The notes beneath the pieces were generated by a model. That model worked only from the letters and a program-made list of their open reading frames with translations, had not been told where the DNA came from and ran no database searches. Shown here piece after piece: positions 1 to 64,000 of a stretch of 64,000 nucleotides of DNA. Position numbers and translations under genes: made by a program. Where the stretch lies: contig CDMY01000351.1 of assembly GCA_001179505.1 (NCBI GenBank), positions 41,913 to 105,912 of the forward strand, given 5' to 3'. Each line of letters starts with the position of its first letter. The first letter of the stretch is position 1. The stretch is from Vitrella brassicaformis CCMP3155. Its lineage: Eukaryota > Protista > Chromerida.

Positions 1-1186
1 GGTCATCCTCCCTCGCCACTCACCATTTGTTTCGGTGACGGTGTCGGCTGCCGTGACTGCTTCTGGTGGTGGTGGTAGGGTGGTGGGGGGAATGGGGGCG
101 GTGGCGGGGAGCTCCTCCTCCGGAGCAGCTGCCGCACAGACATAGACACACCGACACATGTCGCTGCGGCCCCTGCTGGCGGTCCACTGAGGCGAGAGGT
201 GCGGCGCCCGTCCGCCACAGACGTCTTCATCCTCCTCCATGCCCTCGGCCATGGCCTCGTCGATGTCCTCGTCGTAGGCGTCGGTGTCCATGTCGTCAAA
301 ATCGTCTTCATCTTCCGACTCGTCCAGCTCCTCCTGCCCCTCGTCGATGCGCTCCCTGACCCCCGGCAGCGGCACATCCACCCGCCGCACCTCCCGGCTC
401 TCATCCCCCGTCCGCTCCTTCTTCTCACGCTCCCGCGGCACCGGCACCCAGCCGATCACCTCGGCCTGGTCACGAGACCGCAGGACGGGCAGCGCTTCCA
501 AGGGGTCCTCGTCAGCGGCCATCGACACGCCGTCGTCGTCGAACCTCAGCAGCCGCCGGGTGGGGATGGGCAACACTGGGACAGGCTGGTGCTGCCGCGA
601 GAAGGACCTCGATGATGACCGGGGGGATCTCCGCTTCTTCTGCGTCGGGCTGAAGCCCAAAATGCTGAGGGGAGAGGGCACGGGGGCGGCCTCTGGGATG
701 ACCGAGTTGATGACGGCCGTGGTCAATGGGGAGGCCAGCGGGGTGTCGGTGCTGGCCGTCCGGGTGCGCTTGGCCTGTGGGTGGGGATGAGGGTGTGGGT
801 GTGGGTGTGGGTGCTGAGTGTGGCGGTAGGTGTAGGGGGTGGATGGGGCGTAGGACATGGAAGGGGAGGTGCCCGGCGTGAAGCTGGCCGGCACGGAGGA
901 CGGGAAGGTGTCGATGCTGACGTCACTCGCCGCATAGGTGGGGTGCGACGCTGTGAACGTTGCAACAGATACCACACCACCACAAGCACACACACACAGA
1001 ACAGACCACCGTTTGTGCGGCCACTTCGACGGGCTGCTGTGTGTTTCCCTCTCACTCACCTTCCGACACAGTGGACGCCCTTGTGGTTCGTGTGATGGAG
1101 GGGTGTGGCCGGGCGACGGCGAGGGGCAGCTCGGTGTGCGCCCTCTTGCCCCTCAGCCAGCCCCACACGCCGCCGTGACTCGCCAT
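1..1186 (-). CDS. Hypothetical spliced protein (Ser/Pro/His-rich, acidic tract), 3' end runs off the window
   Basis: ATG at 1186 (MASHGGVWGWLRGK...), GT donor near 1060, then a long open exon (~970 to ~170) reading ...TYRHTQHPHPHPHPQAKRTRT...DEDDFDDMDTDAYDEDIDE. No recognisable domain. Confidence 0.6.
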
Positions 1187-1498
1187 CTCCTGCAAGCGCC
1201 GGACAGTACACCTGCACCTCCTCTACAGGCAACTCACAACTCGCTCGTCGAGCACAGGCGACAAGCCAGCGGGATCTCGTCTCGCGTGGGTCACTGTGAG
1301 GTCAGTGCGCGCCGTGCGCCTCCGCATCGCGGCCGCGCCGCATCTCCAGAGCCCAGGAGATAAACGGTCGAAGGTCAAACGGCTAAGCTCGCAACCGAGC
1401 GAAAGGGAAAGTGCATGTGGAGCGTGCGTGGGTGATTCCTGTTGCGTGCCGTCGTTTGATTGTGCATGAAAGACATGGGACTTGGCCGTCAGGCCGCT

Positions 1499-1525
1499 TA
1501 GGACATTCTGTGAAACCGCTCTCTC
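1499..1525 (+). promoter_or_regulatory. Recurrent 27-bp upstream motif, copy 1 (TAGGACATTCTGTGAAACCGCTCTCTC)
   Basis: 26/27 identical to 42463-42489 and related to 59000-59022. Ends about 30 nt before the ATG at 1556, in a divergent intergenic region. Confidence 0.5.
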
Positions 1526-1555
1526 AGCGAAAGGGAAAGGAGGCTGGAGGGTCCC

Positions 1556-4500
1556 ATGGCGCCTCAATCGTCCCACTGGACAGAGCAGAAAGGCGAAGTC
1601 GTGAGATCTGTCGCCACAGACGCCGACGCGTTCAGGGGCAGCAAGGCTGGCGTGCACACGCGGCGGCGTGGGCTGAGGTTGACGGCCCTGGGCTCCTTGC
1701 TGTCGATCGAGAAGCACTGGAAGGCGCTGTGTGGCGCGTTCGTGGAGATCTTCCTGCCTACAGGATTTCCCCACACCGTCTGTGCAGACTACCTCCCATA
1801 TCAGGTACGTGCGGTGGTGCGCATACGCACTCTCTCTCTCTCCACACACACACACGCGAAGACACTCCATGCAATGAGATGAGTGCATGATTTCTTTCGG
1901 TTTGTTTGTCAGGTGTGGGATTCCTGCCAGGCCTTCTGCTCGACTGTGACGGGCCTGTTGGCGTCGCAGTCGGTGTTGCGGATTGTGGGTGTGGGGGACG
2001 CTGCGGCCACTGCCTCGAGCGCCGTGCTGGTGTGGGTCATGCGAGACGGATTCGGGATGGTGGGGAGAATCGCATTCTCCTGGCAGGTAGGCATGGCAAG
2101 GCACACCTGAGTCCCTTGCGACCATTGCACTGCAGACAGACGCGTGTGTGTGTCGTGTTGTTTGTGTGGCCGGCCGTTTAGTGGTGCAACCAACTGGATC
2201 TCAACGCCAAGACATGGCGGTGCGCTCATTCATTCATTCAGTTGAACTAAAAGAAAGAGGCAGTGAAGTGAAAGGGCGAGCGAGGGATCTATGTCTGTCT
2301 GTCTGTCTGGTGCGGTGCAGGTTCATGGCTGACATCCTGAACGATGCCGGGATGACTCTCGAGCTGCTGACACCGCCACGCACCTCGCCGCTGTTCATGC
2401 CCACCCTCTGTGGGGCCACGCTGTGCAAGGCCGTCTGTGGCGTGGCCGGGGGGGCAACGCGCGCGGCACTCACTCTCCATTTCTCCGTGGCAGACAATGC
2501 CGCAGGTGAGCTGAGCAAGACGGAGGGAGGGAGGGAGGGATCGAGATTCGATTCACACGGATGTATGTGTGTGTGTGATTGTTCGTTGTGTGTAGACGTG
2601 AGTGCCAAGGACGGCTCGCAGGAGACCCTGGTCAATCTGCTGGGGATGATCGTCGGTACGCATCGCATGCACACACACACGTCAGTCACGTCACAGGTGC
2701 ATGCCATGGTGCGGTGCACACACAGTGGCATGACACAGCACAGTAAACGTCAGGTCAGTGTCCTTTCTTTCTTCTGTCTGTGTGTTTCTGTGTGATGTGT
2801 GACTGCTTACCTTACCCACCTAGGTTCCTACATCATCAAGTCGATAGAGGAGGACCCCTTCTTTGTGAGGCTGCTCTTTGCTGTGTTCACCGCCCTGCAC
2901 CTGCTCTTCAACTACCTGTGCGCAACACACACACCACACCACACCATTCGCACAGAGACAAACACGAAACAGGCACCAATTGGGTGATGTGTGTGTGTCA
3001 ATTGCGTCCATCTGTCAGGGCTGTCCGCTCTGTGGTCATGACGACGTTCAACTATCAACGGTTCATGATAGCTGCTGGATGGTCAGTAATTAGGCCGCAC
3101 ACCGATTCGCCTCCGAATCTTCACCCACCCTCCCCTCTCCCTCCTCCCTCTCCCTCTGTGTCTGTCTGTCTGTGTCTGTCTGTCTGCTTCAGCTTTCTGC
3201 AGACGGGCCACGTGCCGTCGCCGGAGACAGTGGCCATCCATGAGAAGCTCTTCTGGCCAGTGGAGGCACCCCTCATCGAAATGGTCGTCAAGACCTTCAT
3301 CGGCCTCCTGTCGATGCTGCCCAAGGCCGACCGTTGGGCGGGGTATGCTCTGGTGGGTCGGGGCGACGACAACCACAACCACAACAGGCACAGCAAGGAG
3401 AGGGCGCGGCGCGTGGCGTGGCGGTTGCTGAACAAGGAGAGGGAGAGCGGGCTGGCAGGAGGGTTCATGTACGGCGGATCCATCAAGGACGCCATCGACA
3501 GAGCGCATGACCGGAACAGAAGTGAGCAACCCACCGACGACCGACAGACGCAGATTCTTCTCTCTCCTCTTTTGTCTTTTTGTCTTCGTGTTTGTGTGTG
3601 GCAATGGTTGTTCAGTCCAATCGTGGCTGGAGGAGTGGACTGCACATGTGCCCTCACCCTCGCCCTCTTTCCTCTACCTCCCACACATGCGTCGCTCCAT
3701 CATTCCGTCGCCGTGCGGCCCGTCCATCAAGACATACGCACTCGCCACACAGAGGCCAAAACAGTAAGGAAAAGCAAAAGAGAGAGAGAGAGGGTGGGAG
3801 GGTCACCATGCTGATCTGACCATTGTGTCGTGCAGCGGTCGTTTCCGCGCCCCTCCACCCCCTCAGTCGTCTGCCAGCAGTTCTCCTGTGTCCAGCTACC
3901 ACGGCAGCGACACGCACAGCCCGACGAAAGAGGCCATCCCGGCGCCTCTGCCACCCGTATTCTTCCACGCCTGTAAGAAGAGAAGACAAGAACAGAGCGA
4001 CGGCGTTGATGGGGGCTGCTTTCGTACGCATCTGTGTGCTTACGTGTGTGTGCAGGTGTGCTGCACAGGTTGGCTGTGGGTGCTGTGTCTGCCCTGGACG
4101 ACGGCGCCAAGGGCCAGGACGGCGGGGTCATCAGAATGGGATGGCTGACACACGCACAAGTAAGTCACCCGTACACCACACCATCTGCGCGCGCACATCA
4201 ATCCAACCACTACCTTCCCTGCTGTGCCACATCCCTCCCTCATGCAGCGGCTGGACACCCTCCGCCGCATCCGTGCCATCTCCCTTTCCCTGCTCACCGG
4301 CGACCAGCACCCCCTCCCCCCCACACCCCCGTCCCGCCCCACACCCGCACCCAGCCAGTCGAGCACAGCCACGCACACCCAAACCCAAGACGAGATGTCA
4401 TCCCACATGTCGATAGCCATTACCGGTGGGGCGCGTGGGGACTGGCGCGCCGCCATGGGTGCATTTGTGACGAAGGCGGAGCAGGCCAGGTGGAACCTTG

Positions 4501-4683
4501 GTACGCAAAGCCTTCTTGATGGACGAGGAGAGAGAGCAAGAGCGCATGCCGTGGGCACGGTTGTGTGATTGGTTGTGTGTGGCTGTGCTGTGGTGTGCAG
4601 GTACGATGTTGATAGAGGACCATGGGTGGACGCTGATGCGCGCAGAGGGGGAGGAGGGGGCAGGGGCAGCACGGAGGGGATGA
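1556..4683 (+). CDS. ROOT UVB SENSITIVE / RUSF1 (C16orf58, DUF647) family protein, multi-exon
   Basis: Spliced translation carries family motifs: FLPTGFPHTVCADYLPYQVWDSCQAFCSTVTGLLASQSVL, WVMRDGFGMVGRI, WRFMADILNDAGMTLELL, VAGGATRAALTLHF, NAADVSAKDGSQETLVNLLG, LHLLFNY-AVRSV. Ends ...GAARRG-TGA at 4683. Confidence 0.9.
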
Positions 4684-5085
4684 CTGATCTGACTGACGAC
4701 CTGACATTGGTTGATTTGAGACACAGTGTGCGAACATTCTGCCAGAGGATATTCATTGCCCATCCACGAGTTGGAGTTAGACATTGTGAGCACTACAAGA
4801 TAGTGCGCACACAATGTCTTCCTTCAGCTCTTGGAGGAGTAATGGTTTCCTCTGCATTGACTAAAGCCGGCGGCCCGGAAAAGCATCCTAAACAAGGATC
4901 GCCCTCAGTTTCGCGAGCCGCAATGGTAATTCTGTGTTTCGTGTTGCTGGCGTCCTTCTCCATCCTCCTCGACTCCGAGCTCGCCCACTGCATCGTCCTC
5001 ATGACCACCACCTTCCTCTCCGCCACACCACCCCAGATCTCCTCATACTAACCCACCCATCCGTCCGTCAGCCGAACGAACGGCC

Positions 5086-8000
5086 ATGGAGGGCGACAGC
5101 ACGAGCCCAGAGCCTCCGCAGGGCAACCCAGACGCCGATGAGACCCCAGACAACGGAGAGAATGGAGCAGAGGAGAGGGAAAGGGATGACGGTGGTGAGA
5201 GGGAGGCGCCGGCGCCTCCAGCAGTGCGTCGTCGTGCGGCTCGGCACACCGTGGGCGCGGCTGCGTCTGTACGGGGTGTGGCGCTGAGCCCGCGGCCCGA
5301 TGGGCTGCTCAAGGGACAGCCGGGGCCGTACAAGGCTCTCAACCCAGGTAATTAGTCAGCGGAAGGAAGCGACGAGCTACGTCTGCAGTGCTGGATGGAT
5401 GGATGGCGGATGATGTGGTGCAGATTTGTTGGAGGCTGAGAGCTTCCCGTTAGACGACTTGAAGAAGATCTGCTCATTCCTGAAAATGGACGTACGAGAG
5501 GGAAAGACAGACAGACAGACATGCACTGCAGTGAGGACCATCAGTGTGTGTCTGGTGTGTGTGTTGGTGCAGACGGACGGGACGGAGGTGAGTCTGCTGA
5601 AGCGCATCAAGGCCCAGCACTCATCCGACAAAGTCCCTAGAACCACCGTACGTAAGACACACAGAGATAGATGGCAATCTGATCTGCCCGTCCATCACTG
5701 TATGTATCCCCCATTGCAGGTAGATCCCCGTCTCTGGGACCAGTTGATGAAGGACGACAGCCACCCCAACTCCGCACCATCCCAACAGCAGCAACAGCAG
5801 CAGCCCAACCGGATTGGTGCTGGTGCGGGTGCGGGGGGAAGGGGCTCGTTCGGCGGCCGGCTGGTGTTCGGCGGGCAGGGCCGTGGGAGGCGGTCGGTGG
5901 CGGGGAGTGGCCGGGCTGGCAGGCGGGCCGCGGCCGTCAACAGGGACAATGACGATGACGTCGTCATGGGTCAGACAGACAGATGAGATGGATGGCGAGG
6001 GGAGGGGCAGGGGCTGGGGAGGGAGGGAGTTGTCTGGTCACTGTGTGTATGTGTGTGGTGTGGTGTGTATGGTGTGTGGCGTGGCGTAGATGACCCTTTG
6101 CCGCTGCCGCAGAACCTCCACCTGCTGCCGCTGGAGGGACTAGACCTATCGCACGAAATCACCACGCCATGTGGTCGGCTTGACGTGACCACACACGCAC
6201 ACTCAGACACGGGCAACGACCGATCCCGATGTGTGTGTGTGTGTGTATGTGTGTGTGTCAGAGGTGCGCGTGGGTTCGACTAGCGACGTAGAGATGGAGG
6301 GCAGCCAGGACGGCCCCGACGCCGCCATTGCCGCCAAACAGAGTATCCTCAGGTAAGGGACACAAACAGACAGACCCATACGCACACCGTACACTCTCAT
6401 GTTAGGCAAACAAATCCGTCTCTGTCTGCTGCGTGTCTGTCTCTGTGTGTCCTTCAGACGCCGCAAGGGAGACTCCCCGCTCATACAGAGGGACAAACGT
6501 AGGAAGCCAACACCACCACCACCACCACCAAAACACACACTCTCCCCACTCCCTGTCTCCTGCGCGAGTATCAGCCCTCCCCGGTCCTGGCAACGTCCGC
6601 GGCGGCCCCAGCAAGGGTCGTCCCGAGGCCATCCTGGACATCATCGGCATCAGCGGCACATACGACCACCCCTACATACCCAAACGGGAGAGGGACCAGT
6701 ACGGCCTGCCGGGCAGGCCCAAGGAGATGCTCGTCTACCAGACCATCACCGAGATGAGCTGCCTTAGGAAGGACCATGGCGAAATGGTCAGAGAGAATGG
6801 CAAAAGCAATTGGGCAAAAGGGGAGGATCGGAGAGAGCAGAGGGGCTCATGCATTTGTCTGTCTGTCTGTGTGGGATGGGCGTTCGGCCACCTGATCAAT
6901 CAGAGTGTGGAGGAGTTGCGCTATGAGGATTACCTGCTGACGGGCGAGATGGACGTCAAGGCTCTCGAGCCTGTGCCGCCGATCGCCGTCCCCGCTTTAG
7001 ACTTCAACCGACACGACCAGGATGACCACAATATCGACGCACCCTCACCCTCACCCCCCTCGCCGCCCCCTGTAAGCAGCTCAGACAGACAGACAGACCA
7101 TCCTCCGTGTCTGTCTGTCTGTCTGTCTGTCAGGCGGCGGTAGCTGGGGGTGGTGTGGGTGATGTGGGCACTCCCCCTCCAGTGGCTGCTGGCTGTGTGG
7201 CTGTGGGTGTTGGTGTGGGGAGCAGCAGCGGGACCTCTGACGACGCCGACGAGTTTCACTCATGCCAGGAGGAGTCAGGAGAGGGCGAGGGGGACGGCGG
7301 CACACCGGTGCCCGCCATACCTAAGGACAAGGACGGCAGTACTACGGACAGAGGTGACTGACGAGAGACAGACAGGAGGAGGGAGGGAGGGAGGCAGGAA
7401 CAGAGTTGCGTGTTGGTTGCTTTGTGTTCAGGTGGTGCTGCTGCAGCAGCGGGCACTAAGTGCGTCCGCTTCGGCGATGTGGTCGTCATAGAGAGAGGCA
7501 GAGGACCGGCCAGTCAGGATTCCAGCAGCCCGAGCAGCGGCAGCGGCGACGGCACATCAGGCAACCACCGCCATCACCCCCTCTCCCCTCCCCCAGCAGC
7601 AGTACCAGCCACACCGCCCCTTCCCGGCCCACAAACCTCACCCTCTCAGGACGGCCAGGGCCCGCTCCGCACGCCGCCCCCCGACACGACCACACAGAAT
7701 GGCACACAGGATGACGGCGATGGGGAGGGCGATGGGGATGTCTTCCCTGACGGCGCCCCCTCAGAGGACGACAAGCGCCGCACTCAAGGTGGCACGCCTA
7801 ATCCTGTCGTCAAGAAACGCACACGCATCGTGGCCGAGCAACAGCAGCAGGAGCAGGAGCAGGAAGAGCACCAGCAGGAGGGAGAGGGAGAGGGAGATGG
7901 TGTAGGGGATAATGGTGACTCGGGTGGTGTTGGTGTTGGTGTGAGGGTGTCTGTGCCTGGGCTGAAGCGCGCGATGGTGTTCAAGCTCAGCAAGGAGGGC

Positions 8001-8766
8001 ATGCTGCACGAGCTAGAGGAGGGAGAGAGCAGGGAGGCAATAGGTGCGTGGCACCACACACCATCACATCAAGGGCGGTTAGCTGTCCTTTCACTCTCCT
8101 GCTTCATCTCTCTGTCTGTGTGTCTCTCTCAGCTGCCACCGTCCGCGGCCCCATCCCGACGCTTTACGAGGCGTCGGGCTTCGAGCGTCGGCGGCAGGCC
8201 ATGGCCGTGTGGTCGTCGCACATGGGGGACCTCCCCCAGTCGCCGCCCCAGAGGAGCCGGTCGCCCCACAACCGACGCGCCACACTCATGGGCACACCCA
8301 CACCTCAACCTCTATCGCCCAGACGGGGTCAGTCAGTGTGTTCAGCAGATACGCTGCCTGCCTGAGGCCTCCCTCTCACCCACCCACTCTCTCTCTGTGT
8401 GTGTGTCTCTGTGTGTGTGTGGTTGTGTGTGTGTGTAGGTGTGAAGCGGTCGCATCCTTCGCCCAGCCCCGACGAGGACGATCAGGCTGGCGAAGAAGCC
8501 ATGGCGGATGAGGTTGGTGGTGGTGGTGGTGGTTGTGGTGAGGATGAGGTGGAGTCCCCGCCACGCAAGAGGGCCAAGAAGGACAGGAGCGTCCGGTTCT
8601 CGCCCATCAATGAGGTTGGTATGCATTGCTTGCAAGAGAGGAAGACAGACAGACATGGATTGCATTGCAGGGACTATGTTGGGTCGCATGTCATGTGTGG
8701 TGTGCACTGCAGGTTCAGATCATGGATAAGGAGGGGATGTTCCGCCAGTGGAGCCCCAACGGATGA
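5086..8766 (+). CDS. Large low-complexity nuclear protein with SAP-like domain, GLEBS-like motif and C-terminal RVxF motif
   Basis: Spliced segments PLDDLKKICSFLKMD|TDGTEVSLLKRIKAQH (SAP-like), HPYIPKRERD...YQTITEMSCLRKDHGEM|SVEELRYEDY (GLEBS-like) and KRAKKDRSVRFSPINE|VQIMD...SPNG-TGA. Acidic and Pro-rich linkers. The 3' end is uncertain. Confidence 0.6.
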
Positions 8767-9699
8767 GACAGACGAGTGAGCACCGAGGCTGGACTGGCGG
8801 ACGGGCCACGCCACGCCACGCCGCGCCACGCCTCTCCTCCCATACTGACAGATAGCCACCCGCCCACAAAGCCATCTAGACATCTAGACACACACACACA
8901 CACACACGCACACACACACGCACACACGTCACTTCACACATGTGGATCGGATCGACCAGGAAGGGAAGGTTGTGGGCCAGGTCCGTGTGAGTGAGTCGTA
9001 TCTATCGCACATTACATTGCACGCAGGGAGCCCTGGACGGTCGCCAGAATTCATGCGTGTCTGGCATGCACATCTATCCCATACACACATCAGCAAAGGA
9101 TCGTCGTTGTTTGTCTGTCTGTCTGCCTGGCTGGCTGCCTTTGTGTTCGAGTGCAGTTTGGGGCAGGCGGGCAGGCGGGCACGCAGGCTCTGGGTGGGGA
9201 ACAAACAAGGCTTGTCTGTGTTCTGTGTGTCTCGTTGTCCTCCTGGTCTGCCCTCTTGCTTTGCAAGAAAAGGCCAGACACACACACACACGCACCCGAC
9301 CCCACCCGAAGCCACCCCATCAGGGCGCCCGCCTGCCTCCTCTGTGTGTCCGTTGCGTTGCCTTTCGGTTCATTGCTGCCTGCCTGGACGCGTGTGTGTA
9401 GAGAGTTTGGCTGGCTGGCTGCCTTGTGTGTGGTTGCAAACGTTGATCGGGAGGGACATGGTCGATTCGACGAACAGATGGATGAACAGATGGATGGATG
9501 GAAGGATGGATGAGTGAATGAGCTGTCGGTCGGCCGTCGACACCATCATACACACGAAATGTCATGGAGTCGACACGCAGCCTCCCACCAGTCAGCCACA
9601 CGAGCCACCGAGAGTGTCTATTCACAGGCAGTTAGGCAGGAGAAGGCCTCCGCTGTCAAAGAGTCTGGCCTCGCTGTACACGTCATCCATTCACGCGTC

Positions 9700-12600
9700 A
9701 CCTGCCTGCAGACACTGAGCTCACGTCGTACTCACTCACAAGCAGCCGCCGACAAACATCCTCACAAACCTCCCCGTCAGATCAGCGGCCTCGCCACTGA
9801 TATCCCCGCTGCCATGGCACTGCCCCCCTCGCGCGTCGCACAGCATTGCGAGCGAGTCGAGGAGGGTGGCGAGGGACGACTGCGCTGACTCTGACGCATC
9901 CTCGTCCCAGAACGGGGGCACAGGAAGGGCGTGGTTGCCGTCGGTGTCCTCAAGGGCTGATGTCTCCTGAAGACGTAACACGCCATTCCATATTCACCGT
10001 GTGTGTGTGTGTGGGTGTCGGTACCTACCTCTTCAGGTGCTTCGCCATCTCCATTGCCCTTCATGATTTCGCCGCAGAATGGGATGACCTTCTTCCGTCG
10101 CTGTACCGCTGCCCCGTTGCCGCCGCCATTGCCACCCAACACGTCAGCCACACTTTCCAGCAAATGGATGAAATAGCCCCATTTGGGAAATGACGCATCG
10201 ATGCCATCAGAGAGGAACGTGACGGACGCTTTGGGCTGAGACAGCCGAGTGGCCTCCGACCGGAGACGGTCGCTGAGGCCCTTCCACTCCTTGCGAGACA
10301 CCACCAGACGGGAAATCACTGGGCTGCTTCCACCGCCCAGCACCACACAGGTCAGCACGGCTCGGGTAGAGGGAGACACGCTCCGCTCAGTGACATCCAT
10401 GAAGGTCGCAGGCGACCACCTGAAGAGCACCTGCGCTTCTCCCTCCTCAGTGAGTCCCTCGGTCTCTTCGTCTGTGTCCATTAGTCGGGGGAGGGAGGGG
10501 AGCTTGTATGTGTTAGGCAGGGCGGCGAGCAGGGACAGGTGCAGCTGGTCGGTGAGCAGGCGGAGTGGGCCGTCGAGGGAGTGGAAGAGGGAGTCCTCGC
10601 GACGGACCGATTGCAAAGTCATCTGCACATTCAGCGCTGTCAGGCCTGAATCCACACCGCATAGAAACAAGCGAGCCGTGCGTGCGATGGACGAGACATG
10701 CATACTCACCTGTGGCCCCATTGGCGTACGGCAGACCTCCCTCCTCTCCCTGCCTCGCGAGAGCGATGGGTAGGTCACTCCGCACCACCGGCGGCACCTT
10801 CGACGCATCTATCGCCCCGCCCCCTGCGCACTCCGCCACTCTCAACTCGGCGGCCCCCAGCTCGGCTGACGCCTTCATCAGCTCAACCACGCACACCAGT
10901 GCGGCGGGGTGCTCCCTGATGGGATGGAAATACGCCATCAGGCTGCGCACCCCTTCGCTGAAGAGGCGGTGGGTGAGGGCGGTGTCTCCGCTGGCGAAGG
11001 TCTGGGTGAGATGGAGACATGCGACGGTGACATTGAAGAGCTTGACGGCGTCGGGGGGTGGGCGAGGAGAGAGAAGGCGGTCACATTTGAGCAGCAGGGT
11101 GACACCAAAGACATACAGATACCCCACGTGGAAGGCGTCGGAGAGGCTGCACAGCCGGCTGAGGGCCTCCGTGATGTGGAATCTCGCCTCATCCAGCCTT
11201 GCCGTCTCCATCAGCCGCTCGGCCAACATCAGTTCGGCGTGCACTCGCAGCAGCTGGTGGGGCACATAGCGGCTCTGCGGCACCCTGCTGTCGTTGGCAG
11301 AGCGGCTTTCCTCTCCCTCCTCCCCATTCCCCTCCTCTGCCCTCAGAATGCCCTCGCCCATCTCCTGCTTCTCCAGCCACTGGGCCAGGAGGGATGGCGG
11401 GGGAGGGATGATGGGAAGACCAGTGGGCTCAGTGGGCAGCTCCTTTGGTGCGGCAGAGCGTAGAGGGATGTGCTGGTTTATGTCGAGCGGGTGCAGGTCG
11501 AAGCCGAACGAGCGGATGTTGCCGTCGAGGCTCTTCATGGCCGCATCCATGTGCTGGATCAGGAAAACCTGTCTCCTCTCCCAAGCCTCCCTCGTCTCGC
11601 CGATGTCAGTCCATCCCTGTGGCGGCCTTTCTGCCTTCGTGCTGACCTTCTTCATCTCCCCGAACGACGCTTTTCTCGGCTGAATGGTCTTGTGTCTCTC
11701 GCTCTTGTCTGTCAGAGTGGCGCCCTTGCCTCCTCTCTCCCCCCTCTCCCCCCTCTCGAGCACTCCAGGCGCTTGTATCACCACCGCACATAGCAGCAGG
11801 CGCAGGTAAGCCACAGGGGGGTATGCCTGATGCATCCCCTCCACCCGCCCCAACACGTCCTTCGCCGTCACGCAGGCCTCCAAGAGCTCGCCCTTGAGCA
11901 TCAGCATCTGGCACTTCGCCACGGCAATGTCCACGCGGCTCAATGGGTCATCAAACCCACTTGGTGCGGACGCAGAGACCGTCTGTGTGGCCTTTGGCGG
12001 CGGGGGGTGGGGCAGTGTGGCGAGGGCGGTGGTGCGCTCGGGTGATGGGAAGCGGTGGGAGGGTACGGGCGGTGCGGATGGAGGGGGGGCGTCCGCTTCT
12101 CGTTGTGCATGCTGTATGTGTGTGTTGAGGGCGCTGAGTCGGCCCTGGCGATAGAGCAGGTGCAGCAGATGGCAGCGCAGACGGAGCCACACCTGAGCAG
12201 GCAAGTACACAGACACGGAGGGAGGGACACATCACACGGGTCATGCATGGCTGTCTGTCGAGGAAAGATCGATCACCTTGACATCCGGCCCCTTTCTCAT
12301 TTGTCTCTTGGCCTTGCTGGTGTCACTGACGCTGGCGGCCTTGGATGACGCCGCCACTGCCGAGCCGCCCCCGCCCTCTCTCGGGCTGGCCTGGAGGCTG
12401 CCTGCGCTCTCGCCCTGCTTGGTTGCCTGCGGCTTGAAGGTCTGCATGGCCGCCAGCAGGTGCGCCACGGCTGCAGAGAGGGAGCCACGGCACTCCTCCA
12501 CTCGGGCCAGAGACCGATAGATGCTAATAAGCAAATCTGACTCGTCGGCGCTGCATCGCGTTGCACGACGCATAAAGGCACAGGACACACACATGACATG

Positions 12601-15600
12601 GACACAGAGAGACGTGGGTGAATGTCTGCCCCTCGTGAGCACCTGAGTGCTTTCGGCTGTGTCTTGTCGGACTTGGTATCCACTGGCTGTGGCGGCGGTG
12701 CCTTGCCCTTTCCTGCCGGCGCAGGTGCCGCCTTGCCCTTGGCAGCTGCCTTGCCGGCGGCCTCGGCTGCTGCTGCGGGTGGTTTAGGTGCAGAGGAGGT
12801 CAGGGCGGAGAGAGCCGCGTTGAGGAGGTCGTCTGCCATGTCGAGCATTGGTTTGTGAGGAATGTCTCCCACTTCCTGATGAGATCAGAGGAGATGCAGG
12901 AGTGTCTGACGGTTGGATGGATGGGCGTACCTGTGGCTGTGTGCGGAGTTGTTGGTGTGAGGCAAGAGCGAGCAGCCACTCGCCTCGCACCACTGTCCAA
13001 AAGGCGCTGCAGTAGCCGTCGTAAACATCCATAAGACGCCTGCACCCCCCCACATGCACACACCAAAGGAAAATCTGCGGACTTCCATTTCCTCCCTCCC
13101 TCCCCCCCCCCCCCCCCCNNNNNNNNNNNNNNNNNNNNNNNNNNNNNNNNNNNNNNNNNNNNNNNNNNNNNNNNNNNNNNNNNNNNNNNNNNNNNNNNNN
13201 NNNNNNNNNNNNNNNNNNNNNNNNNNNNNNNNNNNNNNNNNNNNNNNNNNNNNNNNNNNNNNNNNNNNNNNNNNNNNNNNNNNNNNNNNNNNNNNNNNNN
13301 NNNNNNNNNNNNNNNNNNNNNNNNNNNNNNNNNNNNNNNNNNNNNNNNNNNNNNNNNNNNNNNNNNNNNNNNNNNNNNNNNNNNNNNNNNNNNNNNNNNN
13401 NNNNNNNNNNNNNNNNNNCCCCTCTCTCACTCAGCCAGCTGCCACTGCCCCATCTCCGTCACCGCCTTATCGTTGGCCTCGTCATCAATCGGCAGGTCGT
13501 TGCGGAACGGCGCCGGACAAGGGTCGGTGTTGATGGCGTCAGATCCGCCTCCCGTGTCTCCTCGTGAAGGGTCGCCATCGTTGCCTCTGGCAGGTGATGT
13601 GATGGATGAGTCGGTGGATGGGGTGAGGAGTGAGGGGAAGGGGAGGTCGTGGCCGCGCGAGATGGACCAGATGAGCCGCTGAGCCGCAGCAAAGTCGCCA
13701 ATCCTGACAGACAGAGACACCGAGAAGGTTGCACTGCACATGGAGGGGTGTGAGGAAGCGTGTGCGGCCGACCGTATCAGAATGGATGCTCGCATGAGTC
13801 GCGACTTGCATGTTCTTTGGGCGTTGCGGCAGATGTCTATCGCGATGTGTTCGTGGAGTGCACAGATGCCCACGAGAGGCGCCAGGGCGAAGTCGTATAG
13901 CTGCAGCGTCTGCACGAACCACTCCAAGGCCTGTCAGCCACCATACCATCGAAGAGAGTAGGCATCATCCCTCCCGAATCGTATCTCTCTCTTCGATCTT
14001 ACCTCCAGAACAGCGACTGGGTCGACGCCGCCCACGCCGGGCTGCGCAAACGCCCCCGAGCCCATCCGCCACCCCTTGACCACCTCACGCACCCGCACGT
14101 CCCACACAATCCCAACACCGGTGCCATTGTTATCGTTGTCGGGTGGCGCATGTGTGTGTGGGGGATGTGCGGCGAGCAGCTGTGTGATAATGGCTGATGC
14201 GAAGAGGGAGACATTGAGGTGCAGCGATGCCTGTGATGGGTGGACGAGTGTTGCGGTGCGGTGGAGGGCGAGGAGGGAGAGGAGGCAGCACTCCGCCCGT
14301 GTGGGTGTCTCGGGGGCACACAGCTCCAGCTGACAAGGCAAGCGGCATCCATCCATCCATATGTAGCATCACCCACACTCCCACTCTCACCCACCTGTTG
14401 CCACGTATCGATGGCGTTGACACTCCTGTAAGTGAAGTCGACTGCCTCCCTCCAGGCCTTGCCCGCCCCCTCTGTGTCTCTGCCCACCCACAGCAAGTGG
14501 CCCAGCTCCAGCAGCGCCTGCACCACCAGGTTGGTCAGCTGCTTCTTGCGCAAGAGCTCAATCGTCTGCCGATAAGACGACACCAGCCGAGACAGATCAG
14601 CGTTGGAGGGCCGACCTGAGTGAGACGCACCAAAGGCCTTTTACCTCCCCTCTTTGTGTGTATGTGTGGAGTAGACGGAGGTTACTTGTGTCTGTGCTGC
14701 TGTTGTTGCTGCTGCTGCTGTCTGTGAGCTGCTGCACGAACTGGGTGAGTGTTCGTTTGTTCTGTCTCCACTCGACGATGGCTGCCGGGGTGGCCTTGCG
14801 GGAGCGGTCGACAGCGGCGGTGAGCAGACTGTGGAGGGCCCTGAACGACCGCAGCTCCTCATACTGACGGAGCGCCCCATACACACACGTGTTTTACATG
14901 TGTGTCGGATTGTCGCCCTTTCCGCTCGCGCTCACCTGTTGGCTGAGCACGTCGGCATAGACTTGCTTTCTGTGGTTGTAGAGCTGCTCCTCATCAGACA
15001 AGAGACCAGCCAACGCCAGGGCCCTGCGTACACACAGAGAAAGGATCGCGTTGCGTGTAGAAGTGTGTGGTCCGCGAGTGTGAGCCGCCCGCACGTACCG
15101 CGCTTTTCTCCTGTCCTTGACTTTGTTGTAGTGGTCGAACTCTGCCTGTGTGGCCGAGACATGCTCCTCCGTGGCCTTGATGGCCGCACGGCACTGCTCT
15201 ATGACATGCTCTTGAGCGGAGAGTGCGAAGGGCAGCAGCTGACCTGCATCACCACAGACACAGTATGGTTGGTTACTCGTGGGCGTGTGTGTCTGTGTGT
15301 GTGTGTGTGTGTGTGTTGTGGGTATGGGTGCGTGTTTTGCTGACTGACCGGCGAATGAGTCGTTGGTGAGGGCGTTGAACTGTCTGATGATGCCTATGAC
15401 AGCCGGCCACTTGCGGCGTGTGAAAGCGCACTGCACAGCGATGCCCACCAGACGGCCCAAGGCAGGCACATCCACGCCGCTGCTCACCATCCCTGCACTC
15501 ACACACACATAGACACACACACATAGATGGGATGGAGACAGTTGGTGGGATTGGCTGGCTCACCTTACCTTCGAACCACTGGTCTTCTCCCCTGTCTTCG

Positions 15601-18600
15601 TCCCCCTCCCCCTCTCCCCCTCTCAGCTTGGTGGCCTCCATCGTACCCTCCCGCCCGCCACGCCAGGGCAGATCCAGCGCACTCCGGCGCGATGTCTCCT
15701 CCTCGGTGCTCTCTTGCTGCTGCTCGCTTCTGCCTTGGATGCAGGATGGAATGGCTGGCGGCTCCTGTGCCAGCTCTTCCAGCTGCTCGTTCGGCACCCA
15801 CTCCTTCTCCCCGCCCCTCTCCTCCTGTCGTCTCCTTAGCACCGCCATGCAGTCCATCGTCACTTGGCACAACACCACCACGTCCAACCACAGACCCTCC
15901 CTTGCCGCCGCATCTCCGCCCTGTTCTTCGTCTTTGTCCTCATCAGTGGTGCCTGTTGTGGGATTGGCAAGCTCGTGTGGCGTCGGGCAGAGGTGCAACA
16001 GTGCGTTGAGGGCGGCGAGTGAGGCCACCATGGCCAGCCGGGGGGAGCCGGAGAGGTGTGCCAGCACGGCCGCCTTAACGAGACAGGACAGGATCGTCTC
16101 GAGCAGTCTCATGCCCTCCTGTCTCGTCACTTCTCTCCACGACGGAAGAGGGGGCTCCTCGGCGTCCGCCTCCTCTGCCCCCTCATCGTCATCTTCGTTC
16201 TGTCCCTCCCCCTCTCTCTCTTCGCCTGTAGTCTCTGGCTCAGCAACAGCAGCAGCAGCAGCGGGGACTCTCTCCACCTCGGGTAGCTGCAGCTGCATGA
16301 CGTCATAGAAGGCGAAGTGGCCAGGAGGGATGGAGAACACCTCCCTGTCGCTCTCCTCATCGCCGCTCTCTGCTTCCGGCGGCTGTGCCTTGAGTCTCTT
16401 CTGCAGCTGGGCGAGGGCCAGTGAGGCTTTGAGAATCATCACCTCTGCCAGCCAAGCGGCCGACGGGTGACGCATGACCTTCTCCCGCAGCTCCAGGCTG
16501 GTGGGCGGGGGCGGTGGTGGCTCCTCTGCCTCCTCGCCTTCATCACCCTGCTCGCCGGATTCCTCTCCTTCTTCGCCCTCCTCCCCTTCCTCTGTGTCTT
16601 TGGCCTTTGTCTCTTCGGTTGGCGGCAGGGTGACGGCTGATAGAGGAGCCGACTCGATGACGGACGCATCTGTGGTTACGAACGCCCTCTCGATGCCGAC
16701 TATGTCTTCTACAGTCTGGCTGACGCCCTCTGACTCATCACCGCCACCCATCTTCTCCGCGACCTCATCCACAGCTGCCAAATCCTCCGTCTGCTCGTCT
16801 GCCCCCCTCAGTCCCTTTACAGTGAGGAATCTCCTCAGGCTCAGCACCGCCACTTGCGCCCACAGCGGGTGATCGACAGGCAAGGTGCCGTCGCGACACA
16901 CCTGCAGCGCAGCACCGTACTTGCCATCGCCAAAGTGCCGGAGGATCGTCGTCAGTGGCTCCTTGGCTGCATCGTGTCCGTGCTCTGTGGATGGCAGGAG
17001 AGTGAACAGCCGCGAGGGAATGTCAGACGATGTGAAGTGCCCGGTGAGTGCGAGAAGCAGGGTGAGGTCTCCAACGCCCTTGAGCTGGCCCACCAGTGGC
17101 TGCACGGCGGGCGAGGCCGTGTAGCGGTCGGCAGAGTCGCTTGACAGAAGGGGAGGAAGGTAGGGAAGCTGGCTGAGCTGTGTGGCGGCTGTGATGATGT
17201 GGAACACCAGTGAGGCCACCGTTGCCCTGGCCTGGGGGTCCCAACCCACTCGAGGCTCGCCGTTGGCATCATCCCCCTCTGCTGATTCTGATGTTGCTGC
17301 GATGCCCTCCACAGCCACGATGGCCTTACTGAACGCCTGAAGGAAAAAAGATAGTGGGAAGAAACGGTGTGTGTGTGCGGGGGTGCGTGTGCGGACCTCC
17401 AGTAGCTGTGCTGGTTTGGTCTTGAGGGTGAGGAATGGCTGGGCGCTCCAGAGGATCAGAGACACACACCGGAAGACCGTCTCGCTCTCACCAGACCTAC
17501 ACACACAAGCGGCAAATGGGCAGAGAAAGGACACAGCACGTGAAGACGTACAGCAGGTACCTCCTGGCGGCGTCGAGAGCGATGAGGACCTCATTGAGCA
17601 TGCGAAAGATGGCCACCTGCATTGTATGTAAACGAACAAGGAAGAAAAGAGTGATGCTGCTGCGTCACCTGTCTACCTACCTGTGCAGCACGATTGCACG
17701 GGAAGGGAAGACTGGGCTGCTGCTGGACAACCCTCTCGTACTGACGAATGTCGACAAGAAAGAGGCAATCGATCATTCCGTTTGTGCTGCTGTGTGTGTC
17801 TGTATGCGGGTACTTTGTTGCATATGCATTTGGCAAAGCCATCCAGTACTGCCGTGCCGATCCTGTCTGCAGAAAGCACACACGTGCCATCCCATCTCGT
17901 GTCTCTCACCGACCTGCCCACCTACCGGCGACATCGGTTTTGAGCTGCCACTCGCCCAGGCCCCCCCTCCATGCGTGTTTCGGCTTCCGCTCGCACATCC
18001 ACAGCCACAGCTGGCGCCAACACGCGTCCAGCACCGCAACCACATCCAGCCGCTGGGCCACCTCGAGCACCCGACACAGCAGTAAAGGAACAGGCAGAGG
18101 CAGGTACGTGCCTGTGGGAAAGAGAGACATCTGTCAATGTTGATATGGGTGTGTGGCTGTGTGCATGGTTGCCTATGGTGGGTGAGGTGGGGCTGATCTG
18201 TATGTCAGTTGGCGGAGGGAGGGGGTCCCCCCCGCTGGTGCGGATCTGGTGCTTGAGCTGCCGCAGGGTGGCCATGCCCTCATCGCCACTCTCTGCAGCG
18301 GCCGTCAGGGCGTCGCTGTAGGACGTGCTCTCGTACGCACACGCAACTGAGCCACACAAAGACACACACACACAAAGACACACACACCCCCAATCCACAC
18401 GTCCCCCGCCCCTCCTCTCTTGATCTGCCATTCATTCATCATTACAAACATAATGTGCATTTGGCGTCAGGTCCCGTATCTCCACTGCCGTCGCGCCCCG
18501 CTGCGCCACGCCAGCACCCTTGAGGTGCGTGTGGATCGTCGCCACCATCACCGACGTCCCTCCGCCGTAGGGCTTGCCGTACGCCACCACATTGAGGTGT

Positions 18601-21600
18601 GGCATGCCACTGGGCGTGTGGGGCAGTAGCAGCCGGACAGACGTCGGCGAGCGGCCGATTGGGAGGGGGCCGGGGGTGGCCAGCCGGCCCTTGTGGGGAG
18701 ATGGGACGACTGAAAGACAGAGGAGAGAGCGAGAGGGACAGATTGTGGGTGCGGAAATGGGTGGTTCGCACGCTACCATTTCCGTGTGTGTCGATGTAGT
18801 CGAGGAGCTTCCCCTCCATCTCAGCTGCTGCTTCCACCTCCTGCATTGCCTTTGCCAGTGCCTGAGGCGCCACAGTGGGACGGCGCTCACCCAGCCCACA
18901 GTAGAACAAACACCTGAACAACGACAAGGGCAGGAAAGAGAGAGACAGAGAATCTTATGGATGGGCAGAGGGACGGAAGCACACACAACACTACATTCAC
19001 CTGAGGTAAGGGTTATCTCCCAGCTCAGCGATCATGTCGGCTTCCTGGTAGCTGAGCTCCACCTTCTTGCTCACAATGCCCGCAGCATTCTGCAGCTCGA
19101 TCGTGCGGGTCGTTAGCTCCTTGAGGGTCTTCTTCGCCTCGGCCTTGGGCATGGCCGTCGACACCGTCTGTGTTGTAAGCGTGGGCTGCTGCTGGGCGAC
19201 TGTGGCAAGAGTCAGAGGAGCGACGGACTTGTGCAGCTGCCAAAGACAGGAGAGATGCACAACGAGTGAGAGTATGCAGACACTGACTTCGTCAGTCATT
19301 GTCTTTGGCGTCTCAGATTACATTGAATTCGAGCCACAAGAGCATCTGGTACAGCTCCTTCAGCAGCCCCAGCTCACGCAACACCCCTCCACCCACCACA
19401 TGATGCGCGTCCTTAAGCTGGCCCTCCCTCTGCCTCACCCCTCTGGGATCAGCCGACACCACCACAGCAGGCTGCAGCATCCCATCCAGCTCCTCAGACT
19501 CACCCTGCCCGCAGTTGGACCGTGCGGCGATGTGCGCCTCCATCCCACTGATGGCCGAGCGGATCGTCTGGATTGCGGGGCGGTAGTGGTGAGCTTCGGC
19601 GAGCAGTGCGGCGGTGACGTGGGCGAGAGAGGCGACGGTGAGGGCATCACGACTGCGGACGGACACCAAAAGCTGACACACATGGAGACAACACATGGAG
19701 ACATGTCTCTACAGATGCGATTGTGTACCTTGCACAGAATTGGCAGGCATTCGCGGAGAGTCTCTGCCCACTGCTGGAGCCCTTTATGCTCGTCGGGTGA
19801 GATCAGAGCCTCTCGCGTCTCATGTCGGCGGCGCATGCGCTCGATACGGAGCAACACGGGACGGCAGAACGCGCGATACGCCTTTGACAAGAACAAAACA
19901 GAGAGAGAAAGAGGGAGGGGGAGAGACTCACGGGTGCGCTCACGGTCTCCTCTGCCACGTACATGGAGGGCCAAGTCTTCCAGGAGGTCTCCGTATTCGC
20001 CAATAACGAGTGGCGCGATCGTGCCCTCAGTCAGGCGCTTCAGGTACCGGCAGAACACACCAAGCCTCTCCCTCATATGCCCCTCCCCATCTCCCTCCGT
20101 CTCCCCCGTCTCTGTGGAGACGACAACGACTGCCCGAAACAGCCCCAGCAGCATCGCGACTCGTCTCAGCAACGGGGGTGTTGGATCGGCATTGAGGGCC
20201 GCAAGCACATACACATAACGCTGGAAGGGCTTTCTCTGCGCGAAATGAAGGACGCACAAGGGGTGTGTGTGCACGTTGTCGGCTTCTCGATACCAAGAGT
20301 GCCTCAGGTGTCTGCTTGAGGTCTCTGCCGACGATCCAGTTGTGCTGTGGGCTGGGTGAGGTCAGGTGGAGGCACGTGGATGTGACGACGGTCAGTGAGC
20401 GGACGGGGTCGGTGAGGGCCTCCATGTCGTCCAGCAGGGGACTGTCCATAGCGCCCTCTGCACTCTAACACACAAGACACAATAATGCAACGACAGTGTG
20501 CTGCAGAAGAGCGACAGTTGTTGTTGTCGTGTCTCACCCACCAGATCGGTCAGATCTTCCATCAGCTTCGGTGTTGTCTTGCTGTCGCCCCCTCCCTCCT
20601 CTCCTTCCCCCTCCTCCTCACCTGCATCTCCTTCTCCCTCACCGCTGTCCACTTTCGGTTCGTCTTCGACCTTCCTCTTGTCAAACAGCCCCTGCTCCCT
20701 CCCATACACAAACGGGTCACTCGCCCACACGTCCGCCTCTCTGTATCGCAGGTACACCAAGAACGGCATGGTGCCCCTCACACACTCGGCACCCACATGT
20801 GGCTCCACGGGCAGCGGAAGAGCGCCCCCGTCCAGCAATGGGGGCGGGGGCGAGTCGCTCCCATGTGCAGGTGGGTGGGACACCTCATCGACCAGCCGCC
20901 TCCTGACTGCGTAGAACATCTTGGCCGCCTCGCCTTTCAGGTCCTCGTGGCTGCCATCGAGCCCCAGAGAGGGGAAGACGGTCGTCATGGCCCTGATGGG
21001 TGGGGGTGAGGGCTGCGGGCGGGTGGTGAGGTCGTGGAGGGCCAGGGCATCGCCCTGCGGAGGGCGCCTGTCAAAGACAATGCCGAGAGAGCAGAGGCGG
21101 GTGGCTGAGCGGAGAAGGCATGGGAGGGGAGCGGGGGATGACGAGCGGTTGGCCTCCATTACTGCAATCGGGTCGAAGAACCGGCCGATGAGATGCACCT
21201 GACATCCATGGGACTCGTCCACCCCTCCCTCACCTCAGCCATTCCCATCTAGCCCTTCACCCACCTGCAGCGGCACTTTGATATCGTCAGCCCCGCCCTC
21301 CTTTTTCTCAGCCCTTCTCCTCCTGAACGCGGCAATGGCATGTGAGTTGAGGTCGGTGCCCAGGGCCTTCCATCCCTCGGGCGGGCTGGGAGGCGGTGGC
21401 GGCGATGCCGGCGCAGTGGGGGGCGGGGCATCGGCCTCCTGTCCTGGTTTGGGGGGAGGAGGGGGAGGGTCCTCGGCTGGCGCACACAACACGTCGATTT
21501 CCTCCAAGGGAGGGTCATAGAGATTCCTGCATATGGTGGACACACAGGAAAGTGGTCAGTGTGAGAGAGGTAGGGACGGGGGCAGCACACAGCATGAGCG

Positions 21601-23849
21601 TACCTGAGGAGGCATCTGAGCCTCATGCTTTGCAGCAGAGGTGTGAACGCATCCCACTGCTCCAGACCGAATGTGTGCATGAGCAGCGTCAGGTGGACAG
21701 ACAGGGGGAAGGCTTGTGAGGACATCTGCGCAATTTCCACAGCGATCCGCAGCTGCTTCTCTGTCATTTTGGTGGTCTCGTCTTCATTTTCAACTGCTGC
21801 AGGGGCATCTGAGCTCAGCAATCACCAGAGAGACATGTGGTATGTGTGTGTGTGTTAATGTGTGCGTGTGTGGCATCATGCTGATCCATCCATCTCTCTC
21901 ACCTTCATTGCTCTCATCGGCTGCTGCAGGTGGCGGAATTGGCTGCCTCAGGTATGCTTCTGCTTTGTCTGCCGCCTCGCTCATCCGACGCATGTGCACC
22001 TCCACATAAGGCATGATCGCACCCACCAACGTGATCTGCACACAGGCAAACGAGTGCGAGAGCCTCAACTTGCAGGCCTGCCTCCATCTGACACTCACCT
22101 GTTTCTCTTTGACTTCATCTGACGTCAGCCGCTTCCCCGTGTCATCTTGCTGTGCGGGCGGCTGACCTCCCTTGGCTTTGGCCTTTGGCTCGGCTTTCGG
22201 GGCGGCTTTGGCCTTTGCCTTTGCCTTTGGGTCTGGGGGTGCCTGTTTCTCGTCCTCTTCTTCCGCAGGGGGCGTTGCGGGGGACTCCTCAGGCAGCTCG
22301 AATGGCTCTACCTGCGGACAGATATAAAGAAGGTATCATGAAATGATGATCCTTCTTCTGCGTGTGGTTTGGCTCACCGGTTGTGAAGGGGGCATGATCC
22401 GGTTATCAAAGTGCCCCCCCATCCCCATGCACTCCACCACCCACCCCACCAACCCGTCGCTCATCGCATCGGCCTCCAACTGCTCCACACCCGCAGTGCC
22501 GCCACCAGTGTCCACACCTTTCTTCGGAGGCGCTTTGGGTGCTGCCTTGCCTTTGGGTGCTGCAGCTGCTGGTGCGGGGGGCGGCTTGTCGTCAGGTAAA
22601 GAGGGAAGGGGGCGGGGAGGGACGAGAGAAAGGATGGACGATATCAGCGCTGGTGTGATACGCGGAAGAAGAAACAACAAAGACGTCTGGCCGCATCGCA
22701 GCGGATTGGTCATGTGTCACCTTGAGCATCGATTTTGCTGGCCCAGTACATGCCTTTGAGCTTCATTGCCTCCACCTTCTTGTCTCCCATGTCCAGCAGG
22801 GCCAATGTCTCGGTCGGCACCACCTCATCCCTTTCCTCCAGGCTCCTCAGCCTTTCCACCTCGCTTTTTGCGGTCTCAAGGGTCTTCAGTGCATCGAAAG
22901 GCTTTCCTGACAACAAAGGACAACACTCACATTCAGACATTGCTGTCTACTGTCGCATAATTCTCACCAAGGTTGAGCAGACAGGTTGAGAGAGAGAACG
23001 ACATGCGGAGGCGAATTGGGAGGTACTGTGGGGTCAGGAGTGGAAGGGAGGACGCCATGTGTGCGATGGCGTATGCGAGAAAGGGCGGCGTGAGGTATGG
23101 CAAGTGGTGGACACACAGATAGCGGCAGATACGATCGATCAGAAGACTGGCGTTGTATATCACCTGCACAAGACAACGGAAGGATCGATACCTTAATGCT
23201 TAGGTTAGTGTGCAATGCTACCCAGTACAGCGGCTCCTTCACGTCCTGTGCCTGCTGGCCACATATCCTCAGCACTTCGAACAGGTCCACCAGGCTCCTC
23301 CTAACATGTCTAACGGCCCCTTCCCTCCCCAGCCACCCCTCCCGCTCAACCACACCCCTGTACCGACAGAACGCCCTCCCAATCAGCAGCGGCAGACACA
23401 CCTCCAGCACCCGCCGCCTTTCGCTGTCCTCCTTCTCCCCTGTTGTCTTGGCTGCTGTGGCTAGCGCCTGCTGCAGCACGGTGTCTAGAAGGTGGCTGTA
23501 CGGCCGGATGACCGCATGGTAGGCCAGGTGCCAGTCGTTGTGTTCGAGCAGGGCACAGATCAGTGTGAGGAGACGGGAGAGGAAGGGCAGAGGTGCACCG
23601 GGAGCCTTGTGCAGAAGAGCCAATTCGTACGCCTGTCGCAGGGTGCCGCATCGCTCCAGCTGCAGATAGGCATGACACAGCAAACGCCGCTCTGCGGGTA
23701 GTGGTGTGCTTGCAATGCGCATGGCTCACTGTGTCTTTGTTCGGAGCGGCGTTTGCAGGAGTCTTTTTCGTCGCTTCGATGACTTGATGTACCTTGAGGT
23801 CCAAATCGGAGAGGAACACCTCGCTCGAATCACTGCCGCGTTCACCCAT
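9700..23849 (-). CDS. CFAP54: Cilia- and flagella-associated protein 54 homolog (very large, multi-exon)
   Basis: ATG at 23849 (MGERGSDSSEV). N-terminal exons LYWVALHTNLSIK|VIYNASLLIDRICRYL...SLPLLTPQYLPIRLR...AKSEVERLRSLEE match the CFAP54 N-terminal domain pattern as I recall it. Internal IRDLTPNAHYV segment, many helical TPR-like exons, and long uninterrupted exons (e.g. ORFs 15273-17639, 10513-12216). Last exon boundary approximate. Confidence 0.8.
13119..13418. other. Assembly gap (300 N) inside a CFAP54 intron, next to a poly-C run
   Basis: Run of N flanked by a C homopolymer. Confidence 1.
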
Positions 23850-24051
23850 GGCGACGCTTTTTTTCGGTATTTGGGCAGGGAACTGGGGGCCAAAAGCTTG
23901 CAAGCCCCCCCGTCTCAGATTCCTGATGGCATTTCTGCGCCCAGCTGCCCGTTTCCAAGCCCATTTCAGTCAGGGGGCCGAGTGACTTCTCTCTGACCGC
24001 CAGGGGCATCGCTTCTCCTTTTACCTTTGTCGCCTTTTCTCTTCCTCTGCA

Positions 24052-25079
24052 GCTGCACTGGGGGACCGATGGAAATGGAAATGCGGATGGATTGTTGGCA
24101 ATTCTGTGGTGCAGTGCGTGGTAGACCTCCTGAGGACCCACTTTGAGGTGAAGCGAACTGATGAAGAACTGATGAAGGAGCTCACGCTGACCTTGCTGTG
24201 CGGCCCCTTGGTGTGGACACGGATGAGTGGCTGCCACTGCAAGTGAAGGCATGCCGAGAAAGCAGCTGCAGCAGCACCGGTCGTTGGCACTTTCATCGTC
24301 TTCATCACCCCGGGATGCCCGTCATCTGCATTGCTCTCAGAGACTATCGCATTTGGGTGTACTGCGGCACGATGCTCAGCAATCGGCAGGTGCGACATGT
24401 GACTGTGACCCAAGGGGGCTGCTGGGATCAGCCGGAGTACCGCTGTTCACCAGAGCTGCTGTCGTCGCGTCTGCTCGGGGCCTACAGCGGTGGTCTCTTT
24501 CCCAAACAATCGATTGCAGCCATTATGATGCAGCACTCGGACGCGTCGAGAAAGGGCGAGGCATCGGTTGCTGCTTGGGGCCAGCTGTTGTCCGCAGCCG
24601 GAGTACTGATCCGCCATGGAGCATTCCATGGACGGACACCTGTGGATGCGATTTGGGCATGGGGTGGCAAGAAGACCCGCATATAGCACAAAACTTCTCG
24701 AGGCTGTCGAAAACAAAATTCGAAGTTCGTCACGCTGCAGAAACACGCAGGGTACATCGACGGCCGCTACGAACGATTTCAACTTTATGACCATACCGAT
24801 TTCGACTTTCTAGCCGTGACTCTTTCGCAAACGGCTCAATATCTCTATTTCGTTCCCATGGACAAGCTCAGAGTGCGGAGACTGGTGAACAGCCCTGGAC
24901 AAACAAGGGAATCCATGGCCTCTGCTGTCTTCTTTTATCCCACCGACGTGTTGAAAATACGCGCCGCCAAGCCCATGGGCAAATCGCCTGACCTCTGGAC
25001 GAACCAGTATCTTATCGACGAAGGGGCAGCTGATGGAGGAGTCGCACAGCTGCACGCCATCTTGCAGCCCTACTTGTAA
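24052..25079 (+). pseudogene. Disabled gene for a tandem PD-(D/E)XK-like nuclease-fold protein
   Basis: Restored reading: VVDLLRTHFEVKRTDEGAHADLAVRP...DEWLPLQVK...VICIAL..., then VDAIW...TRI*HK...YDHTDFDFLAV...YFVPMDKL. Lesions: 11-bp tandem duplication GAACTGATGAA (24155-24176) causing a frameshift, and an in-frame TAG at 24684-24686 between ORFs 24198-24686 and 24816-25079, which share a frame. Confidence 0.7.
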
Positions 25080-25619
25080 GTCCAGAGCTAATGATCTTAT
25101 GTCTCAAGCATCTTTCTTTTCCTCTTTCCGTTCATCAGACATACGAAGCAATGCAGACAGCTGTTGGAATGCCTTTAAAAGTGAGAGACACAGAGGCTAT
25201 CGAAGAGCATATTTCACTCCTCCTTTCTCTCCCTGCGTATCTGCAGGGTTTGTTATGTGTGCGATGAAGTCACGCCATGAGTGGACTATCAGCATCCGTG
25301 AAGCGCATGTTAGCTGTGGCTTGTGTGGGAGCTGATTGCATATATTCGTGGCTTCTTCGATTGATGCTCGGATGTGACGGGCCATCAAGCCCACATGCTT
25401 GATGCTCTTATGTCTGGGGCTCCTCATTCAGCCTCCTTCACTTATCACGTGATGAACAGACCAGTCGAAGCAGACAGCTATACGGCCACACAGCACCGGC
25501 TGTGTGCACCTTGACACCATCTGTTTGCAGTGTATCTGCTGCCTTCGACACATAGGATGTGGTGGAGGGTGCAGCTGCATGCAACCCGCATTCTATATTG
25601 CTGTGGCCGATGACGCCGC

Positions 25620-25687
25620 GCTGCGTCCTCTGCCCGGCAGCACGGCCTTTCCCGCTGCGTCCTCTGCCCGGCAGCACGGCCTTTCCC
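25620..25687. repeat. Perfect 34-bp tandem duplication
   Basis: GCTGCGTCCTCTGCCCGGCAGCACGGCCTTTCCC x2. Confidence 0.95.
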
Positions 25688-26202
25688 ACTATGCAGATAT
25701 GCTTCCATGTCTACCTCTCTGCTGGCTGCACATGAACAGACACTGCGTGTGGATGGATGGATGGATGGATGCCATGCGGCGGACAGGCCTTCTCTCGTGC
25801 CAGAACTGATTGAGTTGAATGTCCAATCCATCATCCATCATGTACAAAATCGCTCCCATCGCAACAAGTTATGATGGCAACACTCAAATGTCACAGAAGA
25901 CAAAGAGCTTCGCATGCAGCGTATCGGCAGCACAGCGGACCAGTCTTTCTGTCTTCATCGATCAGTCGCCGCTGTGCTCCACATCTGTTTTTGACACACA
26001 CACACACACACACACGTGATAGAGGCCGACGTGAGGGGGCGCATGTGATGGATGCCCTCCTTTCTCTGTACCTCCGTTGCCTTTATCCACATCGTCACTC
26101 TCACATCCGTACCACATCAGCAACACCACTGTAGTTGGTGTCACCCCCCTTGCCATCCCCCTGCTGCTGTTGTTGCTGCTATTGCTGTTGCTGCTGTACT
26201 TG

Positions 26203-27547
26203 TCAGTCGAAGACGTACGGCGCCACCCGCGCCAATGTCGCACGCGCCAGCGCCGTTGTCATTGGGAAGCGGTCTTTGAAGGCATCGCTCTCACTCACAG
26301 GCGCCTCGGTCGTCACGACAGTTACATCCGCTGCGGCACACACAAGCGAGAGAGACAACACATATTGGTTCGGCGGATCTGCCTGTCTGCCTGCTTGTCT
26401 GTCTGTCTGTCTGTCTGTCTGTCGGCCTGCTTACCATTGTTGTTGCCCCAGGGGTCTTAAATGGAAATCCAGGCCAGGAAGAGATGTCTGTTGTCGGTGA
26501 GCACCAGCCATCGCATGTCGCCGTCGCCCATGCTCATCGTCATAGTGCATCCCGCCACTGGTGTGTGGGGCGACTGAAGCAGGAGGCCATCCAGGGGGTC
26601 GTCACCAACATCCCTGAAGAAACAAGAACCGACAGATGACTGACTACCCGCCTCTTGATTGATGGCATTCATTCATTGGTGCGTGTGGCCACCTGTTGAG
26701 TCTGATTTGTGTGTTGTTGGTCGGGTGAGACTGCTGGAAGTGGTCAAGGATCATCTCCTTGGCAAATGACGACACCGACGCAAAGGTGGCCTCAAACAAG
26801 GCCGCCCATCCGCCGACGCCACCGCCTACGTAGACAACGCGGCTGGCCACCGGCAGGTCATGCTCTAGCCTGTGCTGCTGATACAGATGACCGGCAGGCA
26901 GGGGCGGGTCGACCTCCAGCCGGAAGCCGGGCTCGTCCTTGATCGCCCGCAGCTCACCATCATTCTGCTGGAACAGCTGCAGGCAGCTGCCGTCACTGAA
27001 GTGGATGTGGAGGCCGACCATCTTGAGCTGCGCCAACACACGGGGAGCCGACACATACGTCTACACACACGACCACACAGACAGAGAGAATGAGGCCCTC
27101 TCTCTCCCCTCCCCGCCCCTCTGTTTGCTGGCTCACCGTCTTGTTTGTGTGTGTGTTGATGTCATCGGATGTGAGGATGACAGGCAGGTCACAGTTGCCG
27201 CACTGCCCCGCCAGCTCAATCACCTCGCCGATCTCATCCCATGGCCCCTCCTCCACCACACACACAGCCGCCAGCAGATCATGTGTGCCGAACTGGTCGT
27301 CGTCGAACCGCAGCAGCTGCACTTGCTGCCCATTCACCGCCCGCCGCAGCCCCGCCTGTGAGCCCAGCGAGTGGCCGAGCCTATCTCTCAGCTGGGCCGC
27401 TCCGAAGAGGTCTTTGAGCCACGTGCAGGTGGCCCTCAACCGCACGACGTCCTCTACGCTGAGCAGCCAGTAGGTGCGGCGGCCGACGAAGATGTACGAG
27501 AAGGGGTGCTGCTGCTGATGATGCTGTTGCTGATGCTGTTGCTGCAT
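26203..27547 (-). pseudogene. Lineage-expanded family member (poly-Q N-terminus, F-box-like start), copy 1, premature TAA
   Basis: Four exons: MQQQHQ...FSYIFVGRRTYWLLSVEDVVRLRATC...|YVSAPRVLAQLKMVG...|...LAWISI*DPW|...DRFPMTTALARATL...VFD-TGA. In-frame TAA at 26457-26459. Close paralog of 32159-33596. Confidence 0.7.
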
Positions 27548-27711
27548 CTGATGAAGAGATCAGCGGGAGAGAACACGCCGATGAAGAGCGACGATCATGG
27601 GAAGAACATCTACTTGATTTGGCAGATGTTTGCGTGAGGGACTTCGGATCGTCCGAGGGTTTGCAAACCCTCAAACCCGAACCCCGGCCCCACAAGGTCA
27701 TCGCGTCACCA

Positions 27712-28436
27712 ATGGTGTGTGGTTTCATAGTTGGTGAGATTATCGTGTTGGGCGGCGTCCTCCTGGCCGCAAACTTCATCCCGGACAAGACAGTGCGGAA
27801 GCTGCTGAAGGGATACGAGGCCTTCGTGACAGGTGACCGAGGGAACACACTGAGACCACCAAGCATGCCATTGGGCCACCATGCACTCGTCTCTGCCTTC
27901 GTTTGGCTGGTCTTCCTTCAGCCATCCAGGAAGAGAACGCCCGTGAGGCTGAGGGCGCCAACCAGGTCGAGGCCACGCAGGAAGGTAGGAGGGCAGAGAG
28001 GGGGCTGCGGTTGGTGGGTCACGCACACCCTTCTGTGTATGGGCTGTTTCCGTTGTGTCTTTCAGAGTCGCAGAAGGGCCAGGGCGAGGCCAACGAGGCC
28101 AACGAGGATGACGAGGAGGAGGGGGAGGAGGAGAACGAGCGGACAGGCCTGCTCACAGGAGGTGAGATGAGATGAGACGGAAGGAATGGCCACTAAGCAA
28201 AGGAACGCCCCCGTGTCTCTTTGTGTGTGTGTGTGACTCAGAGGCCAATGTGTGGCCCACAGGGGACTCGGAGCACGAGGGACCAGCGACATCAGGTAGG
28301 AGGGCTGCACATAGCCATGATGGGCGTCGGGAGTCCCTTCTCTGCATGAGCTGTCTGTCTTTGATGTGCCTTTCAGAGTCCCAGGAGAATGGACAGACAG
28401 ACGGTGAGATGAAAGACCGACCCGATTTCGTGCATG

Positions 28437-28472
<36 letters not shown>

Positions 28473-29933
28473 TGTGTCTGTGTGTAATCTTCAGAGCCTG
28501 AGTACAGAGAGCTCGTCTTCGTCGACCCGGTCCACTGGCACGACAAGGACATCGAAATGGAGAAGACCATCTAGAAATACAACCAGGAAAAGGTCACCAC
28601 ACCCAGACAACCGAAGCTCTTCACTCACTTCCCCACCTGTCTTCTACTTTTGTCCATGCGGTCTCTCTCTCCCTCTCCGTGTGTTGTGTGTGTGTGTGCG
28701 TGTGTAGTTGGAGTACTACGCTCGTGCGGAGGAGCGCCGCCTGTGCCTCGAGCGGCAAATCGAGGTGAACCGGTTTGAGATGAATTGGATGTACTGCATA
28801 GTCGACCGGGAGAACACCGAACTGAAGAACCAGATCATCGACAAGGACCGCAAGATCCGGGAGCTGGAGCAGATGGGCGACGACAAAGCCAAGGTACTGC
28901 ACTGCAGACCACAGACGGACGAAGTCGTCTGTATGTCCGTTGGTTTGTGTGGGTGTCTTGTGTCTGTCCACCTTCAGGAATGCAGTCTGCTGCTGCTGCA
29001 GAACACTTCACTGGTGCAGGCGGTGGTACGCAATGGATGCATCGACATGAGTGCTCTTCCGCTCACCGACATCGTCTGCCCGTCTGTGTGCCGCAGGGAG
29101 AGCTCCTGTTGCGATCGCAGCCCACAGCCGCGTACACCGACATGGACACAGGCGACATCCCAGGTAGATTCTTTCTCGAGAGAGAGAGACATGGCCCTCT
29201 TTCACCTCTGTCCTCTGTGTGTAGGGCCCTCGGCTTCAGGTGGCTGTGAGACTGAGAAGGCAAAGAGCGTGTGTGGGAAGGAAGAGGCCGCTACTCAGCT
29301 GCAGGGTGGGCGGCAAAATGGCACGAGGCACTCACTCCTCATTGCTCATTGCTCATGTGTCTCCTTTGTCTGTCTGCTGTGCTGCGTGTCGGCAGCATCG
29401 GAGGCCTTGACAGGGACGGCCGGCACCAAATCCAACAGCACAGGTACGAACACACTGCTAACAACACACACACAAACACACAGCACGAGAGAAAACTGAC
29501 GGAGACCTTTCCAATTCTCTCCTTTTTTGCTTCTCATTGCAGGGCCGATGCGGCCAGCGCCGAGTGAGATCGAGGGCACCGGCCTGGTGCGTCTCAGCGG
29601 CAAGACGGACTACGTGCAGAGAGGTATGTGCAAAGCTTATAAGAGAGACTCATGTCTCAGCCTGTTTGGTGTACTGTGTGTCGGCAGAGTTTGAGCCATC
29701 GACAGGGGACGGCATCCGGAAGGCCAAGAAAGTCGTCAACGTGGGCGTGACGGCTGACAACAACTGCAACACCAGTACGGACACCCCCACTTCACATCCA
29801 TAGCTGACGCCGCGCGTTTCTCCTGCATGTCTCTTGTGTGTCTGTGTGCAGCGGCCAGCGCTTCATCATCCTCGGCCCCATCTGCTGCTGCTGCCCTAGA
29901 TCACACTGAGGATGAGCAGCGCCAAGGTGTGTG
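27712..29933 (+). CDS. N-terminal TM-anchored, acidic, coiled-coil protein with one in-frame TAG (probable pseudogene)
   Basis: MVCGFIVGEIIVLGGVLLAANF... (hydrophobic), acidic exons, EPEYRELVFVDPVHWHDKDIEMEKTI*KYNQEK|LEYYARAEERRLCLERQIE...ENTELKNQIIDKDRKIRELEQM. TAG at 28572-28574 lies inside a phase-consistent exon. Confidence 0.55.
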
Positions 29934-30600
29934 AATGCACAGAGAGTGAGGGCAAGATGGCCAGTCAGTCAGTCATTTCAGTTGTCAGCATCGTGGCTGC
30001 TGCGCTGCCTTGTCTGCAGAGATCACGCCCAAAGCCGAGACCCGCAGCTGCCGCAAGAGGATCTCGAATGTGGGCATGAAGTCGTCACGTGGCCGCGAGT
30101 GACTATCAAGACCATGTCTGTGGGATGTGGGTGGTAGTGAGTGTGGTGTGGTGCAGGGAGGGAGAGAGGGGCCGTCGGTCGTATTTTCTCAGTTTGTCTT
30201 TGTGGCCAATTTTGCTCTGTCTGGCTTGGGGCACTGTTCTCTAGGTATAGCTTTGCCCTGCACGGAGCGATAAGATGAGCGTACGAACACGTGTGTCGTG
30301 TCGAGTTGGTCTGTATAACCGACCCGTACGTTGATTGATGCTCATCGATGTATTCATCCATCTGTCTACATCAGTATCTGCTGTCCGTCTGCAATGCACA
30401 CACATGCGTCTATCGAGAGCCATCCATCCACATGCACCCCCCGGCACCCTCACCCACTCCCATCCCCATCCATCCATCCAGACAGACAGACAGACAGAGC
30501 ACCCACCCATGGCTGCGTCTATCTACAACCCTCCCTCTCTCTATCTACAACCCTCCCTCTCTCCCTCCCTCCCCTCTGGCCTCTATCCTACTAGGGCAGT

Positions 30601-30721
30601 CTATGTGTAGCGCCGCAGGATCAGGATGAGGTGGATTATGGCGCCATCCTGCATGTCGTAGTCCGACACCGTACGACACTTCTCGAGCTCTCTGCAGATA
30701 GAAAGACGGACAGCCAGTCAG

Positions 30722-30758
<37 letters not shown>

Positions 30759-31911
30759 AGTGACGTGCGTGTTCATTTAGTTATTACGTGCCGCAGAAGA
30801 GCAGCCGCTGCTTGACGACCGGGATGCCCTCCGCAAGTCGCACGCCGTACTTGAGGTCCTCTACCGTGGCGTCTGGGCGGGCCCACAGCTCGATGGTTTT
30901 GCCCGTGATGGTCTGGCGCACACCTTGATGAATCTACTGAACTCCTCGCTGCAGCCGAGCAAACACAGACAGACCCAAAAGAGAGAGACGGAATGAGAGT
31001 GCTGAGTGCTGTAAGCGCCACACGCACCAAGTGGGCGGCTGTGTGAGGACATAGTTGTCCTGGTGGCGGCTACCTCCCCACCACTGCAGGCACACCATCC
31101 CCAAGGGCCACACAAAAGCCACCGTACAGCCCATTAGGGCATCCACCCATCTGTCTAGTCACTCACTCAGTCACTCACTCACCAGTAGCTGTGTGTGTAG
31201 GGGCGGCCGTATAGCTCTGCAAACTTGTCTAAGGCGGCCTGCCGGCGGCGCATCTTCAACTCGTCGCTGTCGTACTCGCCCATCGCTTCACTGCACGCAC
31301 GTTAGCAAACACACACACAGAGAAACACACACACACACAGAACACCGCAATGCGCGCTCTGTGGTCTGTTTGTGGTGCTCTGTCTGTGTGTGCGTACTGT
31401 GGAATGACGGGTTCGATGCCGACGATGCGCGAGAGCGACATGTACAGCACCGGATCGACCAGCACTGAGTGCCACACCTCGTCGATGTGGGGCGGCACCG
31501 ACAGGCGGCAGCTGCGGTCGTTCTCCACACCCTTCTGCACACACACATCACACACAACCACACCCAACAGCAACAAACAGACCATTTGCGCAGCCGCTTG
31601 TGTGCTGATTCATGCATTCATCGTACTACCAGCATCATGAAGAGGAGGAAGTCCCTCACAGCCACTGCAGGCTAAGCCAGGCCATCTTGCGTGAGGCGGT
31701 AGATGACCTCGTGCCACTTGAGCACCATGAGCTCCTCCCAACGACCCACCAGATGCTGTCAAAGGACACACACGGCGCACACAAGCCGCAGATCTCAGCC
31801 ATCTTTCCTCTTCTCCGGTGTGCCACCTCGTGTGTGGAAAGCGATGAGTGCGGTTCTGGCTGGGCTCACCTCTGGTAGGTCATGCTCGAGGGGCGCCACA
31901 CGCCCAGCCAT
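30601..31911 (-). pseudogene. GRDP/DUF1399-like domain fused to a C-terminal ubiquitin-like domain lacking diglycine, with in-frame TAG
   Basis: MAGRVAPLEHDLPE|HLVGRWEELMVLKWHEV...GLA*PAVAVRDFLLFMML|KGVENDRSCRLSVPPHIDEVWHSVL...|...ELYGRPYTHSY, then QTITGKTIELW...TVEDLK...EGIPVVKQRLLFCGT|ELEKCRTVSDYDMQDGAIIHLILILRRYT-TAG. Internal TAG at 31672-31674. The splice or frame entering the UBL is ambiguous. Confidence 0.7.
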
Positions 31912-32158
31912 CGCTCCCCTTCCTGAACGATCGCATATGCGAGCTCAAAGGTGAGGGAGGAAAGATGGCGGCCTCCTCATCTGCCGCTGATGATGGTGGT
32001 GGTGGTGCATTCAGTTCTCTGCCTGCTGATCTGTCCCTCTGATCATCGAACGAGGTGAGCAGCACACAGACCAATGAGCAGCATGCTTGATGCACACGAT
32101 CCTCTGTCGGCTCTGTCGCTCTGTGCAGGCTGTCGTCGAGCACATCATAGCTACCCAG

Positions 32159-33596
32159 ATGCAGCAACCAGAGCAGCAGCAGCAGCAGCACCCCTTCTCG
32201 AATATCTTCGTCGGCCGCCGCACCTTCTACCTCTTCAGCAGCATCAAGGACATCGTGCGGCTGAGGGCCACCTGCACCTGGCTGAGCAGAGATCTCTTCG
32301 GAGCGGCCCAGCTGAGAGATCGGCTTCGCCACTCTGTCGGCTCACAGGCGGGGCTGCGGCGGGCGGTGAATGGGCGGCAAGTGCAGCTGCTGCGGTTCGA
32401 CGACGACCAGTTCGGCACCCATGATCTGCTGGCGGCTGTGTGTGTGGTGGAGGAGGGGCCATGGGTGGAGATGGCCGAGGTGGTTGAGCTGGCGGGGCAG
32501 TGCGGCAACTGTGACCTGCCTGTCATCCTCACGTCCGATGACATCAACACACACACAAACAAAACGGTGAGCCAGCAAACAGAGGGGCGGGGAGGGGAGG
32601 GAGAGGGCCTCATTCTCTCTGTCTGTGTGTGTGGTCGTGTGTGTAGGCGTATGTGTCGGCTCCCCGTGTGTTGGCGCAGCTCAAGATGGTCGGCCCCAAC
32701 ATCCAGTTCGATTCGGACTACAGCCTGCAGCTGTTCCACCACAATGGTGAGGTGTGGGCCATCATCGACGAGCCCGGCTTCTGGCTGGAGGTCGACCCGC
32801 ACCTCCCTGCCGACCTCCTGTACCAGCAGCACAGGCAGCCACACGACCCACCGGTGCGTGAGGGCATCTACTACTGGGGCCATGACGGCAGATGGGTGTC
32901 GGGCCGTGGCCTGTTCACCCATGCGTCAGTGTCGTCATTTGCCAAGTACATGGTCCTCGACTACTTCAAGGAGACTCATAAGACCAACGTCACATCGATA
33001 GACCTGAACAGATGACAACACACCGACGGCACTGAAGGCAAGAGGGGTGCGTCGTTGACTGTGTGTGTGCGTGTGGTTGGTTCAGGTATGTTGGTGGCGG
33101 CCGTCTGGACGACCTGCTGACCGAGTCGCCCCACACACCAGTGACCGGATGCACGACCACAATCAGCTGGGGCGCTGTTCAGCGACGGCTGGTACTCACC
33201 GACAGCAGCCACTCCTTCGTCGCATGGATTTTCATCACCGGATACCCAAACAGCACCGGTTAGAGTGACAGAGAGGAATCGCTGCTGGTCATACGTCGCG
33301 TGTTCTTCTTCCCCTTGTCTGCAGTGCGTGTGCGTGTCGACACCACTGAGGCGGCTGTGTGTGAGAGCGGTCCCTTCAAGCGCCGCTTCCCGGTGACCAC
33401 TCAGCTGGCTCGTGTGGCGTTGGGGGCGGTGGCGCCATACGTCTTCGACGGACAAGTACAGCAGCAGCAGCAGCAACAGGATGACGATGACGATGACGAC
33501 CGTACGGGCACACACACACATGGATTGATGGATGGATGGATGATGGCCCTTCTCTCTGTGTGTGTGGTCTGCAAATGCCGACGAGGGCGGCGATGA
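32159..33596 (+). CDS. Lineage-expanded family member, copy 2 (inverted relative to copy 1), second donor reads AT instead of GT
   Basis: MQQPEQQQQQHPFSNIFVGRRTFYLFSSIKDIVRLRATC... with the same exon structure as 26203-27547. At the intron-2 donor the sequence is AG|ATGAC (33012) where copy 1 has AG|GTGGC. Confidence 0.7.
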
Positions 33597-35179
33597 GAGT
33601 GACGATATGGACGAGGGCAGCGGAGAGGGCAGCGAGGGTATAGGGAGGGCCGCATAGAGGCCCTCACGTCGGACCTGCATGATTTTCATTTGCGTGTGTA
33701 TCCTGTGCCTTCGACAGGTGAGGATGCCGCAGCTGAGGCGGAGAGCGGCGACTGATCGATCAGTCAACACTAGTAGGTGAGCAGCGATTCACATCCTCTA
33801 TCGCCATGTGGCTGGATCCTGGCTGGTACGTGTGTGTGTGTGTTGTCAGGAGGGTATCGCTCTTAAGCGCTGGCTGTCGTCATCTCTGTCGCCGATCTGT
33901 GTGTACGCGAGACGACCATATCGATCACTCTGTCGACAGACAGACCAGCTGCTGCTGATGGGTGACGGAATGGCTTGCTGTTGTGGTGAAAGGTTTCGTG
34001 CCTCTAATGCACGAGTCACTTCAGTCGGTCTGGGGCTTGTCCTTTTTGCCCATGCGTCGCTCTTCTATATGCGCGGCCCTCCCTCCCTCCCTCTGTCTGT
34101 GTGTGTGTATGTGTCTTCTCGTCCTCATGGCTCGCGGCCTGTCCGTGTGGGTGTGGGCGGTAAGCGCGTCTCGGCCGATTTTGATGTGATGTGTGGCTGC
34201 CTGGCTGACTCATCTACTGGCCAGACCTCTCCCTCTCAATCACTGTATGCGTGGTGGAGTGCGTCTGCCTGTGTGTGTGCTGTGACGGACCTGCCTGGAG
34301 TGAACTGACATTTGCACCCTTCCCTTAATTTTGTGTCCGTTACTCACTTAATTAAGGGTGTGTGTAAGCTGTGTGTCTAAGCTGTGGGCGGACGGACACC
34401 TATGGCCGGCCACACACATGAAAGAAAATGAAAATGACAAGAGTACAGGCAGGTGAACATCGACCCAGTGGTCTATCCCATCCTCTCATCTCATCTCATG
34501 CTGGACCCAGATGCTTCTCTGCCCTCCCGATTCTCCCTCCGTCTAATCTCCGTCTACACCACCGTCGCCTCTCGCAATCATCACCATCACATTTGTCTGT
34601 CGGCCTGCGCCATGATGCTCCACTGCAACATGATGAGCTGCGATGTCTCACGCACACACTGGATGAAGAATAGCATTCACACGCATCAAGCCATCCACAC
34701 ACGGTCTGCGATGTCCCCACCCCACCATCTCATCTGGCCATGGAAGTGCTTGCCCAGAAATCGGCCCTTCCTCTCCTGCCTCCCTAAGCCTCTGCATCGC
34801 CTCTGCCTCGGGAGGCCACAGAGCGTGCATTGGGATCCGAGATAGAAATAGCGAGAGAGGGGCGGGAAGGGGGAGAGCCAGAGCCAACCGCCAAAGGGCT
34901 CTAACGATAGAAGCCATGATAGACCTGCACGGTCGCAGCGGATAGCAGAGAGGCCCATACAGCAATGAAAGCCTCTCGCCCTTAATTTCGATGCCTCTCG
35001 GATCGCTGGCTGCATCACGAGCTTCCCCAGGCTGTCTTTGGCGAGAGAGGGGTCCGAGTGGGAAAGAGGTGCCGGCCCTTCATGACCCGCTGAGCATCCT
35101 CTTCCACTCCTCAGAAACGCCAAACTGGTGACTGCCGCCTCTCTCCTTCAGCATGGACCCGCCAGAACGTACAGGCAAA

Positions 35180-35877
35180 CTACATTTTAACATCTGACGT
35201 CGTCTGTCTCCCGCGGACCGATGCGGGCCGGTTCTCTTGCCACTGCTGAACCGCCCTTAGTTCTTCGTCTGTCAGACGCTTGCGCCACGTCCCCCAGCCC
35301 ATAAACCCGCAGATGATCTCCTGCACACACACACGCACACACACACACACATACAGGGGGTAATTAATCGGTTGGCAGGTCGCTGTCTCTCTCTCTGGCT
35401 GTCTGTGTGTGTGGCTGTCTGATTTACCATCGCACAGCAGAAGTCGTCTTGGGGCATGCTCAGGCAGATCGACCCGCCGATATACCCTCCCATGAAGTTG
35501 TGCTCAGCTGATGGATGTCACACACAAACAAATTCAGAGAGAGAAAGGCAGAGAAGACTGACAAGCTTGACGATGCGCGCCAGTCGAACCAATCCCCCAC
35601 CGCCGCCACATAGATCCCTACGTTTGCTGATCTCGTCCACCAGGCCCTTGTAGAATTCGGCGAAGGTTCGGTCATCTTTGCAGCACTTATTGTATGCGTC
35701 GAACATCACACGCAGCTTGTAATCCACCAGCTGCCAGCACACACGCACCGCACCAACAGATGGATCCCCTCACTGAGTGTCTGTCTACTCACACCCACCC
35801 GATCCAGGGGCCGCCTCTCGACTATCTCTCCCAACGCCTCAACCTGCTGGTGCATGTGGTAGTCACACGTGCGCCTG

Positions 35878-35921
<44 letters not shown>

Positions 35922-36429
35922 CCATGTGCACTCCCTGTCGACGGCTGTCATGCAGCATACACACATACTGGTATGTCCAGCCCTTCTCAAAGCCGCTTTT
36001 GAAGAGTGCCTGGCCGGCGTAGTTTTCGGAAAAAATGGTCACAGGGCGGAACTTGTGGTTCTCGCTAAGCCACTCGTAGATGAAGATGTCTATGAGCTCA
36101 TCCTTGTGCAGAATCAGGTTCTGGTAAGACGTCACACCCTGGTCTCGGTCCTCGGAATACCATTGATCGACCGACCCTGCTGTCTCTCCTTCTGTCTTCC
36201 GGCTCATTACCTTGGCTTGACGCCCCGGAATACGACGCAGCGGGCGGGCCACGCGAGCCATGACATGTAGCCGCACATCGGTGTTTGTTGGCTGTCCGAG
36301 AGCGCGAGAGCGGAGAGGCGACAGGAAGCTGACGATGCTGCTTGAGGGGCGGAAGGCGAGAACCGTCAGCGGAAACACCAGCAGCAGTACGTTGCCAACA
36401 GCCTGGATGCTGTTAAACAAGGTCTGCAT
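35180..36429 (-). CDS. Conserved-looking hypothetical protein with bipartite (signal + transit) plastid-targeting leader
   Basis: MQTLFNSIQAVGNVLLLVFPLTVLA-FRPSSSIVSFLSPLRSRAL... then ELIDIFIYEWLSENHKFRPVTIFSENYAGQALFKSGFEKGWTY, LVDYKLRVMFDAYNKCCKDDRTFAEFY, MGGYIGGSICLSMPQDDFCCAM|EIICGFMGWGTWRKRL...KM-TAG. Family not recognised. Confidence 0.65.
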
Positions 36430-36445
36430 TGTCCAAGCTGTGAGG

Positions 36446-36630
36446 CAGATGACGTCGTGCCATTTGAGCACCATAAGATCCTCTCAACGACCCGCCAGAT
36501 GCTGTCAATCAAAGGACACACACGACCATCTTCCCTCTTCTCCGTGAGTGATGAGTGCAGTGTTCGGGCTCACCTCTGCCAGGTCATGCTCGACAGGCAC
36601 CACACGCTGAGACCGTCCAGCCATCGCACA
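36446..36630 (-). pseudogene. 5' fragment (two exons plus intron) of a paralog of the GRDP-UBL gene
   Basis: Homologous to ~31700-31915, including the GTGAGC...GACAG intron. Reads VEHDLAE|HLAGR*EDLMVLKWHDVI versus LEHDLPE|HLVGRWEELMVLKWHEVI. Confidence 0.75.
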
Positions 36631-36794
36631 CGCGGACACACGGAAGGAAGTGACGATCGCTGCGAACTTAAAGGCGAGGAGAGCACATTTTCTCTGATCT
36701 GGTCATCTGAGCATCCAGGACGATGAGGTACTCGAAGATCTGTAAGCACCAAGTTTGAGGACTCATCCCGGTGCTGCTGCTCCATGGTCCTTCC

Positions 36795-37510
36795 ATGCGC
36801 CTCATGACGTTTGCGGTCGTCGCCGCTCTCTCCCTGGTAGCAGCAGCGACGGCGGCAGTGTCGTCGTCTGCCTCACCATCGGCATTCCTCACACCACTCG
36901 CCCAGAGAGGCGGCATCACCGCTAAGCCGAATGGACGCCTTCGGATGCGCCAGCACCCTCTCCATGCCGTCACGCAGCGATTCACGCTTGAACGCGGCGC
37001 TGAGGCCTTCGATGACATATCCGCAATAGCGGTAAGGGAGGAGATCTGCAGTGTAGCCTCTCTCTTTGAGTGTGTGTGTTGGTGTGTGTGTTTGTGTGTG
37101 TGTGCACAGAAACGCATAAAGGGCAAGGTCGGCCCGCCTCCGACCGACGAGGAGCTTTTGCAGTGGTTGGCTGACACCGAGGCCATCCTGATCCAAATCA
37201 TGCAGGGCAAGAGGTAAGTGCTGTGCGTCAGTAATTTGTGCGCGCACGTGGGTCTGTCTCGTTGCTGCTTGCAGACCGCCTGGTTCAGACAGGGATGCCG
37301 AGACTTTCGTAGTGGGGGTGTCTGCCTTCTGTGAGCAACTACTAGTTGCGTGTGTGCCTTGATCGATCTGCACATACCAACAGAGGCCGGATGGATCCAC
37401 TCATTGTCTGTCTGCCTGCCTGCCTGCCATCTCTCTCTGTGTGTGTGTCATGCACGCGCCGCACGTGTGGTTTAGATATGAACTGTCTTATCAAGTGTGG
37501 AAAGAGAGGT

Positions 37511-37544
<34 letters not shown>

Positions 37545-37678
37545 GACGGGATGTGTGTGTGTGTGTTTCTCCAGAGTTGGATTACTCGTTTAGACCGAAG
37601 GTCGCTGCATTCGCATGGGATACCACGGACCCACTGGCGACAGCGATCGAGAATCGCCTCAAGCCGCGTGTTGATTGA
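36795..37678 (+). CDS. Small hypothetical protein with bipartite plastid-targeting leader
   Basis: MRLMTFAVVAALSLVAAATAAVSSSASPSAFLTPLAQRGG... (signal peptide, SAF motif, basic transit-like region). Exons KRIKGKVGPPPTDEELLQWLADTEAILIQIM and ELDYSFRPKVAAFAWDTTDPLATAIENRLKPRVD-TGA. The middle exon is uncertain. Confidence 0.65.
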
Positions 37679-39251
37679 TGCCTGAAGATCACTCACTGTG
37701 TGGGGGCTGTGCTGTGCCGTGCCGTGCACTGCACAGCTGTCTGTGACTTTCTTTCTCAGTCCCTCGGTGTGGTGTACCCTTTTCTGAGTGAGGAGGGGCC
37801 GGGGCCAGCGGGACGTCCGGGACGGACGATGCATGCATTAGATAGATGGGCACTGCCGTCGTATCATGAATTGATCGAGGGCGGATAGGATGCTCATGTG
37901 TCTGTCTGTTGATGTGCTGGGGTTGGTGGGTGGAAGACACATGCGATGCACATCGATCAAGCAGACTTACTTACAGGCACGCAACCAAAGACGTCGACCG
38001 TCAAGCTAGACGTCAAGTTCGACTGCCGCAACTAATCATCCATCACACCAACATATTAATCCATCTAAGAAAGCACCACACGGTGAGAACACGCGCACGT
38101 CACGAACGCTCATGTGTATGACTCTTTGTTTGTGTGTTGTTCGATTTCAGGGCGGTTGGTTGGTGCTTCTGTTGGTTGACCCATCTGTGTCATTGCAGAT
38201 GGGTCCAAGAGGCTCACCTATGACCATTCATTCGATCATGTCACTCACACGTGTCGTGTGTTTGACCTGTGTCTTTGTAATGAGCGACGAGGTGAGGTGC
38301 CCCAGGGCTTGTTGGTGTCGGGCCATGGACAGTTCGAGTGCTACTTTCGGCACCTTTGCCCACATCAACGTACGTATACGCACATCAAAGCGACTGAGGT
38401 CTTTACACACGGATGGTTTGCTTCTCTCTCTCGTTGACGGTCTTGTCACTGACTTGATTCATGACTGAGGTGTTGGGTATGTGGGCCTTGCAGACGGTGG
38501 TCATCGACTGGAAGTACAAGGAGTTCATCCTGAGGCTGTACGACCGGCAGACACAGGCAGCCGAGAGGGCGGCCCGTCTTCCTGGCTGACCGAGTCTGAA
38601 TTTTTTGTGTAATTAATTCGTCTGTTTTCGGATGGATCGATGTCACTTGCTGAGCTGCATCCATGCCGTCACCTTCCCATGTGTATGTGTGTGTGTCCTT
38701 GATTGGTGTATGCAGTGTGTCTGGCGGGCAGCCGAGGGAGCCGTCAGTCAGTCATCGACCAGCTGATGCTGGTGCTGGTGGTGGTTCACACGACTTATCA
38801 CCCATCGGGGGCAGACAGACAGACGGACGGACGGACGGACGGACAGGGAAAGTGGGACTTCTGTGGGCGGCCATCTATATGGATGGCCATCAGAGAGCTG
38901 TTTTTGCTGGATGTGGTGCGGCCGTAAAGACAATTCAGCTCCAAACATGAGTCTTGATCGACATCATGTAAACAAATGAGAAAAGCGCGCCAAAAGAGGA
39001 GAAAGGAGAAGAGGAAGGAAGAGAAATACGCCGTTGTTGGTGCTGAATAGTGGTGCCTGAGAGAGACGAGACGAGGCGAGGCGAGGCGAGGCGACGCGAC
39101 GCGACGCGCGAGGAGCTGGCCGCTCGGCCAGCGAGCGGCCGTTCTGTCGCAAAAGCCATCCATTCTCCACACACTGCAAGGTGAGGAAGCGAGCATGGGC
39201 AGCCACAGCCATTCACTCTGCCTCTGTGTTCCATCAGGTAGCTATCCATCC

Positions 39252-41147
39252 ATGGATGATCTTCGACAAGCCGTGGCGTGGTGCGTGTGGGGGGTGCGGC
39301 AATTCGTGTGGCATCTCCCAAGCCTCATCTACGGGCTGACGGCATGGGCGCGTCTGCACCCTGCAAAGGGCAACCTCATTGGGCTGGCCGCTAGCTTCAT
39401 CGGAGGCGTCATCACCAACACAGGCTACCACCTCATGCGCAGCGCCAACGATTGTGTGTGGTTTGTCGGTGTTTGGGTACTGGTCCGCCTGGGCAATGCC
39501 ATACATTTGTGGGCGCTTTCCGTCGCCCCTGCCTCCACTGTGTACCCATCCAACGCTGCAGCTCTCATGGTGTCGCCATTCATTGGATACGTGAGCAACA
39601 GACGCACAGAGAGAGAGAGAGAGAGAGCAGTGTGCGTGGCCGGTTTCCATTCCATGAGTGTGTGTGCGTGTGTTTGTGTGTGCAGCTCTGTTTCAACGAT
39701 AAGATCAAGTGGTTTCGGCACATTCCGGTGATCGCCGGCATGATTGTAGGCATTGCCTTCACGTCGCTGGCTCCATCCTTCGCCAAGACACCGCACAAAC
39801 ATACGGTAGATGACACCACTAAAGTGGGCGGGTGTCAACAAATGCAGCCATCCATTGCGTCATGTGTGTGTCAGGTCGGTTCTGACGTGTTGTTTCATCG
39901 CTCCACGGCGTACAACTGGTACATCGTCGTGTATCTCATCTGCGGCACACTTCTAGAAATCAAAAGATACGAAACGCAGGAGTCCCTCGAGTAACTGGAC
40001 GAGACACACACTGTCACACACACAGACAGACACACACTTGAGGCTCATTTGTGTGCGGTTCTGTAGAGTGGCCAACTACTACGACACGGCGCTGTCCTTT
40101 GGGGTGATGCGTCCATCTGAATACTTCGAGCGGCTGTGGGGTAAATGAAAGACACACACACAGACACATACACACACAAGGGAGGGAGGGAGGGAGGGAG
40201 GGAGTGAGGGACAGGGAGACACACACACACACACGCATTTGTTCACTTGTCTCGTCCAGCCGTTCTGTATGGTATCGCGGCGGGACATTGGGGCTGCCAG
40301 GTCGGCCTTGAGCTCAAACAGACAATCGAGGTTGGATAAATGGCAGGCACATACACATACCAGAGACGTGATGCTCTCTCTGTCTCTCTCTCCCTGTGCA
40401 GCTAGGTGTGGAGAGTCACCGTACGCGCATTATCCCCTGGGGTCCGATGGGGTGGTCGCTCTTCATCTTGGCATACTCGGCATTCCTACAGGTACCCCTC
40501 ATATGGACGCCTCCTCGCCCACCACTCACTGGTGTGTGTGTCTCGTCGTCATGTGCAGTTCGGGATAGTTGGTGACGGACTAGAGTACACGGAGAAGGCC
40601 ACCGAAGTGATTACGGCATTTTCCGCCAGCATGTGCCTCTGGGGCACACTTGGAGGTGAGAGGCATCCACCATGACATCACACCACAAGCTCGTGTGTGT
40701 GTGCGTCGATATGTACATGCACATCGATCAAAGGGCTCGTGAAGTTTCATGAGATTGAGGCCCTCGGCGCTGCGTCGAAGTGGCTGCTTGCCCTGGGTGT
40801 GCCGCACTGATACACACATACATGTGTACGTCCATGTGTAATACTTACATATGCCTCTTCGCAGGGGTCGCCCTCATCGTGTTCTGCGGCGCGTGTCTGG
40901 CGTTCGAAATGCGCGAACTTGAGGAGATCGGGTACGTGCGCGAGCAGGAGAGCGTCTCTGTTTGTGTGCGATGCTTTGACGGTATGTGTGTTATGTATGT
41001 GTCTGCAGCATGTTCTGTGGCCGCCGTGCGTGTGCGTGCCTCCACTTCTGCGCCGCCAGGATTCGAAGCTATGCTGAACGTACCCGTCGTTGCGTTACAT
41101 TCTGCATCGACCACATTTGCCAGTGCCTCCGCCGCCGGCCCACCTGA
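39252..41147 (+). CDS. NIPA-like Mg2+ transporter / DMT superfamily protein, probably frameshifted
   Basis: WFVGVWVLVRLGNAIHLWALSVAPASTVYPSNAAALMVSPFIGY|LCFNDKIKW...AGMIVGIAF fits the NIPA pattern, as do later hydrophobic exons (GLVKFHE...GVALIVFCG). The frame switches near 40282 (AVLYGIAAG to TLGCQVGLELKQTIE). Confidence 0.65.
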
Positions 41148-42462
41148 GCACATACAGACCAAGTAAACTGTCCAAGTGCACCAACGAGCCGAGCACGACT
41201 CACGGTCGTGTGCGTGTGTGTGTGTGTGTGTGGTTGTTAGGAGGGAGCCCGAGAGGGAGGATGTAGCAGTGCAGCCGGTGTATATCTGGGGTGAGGGTGC
41301 AGTGATGTAAGAGTGGCTGCCTAGTCAGTACGTGCGCTCATGATTGTGAAGTGAGGTACTTACTGGCTACTTCTCTGTGACGTCTGTGTATACCTCAGCA
41401 GCATTGCTTGATTGACCAGCCTGGCCAGCCAGCCCAACAACACAAAGCAGCAGGCGCATCTGATCTGTGTGGGACGCACGCAGCCAGCCTTGATCAGCAT
41501 GCATTGAGGTTCCTTTCGTGTACATTCATTGAATGTTTTTCTCCACCTACAGAAGAGTGCTGCCCCCCACACCAGTAAGATACATCCAGAGAAAAGGCAC
41601 CAACGCTCAATGTGCGGTTCAAAACACGGAGAATGAGAAGCAGGGGCCACCCAACAGACCAATAGCCACAATAGCTTCTTGTTGTACATCAAGGCTTACT
41701 CGCTTACTCGCATCCCCACAGAGAAACACCCCCTGTCTCCACACACCACACATCCCCAATGTCTCACTCTTACCCTCAAGCAAAGAAAAGTTCTTCCACA
41801 GACACATGGAAAGAACATCTAGGAAGAAGAGGAGAGGGAGGGTGGAGAAGGGGGAGTCTGTTGGGCCGTTTTCTGTGCTCTGAGTCAAGTTGGCCTTGCA
41901 CACAGGGCGGGATGCGGCACCAACTTGGGGGCTGAGAGGGGCCATTTTCGCCTTGCTACTGGCCTGGCCAGTCGACCATCGATGATGGTGCCGTGCCACG
42001 GCTGGCCTTCATATCACCGGGCAGTCTGGCGTGGAGGATGCCGACAACCCTCCCTTTGGTATCCAGGCTGGATGACCTAGCAAATCGTGTCTTCCTGACC
42101 AGGTGAGTACATTTGTGCTAGCACGGGCCTTGGCGATGCGACGCTGCAGAGATCGGACGCCTGACTCACCAGCCACCCACACACAGACAGACAAGGACAG
42201 CGAGGGAGGGTGCTGTGTGCATGGATGTGTGTGTGTGTGTGTGCGTGTGTGTGGTGTGTGTGTGTGTGACGGCACACCTGATGGCCGTAGAGATCTCAGG
42301 CAAGCCACACCAGCGACGCGCACAATGAGGACCTGACACACAGCCAGATGGTCGTTTGTTTGCCCTTGTCTGCATGGCTTTGCCATCCTTTCTCATTGGG
42401 CAAGCGAGTGGGGCCGTTTCCACTTGGAGCTCCCTGGAGCTCGGCATCAAGCTCGCGCTCTC

Positions 42463-42489
42463 TAGGACATTCCGTGAAACCGCTCTCTC
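42463..42489 (+). promoter_or_regulatory. Recurrent 27-bp upstream motif, copy 2
   Basis: TAGGACATTCCGTGAAACCGCTCTCTC, about 117 nt upstream of the ATG at 42606. Confidence 0.5.
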
Positions 42490-42605
42490 CCCTCCCCCCA
42501 TCCCAACTCGGGCCTTCCTTGTCCAGCATATGTCGTCGCTGAAGCAGGTGCGCAGCGGCGAGTCTGCGTCCGCGCGCGACGTGCGTCAGTTCGGAGGATG
42601 TTGAG

Positions 42606-43687
42606 ATGCCTATTCTGCCGCGCGCCAGAGTAGATGTCTACTATGCAGGCACGGAGCAGACCGGCACCCCCGCCATACAGTTTGAAATGCCGCTGCGCGA
42701 CGACACCTCATTTGAGGATCTGAGGGGGGTGGCCCATGAAAGGTGGTGGCCTGCTACGACCAAGCCGGAGACCAGAAGCCGCCCGCTGTTTACCAAATCG
42801 TGCTTGCCGATGGCGAAGAGCCTTCCCTCCTTTCCGACCCTGTCAAGTGCGTATGCTTGAAGACGCCACACCACACATGCACATGTGTCACAACGTGTGC
42901 TTTCTATTGCACTCCTTCTGTCTATCAGGTCTGTGTATCAGGAGAAGATCGAAGCGAAGAAGACCATCAAGATCGTCATGACCGCACCCGCACCAAGTGA
43001 GTCGGACAGGGACCAAAAGACAAATGCTTGCGCCATTTGCTGTTTACGGTGCTTGTTTTTGGGTTGCTGTACCAGGACGGAAGAGACCGACGAAGAGTCA
43101 ACCGCACTCAACTCAGCACCAAACGAAGCCAGCCAGCGCAAATCCGACAACCCATTCGAATCAAGGCGTCTTCCTGCGGGGCAGCGGCCATGGATCACGG
43201 TTTGCCTCGTCAGCCTCTTCCGAGTTACTGAAGCCACTCCTCGAGACAACGTGAGACGATATCTTATCGGCAAACTCGACCAATGGCCTGCACAGCGTTG
43301 AAACGAACCAACACAGCTGAGATGCTCCAGCTCCGCGCACCTCTCTTGTTCCTCCTGGACTGCATCGAGCTTGCGGTTGATCCTCTCGCGCAGCTCCAAT
43401 TCAATCGGGCGGCCTGCTGGGCGGCTGTCATAGCCACCTTCATGGCTTCTTACATAGACATACTCAACGCGGCGGCCCAAAACCTAGATGCCCGGTGGGT
43501 GGGTGCACTCATCCAACAACCGGACGGCACGTGGAAGAGAAGACGTGGTTTTGAAAACTGGCTGCTATGGCTATGGCTGCGGGAGATGTGGGGGGTGTGC
43601 ATGCGGCCGTCGATGTTTTGGTTTTCGTTGACCCTACTCGCTCTTTTCTGCTGGGGACTCTCGCACAGGATTCGTGTTGGATACTGA
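42606..43687 (+). pseudogene. Putative beta-grasp/PB1-like N-terminus plus C-terminal hydrophobic region, two apparent 1-nt deletions
   Basis: MPILPRARVDVYY...DTSFEDLRGVAHE / KVVACYDQ...YQIVLADGEEPSLLSDPVK|SVYQEKIEAKKTIKIVM, and ...RRYLIGKLD / MACTALKRT...WLLWLWLREMW...FWFSLTLLALFCWG. Frame changes near 42738 and 43279. Confidence 0.4.
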
Positions 43688-44018
43688 TGATTGATGCACA
43701 TGATTGATGCACAGTTTCTTGTGCCGGTGACCGTTTTTGCGTGCCTTGTCTGTTTCTGCTTCTTCATTCGTTATCTGTGACACAAGTACGGTGGACACCG
43801 TAGGGAAATATGTATGTCAAAACTCTGTCACACAGCTCTGTGCTCTGATGAATCAATATATTCACACTCATACCCAGATATCACCAAAAGCCATGCCAAA
43901 TGCGACTTCAGTAGATACAGCATATTGCACACACATACGCGTGAACAGGCAGACAGACACGCAGAGAGAGAGAGAGAGAGATTGGCATGTGTGTGAGTGT
44001 GTGTGTGTGTTTGTCGAG

Positions 44019-46316
44019 TCGCCCGACGATGGACATGAAGATCGCCGAGGACGTCAAGCGGCAGAGCACTCTCAGAATCGTCACACGAGAGGGAGACCCC
44101 AACAGCCTCACCGTAAGTGACCAAACCACAGACACCACCACACACACACAGCCCTCTGTGTCTGTGTGTGTGTGTGTGTCTGTGCAATGGGTTGATAGGA
44201 TTTGGACAAGGCAGCAGCCGGTGCGGCCAAGAACGTGTTGGTGCTGAGGGACACTGCGGCCGCCAAGGGGGCTGAGCAGACTGGCGGGGCGTCTGCCGTC
44301 CGCCGCCAGACGGCCGTACTCGCCGCTGTACGCGACAGACAGAGCAACGACCTGCCGTCGTCAAGGGCAGCAAAACACCCGCCGACCGTCGTGGTCAGTC
44401 GACAGACACACCGAGAGAGAGAGAGAGTGGGTTGTGTGTGTCCATCTATCTCTGTGCTCGGGGTGTGTGCTGTGCTGTGCTGTGGTGTGCCGCAGGTGTC
44501 TGTGCCTGAGGCGGCATTGGAGCAGCACCCCGGTGCGTCTGCGGCCGGCCGTTTCGCATCGCTGGCTGAGGTGGACACGGACGGCTTTGTCGATCGGCTG
44601 CTCGCACAGTGTGTCGTGCAGCCCGGACTCAGCACGGTCCGTCACCGACAACCTTACATACACATCCATCCATCCATGTGTGTGTGTGTGTCCATCTGCT
44701 GCCTCTCTGTCTGTGTGTCAGGTGTACGCCGAGTTGTTCCACCAGGAGGGCAGTGAGTTCTACATCGAGGCGGCCAGAATGTACGCTGGCGTGCAGGGCA
44801 AGACCTTCGGACAGGCGTGGAAACACTTCCCAAGGGTATACCACACACACACACACACGATGCTTGAACGACTGACAAGAGGCCATCTGTTGGTGCGTGT
44901 GTGTGTGTGCAGGCGTCATTGTGTGGTCTGGTCAAGGACGGCGAGTTGATGCTGTCGCCGCCCATCAGTGTGATGATCGGCCCCAACGACCAGCTCATCT
45001 TTGTCGCCACGGACGTACAAACACACACACACACACACATCCATCCATCCATCTGTGTGTGGGAGCGCAGAAAACCAATTTGCGCTACTCCCGCTCTGCC
45101 GTCGGCACACATGAGGTGTCTGACGTCAGGAGGAGCCGGAGGGCCACACAGGCCGAAATGCAGAAGGCATATCCGAGAAAAGTGCTCATCCTCAACACGG
45201 CAAAGGCCGACCTGACCACGGACGCGTAAGCCAACAGATACACCACACACACAGAGAGAGAGAGCACAGAGAGACAGAGAGAGAGAGAGTGTGTGTGTGT
45301 GTGTGTGTCTGCCATTGGGTATGTGTGTGTGGGCGGTTTGGCTGCAGTAGGAGCTCAGAGCAGACGGCGAGTCTGTTGCGTCATCTCGACGAGTGGGCGG
45401 CGACTTTCACCAAACCGCTCGACGTCACTCTGGTCACACCAGCACCCCTCAAACAGTAAGGGACCTAAGCCAATTCACCTCTCAACACACACAGGTACCC
45501 ACCTGTGTGTGCGTGTGTTATGTGTTCAGGCGTGTGGGTCAGCTGCACGTCAAGGCGTTCCCCCGGTCCACCACGTGCCGCCGGTTCGGCAACCTGCGCA
45601 TCAGGACGGTCGTCAAGGACCCCTCCACCCCCAAGACACTCAAAAGCGTCAAGGTGGCCAGCCATCAGATGGCCATTCCATCCATCCATCCATCCACTGT
45701 GTCTGTGCAGGCTGAGGACGCCGACGTGGCATTGCTCGTGCATCTCGACGGCAGCTCCGTCAGGTCAAGGAGCGACGTCAACACACAGCAAGAGGTCAGA
45801 TGAGCTGTGAGGACACAAAGCCATCCTCTCGCTCTGTGGATGGATGGAAGGATGTGACTGTGGCTGTGGCTGGTTGATGTGTTGATGCAGCGTGACGCTG
45901 AGATACTGGGGATGCGGCTGCTGCTCGAGTCGCACATGAAAGACGTCAACAAACCTATGCCCAGGCACTGAGACACACACACACACACATCAATGGCACA
46001 CGCCATCGCCCCATCCCTCCCTCTCTCCCTCGATGAATCAGAGTGGTGACGCACCTCAGCCAGGCCTCGAGCGTGCAGTACCTGCCCGCCAAGGCCGCCC
46101 CCCGCCCCTGGCGGCTCCTTTATCAGTCCCGCCGGCTGGCATCGTCTCCCACTTTGATGCTGAGGGCCACGAGGGGCAAGCTGCAGGGCGTCGATGTGAT
46201 AGTGCCGGCAGAGCTCGAGAGCGGCGTCCTCGTCCAGATACTCATGCAGCCGGAGCTGCAACACATCTACACGGTCCGTTCGAGTGTGAGTGCACTAGAT
46301 TAGAGGGAGAGGCGCA

Positions 46317-46352
<36 letters not shown>

Positions 46353-46623
46353 TGTGGTTGAGCAGGAGTTGCTGCAGCCGTCCGGCAAGGAGATCTGTGT
46401 GGCCGTGTGTTTGGACCAAGTCACCGGCAGTGCAAGTTGCAGCGGCTGCCGGCGCCATCGTCAGGGCAATGTGACGATGACGGGCCGACCTGTCAGGGCA
46501 ATGCTATCAGCGCTTCGACGACATTCCAAGAGGCGCCAGGCGAGGCACCAGCCTGACGTTGCGGCGCAGCCGACCATGCCCTCGCGCAGCACCAACATCA
46601 ACAGCACCCCAAGGGCCATTTGA
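44019..46623 (+). CDS. CASTOR/POLLUX (DMI1)-like channel, C-terminal RCK region only; 5' pore exons not found
   Basis: RIVTREGDP...DLDKAAAGAAKNVLVL, LLAQCVVQPGLST|VYAELFHQEGSEFYI, LCGLVKDGELMLSP...DQLIFVATD, PRKVLILN, DVIVPAELESGVLVQILMQPELQHIYT|ELLQPSGKEICV. Includes a GC-AG intron at 45965-46041. Confidence 0.75.
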
Positions 46624-47907
46624 GGTGTGTATACGGCAGGTGCAAATGGGCTGTCTTCCCGGCGGGAAGACAGGCTGAGTCCGTCCGTACGTCTCCTGTA
46701 CAACGACTGCATGGGCTGTTTTCATGGTGTGACAGATATGAAAGTGAGTGACGCAGAACTGGTCATTCATTGACTCGACCACTCATTGCAAATATGGTGT
46801 TTGACTGATGATTGATTGGTCTCCATGAGGGCAAACAATCCTCAATGTCCGTTTTGAGAAAGGTCTGTTTGAGAAGATTGCGAATTTTATGTCACGCAAA
46901 CCAGCACAAGCACATCCACCCATGTCTGTCTGTCTGCCTGCCTGTCTGTCTGTCTGTGTGTCTGTGTGTCAGCTGCCCAACCCCTGCATGGAGTGTGTGC
47001 ACGTACGACGTGCCTCAGAGGCGGCCGTGCGGCCATGTGCGAGCGGTGCCAGGCGGCCTGTCCGGAGAGCGACCCAATCGTGGCTGTCGATGTAGCTCAT
47101 GGCCGCCGGCCGCTGCTCGTACCTACGTCTGTGCAAGGCGCCACGAATGCAGAGATAAATAGTCGGCTGGACTAGACAGGTGGCTAAGTGGTTAAATGGT
47201 CCGCTGGGCCCGTGTTTTTCGGTCGATTTGTGTGTGGTTATTTGTGGTCACTGCGGTCTGGCTGATGACGTGTGTAGCTGATGACGTGTGTAATGGCGCA
47301 CACGTCCCGGGGAACGGTTGTGTGTTAGTTTGTGAGCAGCTGGCATCACAACGAGTGCTGAAACTTTTGTGATGTCCACAGATATTGTCGTGTGTGCTGA
47401 CCATCCATTGATATCCCATCTGTACACAGTGTGCACGCCATCCATCCATTTGCCATCCATTGTCGGCCATTGACATGCACCACAAGCCCCCCAACCGCCC
47501 AACAGCCACACACAAAGCAAACCATCAAAACACAAACACGCACATGGGCGCATTCCTGGCTTGCTCATGCATCCATGCATGTTTGTGGGTCACTCAATGT
47601 CGCTGGTGTCACTGCCTCCAGCGGATGAGCCCCCCTCGTCCGTGTCTCGCTCCTCGGGGCGCTCCGGCACACACTGGGGGAAGTAGAGCCTTAGGAGTGC
47701 CACACACTGCACCACGCCATACGTAGGGGGGGCAAAGTGTGGCGTGAACGGTTGGCTTTATTGCTGACCCATCGGTCGAGCCCTTCCGTGCCGTGCAGCG
47801 CCAGATGTCGCATCTTGGCCACGCCGCCAGCCTGTCGTTTCCGCCCCCATACGCAGACACCCCATGAGCCAGACCGTCTTGCCCTCAATTGTGTCTCCTC
47901 CCTGCCC

Positions 47908-49522
47908 TCATGGTGACTGACAGACCTGGTGGACGAGGTCAGAGTAGGGGTTGTTCACGAGGCCGTCGGCCGCCTGCTTCTGCTCACCCACACTGCATAC
48001 ACACATGGATGGGCAACAACACAGCCACACAATGCATTAATGGATGCCGCCCGTTGTGCGTGTGATCTATGTGCTGCCTGACCGACGGCAGAATGCCATT
48101 GAGTGTCCTCAGAGCCAGGCGGACCTCCCCATGTTCGTTGCTGTACAGCACGGCACAGAGAGGGCCGATGCACCCACACTCAACGACATACTCGCCCTGC
48201 AGGCCCGTACAAGAGACAGAGACGCGCATCCATCCCTGTTTGTCTCCTTAGCTAAGGATTTACCTGTGCCTGTGATCCCTTTGACGTGATGTTGTACAGT
48301 GCCAGCGCTGCTTCGCCCTTACTGCCCGACAGCCGCTCAATCAAGACAGGCACCAAGCCCTCATCAATCACAGACTGAATGGCACCGTGCAGACCTGCAG
48401 GAACACATATAAAATGTACCCACAGATGGGACGCGTTGTATCCCATACCTGTATCTGCGATTGCGGCCACAGTAAATGATGCCTCCTTGGATATGAGCGG
48501 ATTGGCCGACGCCAACATCGCCTTGAGCTGGGCTATGTGCTCCAAAAGGACACCAACAAAATGACGATAGTCCCCACCTGTCAACGAAGTAACAAATGTC
48601 AAAGAACTGACTCCGTGCCACGTGCTCTTATTCTTCAGCCCTCTGACCCTCGATGAGGCGCCCTAGGAGGCGCCGGGTTGTCCGCAGAACAAGCGCTTGT
48701 ACACAGTACCCCCCCAGGTACTCGCAGCGGGACGGCAGGTGTGGCAGGAAGGGTGGCAGATGACGAGACATGACAGAGCCCAATCGCATGACCTCCATGA
48801 GCAAAGGAAAACCCTGGCCCTGGCTTTCTGCAGTATCGATGAGGACGCAAAGAGTCAGCAGCGCCATTTGCAGCAGGGCCCGGTCTTGATCAGCTGTCTC
48901 GACCAGCATCACCAGCACACGCACACACTCTGCCACCAGCCAGAGGGGCAGCAGCGGGTTTCTGCTCAATAGAAGCATCAGCAGCGCAACGCAGTGCTGG
49001 GGGACCCCGATTTGCCTTTTGGTCTTGCTACGCAGCCTCTCCAGCAGTGGCTCAATCACGCCCGTCTCCAGAATGGCTTCGCACGCCGCTGCCGAGTGAC
49101 TGGCTATGTACACCAAGAAGGTGGCAACATGATGCACCAGGGTCAAGTCAGCGCTGGACGCCAACACCTTGACCAGGACGGGAATAGCATCGGCGTCCAT
49201 CAGCGATTGGACGGCAACGCCTTCCGATGCTGAATGGGAAAGCCGTCGGGAGATCTCGGTGGCGGCAAGGATAGCGAACAGCGGCTGTCGGCTTATGCTT
49301 CGCAGCAGCCCGCAGAGGGGCTCACGGCGGAGAGACCATCGAAGGACCGCCGCCACTGCGGCGAATGCCGCCACCACCAAGAGCACCACGGTGAAGAACC
49401 AGCGTGAAGAACCAGCGTGAAAGATACAGGAGGAAGGGACCGCACGGGCTGCATGTCAGGCCCATCGCGGCGAGCGCAACCACAAGACAGCGGCGCCATG
49501 GCCAGCCCCACCATAAACTCAT
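47908..49522 (-). pseudogene. Importin-alpha-like ARM-repeat protein with hydrophobic N-terminus, frameshifted by a 13-bp duplication
   Basis: SLMDADAIPVLVKVL, AILETGVIEPLLERL, ISKEASFTVAAIADTG, AIQSVIDEGLVPVLIERL...EAALALYNITSKGSQAQ, YVVECGCIGPLCAVL...ALRTLNGIL, VNNPYSDLV. GTGAAGAACCAGC x2 at 49391-49416 separates ORFs 49322-49615 and 48628-49389. Confidence 0.7.
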
Positions 49523-49689
49523 CGTTTCTGATTCGGATGCATCCAACTTGAATCTACTGTGGGGGCGAGAAAGGGAGACGGCGAGAAAAGGGGGGGAAAC
49601 TTGAAGTTCCTCCAAAAAACAGCTGTCTGCTCAGGAGTCCGAAGCAAGGAAGACGGACACTATCGACTGTGACGACGCTCGGCTTTGCG

Positions 49690-50250
49690 TATCTGTTTGG
49701 ATTGCCTTCACAAGACCCGGTGGGTGAGCCGACATGTACACGCATGAGAGATGGGGATGACATCGTGTGCCCATGTGTCGTGTCTGCAGGTGAGTTTTCG
49801 TGAGCCCTGGGTTGTACGGGTGGATGACGGAGCAGATAATATTTATGTTATGCCGCCTCGCCGAGATACACGCAGACGGAAAAGTCATGCTCGGTACCAC
49901 AGACGCAGAAAAAACAGACACGGAATGACACGCGTCGAATATGTCTGTGGCTGCAGTGCTGGAGGGCGGGTACAACCCAGAGATGCTCTCTAAAGCGTCC
50001 ATTCTGTTGGTCAAGGCCCTCCTCAAGACGAGCGACAGAGACGCCGCACTCACGCCAGAGGCATTCGTACTGTCGCCCGTCAAACCATGGACAGGCAAAC
50101 CCAGCCATCGCAATGATGATGCCTTCCTTGTATCATCTGTTGTGTTTGCATCGCTCACCAGGGGAATTTCCCACCCACAGGGTGTTGCGGGACGATGGCG
50201 ACATGAGACAATTGACATCGAGAAGATGCGCAGATTTATCATCTTCACTC
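49690..50250 (+). pseudogene. C-terminal fragment of a class II-type histone deacetylase domain
   Basis: Restored reading ...DPVG|EFSVSPGLYGWMTEQIIFMLCRLAEIHADGKVML|VLEGGYNPEMLSKASILLVKALL. Frameshifts near 49700 and 49800. Upstream catalytic motifs not seen. Confidence 0.7.
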
Positions 50251-50308
50251 GTGAGAAGAAATTGATCGATCAATTCAATATGGATGCCCTTTTTCTGTCT
50301 ATCGTCAG

Positions 50309-51010
50309 CTGGTGAAGAAGCTTAAGCAGCTGTACGAGCGCTTCAGCCTCCTCATTGCCCTCCCCCCGCCCCCGTCAATGCCCAAAAACGAGCCCACACC
50401 CACTCCTCCGCCAGCCACCGCTCCAGAGACACGATGCACCAAGAAATCCGGACGCAGCGAGCCAGCCGCCAAAGCAAGGCCACTTATCAAGACGGGAGTG
50501 TGGTGGTCTGGAAAAACTCGGGCGTGGGCGGCAAGCTGGTACGAGAAGGGCGACCCGAAGCAGAAGGCCAAGCACTTTTATGTCAAGGATCATGGATTCG
50601 AGAAAGCAAAGGTACCATAGCCAACATCCCACCCAAGCCAATACATCCTTTCCTCTGCTCTCCTTGTCTTCCCTCATCACGTGTCATCAGACATTGGCCA
50701 AAGAGCATTGTCATGAGCTGAGCGGACAGATACGGTGGCGACGAAGAAGGGCTTGGAGTTGAAGCACCAAAGCGGCGTGGAGAGGGTACCTTCAAGAACA
50801 AGACGTGGAGGGCCTCCTGAAAGAGGGCGGGAAGAGGAAGCGCAAAGCCTTTTCGGCGCGCAAGCTGGGATACGAGGGTGCCAAACAGACGGCCATCACT
50901 CACCGCCGCCAGATGGAACAACGGCACCATCCCATTCTCAAGGGCGAGGCCATGCAAGACGACGAGCAGGAGGAGACACAGCCACAGTTGGCTCAACTAA
51001 GGACTATTAT
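50309..51010 (+). pseudogene. Two ApiAP2-type AP2 domains (first intact, second frameshifted)
   Basis: AP2-1: TGVWWSGKTRAWAASWYEKGDPKQKAKHFYVKDHGFEKAK|TLAKEHCHEL (50495-50726, intron 50612-50690). AP2-2: HQSGVE..V / FKNKTWRAS / KEGGKRKRKAFSARKLGYEGAKQTAITHRRQME, needing two or three 1-nt corrections. Confidence 0.75.
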
Positions 51011-51839
51011 CTGTGTCTCTGCCTGTCGTCAGCGATTGCAGGCATCCCACCGATGAAGGGCGGATGCCATCGCTGTCTACATTTTATACTCGACGTTTGT
51101 GCTTCTGTTGCCGGACACGACTCATTCGGACCTTTTTGCTGACACGACTTGGCTAGACAGCTGACCAGCTGCAGAGAGGTGGAAGCGGGCAAACGATGCA
51201 CATGGAAGGCCATGAATGATCCGTTCACATATGAGGTCATACACACACACAAATATAAAAGGTACACAGAGACACCCACAAGTCCACTTCCATGCACCAA
51301 TCCTGCGGCCACGTCGGCTGTGCGCGACCTCACATGGCCAGTGCACCACCATCGCCATCAAAATGCTCAACACAACTTACGGCTGCCGTCCCGTTACCGG
51401 CTTTCAAGATTTCTTTTGTCAAACGCCCTGTCTGAGTGCGCGTGTGTCTCCTGTGCAGAAGCCCAAGTAACACTACTTCGTGCTCATGTCTCGTAGTCGT
51501 GAACAGGTTACCTCTCCCTCTCCCCGTGTGTGTCTGCCTGCCTGCCTGTCTCTCAACTTCGATGGGCCGCTGCTCGTTTTTGAGCAGACCAAAGGACCAG
51601 GGAGAGATGAGAGGCAGGTGTGACCGGTGAGTAGTGGATAGTTGAGACACGATATTGGCGGGTAGGACGCTTAACACTGATTGTCAGCAGTCTTCGATAT
51701 GCATCGTCGAGTCTCACATTCAGCTGACTGAATGTTCCATTGTCACGTCATGTATACAGAGGCCTCCCATCCAGACGATTGCACTCACGAGATCTGACCA
51801 TCGACACAGCACACAGAAGACAATTATGAGAACTAGGTG

Positions 51840-53662
51840 TCACCAGCCCATCGATACCTGGCCATCGGCTGTTTCTGCACGCACTGCCTCAGTGAGGGTC
51901 TTCACATCGGCCTCGAGTGCTTTCTCTTTATCCCGTAGCTTTTTTTCGATTTCCTCTCGGCTCTCACGACACCACTGTGATTCCCCCTCCCACTGCAGAA
52001 AGACAAAGACATCATACCCACTTGTGTAATCTAGGTTTCACTCATCTAGGTCTTTTCGTACGGGTTCTTGTCGCTGAGCATTCTCCTTGCGAATCAGTGC
52101 ATTGGATCGCATCAGAAGGGCAGCGTAGCGTGCCTGATTGGTGTGCCCGCCATAGTCATAGTAGTCGTCCGAATGTCGAGCCCCATTGGCTTTGAGGAGG
52201 ACGGCGACATCCTTCAGCTCAAGCTGTATCACCTGTGAGATGACACCCAGTCAGTCCGTATGTGTGTGAAATTCGATGGCATCCATCTCATTATTTTTCA
52301 CCCGCCCACCACTTCGTCGAGAGGCGCCACGACTAGGCCGCCGACCAGCTGATGTCTGCCAAGATTGGGGTCTGCTCCGGCTTCCAACAGCAGCTCCACA
52401 GTCCTGAATATTCGATTGGCAGCGACAGCATCCCACACCAAGCGGCTGTTACTGTAGGTCTCTGTCTCGGCCATCACTGCGCGATGTAGAGGCTCTCCGT
52501 TTGCCATGTTGGGATTTGCCCCACTGTCGAGAAGCGTCTTGACAGCCATGAAGGCATCTCTTGTCCCTTCTTGATAGCCGCGGACGCCAAAGAAATCGTA
52601 TAGTCGCTGCCTCATGCTTTTCCACCCGGTGTCTCCCTTTCGGATTTGATTGATGCGGTCGATGAGCTCGGCGTGTTGGAGTCCCGTGAAGACTGTAATC
52701 AGCTGACAACTGACAACCGCCACCGTCAGAATGATGTTGGCAATGGGGAGCAGCTGCAGCTGGTAAGTGGGATAGCAGAGGAAGAGGGCATTGCATATCA
52801 GGCCGACAAGTTTTTCGCAGAGTATGCTGGAGAGACGGGGCACTGTGTGCAGCAGTAAGGCGCTGGCGTCAACTTTGGCCTCGAGCATGGAGAGACGAAT
52901 CACTATCGCAGGAAGATATCTTCGGGCATCATGTTTGGCCTCGATTGTTGCGATTTGAGAAGGGTAGAGGAGGCAGGTTTCTGTGGCGGGGCAGAGAAAG
53001 TAGAGGTGCCACAGCCATGTGGGGACCCTCTCGCTGGACACCGCGATCGTGAAGAAGGTAATCCAGGTGCTGGTTGTGTAGACAATCTCCGCAATCAGCA
53101 CGTGCAAAAGACCCAATCGGGTCGAGCAGGTTGCGCAACAAAGCATGCACGAGACATATAGAAATGCCATAAAAGGAAACAGCATCAGCAGGATGGAAGC
53201 CCACCATAAGAAGCCCCCAATCCAGCTCCACCCCCAATAAGCACAAAGAGCACCGATCACCCCCAACTTGGGCCCCAAGACCGCAAGCCCCGGATCCTCT
53301 GGTCTTCCCGCTTTGGCTAGCTGTTGTATCTGCTTGTAGGCTGAGGCGATGGCATTCAGCAGATTCAAGGAGAGATTGCTGATAAGTATTCCCATCGCAC
53401 GGCTTCGGGGGTTGCCGATGGCATAAAGAATGATCACGATGTTGATGAAGTCGATGCTGTCGTTGAGGACGGAGATGCGGCTCAGCACCGTGATCATCCT
53501 GACGAGCCACCGAGGAGGGCCGGGCCGGTAGAAGCGAGTGATGATGGGTGCCGGGGAAGACGGCCCTCGCGGGGTCGCTGCCTGAGAGTCCACGCCCGAG
53601 TCGATGAGACGGGAGTATTCGCCTAATTCGATGTCGCCCGAGGGTCCCTTTTTGCGCTGCAC
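51840..53662 (-). CDS. Array unit 1 (terminal): multi-TM + ankyrin repeats + coiled coil, natural C-terminus
   Basis: Exon A 53662-52310 (open, 451 codons; VKTLLDSGANPN, EPLHRAV, VELLLEAGADPN), exon B 52232-52062 (LKDVAVLLKANGA), exon C ...EEIEKKLRDKEKALEADVK...AETADGQVSMGW-TGA. Confidence 0.75.
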
Positions 53663-53724
53663 CTGAGCAACCGCAATGCACAAGTCGTCAGCAAACTGCT
53701 CACACAAAGGCTTCTCCTGCGTAC

Positions 53725-55961
53725 CAGTGTGGCATTCATTTGGACGTACTCCAGGCACCATTTGAGGACGAGCAGAGCTGTCGAGACAGAGGCAGAGGCG
53801 AGAAGGAGCCGCTTGCACAGGAGGGGGATTGTGTACTGGGACGGCTCGTCGATAATCATCTCCCAGAAGGAGAACCAGTCGGTCACTGCACAATGTCATA
53901 TGCAATGGGGGCAGAGAGGGAGCAATATACATCATGATGGGAGAGAGATGAAGATCCCTGCTGTTGCTTACGTGCCGCGAAGACCCCCAGTAGGATAAGC
54001 ATTATGTTCTCTTCGAGAAATTTCTGCAATGAGACCCTTCTGGGCCCTTGGCTGGACAAAACCGACGATGCGAAGATCCGTCCATCAGCTGTTTCTGCAC
54101 GCACTGCCCCAGCAAGGTCTTTCAAGTCGGCTCTCAAGGTTTTCTCTTCATCCTCTAGCTCTTTTACGATTTCCTCTTGTCGCTGTGGTTCCTCCTTCCA
54201 CTGCAGAAAGACAAAGACATCATACCCACTTGTGTGATCTAGGTTTCAATTATCTAGGTCTTTTCGTACGAATTCTTGTCGCCAAGCATCAAATTCGCCA
54301 ATCAGCTCTTTCGATCGCATCAAAAGGGCAGCGTAATGTTCATGGTTGGTGTGTCCGCCGTATTTATAGTAGTCGTCCGAATGTCGAGCCCCATTGGCTT
54401 TGAGGAGAACGGCGACATGGTTCAGCTCCGGCTGTATCACCTGCACAAACATGGCACTCAGTCAAGCCACGTGTGTGAATCTGTGGCATCCGTCTCTTCA
54501 TGCTTATCCGCCCACTCACCACTTCGTCGAGAGGCGCCACGACTAGGTCGCCGGCCAGCTGACGTGTGCCAAGATTGGGGTCTGCTCCGGCTTCCAACAG
54601 CAGCTCCACAGTGTTGAAAATCCAAGCAGCTTCAGCATCCCACAGCAAGGGCCTGTCGCTGTCGGTCGCTGCCCCGGCCATGACTGCGCGATGAAGCGGC
54701 TCGCCGCACGCCATATTGGGATCTGGGCCAATATCAAGGAGCGTCTTGACAGCCACCAAAGCATCAGCTTTCTGATACCCCCTCTCGGGATAGAAACAGT
54801 GAGCTAAACGCTCTCCCATGCTTTTCCACTCGGTGTCTCCCTTTCGGATTTGATCGATGCGGTCGATCAGCTCGGCGTGTTGGAGTCCTGTGAGCTCTGC
54901 AATCAGTTGACAACTGATGACTGCCACCGTCAGAATGATGTTGGCAATGGGGAGCAGCTGCAGCTGGTAAGTGGGATAGCAGAGGAAGAGGGCATTGCAT
55001 ATCAGACCGAGAAGGTCTTCGCAGAGTATGCTGGAGAGGCGATTGCGTCTCGCATCACGATGGCTTCTGGCGTCAACTTTGGCCTCGAGTATGGTGAGAA
55101 GAGAGGGATAGAGCATGAAGGTCCCTACCAGAGGGGAGAGAAAGTAGAGGCGCCAGAGCCATGTGTGGACTCTCTCGCTGAAGACCGCAGCCGTGAAGAA
55201 AGTAATCCAATCGGTGATTGCATCGACAAGCTCCGGAATCAGCACGTGCAAAAGACCCAATCGGCTGTAGTCAAAGAGAAGAACTTCTGAAAGAAGCTCC
55301 TTCGGAATCAACCAGTGCGTCACGACGCCAGTAAGGATTTCGATCCCAATGGCGACGAGGAAGACCAGAACAGCACCATATCAGAAGACTCCTCCACAAA
55401 GAATGAAGATTGCCCAGATCCACGAAGCAGGGACTGCACCTAGCAACGCACCCATCGCCCCGCAGAAACACACTATGGGGGCCGCTATGTGCGCCCGCCC
55501 AGATAGCCAGCGTCGATTGGACGATTGCAATAAGGTATCGGACGGTTGCGCGAGCCCTGGATGCTCTTTCAGTGCGGCTGTGAGGTTTTGCGCCAGCTGT
55601 TCTTGCATCTGCTCTTCGGAGGCTTCGAGTCCCATGGCTTCGTAGGCTGAGGCGATGGCATTCAGCAGATTCAAAAACAGATTGCAGATGAGTGTGCCGA
55701 TAGCACCGGCTCCTGGGTTGGCGCAAAGAATGATCACGACGTTGATGGAGTCGATGCTGTCGTTGAGGACGGAGATGCCGCTCAGCACCGTGATCATCCT
55801 GACGAGCCACCGAGGAGGGTCGGGCCGGTAGAAGCGAGCGATGATGGGTGCCGTGGGAGACGGCCCTCGCGGGTCGCTGCCTGGGAGTCCACGCCCGAGT
55901 CGATGAGATGGGAGTATTCGCCTAACTCCATGTCGCCCGAGGGTGGCTTTTTGCGCTGCAC
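53725..55961 (-). pseudogene. Array unit 2, with a 1-nt deletion and an in-frame TGA in exon A
   Basis: GGG at 55871-55873 versus GGGG in units 1 and 3. TGA at 55381-55383 in GVF*YGAVL. Exons A 55961-54520, B 54440-54270, C 54200-53972, D 53885-53725. Confidence 0.8.
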
Positions 55962-56025
55962 CTGACCGGCCGCAATGCACCAAAGTCGTCAGCAAATTGC
56001 TCACACAAAGGCTTCTCCTGCGTAC

Positions 56026-58604
56026 CAGTGTGGCATTCATTTGGGCGTACTCCAGGCACCATTTGAGGACGAGCAGAGCCGTCGAGACAGAGGCAGAGGC
56101 GAGAAGGAGCCGCTTGCACAGGAGGGGGATTGTGTACTGGGACGGCTCGTCGATAATCATCTCCCAGAAGGAGAACCAGTCGGTCACTGCACAATGTCAT
56201 ATGCAATGGGGGCAGAGAGGGAGCAATATACATCATGATGGGAGAGAGATGAAGATCCCTGCTGTTGCTTACGTGCCGCGAAGGCCCCCAGGAGGATAAG
56301 CATTATGTTCTCTTCGAGGAATTTCTGCAATGAGACACTTCTGGGCCCTTGGCTGGACAAAACCGACGATGCGAAGATCCGTCCATCAGCTGTTTCTGCA
56401 CGCACTGCCCCAGCAAGGTCTTTCAAGTCGGCTCTCAAGGTTTTCTCTTCATCCTCTAGCTCTTTTACGATTTCCTCTTGTCGCTGTGGTCCCTTCTTCC
56501 ACTGCAGAAAGACAAAGACATCATACCCACTTGTGTGATCTAGGTTTCAATTATCTAGGTCTTTTCGTACGAATTCTTGTCGCCAAGCATTCTCCTTGCG
56601 AATCAGTGCATTGGACCGCATCAGAAGGGCAGCGTAGCGTGCCTGATTGGTGTGTCCGCCATAGTCATAGTAGTCGTCCGAATGTCGAGCCCCATTGGCT
56701 TTGAGGAGGACGGCGACATCCTTCAGCTCAGGCTGTGTCACCTGCACAAACATGGCACGCAGTCAGGCTTTCTTTATGCTTATCCCCCCACTCACCACTT
56801 CGTCGAGAGGCGCCACGACTAGGCCACCGACCAGCTGACGTGTGCCAAGATTGGGGTCTGCTCCGGCTTCCAACAGCAGCTCCACAGTGTTGAATATCCG
56901 AGCAGCTTCAGCATCCCACGGCAAGGGCCTGTCGCTGTCGGTCGCTGCCTCGGCCATGACTGCGCGATGTAGAGGCTCGCCACATGACATGTTTGGATCT
57001 GCGCCACCGTCGAGAAGCTTCTTCACAGCCACCAAGGCATCAACTGTCCCTTCTTGATAGCCGCGGACGCCAGAGAAGCCGTACATGGCCACTACCGCAT
57101 CGTGTCCGTTTCGAATTTGATCGATGCTGTCGATGAGCTTGGCATGTTGGAGTCCCGTGAACTCTGTAATCAGCTGACAACTCAAAAGTGCCACCGTCAG
57201 AATGATGTTGGCTATTGGGAGCAGCTGCAGTTGATAAGTGGGATAGCGGAGGAAGAGAACATTGCATGTGAGGCCGAGAAGGCCTCCAACCCTCATGTCG
57301 TAGAAACGATTATCTTTGGTCGGATGGCGATGGGATCTGGCGTCAATTCTCTCTTTGAGTGTTGCGATTAGAGAAGGGTAAAGGATGAGGGTTTCTGTAG
57401 AGGGGCACAGAAAGTAGAGGTGCCAAAGCCACGTCGGGACTCTCTCGCTAGACACCGCAATCGTAAAGAAGGTAATCCAGCTGCTTGTTGTATAGATAAG
57501 CTCTGGAATCAGCACGTGCAAGAGACCCAATCGGCTGTAGTCGGAGAGAAGAATATCCGAAAGGAACTCCTTCGGGATCAGGCAATGCGTCACGACGCCA
57601 ACAACGAGCCCAGACATTAGCGTCACCAGCATCAAAGTTAAGGCAAGCCACCAGAAAAGACGCCCAATCCAACTTATCCACCAAAACCAGGAATCACCCA
57701 GAAGGGCGCCGATCACTCCAGAAGGAGCATAAAGCACGCCGATCACGCCGCATGAACAAATATAGCTGCCCATACCAGACAAACGTCGAAGACGACCAAA
57801 CATCATATGTTCGGGCTCACTCCAAAGTCCACTCCAGAGTCCGCTTAGAATTTGGTTGAACTCCTGCAAGCGCTCTTGCGAGGCTTCAAAAAGCCTGGTC
57901 ATGTAGGCTGAGGCGATGGCATTCAGCAGATTCAAAAACAGATTGCAGATGAGTATTGCCATCGCGTGGCTTCGGGGATTGCCGATGGCGCAAAGAATGA
58001 TCACGACGTTGATGGAGTCGATGCTGTCGTTGAGGACGAAGATGCGGCTCAGCACCGTGATCATCCTGACGAGCCACCGAGGAGGGTCGGGCCGGTAGAA
58101 GCGAGCGATGATGGGTGCCGTGGGAGACGGCCCTCGCGGGGTCGCTGCCTGGGAGTCCACGCCCGAGTCGATGAGATGGGAGTATTCGCCTAACTCCATG
58201 TCGCCCAAGGGTGGCTTTTTGCGCTGCACCTGAGCGGCCGCAAGGCACCAAAGTCGTCAGCAAACTGCTCACACAAAGGCTTCTCCTACGTACCAGTGTG
58301 GCATTCATTTGGGCGTACTCCAGGCACCATTTGAGGACGAGCAGAGCCGTCGAGACAGAGGCAGAGGCGAGAAGGAGCCGCTTGCACAGGAGGGGGATTG
58401 TGTACTGGGACGGCTCGTCGATAATCATCTCCCAGAAGGAGAACCAGTCGGTCACTGCACATGTGCAATGGGGAAGAAAGAGAGACATTATGACGGCTTG
58501 AGAGATAGTAAGATCCCTGCTGTTGCTTACGAGACGCGAAGGCGCCCAGGAGGATAAGCATTATGTTCTCTGGGAGGAACATTTGCCATGAGACCCCTCT
58601 GGGA
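56026..58604 (-). CDS. Array unit 3 (intact) plus the distal exons of unit 4; start lies in or beyond the gap
   Basis: Unit 4 exon C (to 58531) and D 58454-58294. Unit 3 exons A 58229-56796 (478 codons, open), B 56741-56571, C 56501-56273, D 56186-56026. Confidence 0.75.
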
Positions 58605-58904
58605 NNNNNNNNNNNNNNNNNNNNNNNNNNNNNNNNNNNNNNNNNNNNNNNNNNNNNNNNNNNNNNNNNNNNNNNNNNNNNNNNNNNNNNNNNNNNNNNN
58701 NNNNNNNNNNNNNNNNNNNNNNNNNNNNNNNNNNNNNNNNNNNNNNNNNNNNNNNNNNNNNNNNNNNNNNNNNNNNNNNNNNNNNNNNNNNNNNNNNNNN
58801 NNNNNNNNNNNNNNNNNNNNNNNNNNNNNNNNNNNNNNNNNNNNNNNNNNNNNNNNNNNNNNNNNNNNNNNNNNNNNNNNNNNNNNNNNNNNNNNNNNNN
58901 NNNN
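58605..58904. other. Assembly gap (300 N) truncating the tandem array
   Basis: Run of N. The true array copy number is unknown. Confidence 1.
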
Positions 58905-58999
58905 GGGAACCCCGACGGTGGAAGCTCACAGCTTACGAGGAAGCCGGCGAGCTTAGGGAGGGCGAGCTTAGGGAGGAGCTCGCGAAGCCAAGGATTTCA

Positions 59000-59022
59000 G
59001 ACTTTCGCGAAACCGCTCTCTC
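59000..59022 (+). promoter_or_regulatory. Variant of the recurrent upstream motif (GACTTTCGCGAAACCGCTCTCTC)
   Basis: Shares GAC.TTC..GAAACCGCTCTCTC with copies 1 and 2 and has a palindromic core TTTCGCGAAA. Lies just beyond the gap at the presumed 5' end of the array gene. Confidence 0.4.
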
Positions 59023-59246
59023 AAGGGATTCAATCAACGGCAATGATGTATTCACAGGCAGTGTGTGTGGTCTCGTCAGTGCAGACAGACACGGACGGAC
59101 GGCACAAGTATGTCAATCAGAGACGACCATAAACACAGGTACTAACACAGGTACACACATACGCAGAAACGCCTCCCTGTGTGTGGAACACCGGGAGGTA
59201 CACGTGAGGCAGCTGCTGGCTGTACATCCATCCATCTACACTGTCG

Positions 59247-60771
59247 TCACACCGACCCATAGATGAGCCCCTCTACGCGTCTCGGCTCTGGCTGAGGAGC
59301 CTGACACACACACACACGCACACACACAGGGGTGCGCATGATGCCCGCATCTCGTCCTCGTCATGTCAGTCTGCGCCACGTACGTGTGATGAGGTGACGA
59401 CCTGGTAGGATGTGCCCGTCATCTCGTCCTCGTCTGCACGACAGATGTACACAAAGCCATCAGGACAGACAGACACGCGTCATGGCATTGGCATGGTGGG
59501 CGCCGGTCGGCCGACCAGGGTCTGGGAAGCTGAAGTTGCTCATTGAGGCGCCCCTGTCTGCAACAATGAGGACAGCGGACATCTACACATCCAATCTTGA
59601 ATGTACGTGTGTGCGTACCGTTTCTCTTGTGCGTGTGGCGCGAGAGGGACGGAAGGCCTTACCCCCCACACACCCACATACACACACACACACACACACA
59701 TGCATCCGTGCGGTTACACTGGTGTTGCTGGGTGAGAGGGTACCTGTGTTGCCCTCTCCTACAGGCCGATATCTGTTGTTGGCATTGTACACCCAATCAG
59801 CCTGTCGATGGATAAATGGATGGAGGCACACACACCCATGTGTGTGGACGTGTATGTGTATGTGTACGTGTGTGTGTGTGTGCGTACAATCTGGACGAAG
59901 AACATCCTGACTTGGCCGACCACCGGCAAATACGGCGGGCCGCCTGACACAAGCGGGCAGATATAATACGTGCAGTTGTGGCCCTCCCTTTGGGGTATGC
60001 GAACCTCCTTTGGTGAAGTTCTGGTACAAAAGATACATGTATATCACAAAGAACTGCACACACACACGCGTCAACACAGGCCTGCCTGCCTGCTATCCAT
60101 CTCTGTGTGTGTGTCTGTCTGTGTGGATGGCTGAATGGCTCATCCCCACCGACCAGGATGGCTGTCCAGAAGATGGATTTGTATGCGATCCGGATAAACA
60201 GCCACAAGGGATGGGACAACAGATGCAGCAAATTAGACCTGCATATATCAATGTGTGCACACATACGCCCCAACAACACGTCTGTGGCGGTGTCAGTGAG
60301 CGTACACCGAGATGAGGGTGAGCGGCGACCCGGTGCAGTGTTTGCGGACGAGGAACTGGACGTCCTTGTAGAAGGGAATGTCGAGCGACACAAGCACCAC
60401 CGACCAGCCCACACCGTGGCAGTTGTAGATCAGCTCGACCTTGCGCGGCTTCTCGTCCGTCGGGAACCAAGCCTTGTGCGGCTCTGATACAAACACACAG
60501 TGACACGTGTGGATGGAAGGATGGATTGGTGACGGCTTGCCTGTTGCGGTGAGTGGCCAGTCGTCGCTGGGCAGCTCAAGGGACGGCCACACGACCTGCA
60601 TGTCGGCAGCTGAGTGCAACCATGTGGACAAAAAAGACAAAAGACAGAATGACATAAAGTGCCTCCGGCACCTTTCTCTCTCTCCCCCTGTGCGTGCGTG
60701 TGCACCTATGCTAGGCCGCTGGAAGTAAACAGGAGGGGAGCAGTCCTTGCTGATACGCACACACACAGACA

Positions 60772-60808
<37 letters not shown>

Positions 60809-62656
60809 GTGAGTCGAGTTGTGATGGGTACGTATCGGTGCATACGCCCACCACCACACATAGAAGACCGTCGCCGCATGCCCCTTGTCAACGTGGTTCA
60901 ACGCAGTGCTCTGACCCACCTGCACACGCCCGTCAGCCACAAACAGGCACACGTGCCATGGATGTATGGGTGCCTCCGGATGAGCGCGTGTGTGTATTTG
61001 CTTACATCGCCCCATCCGCCGATGGCCCTGCCATTGTACACCACATCGGCCTCGTGCGGCTTGGTGCCCACCATCAGACCTGCACGCAACACCAACACAC
61101 ACACATATATAATAATACCCAACACACGACGCAGTGTGTATGGCTGTCTGTGTGTCAGGGGTGTCCGGACCCTGTTTGGGGACGATCTCTGCCGGCAGTG
61201 TGGTGCAGTCCACTCGCCAGCCGATGTGCACAGATGGGCAGCCGTGCGGGTGCAGCGTCACATTGATCTGTACGTGTGTGGATGCGTGTGGACACACACG
61301 TACACGATATGTATGTATACGAGCGCGCGTGTGTGTGTGTGTGTGTGTGCTGACCGGGAAGACGGCTTGTTGGGCGCAGTTGAGGTACTGTATCTGCAGC
61401 TCGAGGATGTTCCTCCCCTGTGGGTCTACGTGTTTCCTCAGGTACTGCAGACCGTCAGCTGACCACATGCACACACACACGCCAGGACACACACATGCAC
61501 ATGCTCCCTTGATTCCTCTTTGTGTGCAGAAATGGTGTGTGTGTACAATCTCTGAGGGTGAAATGAATCTCCAGGCCGGACGGGGTGCTCACTGCTGGAT
61601 GGTCCAGCTTTCCTGACACACACACACACACACACACAAATGGACGCAACACGCACCGACACACATACCATGTGAGGCTATCTTGAATATCGACATGGGC
61701 GTGGTGTGGGGGTTAATCAGCGGATTCCTGCAACACCACACAGACACGTACACCCGCATCATGATGCCCGGCATCTCATCTCATCGCAACTCATCTCATC
61801 ATCTCATCATCTCATCTCTCCGGGTACCTTTCGTCCATATTGAGAAGTGCCTTCTCTTCCCTGACCACTCCTATGCGCTGTGGTGGGCTGCCCAACGCAC
61901 TGCCGACTGTCGGATGGCCTGACATACACAACACACACGTGCACCCACCAAACAGCATAGAACACACTGTCTGTCGGTGTGTGTGTGTGTGTTACATACC
62001 AGAGATGGCCGCGTTGGTGGGAATGGGTATCCACTCGGGCATCACCACAGAGTTCTGAACCACACTGACCACCGGCACACACACACACACACACACACAC
62101 AGATGGACCGATAAGGTGCACATAGGCACTGCATATGTGAGTGGGCGTGCACGGCTGCATACGTGGCCTTGTCGTGTGTCTTGTCGTTGCTGAGCTGCTC
62201 CACCATCTGCGCCGACTCGGGAGATACATACACCACAGACAGAGCTGCCAAGCCAGGCCATGGACACACGCACCAAGACACACACACACACACACATCAA
62301 CGCCATGATTTTTTATGTCATGGGCGCTTCTCGCGTGTGTGTGCTTACATCTGCAGACTTCATCCATAGATACGGGCCCATCAGACAGACACCGGCAGGG
62401 AAACAGCTGCACACAAACACACGACGCCCAGATGGATGGATGGATGCCGATGGTGCACATGGATCCACTGGATCTCGTACGTGTGCCGCGACAAGAAAGA
62501 GCCACCGGACAGCGCCGCGCTCATACAGCGTCCGTCGTTTCATTCCTCTGATGAATCACACAGTCCATTCATCAACGCATGTGACATTCAGTCTGCATTT
62601 GATGACTATCCGTGTGTGTGTTTCGCTCACCTGGCCACGGCTCGTGTACTTTTCAT
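59247..62656 (-). CDS. Many-exon single-pass membrane protein, Cys-containing lumenal region, C-terminal YGSV
   Basis: ATG at 62656 (MKSTRAVAR|GMKRRTLYERGAVRWLFLVAAH). Phase-consistent exons including LELQIQYLNCAQQ, GLMVGT...ADVVYNG, VELIYNCHGVGWSVVLV...FLVRKHC, a hydrophobic span SIFWTAILVGG/FFVIYMYLLY, and a last exon ...EGLIYGSV-TGA. Confidence 0.6.
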
Positions 62657-63281
62657 GTTCTGCAAGCTTATTAGCTCGCGATCCAACGAGGCAGATCTTC
62701 TCCTACGGCCTTCTTTTTGTCAGAAGTGCAAGTCGGTCCAGGGTTTAGGGTCTAGGGTTCATAGACCGACGATCCACTGATCTGTGAGACAGGACGGCTG
62801 TTGAGTCTTTGTCCGTTCCATGAGACAGGCCATGGCGGACAGGACGTCAGACAGAATGGACTGACGCGTACTACATGTCCTACGTGGACTCTCCACAAAA
62901 TCCACAGACCTTACGTTGCATTGACTTAATCCTTTATCCGAGACTGACCGCCCGGCAGATCCTCTCTTCACCATTCTCCCCGACTCTCTCCCACCTATTC
63001 TTACATCTCGAAAATCCGAGCTGCCTATGTTGTGGGGAATTGAATGGCGTCTCCTGTCCACCCAAAACCTGGCCGATTGGCCTTCTCGTTCTTGCGCTAG
63101 AAGCGATTTTCGACATCGAAGTCGAGCGGATGTATACAGATGTACATACATATGGGAGAAATCCTTCTTTTTTCTCGGTGTGGGCGTCTTTCCTGCCCCC
63201 ATTTACGATGGCATGGCGGTCCATGCATTTACGTGGAAGGCGGCAAAGTGCGCAGCAAATCAGAGGGTAAGAGAGAAAGCA

Positions 63282-64000
63282 ATGGCAAAGCACACCATCC
63301 ATTCACTCGTCCGTGTTTCTGCCTCTCACTCAGGCGCTAAGAGGCAGCAACACGGACGAGCAGAAAGGTCAGTACTGATTGACAGCTCTTTCACTATCAC
63401 TTCTGTCATTCACTGCACACTATCACTTCTGTCATTCACTGCAACTTGATCAGGACCGTCACTCGGAGCGTGCGGTGGACGACCATGACGACGAGTTGTC
63501 TGAAGCAGAGCACACATCGTCGTGTCGGTGCTGTGTTTGGTTCTTATACTGATGATCATTGTCGACGCCGACGTGCCCAACTAGCACGCCCAGCATGATG
63601 ATGATATGGAGGAGGGCGGCGGCCGCCAGCAGGCACGGCGAGGGAGGGGCAGCCTTTCGCCACTGAATGTCAACCCACTGGCTGTTGATGAGGACGAGCC
63701 GCCCATCGAGGAGGAGGAAGCACCCGGCGAGATGGATGAACGGATGAATGAATGACTGAATATGAATGAATAAAAATGAATGATATGTTTACTTCTCCCT
63801 TTCCTTCACTCAGAGGTTGCTCCGCCTGACGCCAACAAGCTGCCCAAGTGTCCTCCAGGCGAGCCGCATCGCACCCGCATCCATCTGACGAGGAGCAGGT
63901 ACCCACAGGCATCTGACGAGGACATACCCATGGAAGCGGCACTTTGCTGCGTGTGTCGATGTCCTTCACTTACTTCAGGCTGCGTGTGATTGTGTCTCGT
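63282..64000 (+). CDS. Probable 5' part of an acidic hypothetical protein, continuing beyond the window
   Basis: Short exons with GT-AG boundaries encoding acidic segments (DDHDDELSEAE, DDDMEEG, VDEDEPPIEEEE, EVAPPDANKLPKCPPGE). Start uncertain. Confidence 0.35.

What the first reader, a model, noticed from the sequence alone, without database searches (positions are those of the whole stretch)
51840..58604. Tandem array whose exons form a closed in-frame loop: a self-concatenating TM-ankyrin-coiled-coil protein
Seen in the sequence: each ~2.3-kb unit has four exons with canonical GT-AG introns and phases A(0-0, 1353 nt in unit 1, 1434 nt in unit 3), B(0-0, 171 nt), C(0-1, 229 nt), D(1-0, 161 nt). 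Exon D splices in frame into exon A of the next unit (...AQMNATL|VQRKK...). The apparent stop after KDLDN falls inside intron B-C (donor TTC|GTACGA). Only the terminal unit diverges after AVRAETADG and stops, so the duplication breakpoint fuses the coiled-coil tail to an upstream exon without shifting frame. Inference: the locus can encode a concatemer of ~665-aa modules (several TM helices, ~3 ankyrin repeats, coiled coil). That would be a covalently linked pseudo-oligomeric membrane protein, analogous in principle to how four-domain Nav/Cav channels arose by internal duplication, rather than separate paralogs. I do not recognise the family.
Basis: partly seen in the sequence, partly recalled or inferred. 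Interest (0 to 1): 0.85.

Follow-up and report, generated by a model that had tools for sequence, protein, structure and literature searches.

The report
In-frame fused gene array, middle copy broken
The alga Vitrella brassicaformis carries three head-to-tail copies of a species-only membrane-protein gene whose reading frames do run into one another, but here the middle copy is broken and only the last copy is seen as RNA, as an ordinary single-copy message.

Summary
The repeat is real: three ~2.3-kb units lie on the minus strand. Each unit joins the next through a hybrid exon with no stop, so the in-frame loop exists.

Exon A of the middle unit is 1442 nt, with a 1-nt deletion and an in-frame TGA. 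The last unit does not stop at QVSMGW: a further 64-nt intron is spliced out and the protein ends ...ADGQ-IS-stop.

RNA-like contigs cover only unit 3. They begin 22 nt after the junction, and the first ATG downstream gives a 619-aa single-unit protein. So a three-module concatemer cannot be translated from this locus as assembled. An ORF starting in unit 1 would end 55 codons into unit 2.

Genome-wide, the family is known only from Vitrella and one related metagenome contig, and it forms arrays of 2, 3, 3 and 6 units. Each array has one 5' flank with a start codon and one terminal intron, stop and 3' UTR. All 10 internal junctions are open and in frame. The linker shows coding constraint (pN/pS 0.37). 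Multi-module translation elsewhere, especially in the six-unit array, stays open.

The parts
58905..60418 (-). Upstream flank of the array (5' flank of unit 1), shared with the flank of the first unit of the C280 40-kb array
   Evidence: 91% identity over 1.5 kb to L031:360-1865; nearly identical over the ~300 nt next to the gap
58605..58904 (.). Assembly gap (300 N). By comparison with the C280 array it hides about 100 nt, including the start codon of unit 1 (MMAGGQ... type)
58531..58604 (-). Unit 1 exon 1, visible part. Holds the conserved Met at 58561; donor GTAAGC
   Evidence: public model P0020
58294..58454 (-). Unit 1 exon D (161 nt, phase 1-0)
56796..58229 (-). Unit 1 exon A (1434 nt, open): multi-pass membrane region with a hypervariable middle, then ankyrin-like repeats
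56571..56741 (-). Unit 1 exon B (171 nt)
56273..56501 (-). Hybrid exon 1/2 (229 nt): coiled-coil end of unit 1 fused in frame to the exon-1 part of unit 2
56026..56186 (-). Unit 2 exon D
54520..55961 (-). Unit 2 exon A, broken (1442 nt, not a multiple of 3)
55871..55873 (-). C-run with a 1-nt deletion (3 C here, 4 C in units 1 and 3). It shifts the frame; the spliced ORF from unit 1 then stops at 55796-55794
55381..55383 (-). In-frame TGA in the homologous frame of unit 2 exon A
   Evidence: DNA contigs over 55235-55504 show no difference
54270..54440 (-). Unit 2 exon B (open)
53972..54200 (-). Hybrid exon 2/3. The RNA contig of unit 3 begins inside it at 54059; the first ATG downstream is at 54002-54000
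53725..53885 (-). Unit 3 exon D, spliced in RNA
   Evidence: (X7 record 26)
52310..53662 (-). Unit 3 exon A (1353 nt, open), covered by RNA contigs
52062..52232 (-). Unit 3 exon B
51858..51992 (-). Unit 3 exon C (135 nt), ending ...AETADGQ with donor GTATCG
51656..51793 (-). Terminal exon E: codons I, S, stop (TGA at 51787-51785), then a 3' UTR with an element conserved at the end of every array and of the isolated copy read there (C619 32 kb)

Best explanation
This is a three-unit head-to-tail array of a gene family seen only in Vitrella brassicaformis and one related metagenome contig. One unit encodes about 620-650 aa. It has an N-terminal multi-pass membrane domain (about 8-10 hydrophobic helices with a hypervariable middle stretch), two to three ankyrin-like repeats and a short charged coiled-coil-like tail.

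The ancestral single gene has its own start and stop. Two isolated copies on contig C619 show this; one of them also carries a frameshift near the end of exon A. In the arrays, the last coding exon of one copy is fused in frame to exon 1 of the next. The fusion lies at a short motif, A-(G/D)-G-(Q/E/R), that occurs at both ends of the coding sequence, which is why the frame is kept (inferred). As a result each array has one 5' flank with a start codon and one terminal intron, stop and 3' UTR.

At this locus the chain is interrupted:
- Unit 1 is intact, but its frame runs on into unit 2 and stops after 55 codons of unit 2's exon A.
- Unit 2 is a pseudogene, with one frameshift and one nonsense codon.
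- Unit 3 is intact and is transcribed by itself. Its RNA starts in the hybrid exon about 22 nt after the junction and uses the conserved Met (ATG at 54002). Five introns are removed, giving a 619-aa single-unit protein.

Shown: the anatomy, the lesions, the splicing and the unit-3-only RNA contigs. Inferred: the transcription start, the origin by recombination at the shared motif, the membrane topology and any function. The most likely function is an oligomerising membrane protein whose variable stretch diversifies between copies.
For: - Units, exons and phases.
- Unit 2 lesions. DNA contigs agree with the assembly.
- RNA-like contigs of run X7 join 54059-53972 | 53885-53723 | 53660-53336 and 52940-52307 | 52229-52062 | 51992-51858 | 51793-51656. 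X7 has zero depth in every bin above 54100. Run X1 shows the B-C and D-A joints of unit 3.
- The unit 3 model closes at 1860 nt, which is 619 codons plus the stop.
- Isolated copies with their own start (MASAPDP...) and stop (...ARRRN) give models of 615 and 510 aa; the shorter one comes from the copy with the frameshift.
- Every array has one first unit with its own ATG and one terminal unit with the extra intron, an (I/L/V)-S-stop and a conserved 3' UTR.
- Family range: 7 strong hits among 1.84 billion representatives, and the named members are Vitrella gene models; one further relative sits on an ENA metagenome contig, and the remaining hits match only the ankyrin part.
- Ankyrin part: a profile of the family matches repeat proteins in the PDB at E 1e-12 and ankyrin 1n11 at 7e-5.
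Against: - Contigs show presence, not absence. X7 depth on unit 3 is only 3-10, so a rare long transcript through units 1 and 2 could be missed, and a contig end is not a mapped transcription start.
- The linker upstream of the conserved Met shows coding constraint in internal units (pN/pS 0.37, 10 of 10 junctions in frame). That fits translation entering from the preceding unit better than a 5' UTR.
- Internal units have no stop, no conserved 3' UTR and no obvious promoter of their own.
- An MMETSP transcript ORF (P0017) crosses a junction of the type found in this window, with its introns removed.
- DNA contigs carry an extra joint, 57497|55228, at single-copy depth, so the assembled array may be incomplete.
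Confidence: 0.6

Rival explanations
1. The arrays are single genes, and their normal product is a multi-module chain. This would be either a covalent pseudo-oligomer or a polyprotein that is later cut at the linker. The locus in this window is a recently damaged example, or an example whose lesions are specific to this strain.
For: - Each array has one promoter-side flank with a start codon and one stop with a 3' UTR.
- All 10 internal junctions are open and in frame, with length changes in multiples of three.
- The linker has pN/pS 0.37 in frame against 0.77 and 1.25 in the shifted frames.
- All six units of the C280 119-kb array have open exon A. Through unit 5 they can be linked by homologous GT-AG sites or direct open reading; my site patterns found no A-to-B link in unit 6, which public model P0001 does join.
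- The MMETSP ORF P0017 crosses a junction.
- Membrane-protein polyproteins are a known device in euglenids and dinoflagellates (PMC3480386).
Against: - Here unit 2 stops the frame, and RNA contigs cover unit 3 alone.
- Two of three units in the C280 40-kb array are also broken.
- P0017 is a mosaic of several paralogues. It may be an assembler chimera or come from another strain (my comparison of the sequences).
- No transcript-derived ORF longer than 443 aa was found in three protein searches.
- Gene conversion from first-unit exon 1, which is coding anyway, could mimic constraint on the linker.
Confidence: 0.25
2. Part of the picture is an assembly artefact. The unit count, the gap or the unit 2 lesions would come from collapsing or mis-joining near-identical repeats.
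For: - A 300-N gap lies at the head of the array.
- Exon D and some introns are 99-100% identical between units.
- DNA contigs of runs X2 and X3 carry a joint 57497|55228 ('goes back 2270') at the same depth as single-copy contigs. They also carry skips of 104 and 75 nt inside unit 3.
Against: - DNA contigs of two runs reproduce the assembled sequence over the TGA without change, and no indels are reported anywhere in 51500-57499. These runs may, however, be the data the assembly was built from.
- The three units differ enough in exon A (about 50% identity in the middle) to be told apart.
- The sequence just after the gap is of the first-unit type, so the gap need not hide further units.
Confidence: 0.08
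3. The units are separate genes transcribed as one long precursor and resolved by spliced-leader trans-splicing and polyadenylation, as in dinoflagellate tandem arrays.
For: - The units are packed tightly with no intergenic spacer.
- The organism is an alveolate related to dinoflagellates. This is general knowledge; PMC2488372 turned up, and only its title and abstract were seen.
Against: - No stop codon separates the units.
- The X7 contig starts at 54059 with no foreign leader sequence attached, since its record starts at letter 1.
- TTGTCCAG at 54059-54052 lies inside the contig, so that AG is not used as a splice acceptor.
- I know of no spliced leader in chromerids (from memory, not tested).
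Confidence: 0.05

Closest known systems
Polyubiquitin genes (general knowledge, not tested here)
   Same: Whole protein units are repeated head to tail in one frame without spacers. There is one start, one stop and a few extra residues after the last unit. The repeats are homogenised by unequal crossing-over and gene conversion.
   Different: Here a unit is about 650 aa and 2.3 kb, carries four introns and encodes a multi-pass membrane protein. Units have diverged to about 50% identity in one region. Several units are broken, and at this locus the last unit is transcribed alone.
Light-harvesting-complex polyproteins of Euglena and dinoflagellates (PMC3480386)
   Same: They are nuclear genes or mRNAs encoding up to about 10 consecutive membrane-protein units joined by short linkers. 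They arose by duplication and fusion, evolve in concert, and occur in a related group of algae.
   Different: Those units are 3-helix plastid proteins with a defined decapeptide or SPLR cleavage linker. Ladders of multi-unit mRNAs were shown for them on Northern blots. Here no cleavage site, no plastid targeting signal and no multi-unit mRNA is shown.
Four-domain Nav/Cav channels
   Same: The idea that a homo-oligomeric membrane protein becomes one chain through internal duplication.
   Different: No sequence or fold similarity to ion-transport domains was found. Module number varies from 2 to 6 between arrays, and the chain is broken here.
Lineage-specific tandem gene families with pseudogenes and gene conversion
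   Same: Copy number differs between loci and conversion tracts are mosaic: exon D is 99-100% identical between units while the middle of exon A is about 50%. Some members are dead, and purifying selection is weak (pN/pS 0.5-0.74).
   Different: Ordinary tandem paralogues keep their own starts, stops and spacers. Here the units share a hybrid exon and a continuous frame.

Membership tests
Ankyrin-repeat proteins (Pfam PF00023 / PF13637) | Two or more ~33-residue helix-turn-helix repeats that match the Ank profiles | tested here: met
   Single exons score just under the Pfam cut-offs: Ank 17.3-19.6 bits against 21.1, and Ank_4 20.8 against 22.7. A family profile matches repeat proteins in the PDB at E 1e-12 and ankyrin 1n11 at 6.8e-5, over profile positions 447-563. 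Public model P0022 carries precomputed PF00023 and PF13637.
Polyprotein / concatemer genes | Two or more complete protein units in one uninterrupted reading frame | tested here: inconclusive
   Unit 1 runs in frame into unit 2 but stops after 55 codons of its exon A. In the C280 six-unit array all units are open and can be linked through unit 5; the last A-to-B link rests on public model P0001.
Polyprotein / concatemer genes | One mature mRNA spanning several units | tested here: inconclusive
   At this locus, RNA contigs cover unit 3 only. One MMETSP ORF (P0017) crosses a junction but is a mosaic. No transcript-derived ORF above 443 aa was found.
Polyprotein / concatemer genes | Conserved linker that is cleaved, or a full-length multi-module protein in the cell | not testable with these tools
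   The linker is conserved and under constraint. Processing or protein size needs proteomics or a western blot.
Voltage-gated-like ion channels (Ion_trans, PF00520) | A 6-TM module with voltage sensor and pore loop that matches the family profile | tested here: not met
   No Pfam hit at E up to 10. No PDB sequence hit outside the ankyrin part. Atlas structure rows have TM-score 0.38 or less.
XK-related scramblases (PF09815) | Match to the XK-related profile | tested here: not met
   This was only a language-model lead, with score 0.85 and 149 shared features. It gave no hmmscan hit at E up to 10 and did not recur when the membrane part was searched alone.
Pseudogene (unit 2) | Frame-disrupting lesions in an otherwise homologous coding exon | tested here: met
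   A 1-nt deletion at 55873-55871 and a TGA at 55383-55381. Exon length is 1442 nt.

The most novel reading that the evidence does not exclude
In Vitrella, whole ~650-aa multi-pass membrane proteins are strung together in frame. At least the intact six-unit array on contig C280 would be translated as a giant multi-module chain of roughly 3,800 aa. That chain would either be kept as a covalent pseudo-oligomer or be cut at the conserved ADG-(R/Q)-x-F...ENxM linker, giving a polyubiquitin-like or LHC-polyprotein-like way of making a large membrane protein. Internal transcription starts, as seen for unit 3 here, would add shorter versions.
Probability: 0.3. Interest if true: 0.75.

Novelty: new variant of a known kind. 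Interest (0 to 1): 0.5.

Why it matters
If these arrays are translated across units, this would be an unusual case in which a large, intron-containing, multi-pass membrane protein is multiplied in frame like polyubiquitin. It would extend the polyprotein habit of euglenids and dinoflagellates to a chromerid and to a family with no evident plastid link. It would also capture an intermediate stage in how multi-domain membrane proteins arise from oligomers.

Even under the conservative reading, the family shows a clean route to in-frame whole-gene fusion, through a short motif shared by both ends of the coding sequence. It also shows how such chains decay, and that a downstream unit can escape by gaining its own start. 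In practice, the public gene models for all these loci (214-1470 aa) are inconsistent and need long-read RNA to be fixed.

Tried and rejected
- Fold: AlphaFold2 on the isolated full-length model P0019, with a nine-row paralogue alignment, gave mean pLDDT 38.7. That is too poor for a fold search, so none was run.
- Family of the membrane domain: Pfam at E up to 10, a PDB profile search and two Atlas searches gave nothing beyond the ankyrin part. The XK-related lead was not confirmed.
- The look-up of encoding contigs on the public models P0001 and P0005 returned nothing, because records of the window's own genome are withheld.
- The ENA metagenome contig L037 is a truncated first-unit-type copy from a relative (85-90% nucleotide identity). 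It says nothing about unit joining.
- The listing of cluster members did not give the transcript coordinates of P0017.
- Two paper searches found no description of this family or of spliced leaders or polyproteins in chromerids.
- Earlier scan notes held nothing on this locus or family.
- A microhomology at GATGG with a 7-nt offset was considered as the fusion point. I dropped it after right-anchored alignment showed that the first-unit start (M-A-G-G-Q) is colinear and in frame with the junction (x-A-D-G-R/Q) and with the terminal exon end (A-A/D-G-G-E/Q).
- The joined, spliced protein models of my own were not sent to any search or fold tool. Exons were searched one by one by reference, and whole-unit work used public models by id.
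Full report
**What is there**

The window is contig C351:41913-105912 of a 72.7-Mb, 1064-contig genome. Public protein records name it Vitrella brassicaformis CCMP3155. Three units of about 2.3 kb lie head to tail on the minus strand between 58604 and 51650, with mean column identity 82%. Anchoring on conserved splice-site words gives these exons:

| Unit | Exon 1 | D | A | B | C |
|---|---|---|---|---|---|
| 1 | visible part 58604-58531 | 58454-58294 | 58229-56796 (1434 nt) | 56741-56571 | hybrid 56501-56273 |
| 2 | (in hybrid exon above) | 56186-56026 | 55961-54520 (1442 nt) | 54440-54270 | hybrid 54200-53972 |
| 3 | (in hybrid exon above) | 53885-53725 | 53662-52310 (1353 nt) | 52232-52062 | 51992-51858 |

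Exon C of units 1 and 2 runs on without a stop into the sequence that serves as exon 1 of the next unit. The closed in-frame loop is therefore real at both junctions.

Exon A of unit 2 is 1442 nt long. One C is missing from the run at 55873-55871. In the frame that is homologous after that point there is a TGA at 55383-55381. A spliced ORF from the conserved Met of unit 1 (58561) therefore runs through the hybrid exon and exon D, and stops at 55796-55794. That gives 784 aa, plus whatever the gap hides. DNA contigs of two runs agree with the assembly over the TGA, and no indel is reported in 51500-57499.

The terminal unit has one more intron, 51857-51794. Its frame ends ...ADGQ | I S stop at 51787-51785. 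The public model P0022 ends the same way.

**RNA evidence**

Of the four runs laid on the sequence, X2 and X3 behave as genomic DNA: they give colinear contigs with depth in every bin. X7 and X1 skip introns, so they behave as RNA.

- X7 record 26 joins 54059-53972 | 53885-53723 | 53660-53336.
- X7 record 24 joins 52940-52307 | 52229-52062 | 51992-51858 | 51793-51656.
- X1 shows the B-C joint of unit 3. It also has an exon D contig whose loose end matches the start of unit 3's exon A.

X7 has no depth in any bin above 54100, and no contig of X7 or X1 covers the unique parts of units 1 or 2. The 5'-most X7 contig begins 22 nt after the junction. It has no foreign letters attached. The first ATG downstream (54002) opens a frame that closes at 1860 nt, which is 619 aa. 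That is close to the isolated paralogue P0019, at 615 aa.

Two cautions apply. These are contigs of low depth (3-10), so they show presence rather than absence. A contig end is also not a mapped transcription start.

**Family context**

A six-frame search of the genome finds the family in four arrays:

- this window, with 3 units;
- C280 at 40 kb, with 3 units;
- C280 at 94 kb, with 2 units;
- C280 at 119-136 kb, with 6 units.

There are also two isolated copies on C619 and a fragment on C109.

The isolated copies have their own start (MASAPDP...) and a stop just after the coiled-coil-like tail; one of them carries a frameshift near the end of exon A. Every array begins with a unit that has its own flank and ATG (MAGGQ...). 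Every array ends with a unit that has the extra intron, an (I/L/V)-S-stop and a conserved 3' UTR element. Internal units have neither.

The flank upstream of the gap in this window is nearly identical, next to the gap, to the flank of the first unit of the C280 40-kb array, and 91% identical to it over 1.5 kb. The sequence just after the gap is of the first-unit type. The gap therefore most likely hides about 100 nt including the start of unit 1, not further units.

The first-unit start (M-A-G-G-Q), the junction (x-A-D-G-R/Q) and the terminal exon end (A-A/D-G-G-E/Q, then the donor) are colinear and in the same frame. This suggests that the fusion arose by recombination in a short motif present at both ends of the coding sequence. 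That would explain the preserved frame without invoking selection. This step is inferred.

**Is the continuity used?**

All 10 internal junctions are open and in frame, although their lengths differ by whole codons. In six junctions of equal length, the 25 linker codons before the conserved Met give pN/pS 0.37 in frame, against 0.77 and 1.25 in the shifted frames. That is as low as, or lower than, undisputed coding parts (0.51-0.74 between units 1 and 3).

No in-frame ATG lies between the junction and that Met. Constraint on the linker therefore points to translation entering from the preceding unit. The pairs compared are not independent, however, and gene conversion from first-unit exon 1 could give the same picture.

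In the six-unit array all units have open exon A. Through unit 5 they can be linked at homologous GT-AG sites or by direct open reading; my site patterns found no A-to-B link in unit 6, which the public model P0001 joins. Public automatic models already join units: P0021 at 1470 aa, P0001 at 1339, P0022 at 941 and P0002 at 777. They cut the arrays inconsistently.

One MMETSP transcript ORF (P0017, 443 aa) crosses a junction of the type found in this window, with its introns removed. It is a mosaic of several paralogues, so it may be an assembly chimera or come from another strain. No longer transcript-derived ORF turned up.

On the other side, 4 of the 17 exon A copies found are broken: unit 2 here, units 1 and 2 of the C280 40-kb array, and one C619 copy.

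**The protein**

- Hydropathy shows about 8-10 hydrophobic helices in exon 1, exon D and the first 360 codons of exon A.
- Codons of about 111-235 of exon A are barely alignable between units, at about 50% nucleotide identity. Exon D and some introns are 99-100% identical, which is a mosaic typical of gene conversion.
- The end of exon A together with exon B holds ankyrin-like repeats.
- Exon C is a charged helix. It is the only part of the AlphaFold model with pLDDT above 60.
- The membrane domain has no detectable relative. An exhaustive HMMER search gave 7 strong hits among 1.84 billion representatives, and the named members are Vitrella models. One environmental relative exists, at 85-90% nucleotide identity.
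- Pfam, PDB and Atlas searches gave nothing solid.

I take it to be an oligomerising membrane protein with a diversifying segment. Its function is unknown.

**Verdict**

The in-frame head-to-tail architecture is real, occurs across the family and is possibly under selection. This particular locus, however, cannot produce a three-module chain as assembled, and the only RNA seen is a single-unit message of the last copy.

The nearest precedents are polyubiquitin genes (general knowledge) and the LHC polyproteins of Euglena and dinoflagellates (PMC3480386). I file the finding as a new variant of a known kind. Whether the intact six-unit array is translated as one chain remains open.

**Method note**

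My own joined spliced models were not sent to any search or fold tool. Exons were searched singly by reference, and whole-unit analyses used public models by id. In scripts, only phase bookkeeping and single split codons were computed across exon borders.

Noticed in passing
window 57497 and 55228; also 53120-53225 and 53266-53342: DNA contigs of runs X2 and X3 carry a joint that goes back 2270 nt (57497|55228) at the same depth as single-copy contigs. They also skip 104 and 75 nt inside the variable part of unit 3. The real array may hold a hybrid unit or allele that is missing from the assembly.
   Followed up: no
window 51656-51793; the ends of the C280 arrays and of the C619 32-kb copy: A 3' UTR element (around ...CATGACGTGACAATGG...CAGTCAGCTGAATGTGAGACTCGAC) is conserved after the stop of the terminal unit of every array, and a similar motif follows the stop of the 45-54%-identical isolated copy on C619 at 32 kb. 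It may be a regulatory or 3'-end signal.
   Followed up: partly
window 49561-50979 and 58905-60418: Both flanks of the array are duplicated elsewhere. The upstream flank is 91% identical to the flank of the C280 40-kb array, and the downstream flank is 85% identical to sequence beyond the end of the C280 94-kb array. Whole arrays seem to have moved by segmental duplication.
   Followed up: partly
window 52840-52960 (unit 3 exon A): Unit 3 carries an internal duplication of about 20 codons (IEAKHDAR... followed by LEAKVDAS...) that is absent from units 1 and 2.
   Followed up: no
L037 (ENA ERZ893784, contig k147_970655): An environmental metagenome holds a truncated first-unit-type copy at 85-90% nucleotide identity. 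A close relative of Vitrella carrying this family therefore occurs in that sample.
   Followed up: partly
window 54085-54000: The junction carries an out-of-frame ATG (54085-54083). It opens a 25-codon frame whose TAA overlaps the conserved start (ACATAATG). This ATG lies upstream of the observed RNA contig start, and the overlap is not conserved in the other arrays.
   Followed up: partly
window 13119-13418; 59667-59700, 60758-60789, 62076-62101: There is a second 300-N assembly gap, and several (CA)n microsatellites lie upstream of the array.
   Followed up: no
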